From contig NZ_CP036280.1 in the NCBI RefSeq assembly GCF_007748075.1, forward strand, positions 2,940,001 through 2,972,000: a DNA stretch of 32,000 bases, written 5' to 3'. The notes under the pieces were generated by a model. It saw nothing but the letters and a program-made list of their open reading frames with translations, did no database searches and was not told where the DNA came from. The position numbers and the translations under genes are program-made. Of the stretch, positions 1 through 32,000 are shown piece by piece. Numbering within the stretch: position 1 is the stretch's first letter; each line of letters opens with the position of its first letter. This stretch comes from Mucisphaera calidilacus. Lineage in GTDB: Bacteria > Planctomycetota > Phycisphaerae > Phycisphaerales > Phycisphaeraceae.

Positions 1-413
1 TGATCAAGCGGGCGGGGATCCTGTGCAAGGCGGGCGGGTGGACGCTGATCAAGGGGACGAAGCCGACGAAGGACCTGCGGTTCGACGTCCCGACGGTGGG
101 GGTCTCGACGATCAACAACATGAAGTCTTCGAAGGCGGCGTGCCTGGTGATCACGGCGGGGAACGTGATCATGATCGACAAGGAGGACGTGCTGGCGGCG
201 GCGGACGCGGCGGGGATCTGCATTGTGGGGATCGAGCCGGTGGAGGGGACGGAGCTGCCGATGGAGACGCTGGCGAAGTACGCCGAGTCGATGGACGAGC
301 CGATCGAGGCGTTGCAGGGGAGTCTGGTGAAGCCTGTGGGGGAGGAGGCTGATGCCGAGGCCGAGGAGGGGGAGCGTTTTGAGTCAGGCGGATCGGCGCC
401 GGCTCAGGGGTAG
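1..413 (+). CDS. lpxI: LpxI-like UDP-2,3-diacylglucosamine pyrophosphatase (DUF1009), C-terminal part; 5' end lies outside the window
   Basis: Frame 3 is open from nt 3 (IKRAGILCKAGGWTLIKGTKPTKDLRFDVPTVGVSTI...) and runs into listed ORF 96..413. DLRFDVPTVG...VITAGNVIMIDKEDVLAAADAAGICIVG resembles the LpxI C-terminal domain. High GC3 in this frame. Confidence 0.6.
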   Translation, partial: IKRAGILCKAGGWTLIKGTKPTKDLRFDVPTVGVSTINNMKSSKAACLVITAGNVIMIDKEDVLAAADAAGICIVGIEPVEGTELPMETLAKYAESMDEPIEALQGSLVKPVGEEADAEAEEGERFESGGSAPAQG

Positions 414-2810
414 GAGCGTCAGGAGTATCGTGACCGCGGCGGGTTCGGGGATGGCGGTGTTGCCGAAGTGGCTGGCGAGGATGGAGAGGTCGAGGAGGTC
501 GACGGTGTTGTCGCCGTTGAAGTCGCCCTGGGTGAAGCCAAAGACTCCGGGCAGGCCGAAGTTGGCGGCAAGGATGGAGAGGTCGTTCATGTCGACGCTG
601 CCGTCGAGGTTGGCGTCGGCTGGGAGGAGGGTTGCGCTGAAATAGGTGACTTCGCCTGTGGCCATCAGGCTGGAGGTGTCGAAGGTGCCGGGTCCGTTGT
701 AGAGGATGGTGTCGAAGGCTCCGGTGATGTCGGCGTTGGTCCAGTCGAAGAGCTGGTAGGTGGTGATCTGGAGACTTTGCAGGTCGAGGCCATCGTCGAA
801 TTCGAGGAGGAGGGTTCCGGCGAGGGCGACGGGGGTGTCGGGGTCGGCGAACTGGATGATGGAGCCCCACTGGTTGTCTTCGAAGACGAGGCGGAGGGTG
901 GCGGCGGGGTCGATGGTGAGTTCCTGCTCGATGGTGATGGGGATGGCGGGTTCGGATTCATCCAGGGGGTTGTCGTCCCAGATGCGTAGGGTTTCGCTGC
1001 TTTGCAGGATCAGGCCTTTGACGCGGCCATCGGGGTGGATGGCGTTGCGGACGCCGGCCAGGCGTTGACTCATCCTGTTTCCTGATGTCCTGTCTATGTA
1101 GTAATGACTTCTGCGCAGATCCGAAGCCGTGAAGTCGGTGTTATGCAGGTTTGCATGGTTAAATACGACTGACTGCAGGTTTAGATTGCTCAGGTCCCAG
1201 TCGGTCAGGTCGTTGTAGCCCAAGTCGATCCCGGCGAGATTTTTGTTCTTGTAGCTGGCGGTGCTGTAGAGCTGGCCTGCGGTGAATCCGGAATCGGTGG
1301 TTCTATAGAAGTCCGCTCCGGTGATGAGGGCGTCGGACAGGTCGGTGTTGGTGAGGTTGGCGTAGTCGAGATTCGCGTCGGTGAGGTTGGCGTTGTTCAG
1401 GTCGGTGTTGGTGAGGTTGGCGTAGTCCAAATCTGTGTCGGTGAGGTTCTGGCCGGCGAGGTTCCATCCGGTCAGGTCGTTGGAGTACAATTTGATCCCG
1501 GTGAGGTTCTTGTTCTTGTAGCTGGCGGTGCTGTAGAGCTGGGTGGCGGTGAATCCGGAATCGGTGGTTGAGCCGAAATTTGCCTCGGTGATGATGGCGT
1601 CGGACAGGTCGGTGTTGGTGAGGGTGGCGTTGTATAAATATGCGTCGGTGAGGTTGGCGTTGTTCAGGTCGGTGTTGGTGAGGTTCTGGCCGGCGAGGTT
1701 CCATCCGGTCAAGTCGTTGTAGCCCAAGTCGATCCCGGTGAGGTTCTTGTTCTTGTAGCTGGCGGTGCTGTAGAGCTGGGCTGCGGTGAAACCGGAATCG
1801 GTGGTTCTATAGAAGTCCGCTCCGGTGATGAGGGCGTCGGACAGGTCGGTGTTGGCCAGGTTGGCGAGGCCGAAGTAGGCGTCGGTCAGGTTCTGGCCGG
1901 CGAGGTTCCAGGCCGTGAGATCGTTGTACCGCAAGTCGATCCCGGCGAGATTTTTGTTCTTGTAGCTGGCGGTGCTGTAGAGCTGGCCTGCGGTGAATCC
2001 GGAATCGGTGGTTGAGCCGAAATTTGCCTCGGTGATGATGGCGTCGGACAGGTCGGTGTTAGTGAGGTTGGCGTAGTCGAGATTCGCGTCGGTGAGGTCG
2101 GCGTTGTTCAGGTCGGTGTTGGTGAGGTTGGCGTCGTCGAAATCCGCGTCGGTGAGGTTTTGGCCGGCAAGGTTCCATCCGGTCAGGTCGTTGTACCGCA
2201 AGTCGATCCCGGCGAGGTTCTTGTTCTTGTAGCTGGCGGTGCTGTAGAGCTGGGCTGCGGTGAAACCGGAATCGGTGGTTGAGCCGAAATTTGCCTCGGT
2301 GATGATGGCGTCGGACAGGTCGGTGTTGGTGAGGGTGGCGTTGTAGAAGGATGCGCTCGCGAGGTTCTGGCCGGCGAGGTTCCATCCGGTCAGGTCGTTG
2401 GAGTACAATTTGATCCCGGCCAGGTTTTTGTTCTTGTAGCTGGCGGTGCTGTAGAGCTGGGTGGCGGTGAATCCGAAATCGGTGGTTGAGCCGAAATTTG
2501 CCTCGGTGATGATGGCGTCGGACAGGTCGGTGTTGGTGAGGGTGGCGTTGTATAAATATGCGTCGGCGAGGTTGGCGTTGCTGAGGTTGGCCTGTGTCAG
2601 GTCCGCTTCACGCAGGTATGCCTTGTAGAGATTCAGTCCTTGCAGGTCTGCGTAGGGTTCCGCGGTCTTGCCCGCGCCGTCGGGCGTCAGTGTGGTGGAT
2701 TGGTAGATTCCGCGAGAAGCCGTCCACTGGTAGATGTCGGCGTGGGTGGTGGTGGTGAGGGCGAGGATGAGTGTGGAGGCGAGTACGCCCCCGGAAGTTA
2801 TGCGTGTCAT
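384..2810 (-). CDS. Secreted modular pentapeptide-repeat protein with dockerin/EF-hand-like loops and a C-terminal PEP-CTERM sorting signal
   Basis: ORF 384..3098 trimmed to ATG at 2810 (cat at 2808-2810) with a GGAGAG SD-like sequence just upstream. Signal peptide MTRITSGGVLASTLILALTTTTHA. Six modules of A(D/N)Lxx pentapeptide runs, each with QLYSTASYKNKNL(A/T)GI. Loops DANLDGSVDMNDL and GDFNGDNTVDLLDL. C-terminus IPEPAAVTILLTLLPLSRRRSA (PEP motif, hydrophobic helix, Arg cluster). Confidence 0.9.
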   Translation of the reverse strand: MTRITSGGVLASTLILALTTTTHADIYQWTASRGIYQSTTLTPDGAGKTAEPYADLQGLNLYKAYLREADLTQANLSNANLADAYLYNATLTNTDLSDAIITEANFGSTTDFGFTATQLYSTASYKNKNLAGIKLYSNDLTGWNLAGQNLASASFYNATLTNTDLSDAIITEANFGSTTDSGFTAAQLYSTASYKNKNLAGIDLRYNDLTGWNLAGQNLTDADFDDANLTNTDLNNADLTDANLDYANLTNTDLSDAIITEANFGSTTDSGFTAGQLYSTASYKNKNLAGIDLRYNDLTAWNLAGQNLTDAYFGLANLANTDLSDALITGADFYRTTDSGFTAAQLYSTASYKNKNLTGIDLGYNDLTGWNLAGQNLTNTDLNNANLTDAYLYNATLTNTDLSDAIITEANFGSTTDSGFTATQLYSTASYKNKNLTGIKLYSNDLTGWNLAGQNLTDTDLDYANLTNTDLNNANLTDANLDYANLTNTDLSDALITGADFYRTTDSGFTAGQLYSTASYKNKNLAGIDLGYNDLTDWDLSNLNLQSVVFNHANLHNTDFTASDLRRSHYYIDRTSGNRMSQRLAGVRNAIHPDGRVKGLILQSSETLRIWDDNPLDESEPAIPITIEQELTIDPAATLRLVFEDNQWGSIIQFADPDTPVALAGTLLLEFDDGLDLQSLQITTYQLFDWTNADITGAFDTILYNGPGTFDTSSLMATGEVTYFSATLLPADANLDGSVDMNDLSILAANFGLPGVFGFTQGDFNGDNTVDLLDLSILASHFGNTAIPEPAAVTILLTLLPLSRRRSA
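1130..2640 (-). repeat. Intragenic tandem modules (6 copies; 207, 237 or 267 nt) of the pentapeptide protein gene
   Basis: The anchor gtagctggcggtgctgtagagctgg recurs at 1251, 1518, 1755, 1962, 2229 and 2436. Spacings are 267, 237, 207, 267, 207 nt (89, 79, 69, 89, 69 aa). Long stretches are near-identical at DNA level. Confidence 0.9.
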
Positions 2811-2943
2811 GGCTCTCTCTCCGTGGTGAGGGAATAGTGGAAGTTTATCACGGACAGAGGAGTTGTGAAGCTTTATTTGGGGGTTTCCCGCGAGTCGGCG
2901 TTGGGTGGGTTTACACACAGCAACCTCGGGGACTCGGTTGCAA

Positions 2944-3127
2944 TGTGGCACCCCAAGCTCGCGCTTTGGGCTCGTGGGGGTGTGGCACCCCAAGCTTGCG
3001 CTTGGGGCTCGTAGGGGTGAGGCACCCCAAGCTTGCGCATGGGGCTCGTGGGGGTGAGGCGCCCAAGCTTGCGCTTGGGGCTCGTGGGGGTGTGGCACCC
3101 CAAGCTTGCGCTTGGGGCTCGTAGGGG
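2944..3127 (-). repeat. Five tandem copies of a 37-bp (one 36-bp) intergenic unit, each carrying an 8-bp-stem hairpin
   Basis: Units are 2944-2980, 2981-3017, 3018-3054, 3055-3090 and 3091-3127, consensus tgtggcaccccaagcttgcgcttggggctcgtggggg. The core is ccccaagc-ttgc-gcttgggg. On the minus strand, which is sense for both flanking genes, the loop reads GCAA. No spacers between units. Confidence 0.9.
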
Positions 3128-3162
3128 TGTGGGTGTCTTTTGATTCGGGGTGAGGGGTTGTG

Positions 3163-4656
3163 TCAGAAGAGTTCGGATTCGGGTTCGTCGAGTTCCTGGA
3201 TGATGACGTTCTGGACGCGTAGGGAGGCGCTTTCGGCGTAGAAGCCGACGGAGCCTTGGGTGTAGTGTTCGTCGACGAGTGTGAGGAGGACGTGTCCGTC
3301 GAGCGAGCACTCGAGGTATTGTCCGTAGGCGATGACTTCGAGTTCGGCGGGTTCGCCTGGGGTTGGGATGAAGTATCCGGCCTGGAGTTGTCGGTAGTTG
3401 AAGGCTTCTTCGCCCAGGGCGGTGGCGCTGTTACCCCAGGCTCGGAGTTGCGCGACGCCTTTGAAGAGGTCGAGGCTGAGGTAGTAGCCGTTGGCGTTTT
3501 CGTCGAGTCGGAGGACGAGTCCGCACTTGCCGGAGCCGTTGAGTTGGAGTCGGCATCGGAGTCGGAAGTCGGCGTGTCGTTGTTGTGTGACGAAGAGTTC
3601 GTATCCGCTGGTGCAGGCGAGGGTGACGCCGTCTTCGTGGGCTTCGACGCGTGCGCGGGGGTTGTCGAAGACGGTTCGGTAGCGTGAGGTGTCGTTGGCG
3701 CGTTCGGTGGTGGTGACGCGGTCGGTGAAGGCCTCGTGCGATTTGAGTTGGAGTCGTCCGCGTCGGTTGACGGCGAGTCGTTTGGGTGGGGGGAGGAAGT
3801 TTTTGCGTGTGCCGTCGGCCTGTGTCATGGAGAAGAAGTTGAAGACGAGCCAGCCGTTGTCGTCGCGGCAGCATCGTGCGGCGTAGTTGCCTTTGGGGAG
3901 CAGGACGTTGTCGGCGTAGTTTTCGAAGGGTCCGTCGGGAGTGTTGGCGTACCAGTAGTGGACCTTGACGTCTTCGCGGATGGATCCGAGGAGGAAGAAT
4001 CGACCGTCGAGTTCGTAGAGTCCGGGGACTTCGACGTCGTCGTAGAGTCCGGGTGCGTGGAGTGGCGGCCCGAACTCGAAGACGTCGGGTGCGACTTCGA
4101 CGGCCTGTCCGACGCATCCTCTGCGGACGAGGGGTCCGTGTTTGCGTCGTGCGGAGAAGAGGAGTCTTCGCTGGCCTTCGTGTTCGAAGAGGAAGGGGTC
4201 TCGGCAGCTGACCCATTGTCGTCCCTCGTCGGTGCGTGATTCGTACCAGGGTCCGGGGACGGCGAGTGGGTATCCGGGCTGTAATTTCCGGGGTTCGTGG
4301 GTTTCGCAGGCTACGCGTGTCCAGGTCATGAGGTCGTTGGATCGTGCGGCACCGATGCGTTGGACGCGTCCGCCTTCGCGTCGCTGGAGTCCGGTGTAGA
4401 GCATGCGCCAGGCGTTGTTGTCGGCGGGGTCTCGCGTGACGTGCATGGTCCAGAGCATGTCGTCGTCCCAGGCGCCGGGGTCGCCTACGAACATGGCGTT
4501 GTTGACGCGTCGCCAGGTCATGCCGTCGGTGCTGACGGCGTGGGCGATGATGTCGTGGTTGGGCAGGACGAGGTGGAAGAGGTGGAAGACGCCATCGTGG
4601 TAGAGGACGTCGACGTCGCCGATGTCTGAACGGATAAAGCCGTGGCTGCTGTACAT
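3163..4656 (-). CDS. GH32-like (clan GH-J) beta-fructofuranosidase-type glycoside hydrolase with a C-terminal beta-sandwich domain; putative sucrose/fructan hydrolase
   Basis: ATG at 4656. N-terminal GDVDVLYHDGVFHLFHL and IAHAVSTDGMTW resemble the GH32 NDPNG...YHLFYQ and WGHA.S.DL..W blocks. There is an RDP motif (SCRDPFLF) and an ECP-like VEVPGLYEL. No signal peptide. It sits next to the SPP/SPS genes. Confidence 0.55.
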   Translation of the reverse strand: MYSSHGFIRSDIGDVDVLYHDGVFHLFHLVLPNHDIIAHAVSTDGMTWRRVNNAMFVGDPGAWDDDMLWTMHVTRDPADNNAWRMLYTGLQRREGGRVQRIGAARSNDLMTWTRVACETHEPRKLQPGYPLAVPGPWYESRTDEGRQWVSCRDPFLFEHEGQRRLLFSARRKHGPLVRRGCVGQAVEVAPDVFEFGPPLHAPGLYDDVEVPGLYELDGRFFLLGSIREDVKVHYWYANTPDGPFENYADNVLLPKGNYAARCCRDDNGWLVFNFFSMTQADGTRKNFLPPPKRLAVNRRGRLQLKSHEAFTDRVTTTERANDTSRYRTVFDNPRARVEAHEDGVTLACTSGYELFVTQQRHADFRLRCRLQLNGSGKCGLVLRLDENANGYYLSLDLFKGVAQLRAWGNSATALGEEAFNYRQLQAGYFIPTPGEPAELEVIAYGQYLECSLDGHVLLTLVDEHYTQGSVGFYAESASLRVQNVIIQELDEPESELF

Positions 4657-4749
4657 GCCGCTTCCTTGTCATGCGGGTCGCTGGGGATTATGGTCGGGCG
4701 TATGAACGATAACGCAGATGCGTCTGCTGTTCGCGCGGTGGGGGTGTGA

Positions 4750-5475
4750 ATGATGTCGGACGCCGGGCGTTGCGGGTGGTTATTGGTTTCGGATATTGAC
4801 GACACCTTTCTGGGTGACGCGGGGGCGACTCTGCGTCTGATCCGAGAGGCGGGTCGTCAGGGGGTGGCGATCGCGTTGAACTCTTCTCGGCCTTGGGTGT
4901 CGGTGGCGGAGACGGTGGCGGGGTTGCCTGAGGGTTGGCGGCCGCGGGCGACGATCACGGCGATGGGGACGCAGGTGCGGATTGATGAGAAGGAGCAGGT
5001 GGCGTGGGCGGAGCGTTTTGGCGGGTGGTCGCGTGGGCCGTTTGATGCCTTGGCGGCGGAGCGTGGCTGGGTGGCGCACGAGGCGGCGATGCAGACGGCG
5101 TACAAGGCGAGTTATGCGCTGCCCGAGGGTGCGGACCGGGATGCGGTGCGGGAGCAGATTCTTGCGGCGGGGCGGGCGTTGGTGGTGATCTCGGGCGGTG
5201 GTGATCTGGACGTGCTGCCGGTGTCGGCGGGGAAGGGTCCGGCGACGGTTTACCTGGCGGGGGTGCTGGGGTTCGGGATGGATCGCGTGGTGGTGGCGGG
5301 TGACTCGGCGAATGATCTGGGGATGTTCGAGGTGGCGGAGCGGGCGATCGCGGTGGGCAATGCGCGGGCGGAGTTGACGTCGCGTGCGGACCCGGAGCGG
5401 ACGTACTTTGCGCGTGGGTGTTGTGCGGGGGGCATCATCGAGGGCCTGATGGCCTATGGTGTGTTGAGTGACTAA
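4750..5475 (+). CDS. spp: Sucrose-phosphate phosphatase-like HAD-IIB hydrolase
   Basis: ATG at 4750 directly after an in-frame TGA. WLLVSDIDDTFLGD matches the SPP N-terminal SDLDNTWVGD-type DxDxT motif. Also ALNSSRP (motif II) and VAGDSANDLGMF (GDxxND motif). Directly upstream of SPS. Confidence 0.75.
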   Translation: MMSDAGRCGWLLVSDIDDTFLGDAGATLRLIREAGRQGVAIALNSSRPWVSVAETVAGLPEGWRPRATITAMGTQVRIDEKEQVAWAERFGGWSRGPFDALAAERGWVAHEAAMQTAYKASYALPEGADRDAVREQILAAGRALVVISGGGDLDVLPVSAGKGPATVYLAGVLGFGMDRVVVAGDSANDLGMFEVAERAIAVGNARAELTSRADPERTYFARGCCAGGIIEGLMAYGVLSD

Positions 5476-5498
5476 TTCATGATCTGGAAGGATGTGTT

Positions 5499-6800
5499 GT
5501 GGCCAAGCAGCAGAAATATGCCGGTTCGATTCTGATGATTTCGGTGCACGGGTACGTGGCGGGTCAGCCGCAGCTGGGCAAGCCGGACACGGGTGGCCAG
5601 GTGGTGTTCGTGCTGGAGTTGGCCAAGCGTTTTCGTCGGCTGGGGTATCGGGTGGATCTGTTGACGCGTCGGTTCGAGCGTCAGCCGGCGGTGGACAAGA
5701 TCACGGAGGGGTTGCGTGTGCTGCGGGTCCCGTTCGGCGGGAACAAGTTCATCCGCAAGGAGGACATGCACGATCACATCGCGGACTTCGTGACGAACGC
5801 GTTGGCCTATTTTCGTGAGAACAAGCTGACGTACGACGTGGTGAACTCGCATTACTGGGACGCGGGGTGGTCGGGTCAGCGGATCGCGGAGGAGATGGAG
5901 ATTGCGCACGTGCACACGCCTCACTCGCTGGGTTCGTGGAAGAAGAAGGGGATGGTGGAGGCGGGTCAGCCGGTGGACGACACGTATCGGTTTGACGAGC
6001 GGATCGCGAAGGAATTCCTGGTGTACCGGAACTGTGACCACGTGATCCCGACGACGGACCAGCAGGAGGCGATTCTGGCGGAGGATTACGGGGTTCCTCG
6101 TGATCACATGACGATGATCCCGCCGGGGATGGACGAGGCGCGTTTCATGCCGGCGCAGCCGGCGTTGCGTGCGGCGATCCAGAAGAAGCACGGATTCAAG
6201 CAGCATGACGTGTATGCGGTGGGTCGTGTGGCAACGAACAAGGGTTACGACCTTCTGATCAAGTCGCTGCCTTATCTTCGCGAGGCGGTGCCGAAGGCGC
6301 GGGTGGTGATTGCGGCGGGGGCGAACTCGGAGCGTGACAAGCGGAAGGTGAACCAGCTCAAGGCGATCGCGGAGGAGGCGGGCGTGAGCAAGCACGTGAA
6401 GTGGAAGGGTTATGTGCCGGACGATGAGTTGGCGGATCATTATCGTTCGGCGGCGGTGTTCGCGATGTGCTCGCGTTACGAGCCGTTCGGGATGACGGCG
6501 ATCGAGGCGATGGCGTGCGGGACGCCTACGGTGGTGACGGTGCACGGGGGTTTGCACGAGGTGATCAATTACGGGACGCACGCTCTGTACGCGGACCCGA
6601 AGCAGCCTTACATGTACGCGGCGGCGTTGGCGACGCCGATGCTTTACCCGGAGCTGGGAAACCGGTTGTCGATCGAGGGTGCGCGTTTTGCACGGCGTCA
6701 GTTCGGCTGGACGGGTATTGCGCGGCGGACGCTGGCGATCTTCAATCGTCTGATCGGCCGGTACGAGTCGAGCGAGCGGCTGGAGGGATCGGTGGAGTGA
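5499..6800 (+). CDS. sps: Sucrose-phosphate synthase (GT4-family glycosyltransferase domain only)
   Basis: GTG start at 5499 with ggaagga 8 nt upstream. ILMISVHGYVAGQPQLGKPDTGGQVVFVLELAKRFRRLGYRVDLLTRRF matches the cyanobacterial SPS N-terminal signature (ISVHG...LG..DTGGQ..YVLELA...VDLLTR). C-terminal GT-B block EPFGMTAIEAMACGTPTV. Confidence 0.8.
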   Translation: MAKQQKYAGSILMISVHGYVAGQPQLGKPDTGGQVVFVLELAKRFRRLGYRVDLLTRRFERQPAVDKITEGLRVLRVPFGGNKFIRKEDMHDHIADFVTNALAYFRENKLTYDVVNSHYWDAGWSGQRIAEEMEIAHVHTPHSLGSWKKKGMVEAGQPVDDTYRFDERIAKEFLVYRNCDHVIPTTDQQEAILAEDYGVPRDHMTMIPPGMDEARFMPAQPALRAAIQKKHGFKQHDVYAVGRVATNKGYDLLIKSLPYLREAVPKARVVIAAGANSERDKRKVNQLKAIAEEAGVSKHVKWKGYVPDDELADHYRSAAVFAMCSRYEPFGMTAIEAMACGTPTVVTVHGGLHEVINYGTHALYADPKQPYMYAAALATPMLYPELGNRLSIEGARFARRQFGWTGIARRTLAIFNRLIGRYESSERLEGSVE

Positions 6801-6830
6801 GGCGCATTCCCGGGGGTGAGGCGTGGGGTT

Positions 6831-7202
6831 TTACTCGTCGGCGTTGATGAGCTGCCTCTGCATGGCGGAGAGGAGCGCGGGGTCGAGGTCGTGGGCGCGT
6901 TGGAGCCAGGTTCGCGAGTGGTCGAGGTTGGCATCGGGTTGTTCGGCGACCTTGAGGGCGGCGCGGGCGGCGGTTTGTCGGACCTCGTCCTCGATGGATC
7001 CGGCGGTGTCGTTGTCGATGAGGGCGATGAGTCGTTCGTAGGTCTGCTGGTACTGGCCCTGGTTGTAGAGTTCCTCGACGACGGTGTTGTACTCGTTGCG
7101 AGCCTCTCGTTCGCCGGCGTTGAAAAGCCAGACGCCTGCGGCGACGGCGAGGAGGACGACGACGAGGGCGATCTTGCTGGCGGAGGATTTTGCGGCGGGC
7201 AT
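6831..7202 (-). CDS. Small membrane-anchored hypothetical protein
   Basis: ATG at 7202. N-terminal TM helix KIALVVVLLAVAAGVWLF followed by a helical soluble part of ordinary composition, unlike the Arg/Pro-rich alternative frames. It lies 10 nt downstream of the DUF1294 gene on the same strand. Confidence 0.6.
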   Translation of the reverse strand: MPAAKSSASKIALVVVLLAVAAGVWLFNAGEREARNEYNTVVEELYNQGQYQQTYERLIALIDNDTAGSIEDEVRQTAARAALKVAEQPDANLDHSRTWLQRAHDLDPALLSAMQRQLINADE

Positions 7203-7212
7203 CGGGGTTTCC

Positions 7213-7518
7213 TCAGGCGGTTGTGGCGGGTGCGAAGCGCCATGTGACCCAGGCGATGATGAGGGCTGCGTGGATGAGGATGATGGTCCAGGAGACGATG
7301 CGGAAGGAGAGCTTGGCGGATTTGTGCCGGAGGTAGCGTCGTGCGAGGAGGCCGCCGGGGTATCCGCCGAGGAGTTCGAGCAGGTGGAGTGTGGCTTCGG
7401 GGGTTCGGAACTGCTGTCGCGTGGCGGCGCGTTTGTCGAGGGCGTAGGTGAGGAAGGTGATGAGGGACATCACGGCGAGGAGTGCTGCGTAGATGACGGC
7501 TTCGAGGGGTAGGGTCAA
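7213..7518 (-). CDS. DUF1294-family small membrane protein
   Basis: Only the last ~101 codons of the 1054-aa track ORF look real: TLPLEAVIYAALLAVMSLITFLTYALDKRAATRQQFRTPEATLHLLELLGGYPGGLLARRYLRHKSAKLSF matches the DUF1294 pattern (DKrrA...R.pE..L......GG.pG......RHKt.K..F). The proposed TTG start at 7518 lies 9 nt after the nagZ stop. Alternative starts are GTG 7473 and ATG 7470. Confidence 0.65.
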   Translation of the reverse strand: MTLPLEAVIYAALLAVMSLITFLTYALDKRAATRQQFRTPEATLHLLELLGGYPGGLLARRYLRHKSAKLSFRIVSWTIILIHAALIIAWVTWRFAPATTA

Positions 7519-7526
7519 CGTCTTGC

Positions 7527-8666
7527 TCAGGTGGGTTTGACGATGGATTCCATGATCTCGGTGGGGTCGATGCCGGCGTCGAGCGCGGCGGCCTCGGCGC
7601 GTTTCCTGATCTCGCTGACGACGTCGCGGTGTTCTGCTGCGTCGAGGCAGGCGAGGTCGGGCTTGTCGACGGGTCCGACGACGAATCGTTGGCAGAGGGT
7701 GTCGAGTCGGCGGTTGGCCTGTTCGAGTCGTTCGCGTGGGATGCGTCCGTCCTCGACGGCTTGTGCGATGGCGTCGATGGATTCGTTGGCGAGTTCGTTG
7801 GTGTGGCAGCAGAGCAGGAGGTCGACGCCGGCGGCGATGGCGTGGACGGCGGCCTCGGGGACGGCGTAGTTGTTGGCGATGGCCTTCATCTCGAGGTCGT
7901 CGGAGACGACGACGCCGTCGTATCCCATGGACTGCCGGAGCAGTCCGTGGATGACGGGCTGGCTCATGGTGGCGGGGTGTTGGGTGTCGATGGCCTCGAA
8001 GATGATGTGTGCGGTCATGATGGAGGCGATGTCGGCGTCGGCGGCGGCGCGGAAGGGTGGCAGCTCGACGGCTTCGAGGCGTTGCATGTCGTGTTTGAGT
8101 GTGGGGAGGGTGAGGTGGGAGTCCTGGTTGGTGTCGCCATGTCCGGGGAAGTGTTTCCCGCAGGCGGCGACGCCGGCGTCCTGGATGCCTTTGATGAGTT
8201 CGAGTCCGAGTCGTGTGACGACCTCGGCGTCGCGTGCGATGGAACGCGTGGCGATGATGGGGTTGTCGGGGTTGGAGTCGACGTCGAGGACGGGCGCGAA
8301 GTCGAGGTCGAATCCGACGGCGCGGCACTCGCTGCCGAGGACCTCGCCGGCCTTGCGTGCGAGGACGGGGTCGTTGACGGAGCCGAGGGCGCGCATGGGT
8401 GGCAGTTCGCTGAAGCCCTGTCGCAGTCGCTGGACGCGTCCGCCTTCCTGGTCGACGCCGAGGATGAGGGGTCGGTCGCCGGCGCGTTGCTTGAGAAGGG
8501 TGGTGAGGGCGGCGACGTCGTTGGGCTGGGTGTCGACGTTGCGGGCGAAGAAGACGACGCCTCCGACGCCTCGGTCGATGAGTTCGAGGACGCCGGTGCT
8601 GGGTTCGGTTCCGGGGAAGCCGACGCAGAGGGTGCGTGCGGCGAGTCGCTGGAGGTCGGACGCCAT
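7527..8666 (-). CDS. nagZ: Beta-N-acetylhexosaminidase NagZ (GH3)
   Basis: ATG at 8666. GH3/NagZ blocks present: LILGVDQEGGRVQRL, FAPVLDV, GKHFPGHGDTNQDSHLTLP and VVVSDDLEM. Confidence 0.9.
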   Translation of the reverse strand: MASDLQRLAARTLCVGFPGTEPSTGVLELIDRGVGGVVFFARNVDTQPNDVAALTTLLKQRAGDRPLILGVDQEGGRVQRLRQGFSELPPMRALGSVNDPVLARKAGEVLGSECRAVGFDLDFAPVLDVDSNPDNPIIATRSIARDAEVVTRLGLELIKGIQDAGVAACGKHFPGHGDTNQDSHLTLPTLKHDMQRLEAVELPPFRAAADADIASIMTAHIIFEAIDTQHPATMSQPVIHGLLRQSMGYDGVVVSDDLEMKAIANNYAVPEAAVHAIAAGVDLLLCCHTNELANESIDAIAQAVEDGRIPRERLEQANRRLDTLCQRFVVGPVDKPDLACLDAAEHRDVVSEIRKRAEAAALDAGIDPTEIMESIVKPT

Positions 8667-8699
8667 GGTTTTCCTCTCGGTACTGCTGATTCCTGCCGT

Positions 8700-10454
8700 C
8701 TACTCGGTCGCGATCTCGATGTTGTTTCGCAGGAGGAGGGTTCCGGTGGACTCGAAGAGTTGCGTGATGGCAACGGCGTAGTCGGCCCTTGCCTGGATTT
8801 CCTGGATCTCGGTGTTGGCGAGTCGTTCCTGCGTGGTGAGTTTCTGGTCGAGGAGGAATTCGGGCGTGAGCGCGACGCCTGCCTCTTCCTGTTCTTCGAT
8901 CGCGCGGAGGTTGTCGGCGGTGGCGCGTCGTGCGGCGCGTGTGGAGCCGATGAGTTCGTAGGCGTTGATGACGTTGCGCATGGCGTTCTTGACGTCGATG
9001 ATGACGTCCTGAGCCTGTCGTTCGTAGGCGATGGCGGCGACGCGTCGTTCGAGTCGTCGCTGTTCCATGAGCGATTCGGCGGATCGGTTGCCGATGGGTT
9101 GTTCGAAGGTGGCGCCGACGTTCCAGTCGATGAAGAAGTCGCTGGAGAAGGTGTCGCCGATGGCGGAGCCGAGGTCGTCGTTGTCGACGCCGTTGAGCGA
9201 AGCGCCGGCGGTGAGGTCGAGGAGCGGGAGTCGGAGGTTGTCGGCGAGCCGCTGTCGGAGCGAGGCGTCCTTGATGTCGTAGAGGGCGATGACGAGTTCG
9301 GGTCGGTTGCGCATGGCCACGGCGACGGCGTCGAGGAGGCTGTAGCGGATGGGGTCCTCGGGGGGTATTTCGGTGGAGAGGACGAGTGCTTCGCCTGCGA
9401 GTGGCAGTTCGGGGTCGTTGATGAGTCGCTTGAGTGCGTCGGAGGTCTGTCGGACGATCTGGCGTGCGCGGATGAGGTCGGCGCGTCGGAGTTCGACGAA
9501 GCTGTTGGCCTGTGTGATGCGAACGGGGCTGACGTCGAACTGCTGTCGTTTGAGGAGGCGGTCGCGTTCGGCGACGGTGCGGTTGAGGAGTCGCGTCTGG
9601 ATGAGGAGCTGGTTCTCGGCGACGTAGACGTTCCAGTAGGCCTGTTCGACGGAGGAGGCGAGGGCGATGAGGTTCTGCTTGAGGGTTTCGCTGGCGACGC
9701 TTTCTGCGTTGCGTGCGAGTTCGATCTGGGTGGTGCTGATGTCGCGTCCGAAGCCGCGGAGCAGGGGTTGCGTGACGGCGAGGGAGATGTCGTGGTCGAA
9801 GAAGGACTGGACGCCTGAGAAGCTGTCTTCGGTGTAGCTGGCGGAGGTGGCGACCTGGATGGTTCCGCCGGAGAGCATGGGCTTGCGGATGCCGACCTGT
9901 CCGTTGGTGACGTCGCCGAAGACGTCTCGTCCGACGCCGTTGCCCGGTCCGAGGGGTCCGGGTGTGGCGGTGCGTGTGTAGTTGAGGTCGGCGAAGAGGA
10001 CGGCGTCGAAGACGGCCTCGGCCTGGACGCGTTGGGTTCGTGAGATGCCCGGACCGAGTTTGGCGACGCGGAGGTCGATGTTGTTTCGGACGGCGGATTC
10101 GACGGCCTGCTGGAGGGTCATGCGGACGCGAGGCCCGTTGAGTTCTCCGGTGAGGTCGGGTCCGACTTCGAGGGGGTCGTTGGCGTAGGCGTCGATGCCG
10201 CTGGTGTCGTCGAGTTCTTCGAGTCGTTCCTCGGTCATCTGTGCAGTGACGTCGGATTCTTCGCGGTCGACCTGCACGACGGGCGCGGTGATGACGGATT
10301 CCATGCGTGCCCGGTGGGCATTGAGGATGGTTTCGCGCAGGGCGATTTCGTCGTCCTGATCGAGTGGGCTGGTGCATCCGCTGAGGATGACGGCGGCAGA
10401 GAGCGCCGAGGCCAGCAGGTGCCGAAGGGTAAAGACGCCGGGCTTGATGGTCAT
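8700..10454 (-). CDS. TolC-family outer-membrane efflux protein (lipoprotein-type signal)
   Basis: ATG at 10454. Signal with lipobox AVILSGCTS. Two OEP-type repeats with typical LTLQQAVESAVRNNIDLRVAKL and LSLLDAVAVAMRNRPEL starts. Size is right for the family. Confidence 0.8.
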   Translation of the reverse strand: MTIKPGVFTLRHLLASALSAAVILSGCTSPLDQDDEIALRETILNAHRARMESVITAPVVQVDREESDVTAQMTEERLEELDDTSGIDAYANDPLEVGPDLTGELNGPRVRMTLQQAVESAVRNNIDLRVAKLGPGISRTQRVQAEAVFDAVLFADLNYTRTATPGPLGPGNGVGRDVFGDVTNGQVGIRKPMLSGGTIQVATSASYTEDSFSGVQSFFDHDISLAVTQPLLRGFGRDISTTQIELARNAESVASETLKQNLIALASSVEQAYWNVYVAENQLLIQTRLLNRTVAERDRLLKRQQFDVSPVRITQANSFVELRRADLIRARQIVRQTSDALKRLINDPELPLAGEALVLSTEIPPEDPIRYSLLDAVAVAMRNRPELVIALYDIKDASLRQRLADNLRLPLLDLTAGASLNGVDNDDLGSAIGDTFSSDFFIDWNVGATFEQPIGNRSAESLMEQRRLERRVAAIAYERQAQDVIIDVKNAMRNVINAYELIGSTRAARRATADNLRAIEEQEEAGVALTPEFLLDQKLTTQERLANTEIQEIQARADYAVAITQLFESTGTLLLRNNIEIATE

Positions 10455-10589
10455 GGGTGGGCGACTATAAATGGGGTTCGTGGGGTGGTCAAAGGTTACG
10501 GGGTTGTTTGGGGAGCGGGGTGGCCGATCGTGTCGCAGTGGTCTAGGATCTGAGTCACTTTAACGTTTACCGATGCAGGAGTAATCGGC

Positions 10590-12005
10590 ATGCCGCGTCC
10601 GATGACGATCACCGAGAAGATTCTGGCTGCTCATGCGGGCCGCGACGAGGTTCGTCCGGGCGAGAACGTGTGGGTGGATGTTGACGTTCTGATGACGCAC
10701 GACGTGTGCGGGCCGGGGACGATCGGCATTTTCAAGGAGGAGTTCGGTGCGGACGCACGGGTGTGGGACCCGACGCGGATCCCGATCATCCCGGACCACT
10801 ACATCTTCACGGCGGACGAGAAGTCGCACCGGAACATCCAGATCCTGCGTGATTTCGTGAGGGAACAGGGGATCAAGTATTACTACGACCCCGACTTCCT
10901 GGACACGGCGGAGGGTTCGGGCATGCCGAATCCGTACCGCGACCCGACCAAGACGAACTATAAAGGCGTGTGTCACAAGGCGTTGCCGGAGGAGGGCCAC
11001 TGCCGGCCGGGCGAGATCCTGCTGGGGACGGATTCGCACACGTGCACGGCGGGGGCGTTTGGTCAGTTCGCGACGGGCGTGGGGAACACGGATGCGGCGT
11101 TCGTGATGGGGACGGGGCGGACGTGGCTGAAGGTCCCGCCGACGATGAAGTTCGTTTTTCACGGCGAGATCCCGCCCTACCTGACGGCGAAGGACCTGAT
11201 CCTGGCGGTGATCGGTCAGATCTCGGTTTCGGGTGCGACGTACAAGTCGATGTACTTCACGGGCGACGGGATCCGTTCGCTGACGCTCGAGGACCGGATG
11301 ACGCTGACGAACATGGCGATTGAGGCGGGCGGCAAGAACGGCGTCTGCGACGTGGACGAGAAGACGCTGGCGTATGTTCGTGCCCGGTCGAATCGTCCGG
11401 AATGGACGGTGTACGAGGAGGACGAGGGTGCGGAGTACGACTACGTCCACGAGTGGGACCTGGGGACGCTGGAGCCGCTGGTGGCCAAGCCGCACTCGCC
11501 TGACAACAGGGACACGGCGCGAAACTGCAGGGACGTTCCGCTGGAGCGTGCCTACATTGGTTCGTGCACGGGCGGGAAGATCACGGACATGATCATGGCG
11601 GCGAACCTGCTCAAGGGTCATCAGGTGAAGATCCCGACGTTTGTGGTCCCGGGTTCGACCGAGGTGCATCAGGACATGAAGAGCCGCGGTCTGGATGGCG
11701 AGCTGCGGAAGCTCGGCGAGCCGACGATCGAGGAGGTTCTGCTGGACGCGGGCTGCACGATGGGTCCGGCGTCGTGTGCGGCGTGCCTGGGCGGTCCGGT
11801 GGACACGTTCGGGCGGTTGAACGAGCCGATGGCGTGCATCAGCACGACGAACCGCAACTTCCCGGGCCGGATGGGTCACAAGGAGGCGGGCGTCTATCTC
11901 GCGAGCCCGCTGACGGTGGCCGCTTCGGCGTTGACGGGCAAGGTGACGGACCCGCGTGAGTACGTGGACGCGCCGATCCTGACGGGCTCGGCGGGGGTGC
12001 GTTGA
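10590..12005 (+). CDS. leuC: 3-isopropylmalate/homoaconitate dehydratase large subunit (aconitase family, type 2 LeuC/HacA)
   Basis: ATG at 10590 with AGGAG at 10577-10581. MTITEKILAAHAG...DVLMTHDVCGP, GTDSHTCTAGAFG and Fe-S ligand blocks IGSCTGG and CAACLGG. No small-subunit gene follows. Confidence 0.85.
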   Translation: MPRPMTITEKILAAHAGRDEVRPGENVWVDVDVLMTHDVCGPGTIGIFKEEFGADARVWDPTRIPIIPDHYIFTADEKSHRNIQILRDFVREQGIKYYYDPDFLDTAEGSGMPNPYRDPTKTNYKGVCHKALPEEGHCRPGEILLGTDSHTCTAGAFGQFATGVGNTDAAFVMGTGRTWLKVPPTMKFVFHGEIPPYLTAKDLILAVIGQISVSGATYKSMYFTGDGIRSLTLEDRMTLTNMAIEAGGKNGVCDVDEKTLAYVRARSNRPEWTVYEEDEGAEYDYVHEWDLGTLEPLVAKPHSPDNRDTARNCRDVPLERAYIGSCTGGKITDMIMAANLLKGHQVKIPTFVVPGSTEVHQDMKSRGLDGELRKLGEPTIEEVLLDAGCTMGPASCAACLGGPVDTFGRLNEPMACISTTNRNFPGRMGHKEAGVYLASPLTVAASALTGKVTDPREYVDAPILTGSAGVR

Positions 12006-12051
12006 GCGAGCCATCGCAATAATCAAAAATTTATGATATCATCATGCTTAC

Positions 12052-12768
12052 ATGGTGATCGTGGATATCACGAGTTGGGATGAGCTGCAGCGGCGGCTGT
12101 GCGCTTTTGATCGGCTGGCTACTCATGAGCGGGGGGCGTGGCTGTTTCGTGGCCATGCTTCGGAATGGTGGTCGCTTTCGTCGACGCTTGACCGTATGCA
12201 GACGTTCACGAGTTCGGGTTCGCGCAGGCAGGCTGCCCGGGATCTTCTGGAGCGGTTTACGCAGCAGGCTGCCTTGGCGCGAGGGCGGCGTTTCGTTGGT
12301 TTGATGGACCATCAGGTCAGGCAGGTCCAGATGATCGCGCGGCATCATGGTCTGCCGTGCACGGTGCTGGATCTCTCAAGGAATCAGAGGATTGCCCTGT
12401 TTTTCGCGCTCGCTCGCCCCGAACGGGCCGAGGATTTCGGCCACGCCTGCCTGATTGCGATCAATCGGGTTTATGCGTCGCGTCACGATGGGTTGCGTTT
12501 TTTTCCGGACAGGGCGCAGCCCAGCAGCGAGCACTTTCTGAGAGTTCAGCGGCAGGAGGCAACTCTGGTCGAGATCGGCGGTTACGGTCAATCTCTCGAA
12601 ACCATGGTTCCTGAGGCTCTGGTGAAATACCGTCTCTCGCCTATGATTCTGGATGAGGCCATCACGGTTCTGCGTGACTCGTATGACCTGAGCCTCAGTT
12701 ACCTGATGGGTGACCTTGCCACGGCCGCGGCAGAGGCAGAGAGGCACTACAAGGAGCAGATGCCATGA
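12052..12768 (+). CDS. FRG-domain protein (function unknown)
   Basis: ATG at 12052 in an AT-rich leader. The WLFRGH motif, plus ARHHGLPCTVLDLSRNQRIALFFAL (family pattern QHyGlPTrLLDwT.sp.vAlyFA) and RVQRQEATLVEI (Ri.aQ.G.F). GC is lower than in the flanking genes. Confidence 0.8.
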   Translation: MVIVDITSWDELQRRLCAFDRLATHERGAWLFRGHASEWWSLSSTLDRMQTFTSSGSRRQAARDLLERFTQQAALARGRRFVGLMDHQVRQVQMIARHHGLPCTVLDLSRNQRIALFFALARPERAEDFGHACLIAINRVYASRHDGLRFFPDRAQPSSEHFLRVQRQEATLVEIGGYGQSLETMVPEALVKYRLSPMILDEAITVLRDSYDLSLSYLMGDLATAAAEAERHYKEQMP

Positions 12769-13004
12769 CCGCAGTGATCTTTGATTCTGAGTGGCCGCTC
12801 CGGGCTGACGAAGAGCGGCTCATTTCGCTCTTTGTTCAGACGGGCAAGGCTCTGGAAGAGCTGCCATACTCGGACGACCTCGACGCATTGATCCGGCGGT
12901 ACGACGCGAGCGATCGTCACGAGCAGAACGGTCGGGTCACGGATCTCCGGAGACGAGAGATGCTCAACCGGCTGTGGAACTACCGGCTGCGCGGCATGAT
13001 TTAG
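12765..13004 (+). CDS. 79-aa hypothetical protein translationally coupled to the FRG gene
   Basis: ATG at 12765 overlaps the FRG stop (ATGA). aaggag at 12751-12756 lies 8 nt upstream. Charged helical-looking sequence. I recognise no family. Confidence 0.55.
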   Translation: MTAVIFDSEWPLRADEERLISLFVQTGKALEELPYSDDLDALIRRYDASDRHEQNGRVTDLRRREMLNRLWNYRLRGMI

Positions 13005-13063
13005 AGGGTGTTGTGCACCCGCCTCGGGAGCATTCTGCGAGAACCGCCCGAGAGGTAGAGGCT

Positions 13064-13816
13064 TTAGAGGCTCTGGAGGATGTTGAACGCGATCAGTTTG
13101 GCGCAGGCGCGGCCGCGGTGGGAGATGGCGTTTTTCTCGTCGGGGGTGAGCTGGGCGGTGGTGAGGCCGGGGTAGGGTGCGTCCTCATCGAGGAGGAAGA
13201 GCGGGTCGTAGCCGAAGCCGTTGGTGCCCTTGCCGAGGTGGGGTTGTTCGGGGTTGTCGGCTTCCTCGGGGAGGAGGATGCGGCCCTCGACCCGGCCGAC
13301 GACGGTGGCGAGGCAGTGGGGGCGGAGGTCGTCGGGGATGTCGGCGAGGTCGGTGAGGGGTTTGGCGGCGGGTGTGGGTGCGGCGATGACCATGTGGCAG
13401 ACGAAGCGTGCGTGGCGGTCGCGTTTGTGGACGCCGTCGAGGGCGTGGAGGAGCTTGCGGTTGTTGGCGGGGTCGCGTTGGGCTCGGTTGAGTTGGTCCC
13501 AGGGCGCGGGGAGGTCGGGCTGGTCGTCGGCGTAGTGGGCGGAGTCGACGCCCGGGTGGCCGTCGAGGGCGTCGACGACGAGTCCTGAGTCGTCGGCAAG
13601 GCAGGTCATGCCGGTGGCGCGGGCGTACTCAACGGCCTTGACGGCGGCGTTGCCGGTAAAGCTGTTGCGGTCTTCGACGGGTTCGGGGATGTCGCGGTCG
13701 AGGTCGCGGAGGGAGTGGAGGGTGATGCCCTCGAGGTAGCCTGCGAGGGCGGCGGCGATCTCGTCGACCTTGTGGGGGTTGCCGGTGGCGATGAGGATCG
13801 GGTGGGGATCGTTCAT
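13064..13816 (-). CDS. rdgB: RdgB/HAM1-family non-canonical purine NTP pyrophosphatase
   Basis: Track ORF 13064..13975 trimmed to ATG 13816 (cat at 13814-13816), 11 nt after the upstream gene's stop. ILIATGNPHKVDEI, LADDSGLVVDALDGHPGV, GFGYDP and ISHRGRA are the family blocks. Confidence 0.85.
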   Translation of the reverse strand: MNDPHPILIATGNPHKVDEIAAALAGYLEGITLHSLRDLDRDIPEPVEDRNSFTGNAAVKAVEYARATGMTCLADDSGLVVDALDGHPGVDSAHYADDQPDLPAPWDQLNRAQRDPANNRKLLHALDGVHKRDRHARFVCHMVIAAPTPAAKPLTDLADIPDDLRPHCLATVVGRVEGRILLPEEADNPEQPHLGKGTNGFGYDPLFLLDEDAPYPGLTTAQLTPDEKNAISHRGRACAKLIAFNILQSL

Positions 13817-13827
13817 CGTGTCGGGGC

Positions 13828-15543
13828 TCAGTCCATGTCCCACCAGTTGAGGTTGATCGTGGGGAAGATGACGTCGTGGATGTCGGCGTCCTGGATCTCG
13901 AACTGCTCGACCTCGGTGAGTTCGCCGAGGTAGCTGGTGTCGGCGTCGACCTTCTCGGCGATGTCGGCGAGGCACTCGAAGCGGGCGACGTGCTGCATGT
14001 AGCGTTTGATGCCGTAGTCAACGGCCTGCCCGCGTCGGATGACGAAGGGCCAGTCGGAGGCCTGGAGCAGGAGCAGTTCGCGTCCGGCTTTTTCGAGGAG
14101 TTCGCGGACCTTGGGTTTGTCGTTCCACTTGAGTTGGCTGGTGAGTCGTCCGAAGGTGGACTCGCAGCGGTACTCGATGTCCCACATCCAGTTGACCTGG
14201 TCGTTGGTCCAGACGCGGTGGTCGCCTTCTTCGCCCCATGAGCCTTCGGGGAGTGAGACGACCTTGTCGCTGGGGTGCCGTTCCTGGTACTCACGTGTGG
14301 TAGTGACGTTGATGGTGGGATCGGCGTTGAGGGTGAGCATGAGGTCGCGGATGAATCGCGGTCCCTCGAACCACCAGTGTCCGAAGAGTTCGGCGTCGAA
14401 GCAGGCGGTGACGACGCCCGGGCGTCCGCCGGTGCGGTGCTGGTGTCCCTGGAGGCGGTGTTTGAGGGAGTCGACGAAGTGGCTGACGTGCTGATGGATC
14501 TTGTGGGGGACGTCGTCGGGGTAGTAGAGGTGCTTGTCGCCGAGGTCGACCTTGTTGCCGGTGACTTTCCAGTATCGGAGCCCGCGTTTGGGGGACCACT
14601 TCTTGTGGAACTCGAGGTACTCGCCGGAGGCGGGGTATCCGAAGGCGCCGGACCAGACCTGTTCGCAGATGATGGGGTCGCGGGCGAAGGCGTTGCATCG
14701 CGCGAGGCCGGTGCCGTCGGAGTTGACGCCATGCGGCTCGTGGACGGAGTTCCATCCTCGGCCGGGGTACTTGGCGGACTCGTCCCAGCCGACCTTCCAC
14801 CATCCGCCGTCGTTGAAGACCTGCTCGGAGCGTGCCTGCTCGATGAGGTGGTGTTCGACGAAGAAGTGGGAGATGCCCTCGTCGGCGACGAGGTGTTCGA
14901 CGCCGATGCGTCCGTGTCGGTGACCCCAGTTGATGGGCGGGTCCCAGTCGCCCGAGGGGCGGTAGGCGCATTCGGGGAGCCACATGCCGGTGGGCCGGAA
15001 TCCGAGGATGCGTTCGGAGGAGGCGACGCCTGCGCGGATCTGGGCGCGGATGCTGGCGTCCTCGAGGAGCAGGGGCATGTAGGCGTGGGTGGCGTTGGAG
15101 GTGAGGATCTCGATCAGACCCTCCTGGGCGCGTTGGGCATAGGCCTTGGGGATGTCGCGGTCCATCTCCTCGAAGCGTTTGAGGATGCCTGAGTAGATGC
15201 CTTCCCACCACTCGGCGAGGTAGCCCATGTGGCCGTTGTCGATGCGGTCGAAGTCTTTCTTGTCCCGCTGAGCCTGTTCGATGCGATCCTCGAGGTAGCG
15301 GACGAATCCGGTTTTGAAGTGCTCGTGGGAGAGCTGTTCGAGGAGCACGGGCGTGAGGCCCATGACGATCTTGGGTCGTGCGTTGAAGAAGAGGCACTCG
15401 TCGAGGACGTTGAGGATGGGGATGTAGGTTTCGGCGGCGGCTTCGTAGAGCCAGTCTTCGCCGTGGGGCCACGTGCCGTGGCGGAGGACGTAGGGGAGGT
15501 GACCGTGCAGGACGAGGCAGAAGGAGCCGAGGAAATCGCTCAT
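13828..15543 (-). CDS. GH57-family 1,4-alpha-glucan branching enzyme (DUF1957-containing)
   Basis: ATG at 15543. FCLVLHGHLPYVLRHGTWPHGEDWLYEAAAETYIPILN matches the GH57 branching-enzyme N-terminus (cf. the Thermus enzyme, from memory). Also MWLPECAY and FDAELFGHWWFEG. Confidence 0.8.
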   Translation of the reverse strand: MSDFLGSFCLVLHGHLPYVLRHGTWPHGEDWLYEAAAETYIPILNVLDECLFFNARPKIVMGLTPVLLEQLSHEHFKTGFVRYLEDRIEQAQRDKKDFDRIDNGHMGYLAEWWEGIYSGILKRFEEMDRDIPKAYAQRAQEGLIEILTSNATHAYMPLLLEDASIRAQIRAGVASSERILGFRPTGMWLPECAYRPSGDWDPPINWGHRHGRIGVEHLVADEGISHFFVEHHLIEQARSEQVFNDGGWWKVGWDESAKYPGRGWNSVHEPHGVNSDGTGLARCNAFARDPIICEQVWSGAFGYPASGEYLEFHKKWSPKRGLRYWKVTGNKVDLGDKHLYYPDDVPHKIHQHVSHFVDSLKHRLQGHQHRTGGRPGVVTACFDAELFGHWWFEGPRFIRDLMLTLNADPTINVTTTREYQERHPSDKVVSLPEGSWGEEGDHRVWTNDQVNWMWDIEYRCESTFGRLTSQLKWNDKPKVRELLEKAGRELLLLQASDWPFVIRRGQAVDYGIKRYMQHVARFECLADIAEKVDADTSYLGELTEVEQFEIQDADIHDVIFPTINLNWWDMD

Positions 15544-15572
15544 GTGTTTATCCTACAGACGATCGAGTTCGG

Positions 15573-17003
15573 ATGATTGCATTCAGGAGCATGGTTTCCT
15601 TGACGAGCATAACCACAAAGCGGTCGGAGCATGGCGGTTCGGAGGGCTGGTCGTCCCAGCGGATTCACTGGGTGGGGATCGGCGGGAGCGGGATGTCGGG
15701 GTTGGCGCGGATGGTGCGCGGTCTGGGTGCGCGGTGCTCGGGCACGGATCGTGGCGAATCGCCCGTGGTCTCGGCGTTGCGTGCAGATGGGTTCGAGGTG
15801 GGGTTGGATCAATCGGGTTCGGCGGTGGCGGAAGCGACGACGCTGGTGGTGGCTTCGGCGGCGATCGCGGAGGACCACCCGGAGCTGCTGCGTGCTCGCG
15901 AACTCGGTTCGCCTGTGGTGCGTTACGCGGAGATGCTGGGTCGGGTCATGTCTGAGCGTGTGGGTGTGGCGGTGGCGGGGACGCACGGGAAGTCGACGAC
16001 GACGTCGCTGCTGAGTCACGTTCTGATTGAGGCGGGCCTGGACCCGTCGCTGATCGTGGGCGCGAACTGTGCGCAGATCGGCGGGGGCTGGCGTCTGGGT
16101 GGGAGTGATCTGCTGGTGGCGGAGGCGTGCGAGTTTGCGCGGTCGTTTCATCACCTGCGGCCCGAGCACGCGATCATCCTGAACATCGAGGCGGACCACC
16201 TGGACATCTACGACGGTCTGGACGAGATCGTGGCGGCGTTTGCGACGTTCGCGGGGGGGATTCGGGCTGAGGGGTCTTTGCTGATCCAGCACGAGTTGCC
16301 GCAGCGGATGGACGTGATCGCGGGTCTGGGGTGCGCGGTGGAGACGCTGGGCTTTGCGCCGCAGGCGGACTGGCGGGTGTCGGTGGAGGGTGGTCGTGCG
16401 ACGCTCCGGGGTCGGGACGGGCGTGAGCACGCGTGGCGGATGCCGATGCCCGGGGAGCACATGGCGTACAACGCGGCGGCGGCGGCGGTGACGGCGCACC
16501 GGCTGGGTGCCGAGTGGGGCGTGATCGAGCGTGCGATCGAGGGGTTTGCGGGTCTGGACCGGCGGATGCAGCGGCTGGGCGAGGTGGAGGGGGTGGTGGT
16601 GATCGATGATTACGGTCATCACCCGACGGAGATCGACACGACGCTTCGGGCGTTGCGTGACGGTTATTCGCCGGAGCGACTGATCTGCGTGTTTCAGCCG
16701 CATCAGCACAGCCGGACGCGTTTTCTGATGGAGCAGTTCGCGGCGAGTTTCGGGGTGGCGGACGTGGTGCTGGTGCCTGAGATCTACTTCGTGCGTGATT
16801 CGGAGCAGGAGCGTCAGCAGGTTCGAGCGGCGGAGTTGGTGAGTCGGTTGCGTGGTCGGGGTGTGCAGGCGATGCACGTGGACCCGATCGAGGCGATCAC
16901 GGACCAGCTTCGGCTGATGATGCGTGCGGGCGACCTGGTGGTGACGATGGGCGCGGGCGACGTCTGGCGTGTGGGTCACGCGCTGGTGGGTGAGGGCGCA
17001 TGA
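15573..17003 (+). CDS. murC: UDP-N-acetylmuramate--L-alanine ligase
   Basis: IHWVGIGGSGMSGLA Rossmann start, the GVAVAGTHGKSTTTSLL P-loop, and DDYGHHPTEI. The start could be ATG 15573 or ATG 15591, because only 29 bp separate it from the divergent GH57 gene. Confidence 0.9.
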   Translation: MIAFRSMVSLTSITTKRSEHGGSEGWSSQRIHWVGIGGSGMSGLARMVRGLGARCSGTDRGESPVVSALRADGFEVGLDQSGSAVAEATTLVVASAAIAEDHPELLRARELGSPVVRYAEMLGRVMSERVGVAVAGTHGKSTTTSLLSHVLIEAGLDPSLIVGANCAQIGGGWRLGGSDLLVAEACEFARSFHHLRPEHAIILNIEADHLDIYDGLDEIVAAFATFAGGIRAEGSLLIQHELPQRMDVIAGLGCAVETLGFAPQADWRVSVEGGRATLRGRDGREHAWRMPMPGEHMAYNAAAAAVTAHRLGAEWGVIERAIEGFAGLDRRMQRLGEVEGVVVIDDYGHHPTEIDTTLRALRDGYSPERLICVFQPHQHSRTRFLMEQFAASFGVADVVLVPEIYFVRDSEQERQQVRAAELVSRLRGRGVQAMHVDPIEAITDQLRLMMRAGDLVVTMGAGDVWRVGHALVGEGA

Positions 17004-17031
17004 AAAACCCCGCCGTGGTGGCGGGGTTTTG
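17003..17031. terminator. Bidirectional intrinsic terminator between the convergent murC and prepilin-like genes
   Basis: aaaaa-ccccgcc(17008-17014)-gtggt-ggcgggg(17020-17026)-tttt. A perfect 7-bp GC stem flanked by an A-run and a T-run. Confidence 0.7.
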
Positions 17032-17054
17032 TGTGGACGATGATGGGCTTGTGA

Positions 17055-17999
17055 TCAGCGGACGCCGTCGTTGGCTTTGCCGTCGATGGTCCATCGGTTC
17101 TGGTCGTGAAAACGTGCGTCGGTGAGGTAGCCGTCGTATTCGCCGGGCTCGAGGCCTGACCCGCCGTTGCGGCCTGAGGAGGTTCCGCCGCCGCCGTAGA
17201 TGTCGGTCTGGTTGCTGCTGTCGGGGTTGGCGAGTTGGAAGCTGGCTGCGTGTCCGTCGGCGTAGACGATGGGCATCGCCCCCCTGTTGCGAGCGTCGGG
17301 TCGGCCATGGATGGCGCCGGCGGCGTAGTCCCAGACGAAGAGGCAGCCACGAACATAGGTGGAGACGTTGTTGCTGCCGCCTGGGCGACCGGAGCTGTTG
17401 GAGCCGACGGTGTCGGTTTCAATGGCTGTGGTGAAGTAGATCATCTCGGAGGGCCGTGCGACCTGTGAAGCCTTGGGCGTGGGCGGGTCGCCGTCTGCGG
17501 GGTCGTAGACGGCGCGGTTGAAGCCGGAGCTTCTCTGGATGGTGCCGATGTTGGAGGTGTTCATGGAGAAGTGCGGGTAGACCCAGTTGAGTGCCTGCTC
17601 CTTCTCGAGTGTGCCGTACTCGGCTTCGATGATGGGGTAGTCCTGATCGATTTCTTCGAAGAGGGGGTCGGTGAAGACTTCGGGTGTGGGGGCGTAGCCT
17701 TGGCGTGCGAGGTTGGCGGTCCACCAGACGCTTTCGGGGTCGAAAGCATTGACGATTCGCCAGCCGCCGAAGTTTTTCGACTGATAGGGGACGTAGTAGT
17801 CGTCGTTGTCGACACAGTAGGACCAGACTGCCTGACCGGACGATCGAGCGTTGACCATAGAAGCCAGAGCGCGAGCGGTGTTGCGTGCGGCTCCGAGTGC
17901 GGGCAGGAGGATGCCGATGAGCAGCGCGATGATGGAGATGACGACAAGGAGTTCGATGAGGGTGAACCCTCGTGTGTGTCGTTTGGTGGCGGAATTCAT
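17055..17999 (-). CDS. Prepilin-type N-terminal cleavage/methylation domain protein (pseudopilin-like, DUF1559/H-X9-DG-type)
   Basis: Trimmed to ATG 17999 (cat at 17997-17999). MNSATKRHTRGFTLIELLVVISIIALLIGILLPAL is the class signature. The C-terminal IVYADGHAASF resembles the DGH block of this PVC-expanded family. Confidence 0.85.
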   Translation of the reverse strand: MNSATKRHTRGFTLIELLVVISIIALLIGILLPALGAARNTARALASMVNARSSGQAVWSYCVDNDDYYVPYQSKNFGGWRIVNAFDPESVWWTANLARQGYAPTPEVFTDPLFEEIDQDYPIIEAEYGTLEKEQALNWVYPHFSMNTSNIGTIQRSSGFNRAVYDPADGDPPTPKASQVARPSEMIYFTTAIETDTVGSNSSGRPGGSNNVSTYVRGCLFVWDYAAGAIHGRPDARNRGAMPIVYADGHAASFQLANPDSSNQTDIYGGGGTSSGRNGGSGLEPGEYDGYLTDARFHDQNRWTIDGKANDGVR

Positions 18000-18373
18000 G
18001 GGTATCAACCTTTCGCGCGGTCGCTTTGACCGGGGTGAGCTGTGTCGAGATCTTCCACGTTCAGAGGGCAAGCCTACTCATAGGATAACGTAGAAGTTCT
18101 GCAAGACAAGCCAATATTTAGGCTGTTCAATAATGGAACTGCATAAATATTAGGCACTTGTGTTGATGCGCAAGTGAAGCCCACCCACACGTTGTGGATG
18201 GGCTCCGGGGAGGGAGAGGACGGGGTAGGGGCATGGCGTGGGCGTAGTGAAATTGCCCATTTCGCCATGTCGGTCGTGGATACGCGGGTGGTTTGACGAT
18301 CCTGCGCCGATCCCCCGGATTTACATGTTTTTTTGTGCATCGCCACAACTGGTTGTGGTTGCGGGGGATGTGG

Positions 18374-19156
18374 TCAGGGTCGTGGGTGGAAGGAGGAAAT
18401 GACGTCTTTGAGTCGGGAGCGGTCGACGTGGGTATAGACCTGGGTGGTGTTGATGTTGGCGTGGCCGAGGAGTTCCTGAACGACGCGGAGGTCGGCACCG
18501 CCTGCGAGGAGGTGTGTGGCGAAGGCGTGCCTGAGGACGTGGGGGTGGATCTTGCGGATGCCGGCGCGGGCGGCGTGGCGTTTGACGATCTGCCAGACGA
18601 CGATGCGGGTGATCGGCTGGCCGGTTCGGGATAAGAAGAGTCTCTGGCTGGGTTTATCGTGTCGGGCGAGTTCGGGTCGGTCGTGTTCGATGTAGGCCTC
18701 GACGTGGTCGAGCGCCGTGCGTGCGATGGGGACGATGCGTTCCTTGGAGCCTTTGCCGAGGACGCGGACGACGCCGAGGTCGCGTTGGAGGTCGTTGAGG
18801 TTGATGTTGGCGAGTTCGGAGGCTCGGAGACCGCAGGCGTAGAGCAGTTCGAGCAGGGCGCGGTCGCGTCGGCCGAGGGGCTCGTCGGGGTGGGGGGTGC
18901 TCAGGAGCTGGTTGACGACCTCGTAGGAGGGTGCGTGGGGCAGTTTCCGGCCGATTTTGGGCTGGATGAGCATCTCGGCGGGGTCGGCCTCGAAGAGCCC
19001 GGTGGAGAGCAGGTAGCGGGCGAAGACGCGGATGGTGGCGAGGTGGCGTGCGACGCTGACGGCGGCGAGTTCCTGCTTGGTGGATAAGTCCTGCAGGTGA
19101 GCACGGATACGGGCGTCGGAGAGTTCGGCCCAGGACCTGGCCTCGTCTTTGACCAT
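18374..19156 (-). CDS. XerC/XerD-family tyrosine recombinase; coordinates are the ATG-bounded ORF, and the true N-terminus lies further upstream (at least to 19264; see findings)
   Basis: Catalytic blocks GLRASELANINLNDL, HPHVLRHAFATHLLAGGADLRVVQELLGHANINTTQVYTHV. The same frame upstream of 19156 reads FDAPVRGFLAYCKVECGFAHATIAAYAADLRDLWVW, a typical Xer N-terminal SAM-like domain. Confidence 0.85.
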   Translation of the reverse strand: MVKDEARSWAELSDARIRAHLQDLSTKQELAAVSVARHLATIRVFARYLLSTGLFEADPAEMLIQPKIGRKLPHAPSYEVVNQLLSTPHPDEPLGRRDRALLELLYACGLRASELANINLNDLQRDLGVVRVLGKGSKERIVPIARTALDHVEAYIEHDRPELARHDKPSQRLFLSRTGQPITRIVVWQIVKRHAARAGIRKIHPHVLRHAFATHLLAGGADLRVVQELLGHANINTTQVYTHVDRSRLKDVISSFHPRP

Positions 19157-19446
19157 CCAGACCCAGAGGTCGCGGAGGTCGGCGGCGTAGGCGGCGATGG
19201 TGGCGTGTGCGAAGCCGCACTCGACCTTGCAGTAGGCGAGGAAGCCGCGGACGGGCGCGTCGAAGGCGGAGGTCGACTTGGCGGGGGTAGCCTGGTTGGT
19301 TGCGGGCGTAACGATGGCGGGTTGCTCCAGACGTTCAACCGGTGGTTTGGGGGCCGGTGCGGGGTTCCTCCGTGTGAATATCGGGTGATTGCCCCATGGG
19401 GCATCGGATTTCGGGCCGTGGCGTCGGGGGTGAGGCCGGGGTGGGG

Positions 19447-19474
19447 TTGATGGATGATGATGTCGATCTACAAT
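19447..19474 (+). promoter_or_regulatory. Sigma-70-like promoter for the CAT-anticodon tRNA
   Basis: TTGATG (19447-19452), 16-nt spacer, TACAAT (19469-19474). It sits 30 nt before the mature tRNA 5' end. The leader contains a perfect 7-bp hairpin, ctcgccc/gggcgag, at 19481-19500. Confidence 0.5.
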
Positions 19475-19504
19475 GCGGAGCTCGCCCGTGGATGGGCGAG
19501 GATT

Positions 19505-19578
19505 GCCGGCATAGCTCAGCTGGTTAGAGCGAGGGATTCATAAGCCCTAGGTCGCTGGTTCGAATCCAGCTGCCGGCA
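19505..19578 (+). tRNA. tRNA with CAT anticodon (elongator Met or lysidine-type Ile2; not an initiator)
   Basis: The 74-nt cloverleaf was folded by hand: acceptor GCCGGCA/TGCCGGC (1-72 is a G-C pair), D stem GCTC/GAGC, anticodon loop TTCATAA, T arm GCTGG-TTCGAAT-CCAGC, discriminator A, no encoded CCA. There is one A.G mismatch at the loop-proximal anticodon-stem pair. Confidence 0.85.
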
Positions 19579-19611
19579 TTTGGCGGGGTGGGAGGGGTTC
19601 GGGCGGGCGGC

Positions 19612-19640
19612 GTGCAATTTTTGCACTTGATTTCTTGTTT
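19612..19640 (+). terminator. Weak hairpin plus T-rich tract downstream of the tRNA
   Basis: gtgcaa-ttt-ttgcac (19612-19626) followed by ttgatttcttgttttg. Confidence 0.35.
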
Positions 19641-19665
19641 TGTGCGGTTATGCTGGGGGGGGAGT

Positions 19666-19896
19666 ATGACGGCCGATCAGTTACGCAGCTGTATCCGCAG
19701 ACGCCCTTTTCAGTCGTTTCTCATCCGGATGGCGGACGGGCGCAGTTTTGTGGTGCCACACCGCGAGTATCTCTCGTTTTCACCTAGCGGCCGGACGGTG
19801 GTGGTGCATCACACAACGGATGACATGCATTCAACCCTCGATCTGTTGTTGATGACTGAGATTCAGACCATGGGGCGACAAGGCGAGGTGGCGTGA
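19666..19896 (+). CDS. 76-aa hypothetical protein in a lower-GC patch
   Basis: Track ORF 19588..19896 trimmed to ATG 19666, which is preceded by gggggggag. The sequence has ordinary composition (MTADQLRSCIRRRPFQSFLIRMADGRSFVVPHREYLSF...). Two 60-nt lines here count about 48-58% GC. Confidence 0.5.
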   Translation: MTADQLRSCIRRRPFQSFLIRMADGRSFVVPHREYLSFSPSGRTVVVHHTTDDMHSTLDLLLMTEIQTMGRQGEVA

Positions 19897-19923
19897 TTCC
19901 CCGTGTCGAGTCCGGATGCCGTA

Positions 19924-20214
19924 TCAGCTGAGTTTCTGGATGGCGGTGGCGAGGGCGGTGTCTTTGTCGGTGATGCGGTCGTCGGCGTCGTGGGTTGAGA
20001 GCTGGATGCGGACGGTTGCGTAGACGTTGTAGATCTCGGGGTGGTGGCCTTGCTGCTCGGCGGCGTCGGCGACGCGGGTGAGGAAGGCGAAGGCCTGTTT
20101 GAAGTCGGCGAAGCGCCAGGTGCGGGTGAGTTTGTTGTCGTCGATGGACCAGCCGGGGAGTTGTTTGAGGGCGTCTTCGAGTTGCGGGGGCGTGAGGACC
20201 TCGGTCATCGTCAT
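19924..20214 (-). CDS. phhB: Pterin-4-alpha-carbinolamine dehydratase
   Basis: ATG at 20214 with AGGAG upstream. LPGWSIDDNKLTRTWRFADFKQAFAFLTRVADAAEQQGHHPEIYNVY is the PCD/DCoH signature, including the HHPE motif. Confidence 0.9.
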   Translation of the reverse strand: MTMTEVLTPPQLEDALKQLPGWSIDDNKLTRTWRFADFKQAFAFLTRVADAAEQQGHHPEIYNVYATVRIQLSTHDADDRITDKDTALATAIQKLS

Positions 20215-20289
20215 GGCTCCTGGGTTGGGGTATGGTGCTCACTGAATCGTAGACCGTCTGGTTTCGATGCGTCCGTTGAGGAGCTGATC

Positions 20290-21540
20290 ATGCGTATCCG
20301 GTTGATGATGGGGCTGTTTGCTTTGTTGGGTGTTCTGTTGGCGTGGGGCGATGCGGCGCTAGCGCAGGAGGGCGTGCGTGAGGAGGTGCGTGCGTTGTGG
20401 GTGACGCGTTGGGACTACACGACGGAGCCGGAGGTGCGTCGGATCATCCGGAACGCCGAGATGATGGGCTTCAACGTGGTGTTGTTTCAGGTGCGTGGGA
20501 ACGGGACGGTGTTTTATCCCTCGGCGATCGAGGCGTGGGCGTGGGAGCTGACGAGCAAGGGGCCGGCGACGACGGGCAAGGACCCGGGCTGGGATCCGCT
20601 GGCGGTGGCGATCGAGGAGGCGCACGAGCGGGGGATGGAGCTGCACGCGTACGTCAATATTTTCCCGGCGTGGCGGAGTCAGCGGTATGCGCCGCCGATG
20701 AGTCGGCAGCTGATGTCGACGCGGCCGGAGTGGCTGATGCACGACGCGGCGGGGGATCGGATGGTGCCTCGGGACAAGGCGAAGAACCCGCGTGTGAATG
20801 ACTGGTACGCGTTCTTGAGCCCGGGTGTGCCGGAGGTGCAGCAGTACCTGGCGGCGCTGATGGGCGAGTTGGCGGCGAACTACGAGCTTGACGGGATTCA
20901 CTACGACTACATCCGTTACCCGCACGAGATCACGGAGGTGCGTGAGGGGTTCGCGGAGCGTGCGAAGCTGATGGGCAACTGGTCGTACGACCCGGTGAGT
21001 CTGCGTCGGTTTGCGGAGGCGACGGGCTTGCGTCGTCCTGACGACAACCCGAGGGCGTGGGCGGCGTGGCGGACGCGTCAGGTGACGGAGACGACGCGTC
21101 TGATGGCGGCGGCGATCCGTGAGCATCGGCCTGACTGCGTGCTGACGGCGGCGGTGGGTGCGGATCCGGCGCGGGCGCGGGCGTTGAAGTATCAGGACTA
21201 CGTCGGCTGGATGCGTGAGGGGATTCTGGATGCCGCGTTCACGATGAACTACACGGGGAAGGCGGCGACGTTCGCGGAGCGTGTGGAGTTGCTCGCGGCG
21301 GAGCGGATGGCGCAGGGCCGGGGCGTGATCGTGACGGGCGTGGGGCTGAATCACGACGCGAAGGTGCTGTCGGATCAGGTCGAGGTGGTTCGTGCCAACG
21401 GGTACGAGGGGTGGGCCGGGTTTGCGTATTCGCACCTGTTCGATCGGAACGACGGGCACAAGGCGAAGGAGCAGGCGATGCGGCTGCGTCGGACGGCGCT
21501 GTTTGAGGGGGAGGCGAGGGTGCCTTGGGGTAGGGATTAG
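20290..21540 (+). CDS. Glycosyl hydrolase-like family 10 (GHL10/DUF187) secreted protein
   Basis: Track ORF 20041..21540 trimmed to ATG 20290, giving the signal peptide MRIRLMMGLFALLGVLLAWGDAALA. ALWVTRWDY, GFNVVLFQVRGNGTVFYPS and IEEAHERGMELHAYVN fit the GHL10 TIM-barrel pattern. Confidence 0.7.
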   Translation: MRIRLMMGLFALLGVLLAWGDAALAQEGVREEVRALWVTRWDYTTEPEVRRIIRNAEMMGFNVVLFQVRGNGTVFYPSAIEAWAWELTSKGPATTGKDPGWDPLAVAIEEAHERGMELHAYVNIFPAWRSQRYAPPMSRQLMSTRPEWLMHDAAGDRMVPRDKAKNPRVNDWYAFLSPGVPEVQQYLAALMGELAANYELDGIHYDYIRYPHEITEVREGFAERAKLMGNWSYDPVSLRRFAEATGLRRPDDNPRAWAAWRTRQVTETTRLMAAAIREHRPDCVLTAAVGADPARARALKYQDYVGWMREGILDAAFTMNYTGKAATFAERVELLAAERMAQGRGVIVTGVGLNHDAKVLSDQVEVVRANGYEGWAGFAYSHLFDRNDGHKAKEQAMRLRRTALFEGEARVPWGRD

Positions 21541-22355
21541 TCCCAGTCGGCGGTGGCGTCGCCGACGCCATTGGCGAGGAATCCGCCGTCGACGGTGATG
21601 GTTTGCCCGTTGACGAAGGAGGCGGCGGGTGCGGCGAGGTAGACGGCGGCGCCGGCGATCTCGTCGGCGGTGCCGAATCGTGCCATGGGTGTGTTCTCGA
21701 TGATGCGTCGTCCGCGGTCGGTGCCGACGATGGCCTTGCGGTTGATGTCGGTGGGGATGAAGCCGGGAGCGATGGCGTTGGTCCGGATGCCGAAGCGTGC
21801 CCACTCGGTGGCGAGGTTTCGTGTGAGCCCGAGGAGTGCGGACTTGGCGGAGGCGTAGGCGGTGACCTCGGTGAGTGCCATGAAGCTGGAGATGGAGGCG
21901 ATGTTGATGATGCAGCCGTCGTGCTGTTCGCGGAAGATGTGGCCGGCGGCCTGGGCGAGGCGGAGGGCCCCGGTGACGTGGGTGTCGTAGAGGTCGGCCA
22001 TGGTCTCGGTCGTGAGGTCGAAGGTGGGGAGTTTGGCGAAGTTGCCGGCGGCGTGGACGGCGATGTGGACGCCGCCGAGGACGTCGACGGTCTTGCGGAC
22101 GGCTCTTTGAACGGACTCGGTTTTGGTGACATCGAGGGTGACGCCTGCGACGTTGGGTTCGTCGGAGTCGGCGAGGGCGAGGGCGTCGAGTTCCTGGACG
22201 GTCTGTTCGATGACGTCGAGTCGTCGTCCGCCGATCATGACGCGGGCGCCGTGCTGGAGGAAGGCTGCGGCGATGGCCTTGCCGATGCCGGTGCCGCCTC
22301 CGGAGACGAGTGCGACTTTGTCGGTGAGGTCGAAGAGGGACGTGGTGACGGGCAT
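21537..22355 (-). CDS. Short-chain dehydrogenase/reductase (FabG-like)
   Basis: KVALVSGGGTGIGKAIA cofactor motif, the YASAKSAL catalytic Y-x3-K, and PGFIPT. It overlaps the convergent GHL10 gene by 4 nt. Confidence 0.85.
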   Translation of the reverse strand: MPVTTSLFDLTDKVALVSGGGTGIGKAIAAAFLQHGARVMIGGRRLDVIEQTVQELDALALADSDEPNVAGVTLDVTKTESVQRAVRKTVDVLGGVHIAVHAAGNFAKLPTFDLTTETMADLYDTHVTGALRLAQAAGHIFREQHDGCIINIASISSFMALTEVTAYASAKSALLGLTRNLATEWARFGIRTNAIAPGFIPTDINRKAIVGTDRGRRIIENTPMARFGTADEIAGAAVYLAAPAASFVNGQTITVDGGFLANGVGDATADWD

Positions 22356-22386
22356 GCGAGGCTCCTAACGCATGCAGGATAACGCT

Positions 22387-23385
22387 TTAGCCGCCGTGGC
22401 TGTTGGAGGTGGGTCTTCGGAAGGCGGCGAGGTCGACGCCTGCGAAGTACTCGATGGTTTTTGCGAGGCCTTCGCGGAGCTGGATGGCGGGTTGCCAGCC
22501 GAGTTTTTCGCGGGCGAGGGTGATGTCGGGCTGCCGCTGGGTGGGGTCGTCGGCGGGGAGTGGGAGGAAGGTGATCTGCGACTTCGAGTTGGTGAGTTCG
22601 ATGGTGAGTTCGGCGAGTTCTCGGATGGTGAATTCGTAGGGGTTGCCGATGTTGACGGGTCCGATGCAGTCGTCGGGTGCGTCCATCATGGCGAGGAATC
22701 CGTTGATGAGGTCGTCGACGTAGCAGAAGGATCGGGTTTGTGATCCGTTGCCGTAGATGGTGATGTCTTCGCCTCGGAGCGCCTGGATGATGAAGTTGGA
22801 GACGACGCGTCCGTCGTAGGGGTGCATGCGTGGTCCGTAGGTGTTGAAGATGCGGACGACGCGGATGTTGACGCCATTGGATCGGTGGTAGTCGAAGAAG
22901 AGGGTTTCGGCGGCGCGTTTGCCCTCGTCGTAGCAGGCGCGGGGCCCGATGGGGTTGACGTTGCCGCGGTAGGTTTCGGGCTGTGGGTGGATGTCGGGGT
23001 CGCCATAGACCTCGGAGGTGGAGGCCTGGAAGACCTTGGCTTTGCATCGTTTGGCCATGCCCAGGACGTTGATGGCGCCGAGGACGGAGACCTTCATGGT
23101 CTTGATGGGGTTGAACTGGTAGTGGATGGGCGAGGCGGGGCAGGCGAGGTTGTAGATCTCGTCGACCTCGAGCCAGAGGGGGTGGGTGACGTCGTGTCGG
23201 ATAAGCTCGAAGTTCTGGTGGTTGAGCAGGTGGGTGACGTTGGACTTCTGGCTGGTGAAGAAGTTGTCGAGGCAGATGACGTCGTGCCCCGCTTCGACGA
23301 GTCGTTCGCAGAGGTGTGAGCCGAGGAAGCCGGCGCCGCCGGTGACGAGGATGCGTTTGAGGGGCTCGCGATCGGGGAGGTTCAT
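22387..23385 (-). CDS. UDP-glucuronate decarboxylase (UDP-xylose synthase)
   Basis: [62 protein letters not shown] and YDEGKRAAE are near-invariant UXS blocks. Confidence 0.9.
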
Positions 23386-23870
23386 GCGTTCTCCGCGGTT
23401 TGCTGTTCGGGTGTGAAGGTGGCGCCGGGCTGGACGTCGAAGCTGACCATCTGTCCGGCGGAGAACCGGGCGGTCTGCTGACGTTGATCGGTGAAGGCGC
23501 AGACGACGGGGACGGCGGCCTTAACGGTGATGGTGTTGGCGGCGGGGTCGCCGGCGATGATGCGTCCCTGGATGCGTCGGGGTCGGCCGTAGACGGGTTC
23601 GATGTAGCGACCGCCTGCGGCGATGACGTCGACGCGTTTGGCGTTGGCGTGGATGGTTCCGGTGACGGTCTTGCCGACCTCGGGTGTTTCGCCACGGATC
23701 ACGAGGCTGAGTCGGTAGTCGGTGCCGGGGATCCTGAGGGTGAGGGTGTCGTCGGTGACCTCTTCGACGACGCCTGCGACGAGGTTGGGGTCGTTCGGGG
23801 AGTTGTGCTGGGCAGCTTGCGTGCTGCCTGGTTGACTGTCCTGCATCTTGTCATGTGCCTTGTCTTGCAT
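23382..23870 (-). CDS. 162-aa hypothetical protein, translationally coupled to the UXS gene
   Basis: ATG at 23870 (cat at 23868-23870). Its stop overlaps the UXS start by 4 nt. Non-biased beta-rich sequence after a polar N-terminus. I recognise no family. Confidence 0.6.
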
Positions 23871-24012
23871 CAGAGCGGGCTCCGTGGCCGTCGCGGAAGA
23901 CGGCGGCGAGTCGTTACGATAACTTGGTTCTCGGGGCCTGCCACCCGTGGCGCGGGTGAGGGGGCATCAAGTGTGCCCGAGGTCCTGAGTTGTGTGAACC
24001 TGAGATGTCGCG

Positions 24013-24534
24013 ATGACGACGACCGACGACAAGCAGATCAATCGGCAGTACTGCACGGACCGGATCCGTGTGGACTATGCGCACGTGGGTCTGTTTGACG
24101 CGAAGTCGCGGAATGTCTGGATCGCGAAGAAGCGTTGGGGCGTGGTCCCGGTGCGTGTGTCGCACGCGCGGATGCTCAAGGGGGGGACGCAGGACACGTC
24201 GACGGCGGAGAAGGATCGTTTCATCTGTTACTGGTTCCACACGCCGAACACGGGCGAGGGTCACGTGCACGGGTATCCGATCGAGTGGGAGGAGGGTCAC
24301 CTGCTGATCCGGCTGGACCCGAACTGGAACTTCGTGACGCGGGCGTTCATCCCGAACACGGACACGGCTAAGATCGAGCGGAACATCCGGACGCAGCTGA
24401 ACTGGGGGCAGCGGATTTTTGAGGCGTATGCGGCGCGGAAGCCGAAGTTCCCGCTGAGCTGGCACGCGGTGGGGCCGCGGGCGGCGGACTCGATTTTTTA
24501 CGTGGAGCGTATCGAGCCCGGGGGCGGGGGTTGA
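24013..24534 (+). CDS. 173-aa hypothetical protein
   Basis: ATG at 24013. Ordinary composition, with a His/Glu-rich segment GEGHVHGYPIEWEEGH. Its stop overlaps the TTG start of the DUF501 gene (TTGA). Confidence 0.6.
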   Translation: MTTTDDKQINRQYCTDRIRVDYAHVGLFDAKSRNVWIAKKRWGVVPVRVSHARMLKGGTQDTSTAEKDRFICYWFHTPNTGEGHVHGYPIEWEEGHLLIRLDPNWNFVTRAFIPNTDTAKIERNIRTQLNWGQRIFEAYAARKPKFPLSWHAVGPRAADSIFYVERIEPGGGG

Positions 24535-25073
24535 TCAGCGCGGCGGACCTGGAGCGTGTAGCCGAGCAGCTGGGGCGTCGGCCGAGGGCGGTGCTGCGGG
24601 TGGCGGCCCGGCGGGCGTGTGGCGAGCCGGTGGTGATCGAGACGTATCCGGCGGTGCGGGGGGGTGACGGGGTGCTGCGTCCTTTCCCGACGTTGTTCTG
24701 GTTGACGGATCCTGTGCTGAACGGGGCGATCGGTCGGGCGGAGAGTGCGGGCGGGATCGCGCGGCTGGAGGGGGTGCTGCGGGAGGATGAGGCGCTGGCG
24801 GCGGGTTTGGCGGAGGATCATCGGTGTTATGCGGCGCGGCGGTGGGGGCTGGTGTCGGAGGCGGACCGGGCGGAGCTGGTGGAGCGGGGTTGTGAGGAGG
24901 TGGCGCGGGACTCGGGAATCGGGGGGATTGCGGGCGGTGTGGGTTTGAAGTGTCTGCACCTGCACGGAGCGCATCACCTGGCGGAGTTGGCCGAGGGGAT
25001 GGCGGGGACGACGGTGGGGATGCTGATGGAGCGCGAGTTGGGGGTTGGCTTGAGCGGGATCGTCCGTGTCTGA
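24531..25073 (+). CDS. DUF501-domain protein
   Basis: TTG start at 24531. QLGRRPRAV...GEPVVIETYP...PFPTLFWLTDP...GIGG...LKCLHLHGAHHLA matches the DUF501 pattern. Confidence 0.75.
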   Translation: MISAADLERVAEQLGRRPRAVLRVAARRACGEPVVIETYPAVRGGDGVLRPFPTLFWLTDPVLNGAIGRAESAGGIARLEGVLREDEALAAGLAEDHRCYAARRWGLVSEADRAELVERGCEEVARDSGIGGIAGGVGLKCLHLHGAHHLAELAEGMAGTTVGMLMERELGVGLSGIVRV

Positions 25074-25126
25074 TCTCACGCCGGGGTGGTGGGGGCGGGG
25101 GCTGGTTGAGCGGGGAGCGAGACGGG

Positions 25127-25861
25127 TTATGGGTTCAGGAGCCAGCGCATGGTCTCGGTTTCGGTGGCGAGGAGTTCGCGGGCGTAGGCGGCGAGGAGTC
25201 GGTTGGCGCGTTGTGTGGATTCGGGGGGTGCGGTGTCGACGGGTTCGCCTCGGTCGAGGTCCTGGAGGAGGGTGACGGTCTGGGCGCGGACGCGCCAGCG
25301 GTCGTCGTGGTTGTTGTGGGTGAGACCGCCGGCGTGGGGGTCGAAGGAGCAGGCGCGTTTGGGGAGGGGCTGGTTGGTGTGGACGTCGCTGTCGACGCGG
25401 GGCCGGTAGCCGGCCTCGGTGAGGAGGGACCACTGGTAGTTGAGGAGTGCGGTCTGGGTCGTGTCGGCGTTGCGGAGGTGGTCGATGAGGGTGAGGAGGG
25501 CGCCGAAGAGGTCGGCGTGGGGGTCGTGGTCTTCGATGAATCGTGTGGTGAGGTCGGCGGCGTAGAGTGCGGCGCGTTGTGCGGGGAGGGAGTGTCGGAG
25601 GTGGAGGCAGTCGTCCTGGAGGTCCCATTCGGTGATGGTGGCGAGCTCGGTGGTGGGGCGTGTGACGCCCAGGATTTGACCGACGGTGAGCAGTTCGATG
25701 CCGCCTGAGAATCGGGCGACGGAGCTGGGGGTCATGCGTTTGGAGCCCTTGGCGAGCCCTCGGACCTTGCCGTGGTCGCGCGTGAGGAGGGTGACGAGCT
25801 GGCTGGTTTCGGACCAGTCGGCGGAGCGCAGGACGACGGCCTGTTCCTTGAAGCGTGGCAC
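25127..25861 (-). CDS. recO: DNA repair protein RecO
   Basis: N-terminal OB-fold signature FKEQAVVLRSADWSETSQLVTLLTRDHGKVRGLAKGSKR. Size is typical for RecO. Confidence 0.85.
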   Translation of the reverse strand: MPRFKEQAVVLRSADWSETSQLVTLLTRDHGKVRGLAKGSKRMTPSSVARFSGGIELLTVGQILGVTRPTTELATITEWDLQDDCLHLRHSLPAQRAALYAADLTTRFIEDHDPHADLFGALLTLIDHLRNADTTQTALLNYQWSLLTEAGYRPRVDSDVHTNQPLPKRACSFDPHAGGLTHNNHDDRWRVRAQTVTLLQDLDRGEPVDTAPPESTQRANRLLAAYARELLATETETMRWLLNP

Positions 25862-25887
25862 GGGGGGAGTTTAGATGGCCGCGTGGA

Positions 25888-26826
25888 TCAGGGTTGAGGC
25901 AGGCCGAGCATGGCGAGGGGGAAGCCGATGTATCGGAGGTGCATGGCGTGGTCGCTGCCATCGGTTCGCGGCGAAGAGAAGACCTCGAAGTGGCCCTTGC
26001 CGGCGCGGGTGTTGTGGGTGAGTTTTTCGCCGACGGGGTAGTTGACGTTGTAGCGTTGGAGCCCGAGGTGGTGGAGGAGGTAGTCGGCGGTTTCGGCGGT
26101 GGAGGCGTAGCCGGGCGGGTCGTAGCTGTTGTGGGTGATGATCATGGTCTTGTTGCCATCGACGGCCTGCCGGGCGTAGCGGAGGAAGTCGACCATGTTG
26201 TCGGGGTTGACTTTTTTGTCGGCGACGTCGCCGGTGTAGCCGGCGTAGAGGGTGTCGGCGAGGACGATGTGGTCGATGCGGTCGAAGTCGCGGGGGTTCT
26301 TGAGGATCTCGCGGACGGCTCCGAAGCCGGCGGAGAAGGAGGTGACGGTGATGGTGTCGATGGTGATGTCGTCGGGGAGTTGGGGCTGGGCGCGGGCGGC
26401 GTCGAGGCCTTCGGCGAGGAGTTGATCGAAGAGCTGGGGGTTCTCGATCATGGGCATCTTGTATTTGGAGCTGAGTCCGCCCGGCGAGAAGAAGACGAGG
26501 ATGGCGTTGATGTTGTGGGTGTGCATCTCCTCGGAGAGCCAGTTGAAGCCCTGGTGGAAGTGGACGATGACGGGGAGGGTCTCGGGCGGGTTGTCGAGGA
26601 GTCGGTCGGGGATGTGGACGCGGGCGTCGGGGTGGGTGAGGGGCAGGACGATGCCAAGGCGTTCGGAGGCGGGCAGGGGCTGAGCGGGTTTGGCGGGGGG
26701 AGGCGTGGGTGCGTTCGAGGCGGCGTCGGTCGCTTGGGGGGTGGCGGTGGTCTGCGAGTTGGTGACGCAGGCGGGGAGAAGAAGGGCGATCAGGAGGAGG
26801 GCGACGAGGTGGTGTTTGGTGTTCAT
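25888..26826 (-). CDS. Lipoprotein, possibly alpha/beta-hydrolase fold (uncharacterised)
   Basis: Track ORF trimmed to ATG 26826 (cat at 26824-26826), giving MNTKHHLVALLLIALLLPAC (lipobox LPAC). VIVHFHQG and a nucleophile-elbow-like TSFSAGFG. The function call is weak. Confidence 0.6.
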   Translation of the reverse strand: MNTKHHLVALLLIALLLPACVTNSQTTATPQATDAASNAPTPPPAKPAQPLPASERLGIVLPLTHPDARVHIPDRLLDNPPETLPVIVHFHQGFNWLSEEMHTHNINAILVFFSPGGLSSKYKMPMIENPQLFDQLLAEGLDAARAQPQLPDDITIDTITVTSFSAGFGAVREILKNPRDFDRIDHIVLADTLYAGYTGDVADKKVNPDNMVDFLRYARQAVDGNKTMIITHNSYDPPGYASTAETADYLLHHLGLQRYNVNYPVGEKLTHNTRAGKGHFEVFSSPRTDGSDHAMHLRYIGFPLAMLGLPQP

Positions 26827-26925
26827 GGTGGCAGGGTAAAGGGGCCGGGGCGTGCGGTCTACGGGGTGGTGGTGCGTCCGATAGTGCGGCAATAAGTCGG
26901 ACACAGCCTTAGGATTTTCCTTAAG

Positions 26926-26941
26926 TGGTTTGATTCCTGCA
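26926..26941 (+). promoter_or_regulatory. Candidate sigma-54 (-24/-12) promoter upstream of the Amt-MCP gene
   Basis: TGGTTTGATTCCTGCA has GG (26927-26928) and GC (26939-26940) separated by exactly 10 nt, as in TGGCACG-N4-TTGCA. It lies about 120 nt upstream of ATG 27063. Only the core dinucleotides and a few flanking bases match. Confidence 0.3.
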
Positions 26942-27062
26942 CTTACGCGCGTCAACTCCATGGGGTGATGACCCGAATGGAGGCTTACATCAAATGCCTG
27001 CGTGACCTTTTGATGGTTTTTGGGTTGCGGGTTTCGTTGTGTGCCTGAGACGGGAGTCGAGC

Positions 27063-29093
27063 ATGAAGCGTCCGATGAGGTTGATGGGTTGTGTCGCTGG
27101 GGGCGGCGTTTCGTGGCGTTGGCTGATGATGCTGCCGGTGCTGCTGTTGTCTTCGGTGGCGTTGGCTGACGACGAGGCGGTCGCGGCGGTTGCCGCGGAC
27201 GCGGTGGTGAGTGAGGCAGCGCATGAGGTTCAGGTCAATCTTGATTTCGTGTGGATCATCGCGGCGTCGGCGCTGGTGTTCCTGATGCAGGCGGGGTTCA
27301 TGTGTCTCGAGTCGGGCATGTCGCGGGCGAAGAACTCGACGAACGTGGCGATCAAGAACATGGCGGACCTGCTGATCGCGGTGGTGGCGTTCTGGGCGGT
27401 AAGTTTTGGGTTGATGTTCGGCGTGTCGCAGTCGGGGTGGTTCGGGACGACGGACTTCTTTGTGGACGTGGGTGACCATCCGTGGTTTGCGGCGTTCTTC
27501 GTGTTCCAGGCGATGTTCTGCGGTACGGCGGCGACGATCGACTCGGGCGTTGTGGCGGAGCGGACGCGATTCGGGGGATACTGCGTGCTGTCGCTCCTGA
27601 TCTCGGCGTTGATCTACCCGGTTTTCGGTCACTGGGCGTGGGGTAGTTTCCTGCACGGCGGGGAGCCGGGCTGGCTCGAGGGGATGGGTTTCATTGATTT
27701 TGCGGGGTCGACGGTGGTGAACTCGATTGGTGCGTGGGTGGGTCTGGCGGGCGCGATCGTGATCGGTGCGCGGATCGGCCGGTTCAACGAGAAGGGCGAG
27801 CCGAGGAAGATCCCGGCACACAGCCTGGTGATGGTGTACCTGGGGACGTTCATCCTGTTCTTCGGGTGGTTTGGTTTCAACTGCGGCTCGACGCTGGCGG
27901 CGAACACGGACATCGCGGGGATCGCGAAGAACACGGCGTTGGCGGCCTGCTTCGGGGGTTGTGCTTCGGGCGCGATGTCGTGGGTTCTGAGCAAGAATCA
28001 TCTGCCTAAGGCGGAGATGATCGCGAACGTGTTGCTGGGCGGTCTGGTCGGGATCACGGCGGGCTGCGCGGTGGTGGATGCGCCGGGCGCGGCGATCATC
28101 GGGATCGGCTCCGGGATCATGGTCTACTTCGGCGTCTGGTTCATCGAGAACGTGCTGCGTCTGGATGACGTGGTGAGCGCGATCCCGGTGCACGGCATGT
28201 GCGGTGCGTTCGGGACGATCATGCTGGCGGTGGTGATGCCGTCGGACCTGCTGGGAGACGTGTCGCGTTGGGGCCAGATCGGCGTGCAGGCCTTCGGGGT
28301 TGTGGTGGCGTTCGCGTGGGCGTTCGGCCTGGCCTTCGTGACATTCAAGGTGCTCAACGCGATCACGCCGCTGCGTGTGACCGAGGAGGACGAGCGTATC
28401 GGCCTGAACGTGGCGGAGCACGGCGCATCGTCGAGTCTGCTGGACCAGGCCAACGCGATGCACCGGGCGACGTCGGAGGAGGAGTTGGACGAGAGTTTCA
28501 AGGTGGTGGTGGAGCACGGGACGGAGATCGGCGATCTGAGTCAGCACTTCAACGCGATGGTCGATGCGGTGCGCGAGCAGCGTCGCCGGGCGTCGGACGC
28601 GGACGGTCGTCGGGTTGCGGACATGGAGCGTTTCCGCGGGTACATGGCGGAGACGGTGGCGTCGATCGAGGAGCAGACCGAGCAGATGTCGGGCATCCTG
28701 GGGACCACGTCGGGCCACGCCGACCAGCTCAACCGCAACGCGGTGAGTGTCTCGGACGAGTTGCACAAGCTGACCGAGGCGTTGCACGAGGCGGCCCGGA
28801 GCGGCGACGCGGGGCGGGGCTTTGCGGTGGTGGCGGATGCCGTGCGTCAGCTCGCGATCCAGAGCGAGTCGTCGGTGAGCAACATCGCGGAGATGATCGG
28901 CAGCGTGCGAGAGGTCAGTGGCGAGGCGGCGGAGGCGATGGGCCGGGTGGCGACGACGATTGCCGACGCCAACAGCGGCAGTAAGTCGGTCGCGTCGGCG
29001 ATCGAGACCGAGGCGTCGCACGTCGTGCAGGTCGAGACCTCGGCGAAGGAAGCGGTGACGGCGGCGACGGAGCTCCGTGAGCAGCTGGGCTAG
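27063..29093 (+). CDS. Ammonium transporter (Amt/MEP/Rh) fused to a HAMP-like linker and a methyl-accepting chemotaxis protein signalling domain
   Basis: Track ORF 27039..29093 trimmed to ATG 27063 (gggag 7 nt upstream), giving a signal-like MKRPMRLMGCVAGGGVSWRWLMMLPVLLLSSVALA. Amt blocks: VFLMQAGFMCLESGMSRAKN, DFAGSTVVNSIGAWVGLAGAIVIG, FFGWFGFNCGST, VHGMCGAFG, RVTEEDERIGLNVAEHG. Tail: EIGDLSQHFNAMVDAV (HAMP AS2-like) and EAARSGDAGRGFAVVADAVRQLAIQSE (MCP hairpin-tip signature). Confidence 0.85.
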   Translation: MKRPMRLMGCVAGGGVSWRWLMMLPVLLLSSVALADDEAVAAVAADAVVSEAAHEVQVNLDFVWIIAASALVFLMQAGFMCLESGMSRAKNSTNVAIKNMADLLIAVVAFWAVSFGLMFGVSQSGWFGTTDFFVDVGDHPWFAAFFVFQAMFCGTAATIDSGVVAERTRFGGYCVLSLLISALIYPVFGHWAWGSFLHGGEPGWLEGMGFIDFAGSTVVNSIGAWVGLAGAIVIGARIGRFNEKGEPRKIPAHSLVMVYLGTFILFFGWFGFNCGSTLAANTDIAGIAKNTALAACFGGCASGAMSWVLSKNHLPKAEMIANVLLGGLVGITAGCAVVDAPGAAIIGIGSGIMVYFGVWFIENVLRLDDVVSAIPVHGMCGAFGTIMLAVVMPSDLLGDVSRWGQIGVQAFGVVVAFAWAFGLAFVTFKVLNAITPLRVTEEDERIGLNVAEHGASSSLLDQANAMHRATSEEELDESFKVVVEHGTEIGDLSQHFNAMVDAVREQRRRASDADGRRVADMERFRGYMAETVASIEEQTEQMSGILGTTSGHADQLNRNAVSVSDELHKLTEALHEAARSGDAGRGFAVVADAVRQLAIQSESSVSNIAEMIGSVREVSGEAAEAMGRVATTIADANSGSKSVASAIETEASHVVQVETSAKEAVTAATELREQLG

Positions 29094-29205
29094 GTGGGCA
29101 GCGCGGCGGAGTCGGTGCGCGAGCGTGTACTTCAGGCGTACGCGGAGTTTGAGCAGATGTTCGACGACACGCGATCCGGGGCTGGCGCGGCGTAGCGGGC
29201 GGCCG

Positions 29206-29235
29206 TTGCCGGGCCGTGCGGCGTGCTGCTACACT
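29206..29235 (+). promoter_or_regulatory. Sigma-70-like promoter for tRNA-Gly
   Basis: TTGCCG (29206-29211), 18-nt spacer, TACACT (29230-29235), ending 10 nt before the tRNA 5' end. Confidence 0.35.
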
Positions 29236-29245
29236 GTGCGTTGTC

Positions 29246-29318
29246 GCGGGTGTAGCTCAATTGGTAGAGCGTCAGCCTTCCAAGCTGAATGTTGTGAGTT
29301 CGAGTCTCATCACCCGCT
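29246..29318 (+). tRNA. tRNA-Gly (anticodon TCC)
   Basis: The 73-nt cloverleaf was folded by hand: acceptor GCGGGTG/CACCCGC, D stem GCTC/GAGC, anticodon arm TCAGC-CTTCCAA-GCTGA, T arm GTGAG-TTCGAGT-CTCAT, discriminator T. The anticodon arm equals that of E. coli tRNA-Gly(UCC) as I recall it. Confidence 0.9.
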
Positions 29319-29352
29319 TTCCCCCGCCCCCGGAAAGAAGCTCGTCAGTATC

Positions 29353-29395
29353 CGCCTTCGCGTGACATCGGTCGCCCGAAGGCGTCTTTGTTTCG
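29353..29395 (+). terminator. Hairpin plus T-rich tract after tRNA-Gly
   Basis: cgccttcg (29353-29360) pairs with cgaaggcg (29377-29384) across a 16-nt loop, followed by tctttgtttcg. The large loop makes this weak. Confidence 0.3.
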
Positions 29396-29499
29396 CCCAC
29401 GTCGCGAGTTACGCACCAGCCGTACCGCTTGGGCCAACGCCCGCCTCTCGCCCACACACGCCAACGTGTGCCAGCAGTTTCCGGGGGTGGCCTGCCGTC

Positions 29500-29563
29500 C
29501 GTGCAAGGATTCGTACAAGCGCTCGGCTGCTTCCGGGGGCGACGTGCAAGGTTTCGTGCAAGG
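29500..29563 (+). repeat. Three perfect and one degenerate copy of the 9-mer CGTGCAAGG, arranged as two 12-bp-phased pairs
   Basis: Perfect copies at 29500-29508, 29543-29551 and 29555-29563. Degenerate cgtacaagc at 29512-29520. Confidence 0.8.
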
Positions 29564-29599
29564 ACTGGGCGGTCAGATGAACTGGGCCGACCACGTGAG

Positions 29600-29629
29600 A
29601 TCGTAAAACGGTCATGACCATTTTACGAT
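29600..29629. repeat. 30-bp near-perfect palindrome just downstream of the integrase stop
   Basis: atcgtaaaacggtcatgaccattttacgat: 14 of 15 positions are self-complementary, with a perfectly palindromic core ggtcatgacc. Confidence 0.85.
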
Positions 29630-29661
29630 GGACACGATAATGGTAAGGCCAAGATGGAGCC

Positions 29662-31137
29662 TCAGCCCGCCACGGACAGGGGCTGATCGGTGACTTCGCC
29701 CACTGACGAGCCGAAGGCAGGCAACGCCTCGACGGCACCGGCCACATCAAGCAGGGCCGGGTCGGTGTAGACGTTCATCGTGAGTTCGAGGCTGCTGTGC
29801 CGCATCGCGGCCATGGCGACGCGCGGGGCGACGCCCGCCCGGGCGAGGTGGGTGCCGAACGTGTGGCGAAGGGCGTGCAGATCGACCACCCGATCCCGCT
29901 CGTCACGCTTCGGGATACTGGCGGCGGCAAGGTCACGGTCGAACACGCGGATCATGTCCTTGGGTATGGGGAACAGGTGCGTGTCCTGTCGGAGTGCGGT
30001 TACACAGGCGCGTGCCTGCAGGTCGTCGATGTATGCGTGCAGCGCATCAACCAGGTCCGCCCGCAGTGGGATCATCGCGCCGCGACCCGCCTTCTCATCC
30101 TTGGCCAGCAGTTCGAGACTCGGGTACTGGCCCTCAAGGTGAGCCTGGCCGACAGTGATGCTGGCCAGTTCGCTCTTACGCAGGCCGCTGCAGATCATGA
30201 TGCGGTACATCAGCGCCCGCTGACGACCGACGAACATCAACGCGTCGACTCGGTCTGGCTGGTCAGCGAGCAGCTTCAATCCACACTGGTAGGCAGCGTC
30301 AAGCGTGTCGAACGTCAGCTTCGCCTTGGTCCAGGTGCTATGACCTGACTTTTCATCATCCAGCTTGGCCACGCTCTCGCGCCCCAGTTCAGCAATCGGT
30401 CGCAGTTCCGCCGACCGCAGCAGGCGTGTGATCTCATCTTCGGTCAGAGCCCTGCGGTTCCGCCGACGGTCACCGAGTTCATCGGCTTTGTACAGCTTGG
30501 CCAGCGGGTTGAAGCTCAGCCGCCCCGAATCAACACACCAGTTACAGAAGGCGACGATCGCCGCACGGTGGGTGTTGCGGGTCCGACCTGCCATGCCGTC
30601 TGCCTCACGCTGGTTCATCCACGTCTCCATCGTCTCGCGCGAGATGTCCGTCACGCGCTTGAACCCGCACTCGGCCACAACGCGTTCGAGTTGATGCTTC
30701 ACGTTCCGCCGATGGTGGGTCGACACACGCTTGCCGCGTACCGTCTTGGCCTTGAGGTGTTCGAGGTAGGCGGCGATGTGCCGGGCAATGGGCTGGTCGG
30801 CGAAGCCGGCCTGCCGATCTTGTTCAGCAGTGAGGATGCCCGACTTCACGTGCTCGACCCGCCGCAGCAGGTCAGCGAGTACCTGTCGGGCGGCCTGTTC
30901 ATCCCGGCAGCCTGTTGATTCGATCCGCTCGATGCCCTGGGCGTCCCGATAGCGTGCGAACCACGTCGGGCTGACGCGGATGATCTTGGTCTGCCCCTGC
31001 TTGCCGGTAGTGATCTGGTCGTAGTGCTTGCGGCCACGCCGGTCACTCCACATCGCCACGCGTTGGCCTCGCCGCTCGACGATCTCGCACTGCCTGGGCA
31101 GGTGCTGGGTGTAGGTCTTCCTGAAGATATTCGCCAT
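29662..31137 (-). CDS. Tyrosine-type site-specific integrase
   Basis: Track ORF trimmed to ATG 31137 (cat at 31135-31137). Catalytic blocks CSGLRKSELASITVG, LHALRHTFGTHLARAGV and AMRHSSLELTMNVYTD. The long N-terminal arm-binding-type region is typical of island integrases. Confidence 0.9.
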   Translation of the reverse strand: MANIFRKTYTQHLPRQCEIVERRGQRVAMWSDRRGRKHYDQITTGKQGQTKIIRVSPTWFARYRDAQGIERIESTGCRDEQAARQVLADLLRRVEHVKSGILTAEQDRQAGFADQPIARHIAAYLEHLKAKTVRGKRVSTHHRRNVKHQLERVVAECGFKRVTDISRETMETWMNQREADGMAGRTRNTHRAAIVAFCNWCVDSGRLSFNPLAKLYKADELGDRRRNRRALTEDEITRLLRSAELRPIAELGRESVAKLDDEKSGHSTWTKAKLTFDTLDAAYQCGLKLLADQPDRVDALMFVGRQRALMYRIMICSGLRKSELASITVGQAHLEGQYPSLELLAKDEKAGRGAMIPLRADLVDALHAYIDDLQARACVTALRQDTHLFPIPKDMIRVFDRDLAAASIPKRDERDRVVDLHALRHTFGTHLARAGVAPRVAMAAMRHSSLELTMNVYTDPALLDVAGAVEALPAFGSSVGEVTDQPLSVAG

Positions 31138-31278
31138 TTTCGAATCCCTTGCCCCCGGAAGTCTCCCACAGCAACGTGCCGGGGCGATCAACCTCCGGGG
31201 GTGACACACTCAGCGGTCAGTCGCCCCTGAAAGCAAGGGCGATCCGGCCCCCTCGCGAAAGGGGGCCACAGGTCCGCA

Positions 31279-31338
31279 GGTTCAAAAGGTTCAGAAGGTC
31301 AAACGCCTGGGCCTTTGGACCTTTTGAACCCCTGAACC
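31279..31338. promoter_or_regulatory. About 60-bp imperfect dyad built from 3+3 nine-bp GGTTCA-type units, between the DUF3987-like gene and the integrase
   Basis: GGTTCAAAA GGTTCAGAA GGTCAAA cgcctgggcc TTTGGACC TTTTGAACC CCTGAACC. The 12-bp arms ggttcaaaaggt (31279-31290) and accttttgaacc (31319-31330) are perfectly complementary. Confidence 0.6.
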
Positions 31339-31349
31339 GTGGCGGTCGA

Positions 31350-32000
31350 TCACGGCGTCGGGGCTGCCACCTTGGCGTTGATGTGGTGGACCACCTTGGC
31401 GCGGCCCGGCGTGTTGAGCGTCTCGGTTCGTAGCCAGCCCAGTTCGATCAGTTCATCCACGGCAAGCTGAACCTGCTCGGCATCCGCCAGCAGCGACCAG
31501 TGATGACCGTGGTACACATCGCGAACGGTGAACCCGGTGGCAACATCGCCTTGTTCAATGCGCTGGGCTAGTGCCCGGGCATGAGCCGTGGCTGGATGGA
31601 TGCCGCGCGAGTAGATGCGCCGAGCATGAGATTCGAGGTAGTCGGCCCAACCGACCGCCCGCGTCACGGCATCCAGTGTGACCGGCCCACCGTCGGACTC
31701 CGCAAGGTGGATGCTCAGCGCCAGCGCCGGCAGCAGCTTGCGGTACTTGGTCAGGTGGCTCTCTACGGCGGGGTGTTCCGCGCCGCTTCGGAGATGATTT
31801 TCCCGATCGACCATCCAGACGTAGAACCGATCCTGCGCCGCGGCATCGAACCGAAGGAACGGTGTCGTATTGCTGTCGAACGCGCCGGGCAGTTCGCCGA
31901 TGGATGAGGCAGGCAGTTCATCGAATCGCTGGTACACGGCATAGGCGGCATTCTTCGCATCGGAGTCGGGCCAGCGATCAACAACCTGCCATGCACCCGG
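31350..32000 (-). CDS. DUF3987-like (YfjI-type, primase/helicase-associated) mobile-element protein, C-terminal part; 5' end lies outside the window
   Basis: The frame stays open upstream of the listed GTG at 31937 to the window edge (PGAWQVVDRWPDSDAKNAAYAVYQRF...). HLTKYRKLLPALALSIHLAE resembles the conserved (A)HLAKYRSLMPSLAL block of DUF3987 proteins, from memory. Confidence 0.6.
   Translation of the reverse strand, partial: PGAWQVVDRWPDSDAKNAAYAVYQRFDELPASSIGELPGAFDSNTTPFLRFDAAAQDRFYVWMVDRENHLRSGAEHPAVESHLTKYRKLLPALALSIHLAESDGGPVTLDAVTRAVGWADYLESHARRIYSRGIHPATAHARALAQRIEQGDVATGFTVRDVYHGHHWSLLADAEQVQLAVDELIELGWLRTETLNTPGRAKVVHHINAKVAAPTP

What the first reader, a model, noticed from the sequence alone, without database searches (positions are those of the whole stretch)
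12006..13063. Lower-GC two-gene islet: FRG-domain protein plus a translationally coupled 79-aa ORF, a candidate uncharacterised conflict/toxin-type module
Between leuC and rdgB, where 60-nt lines count about 68-70% GC, lies a ~1 kb patch whose lines count about 53-65%. It is entered through an AT-rich leader (caataatcaaaaatttatgatatcatcatgcttac) containing the perfect 10-bp palindrome ATGATATCAT (12033-12042) only 10 nt before the ATG. Gene 1 carries clear FRG-domain motifs (WLFRGH, HHGLPCTVLDLSRNQRIALFFAL, RVQRQEATL). As far as I know, that domain has no assigned function. Gene 2 (79 aa) overlaps it by ATGA and has its own aaggag. This tight pairing is typical of toxin/immunity or effector/regulator pairs. 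The composition and the position between unrelated housekeeping genes suggest horizontal acquisition. No integrase or flanking direct repeat is visible, apart from a trivial 8-mer tttagagg at 13000 and 13063.
Basis: partly seen in the sequence, partly recalled or inferred. Interest (0 to 1): 0.75.

Follow-up and report, generated by a model that had tools for sequence, protein, structure and literature searches.

The report
FRG enzyme with obligate small partner
The two small genes after leuC are a real, strictly conserved pair: an uncharacterised FRG-domain protein with an ADP-ribosyltransferase-like fold and a previously undescribed 75-residue partner, found in Planctomycetota always just behind a housekeeping gene, and most likely a toxin/antidote-type module, though no function has been tested.

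Summary
In Mucisphaera calidilacus, 12052-12768 encodes a 238-aa Pfam FRG protein. It overlaps by ATGA with a 79-aa ORF (12765-13004), in a lower-GC patch between leuC and rdgB.

The pairing is real and subfamily-specific:
- ORF2 belongs to an undescribed ~75-aa domain family with no Pfam, NCBIfam, PADLOC or PDB match.
- All 5 distinct ORF2 homologues lie directly behind an FRG gene.
- All 13 independently found FRG genes of this ~230-aa subfamily carry the partner.
- None of 106 other FRG loci, 28 of them viral, carries it.
- Both genes are under purifying selection.

A confident AF2 model (pLDDT 92) resembles only ADP-ribosyltransferase-fold proteins in the PDB, and only weakly.

"Recent horizontal islet in a defence island" is not supported as stated. 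The pair sits behind leuC in two other genomes as well, and behind ispG, an ArgD-like aminotransferase or hisS elsewhere. It never lies near integrases or defence genes. Even so, its GC3 is far below that of its neighbours in six of seven long loci.

Best reading (about 0.4): an ART-fold toxin or effector with a co-translated protein antidote. The Mucisphaera copy is a very divergent member. Verdict: a new variant of a known kind, of moderate interest.

The parts
10590..12005 (+). leuC (3-isopropylmalate dehydratase large subunit). It is the co-directional housekeeping 'anchor' gene directly upstream of the pair.
   Evidence: Pfam Aconitase, E 4e-89. It is 82% identical to the LeuC that precedes the FRG pair in Planctomycetales bacterium ZRK34. 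Its C-terminus is 76% identical to the LeuC fragment that precedes the pair in L014.
12006..12051 (+). AT-rich 46-nt spacer or leader between the leuC stop and the FRG start.
   Evidence: GC is 0.35 against 0.64 for the window. The scan found no sigma-70 site with a -35 element and Rfam found nothing. Spacers in homologous loci are also short: 15-61 nt in 12 of 13.
12033..12042 (.). Perfect 10-bp palindrome ATGATATCAT. It also reads as an extended -10 (TGnTATCAT) ending 9 nt before the start codon.
   Evidence: It is unique in the window even with one mismatch allowed (0.13 expected). GATATC occurs only twice in 32 kb, at 12035 and 12064. GATATC is also present in the corresponding spacer of L008 and L095. 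The promoter or operator role is inference.
12052..12768 (+). FRG-domain protein of 238 aa, a divergent member of a ~230-aa partnered FRG subfamily with a predicted ART-like alpha/beta fold.
   Evidence: Pfam PF08867, 51 bits. Full-length match to PADLOC PDC-S15 model PDLC04937, E 5e-21. End-to-end match of 113 bits to a subfamily HMM built without it. AF2 model with pLDDT 91.9 and pTM 0.88. The top Foldseek PDB hits are ART-fold proteins.
12064..12069 (.). Second GATATC, within GTGGATATCAC, 12 nt inside the FRG coding sequence.
   Evidence: It may be a coincidence of the codons for V-D-I-T. Its function is unknown.
12751..12756 (+). AAGGAG Shine-Dalgarno-like motif, 8 nt upstream of the ORF2 start and inside the FRG 3' end.
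   Evidence: Read directly from the sequence.
12765..13004 (+). Partner protein of 79 aa. It is one copy of an undescribed ~75-aa domain with an acidic N-terminal half (W-P-L-x-x-D/E-E..L..F/Y...G+.L-E/D-x-L-P-Y-S/T..L/F-D..L) and a basic C-terminal helix region.
   Evidence: Exhaustive HMMER found 5 genuine homologues, all downstream of FRG genes. It scores 40 bits (E 1e-14) against a family HMM built without it. It has no Pfam, NCBIfam, PADLOC, PHROG or PDB match. Family members show dN/dS of 0.20-0.24. The charge dipole is conserved.
13005..13063 (.). Spacer between the convergent ORF2 and rdgB. It contains two hairpins and is a possible bidirectional terminator without a T-run.
   Evidence: The RNA fold is -29.9 kcal/mol, z = -2.1. 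The terminator scan did not call it.

Best explanation
The locus is a two-gene, co-translated module. Gene 1 encodes an FRG-domain enzyme of the ADP-ribosyltransferase (ART) fold. Gene 2 encodes its dedicated small protein partner.

Proposed mechanism:
- The FRG protein is a growth-arresting effector that uses NAD+, either cleaving it or transferring ADP-ribose to a cellular or viral target.
- The partner is made in fixed proportion through the overlapping stop/start. It binds the enzyme and keeps it inactive, as a type II antitoxin or immunity-like antidote.
- Loss or titration of the partner, through stress, proteolysis or phage infection, would release the activity.
- The module is transcribed by read-through from the housekeeping gene upstream (leuC here), possibly supplemented by a minimal extended -10 promoter (TGATATCAT) in the AT-rich spacer.

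Shown:
- Both ORFs are real genes.
- The co-occurrence is strict and subfamily-specific.
- The tight coupling is conserved.
- Both genes are under purifying selection.
- The fold model is confident, and its only PDB resemblance is to ARTs.
- The pair is compositionally atypical and is anchored behind housekeeping genes.

Inferred:
- NAD+ use, toxicity, inhibition by the partner, the trigger, and the promoter.
For: Pairing:
- An exhaustive search with ORF2 gave 5 true homologues (E 1e-8 to 9e-4), each with two tandem units. All lie 0-16 nt behind, or overlap, a ~230-aa FRG gene.
- FRG-seeded searches agree. All 8 metagenome loci whose FRG ORF scores at least 188 bits against the subfamily HMM have the partner, and so do 5 of 5 long contigs. 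None of the 106 loci with other FRG types (at most 158 bits) has it, and they show no other recurrent neighbour.

Coupling: ATGA, TAATG or GTGA overlaps, or gaps of at most 27 nt, occur in all loci.

Selection: dN/dS is 0.08-0.10 for FRG and 0.20-0.24 for the partner in the closest pairs.

Fold:
- The AF2 model has pLDDT 91.9.
- By my count, 26 of the top 41 Foldseek PDB hits are ARTs: KptA/Tpt1, cholera toxin and LT A chains, Plt/typhoid toxins, Rhs TreTu/TreX, DarT, cholix and CARDS.
- This agrees with the published computational assignment of Frg to the ART superfamily as a predicted NADase effector (PMC9503650).

Conserved residues: the polar residues R33, R48, R58, R97-H98-H99, D107, [S/T]109, R164 and Q168 are retained in the window protein.

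Defence candidacy: PADLOC PDC-S15 models match, the best over the full length.

Precedent (established knowledge): ART-fold toxins with dedicated protein antidotes include DarT-DarG, ParT-ParS, RES-Xre/MbcT-MbcA and Tre1-Tri1.

Accessory-type signals:
- GC3 of the pair is far below that of its neighbours in 6 of 7 long loci, for example 0.40/0.48 against 0.84 in ZRK34.
- In L014 a DUF433/DUF5615 toxin-antitoxin pair follows directly.
Against: - There is no functional data for any FRG protein.
- The family has Gln (Q168), not the catalytic Glu of classical R-S-E ARTs.
- The partner has no recognisable DNA-binding or antitoxin domain, and its structure could not be predicted here.
- Genomic behaviour is unlike typical toxin-antitoxin or defence genes. 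The position is conserved behind leuC, ispG or the aminotransferase within FRG clades. No integrase or defence genes lie nearby. The pair is absent from the viral contigs scanned, and the window FRG protein found only two distant FRG matches on plasmids.
- The Mucisphaera copy is on a very long branch. It is 23-28% identical to all relatives, while LeuC is 82% identical to that of ZRK34.
- The Mucisphaera copy lacks the near-invariant W108, S111, P112, N162 and F172, and its partner lacks GRLPR. It may therefore be altered or inactive.
Confidence: 0.4

Rival explanations
1. The pair is a housekeeping or regulatory two-subunit enzyme, not a conflict system. The FRG protein would carry out a constitutive NAD+- or phosphate-dependent modification or repair reaction, for example a Tpt1/KptA-like action on RNA 2'-phosphates or a regulatory ADP-ribosylation. 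The small partner would be its substrate adaptor or activating subunit. The pair would be inherited vertically in Planctomycetota and co-transcribed with biosynthetic genes.
For: - The position is conserved directly behind co-directional housekeeping genes with operon-like spacing of 15-61 nt: leuC x3, ispG x3, ArgD-like x3 and hisS.
- FRG clades follow the anchor gene.
- The aminotransferase-linked loci also share the downstream gene.
- No mobile or defence genes lie nearby, and the pair is not found in viral contigs.
- Purifying selection is strong.
- The best single Foldseek hit is KptA/Tpt1.
- The conserved Arg/His cluster recalls the Arg-His-Arg-Arg tetrad of Tpt1 (from memory, not tested).
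Against: - GC3 is 0.1-0.44 below that of neighbours in 6 of 7 genomes, with sharp boundaries at the anchor gene's stop. This is hard to reconcile with long residence as a core gene.
- Divergence is extreme relative to the anchor gene (27% against 82%).
- The anchor gene varies between clades.
- The partner's copy number varies (1 or 2 units, plus an extra coiled-coil tail in L010).
- FRG relatives are embedded in defence systems (the basis of PDC-S15; bioRxiv 10.1101/2024.01.29.577857).
Confidence: 0.25
2. The pair is an anti-phage abortive-infection system in which the partner is a sensor or trigger module rather than an antidote. The partner would recognise a phage component through its repeatable ~75-aa unit and switch on the FRG NADase/ART.
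For: - PADLOC PDC-S15 models match.
- Frg is a predicted immunity effector (PMC9503650).
- The partner unit is modular and is duplicated in several clades, with a degenerate second copy that could diversify specificity.
- The partner evolves faster than the enzyme (dN/dS 0.2 against 0.09).
- The composition is atypical.
Against: - None of 6 long contigs or the window shows defence-island context.
- PDC-S15 is untested and is defined as a single gene.
- Nothing links the partner to phage proteins. The window ORF2 has no PHROG hit, and no partner ORF occurs in the 28 viral FRG loci.
Confidence: 0.2
3. The Mucisphaera copy is a decaying or neofunctionalised remnant of the module. The ORFs are intact but constraint is relaxed, so whatever the family does, this copy may no longer do it.
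For: - It lies on the longest branch of the family.
- Leave-one-out scores are 113 bits for FRG and 40 bits for the partner, against 188-370 and 77-114 bits for other members (some of which were in the models that scored them).
- It has lost W108, S111, P112, N162 and F172, residues conserved in at least 90% of 122 relatives.
- The partner's GRLPR motif has become REMLNR.
Against: - Both reading frames are intact, and the overlap and Shine-Dalgarno motif are preserved.
- The invariant R97, H98, D107 and F118, together with R33, G34, R164 and Q168, are retained.
- Enzyme and partner have diverged together, as expected for co-evolution.
- The AF2 model is confident across the whole chain.
Confidence: 0.15
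4. ORF2 is a chance open frame and gene 1 is a solitary FRG gene.
For: A word-indexed search of 5.8 billion proteins found only the ORF itself. It has no family match.
Against: - Exhaustive HMMER and profile searches show a conserved family of at least 19 loci, always in the same position.
- The window ORF2 matches the family HMM at E 1e-14.
- The family is under purifying selection.
Confidence: 0.02

Closest known systems
PADLOC PDC-S15 (FRG-domain single-gene 'phage defence candidate')
   Same: Gene 1 matches 12 PDC-S15 HMMs. The best, PDLC04937, matches over the full length at E 5e-21. It has the same Pfam FRG domain.
   Different: - PDC-S15 is defined as a single gene. It was found by being embedded in BREX, DISARM or type I RM loci and is untested (bioRxiv 10.1101/2024.01.29.577857).
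- Here the FRG gene has an obligate second gene that is not in PADLOC.
- It lies among housekeeping genes rather than in defence loci.
ART-fold toxin-antitoxin and effector-immunity pairs (DarT-DarG, ParT-ParS, RES-Xre/MbcT-MbcA, Tre1-Tri1, Rhs TreTu-TriTu)
   Same: - It is a two-gene module with a ~230-aa ART-like enzyme and a dedicated co-expressed small protein.
- As in darTG, the enzyme gene comes first and the two genes overlap.
- DarT and TreTu are among the top structural matches.
   Different: - There is no sequence similarity to any of these enzymes.
- The partner is not a macrodomain, an Xre/DUF2384 protein or any known immunity fold.
- The family lacks the catalytic Glu (it has Q168).
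- Toxicity and neutralisation are untested.
- The genomic position is unusually stable.
Tpt1/KptA RNA 2'-phosphotransferase (ART superfamily)
   Same: It is the best single Foldseek hit (9ldi, E 0.35; also 6e3a and 8tg3). Like it, this family relies on conserved Arg/His residues rather than a catalytic Glu (comparison from established knowledge of Tpt1, not tested here).
   Different: - TM-scores are only 0.2-0.3 over 88-165 columns.
- There is no sequence similarity.
- Tpt1 works alone and has no obligate partner gene.
Frg clade of the ART superfamily as described computationally by Burroughs, Aravind and colleagues
   Same: It is the same Pfam domain. The published prediction of an NAD+-utilising effector in conflict systems (PMC9503650) fits the fold result here.
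   Different: The primary paper (J Bacteriol 2020, 202:e00365-20) is not held in the library. I therefore could not check whether this partnered Planctomycetota subfamily or its partner was noted there. Nothing in the searchable literature mentions it.

Membership tests
Pfam FRG domain (PF08867) | Score above the curated gathering threshold | tested here: met
   51.1 bits against a cut-off of 25, residues 29-126.
Pfam FRG domain (PF08867) | Conserved (F/Y)RG motif plus the ARHHG..P..LD[WF][ST]xS..A.FFA core | tested here: met
   F32-R33-G34, A96-R97-H98-H99-G100, P102, D107, S109 and A115..F118-A119 are present. W108, S111 and P112 are replaced by L, N and Q.
Partnered ~230-aa FRG subfamily (defined here) | Full-length match, including the C-terminal helical region, to a subfamily HMM built without the query | tested here: met
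   112.6 bits, HMM positions 1-228 of 228. The score is lower than for other members (188-370 bits).
Partnered ~230-aa FRG subfamily (defined here) | A gene with the ~75-aa partner unit immediately downstream on the same strand | tested here: met
   ORF2 overlaps by ATGA and matches the unit HMM built without it at E 1e-14. The same holds in 13 of 13 FRG-seeded loci and all 5 partner-seeded proteins (6 loci).
PADLOC PDC-S15 | HMM match to a PDC-S15 model | tested here: met
   Twelve models match, best E 5.1e-21.
PADLOC PDC-S15 | Single-gene system embedded in or near known defence systems | tested here: not met
   The gene has an obligate partner. No defence genes were found in the window or in six long homologous loci.
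PADLOC PDC-S15 | Demonstrated anti-phage activity | not testable with these tools
   PDC systems are explicitly untested candidates (bioRxiv 10.1101/2024.01.29.577857).
ADP-ribosyltransferase (ART) superfamily | Split beta-sheet ART fold | tested here: inconclusive
ADP-ribosyltransferase (ART) superfamily | Catalytic motif triad (R/H on beta 1; S-x-S or Y on beta 2; [QE]xE or E on beta 5) | tested here: inconclusive
   R33 lies on strand 30-35. S109-x-N111 (family [ST]-x-S) follows strand 105-109. Q168, not Glu, lies just before strand 170-175, and the window alone has E169. The mapping was made by eye, not by superposition.
ADP-ribosyltransferase (ART) superfamily | NAD+ binding or turnover | not testable with these tools
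   A biochemical assay is needed.
Type II toxin-antitoxin system | Two small adjacent co-directional genes, coupled or overlapping, that strictly co-occur | tested here: met
Type II toxin-antitoxin system | Antitoxin with a DNA-binding domain, autoregulating through an operator | tested here: inconclusive
   The partner has no HTH, RHH or AbrB match, only single weak Myb, RHH and HNH_repeat hits at E > 0.01. Palindromes at the window's start codon are shared by only 2 of 12 other spacers.
Type II toxin-antitoxin system | Toxin arrests growth and the antitoxin neutralises it by binding | not testable with these tools
   This needs expression tests.
Type II toxin-antitoxin system | Patchy, mobile distribution | tested here: inconclusive
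   For: GC3 is far below that of neighbours, and several different anchor genes are used. Against: anchors are conserved within clades, and the pair is not in the viral contigs scanned. The window FRG protein found only two distant FRG matches on plasmids. Presence or absence among close relatives could not be tested.

The most novel reading that the evidence does not exclude
The pair is a selfish, recombinase-less two-gene cassette: an ART-fold toxin plus a new type of protein antidote. It lodges specifically at the 3' end of essential housekeeping genes (leuC, ispG, argD-like, hisS) in Planctomycetota, living off their transcription. It is repeatedly replaced by horizontal exchange at the same anchor. 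That would explain the combination of clade-specific conserved position, sharp compositional boundaries (GC3 0.40 against 0.84 in ZRK34) and extreme divergence. If so, it would be a new mode of persistence and targeting for toxin-antidote elements, and would give the first function for the FRG domain.
Probability: 0.15. Interest if true: 0.75.

Novelty: new variant of a known kind. Interest (0 to 1): 0.5.

Why it matters
The FRG domain (PF08867) is widespread in bacteria, phages and plasmids and is listed as a defence candidate, yet no member has been tested. This subfamily gives it a handle. It has an obligate, co-translated small partner from a protein family absent from Pfam, NCBIfam, PADLOC and the PDB. 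That makes a direct toxin-plus-antidote (or enzyme-plus-adaptor) experiment possible.

The pair also poses a small evolutionary puzzle. It sits at a fixed position behind essential genes, yet its composition is foreign-looking in nearly every host. If the ART/NADase prediction is right, this would add a new partner type to the NAD+-centred conflict systems, in a phylum (Planctomycetota) where such systems are almost unstudied.

Tried and rejected
- AF2 on the single FRG sequence gave a useless all-helix model (pLDDT 47). It was replaced by the run with a 122-sequence alignment.
- Sequence searches of the PDB with the FRG protein, two FRG profiles and two partner profiles found nothing significant.
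- My only genome-contig scan used a poor 3-sequence alignment and returned just 3 distant FRG loci. I therefore could not survey the leuC-rdgB interval in related genomes or establish presence and absence across Phycisphaerae.
- A word-indexed search with ORF2 found only the ORF itself. The exhaustive search was needed. One of its hits, P0009, is a spurious Ig-repeat protein.
- Viral contigs and plasmids hold only other, unpartnered FRG types.
- Rfam found no RNA family in 11800-13300. The sigma-70 scan found no promoter with a -35 element.
- The four 'terminators' called inside the FRG coding sequence were disregarded because they lie inside the gene.
- No conserved att-like motif or flanking repeat was seen in the up- or downstream spacers of 13 loci. 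The TTTAGAGG 8-mer is trivial.
- The opposite-strand ORFs 12031-12348 and 12376-12747 were set aside, because the conserved protein families and the Pfam FRG match lie on the + strand.
- The primary Frg paper (J Bacteriol 2020) is not held.
- Cluster look-up gave no organism names.
Full report
**1. What is in the sequence**

The window comes from Mucisphaera calidilacus (Phycisphaerae, Planctomycetota). Both proteins have exact matches in that genome.

- leuC (10590-12005, +; Aconitase family) ends at 12005. rdgB (13064-~13702, -; Ham1 family) converges from the right.
- Between them lie a 46-nt spacer of 35% GC, a 238-aa ORF (12052-12768) and a 79-aa ORF (12765-13004).
- The 79-aa ORF's ATG overlaps the first gene's TGA. 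It is preceded by AAGGAG at 12751-12756.
- The palindrome ATGATATCAT is at 12033-12042 and is unique in the window.
- The interval 12006-13063 is 58.8% GC, against 64.0 ± 2.6% for 1-kb windows and 68-71% in the immediate flanks.
- The deficit lies in third codon positions: GC3 is 0.68 and 0.75, against 0.82-0.89 in four neighbouring genes.
- Two other stretches of the window are equally low, so the dip is real but not unique.

**2. Gene 1**

- It passes the Pfam FRG threshold (51 bits against 25).
- It matches twelve PADLOC PDC-S15 models, one of them over the full length (E 5e-21).
- It has no NCBIfam model, only a weak PHROG match of unknown function, and no PDB relative by sequence.
- On function, the literature holds only computational statements. 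The Aravind group places Frg in the ADP-ribosyltransferase (ART) superfamily and predicts a NADase or effector role in prokaryotic immunity (PMC9503650).
- PADLOC's PDC systems are untested candidates, found because they are embedded in BREX, DISARM or type I RM loci (bioRxiv 10.1101/2024.01.29.577857).

**3. Gene 2 is real and defines a new family**

- A word-indexed search found only the ORF itself.
- An exhaustive HMMER scan of 1.84 billion representatives found five genuine relatives (E 1e-8 to 9e-4) and one spurious Ig-repeat protein.
- Each true relative holds two tandem copies of a ~75-aa unit. Its consensus is W..PPLS.ED.RLV.AY...GRPLD.LPYT..F..L, then a linker of about 12 residues, then H..F.RLL.LRK.GRLPR.
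- The window ORF2 is one such unit and matches a family HMM built without it at E 1e-14.
- The family has no match in Pfam, NCBIfam or PADLOC for any of 22 units, and no PDB match. The window ORF2 has no PHROG hit.
- The unit has a conserved charge dipole. The first 45 residues carry -3 to -8 and the rest +2 to +7.
- In the closest pairs the partner has dN/dS of 0.20-0.24 and the FRG gene 0.08-0.10. Both are therefore coding and constrained.

**4. The pairing is strict and subfamily-specific**

- All five partner homologues lie directly behind an FRG gene of 232-243 aa, overlapping it or separated by at most 16 nt.
- In the reverse direction, a profile of these FRG proteins retrieved at least 775 FRG proteins. 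The 120 best listed are nearly all 211-246 aa long (range 201-288). The same profile retrieved 80 metagenome loci.
- Scoring all ORFs locally gave a bimodal result. Every locus whose FRG ORF scores at least 188 bits (8 of 8) has a partner ORF immediately downstream. None of the 72 loci scoring at most 158 bits does.
- Five more subfamily members on long contigs all have the partner.
- The 28 FRG loci from viral contigs belong to other subfamilies and lack the partner.
- The 106 non-subfamily loci show no other recurrent downstream gene.
- So FRG proteins are generally solitary, but this ~230-aa subfamily is an obligate two-gene module.
- Partners come as one unit (75-89 aa, as here), two units (148-171 aa), or two units plus a coiled-coil tail (274 aa).

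**5. Structure**

- With a 122-sequence alignment, AF2 gives a confident alpha/beta model (pLDDT 91.9, pTM 0.88).
- Foldseek against the PDB finds nothing at E ≤ 1e-3. By my count, however, 26 of the top 41 hits are ART-fold proteins: KptA/Tpt1, cholera toxin and LT A chains, Plt/typhoid toxins, the Rhs toxins TreTu and TreX, DarT, cholix and CARDS. TM-scores are 0.2-0.47.
- The residues conserved in at least 90% of 122 relatives cluster on elements that by eye correspond to the ART motifs. R33 lies on the first core strand. R97-H98-H99, D107 and [S/T]109-x-S111 lie around the second. R164 and Q168 lie just before a later strand.
- The family has Gln where classical ARTs have the catalytic Glu.

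**6. Genomic behaviour**

- The pair is never in a defence island or mobile element. No integrase, transposase or defence gene lies within 6-8 kb in six long loci. None flanks it in the window, where the nearest integrase-family gene is 5.3 kb away.
- Instead the pair is always tucked behind a co-directional housekeeping gene, at 15-61 nt in 12 of 13 loci. The anchor genes seen are:
  - leuC, here, in Planctomycetales bacterium ZRK34 and in soil contig L014;
  - ispG, in L008/L009, L015 and L097;
  - an ArgD-like aminotransferase, in L007, L012 and L094;
  - hisS, in L095;
  - what look like the C-terminus of a class II ribonucleotide reductase (L013) and of a methylmalonyl-CoA mutase (L024). 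These two were recognised by eye and not tested.
- In a rough NJ tree the FRG clades follow the anchor gene. The aminotransferase-linked loci also share the downstream gene. That pattern looks vertical.
- The composition says otherwise. GC3 of the pair is far below that of its neighbours in six of seven long loci:

| Locus | FRG / partner GC3 | Neighbours GC3 |
|---|---|---|
| ZRK34 (L093) | 0.40 / 0.48 | 0.84 |
| L097 | 0.56 / 0.55 | 0.82 |
| L095 | 0.53 / 0.45 | 0.74 |
| L094 | 0.73 / 0.74 | 0.90 |

- In ZRK34 the GC drop begins exactly at the leuC stop.
- The 'lower-GC islet' seen here is therefore a family-wide trait, not evidence of a recent event in Mucisphaera.
- In L014 a DUF433/DUF5615 toxin-antitoxin pair follows the module directly.
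- I cannot reconcile the stable position with the foreign composition. Repeated replacement at a fixed anchor, or selection for AT-rich codons, are the options.

**7. The Mucisphaera copy is an outlier**

- LeuC is 82% identical to that of ZRK34. The FRG proteins are 27% identical, and the partners are not alignable pairwise. The two other leuC-linked FRG proteins are 43% identical to each other.
- The window protein keeps the invariant residues but lacks W108, S111, P112, N162 and F172. Its partner has REMLNR in place of GRLPR.
- It may be co-evolving fast, or it may be functionally altered.

**8. Regulatory signals**

- GATATC occurs only twice in the 32-kb window, at 12035 and 12064, on either side of the start codon.
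- It also occurs in the equivalent spacer of L008 and L095. That is 3 of 13 spacers totalling 659 nt, where about 0.16 occurrences are expected for a random hexamer (my arithmetic).
- TGATATCAT reads as an extended -10 element ending 9 nt before the ATG, which would give a leaderless or near-leaderless mRNA. This is inference only.
- The short spacers suggest read-through from the anchor gene.
- The 59-nt spacer before rdgB folds into two hairpins (z = -2.1).

**9. Mechanism and verdict**

- The best-supported reading (about 0.4) is an ART-fold, NAD+-using effector kept in check by a co-translated protein antidote. It would work like DarT-DarG, RES-Xre or Tre1-Tri1, but with an unrelated enzyme clade and a new partner.
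- The rivals are a housekeeping two-subunit enzyme (0.25; favoured by the stable housekeeping context and the Tpt1-like top hit), an abortive-infection system in which the partner is the sensor (0.2), and functional decay of this particular copy (0.15; compatible with any of the others).
- It qualifies as a member of Pfam FRG and matches the PDC-S15 HMMs. It fails the PDC-S15 definition as a single, defence-embedded gene.
- Membership of the ART superfamily and of type II toxin-antitoxin systems is unproven.
- Novelty: a new variant of a known kind. The new elements are an obligate partner family that appears undescribed and an unusual anchoring pattern.
- Interest is moderate (0.5). It gives an experimentally tractable entry to the untested FRG domain, but nothing here overturns expectations.

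Noticed in passing
window 29246-31937: tRNA-Gly (29246-29318, +) is followed by a 515-aa Phage_integrase-family gene (29662-31209, -) and a DUF3987 gene (31350-31937, -). This is probably the edge of an element integrated at the tRNA.
   Followed up: no
window 18374-19579: A 260-aa Phage_integrase-family gene (18374-19156, -; E 1e-47) lies beside tRNA-Met (19504-19579, +). It may be a Xer-type recombinase or an integrase remnant. It is 5.3 kb from the FRG pair and not obviously linked to it.
   Followed up: no
window ~600-2000 and ~17200-17750: Two other stretches are as GC-poor as the FRG islet (0.57-0.59 per kb). They lie inside a 904-aa pentapeptide-repeat gene and an N_methyl (pseudopilin-like) gene.
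   Followed up: partly
window 12035 and 12064; L008 2027-2041; L095 5956-6000: GATATC occurs only twice in the 32-kb window, both within 30 nt of the FRG start codon. It recurs in the anchor-FRG spacer of two other loci; L008 even shares GATATCATCATG. It may be a cis element or an extended -10, or it may be chance.
   Followed up: partly
L014 1203-1835: A DUF433 (E 1e-23) plus DUF5615/PIN-like (E 2e-15) toxin-antitoxin pair sits immediately downstream of the leuC-FRG-partner block in this soil metagenome contig.
   Followed up: yes
L097 5759-6000: This is the only locus with a long (242-nt) spacer between the anchor gene (ispG) and FRG. The spacer holds a 67-aa ORF with no Pfam match.
   Followed up: partly
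L093 (Planctomycetales bacterium ZRK34, CP050848.1) 8000-9400: A sharp low-GC islet (0.40-0.58 against 0.62-0.72) starts exactly at the leuC stop. It covers FRG, the partner and a further 62-aa ORF without a Pfam match. It is a stronger version of the window's dip.
   Followed up: partly
L007 1673-3079, L012 1756-2973, L094 9010-10401: The three aminotransferase-linked FRG pairs share a conserved downstream gene of about 465 aa with no Pfam match (N-terminal motif FDWQRWPETEAF). Both flanks are therefore syntenic in that clade.
   Followed up: partly
window 10590-13004; L093 6577-9151: leuC is not followed by leuD in either genome: the FRG pair occupies the position where leuD usually sits in bacteria (that expectation is from general knowledge). 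I did not look for leuD elsewhere.
   Followed up: no
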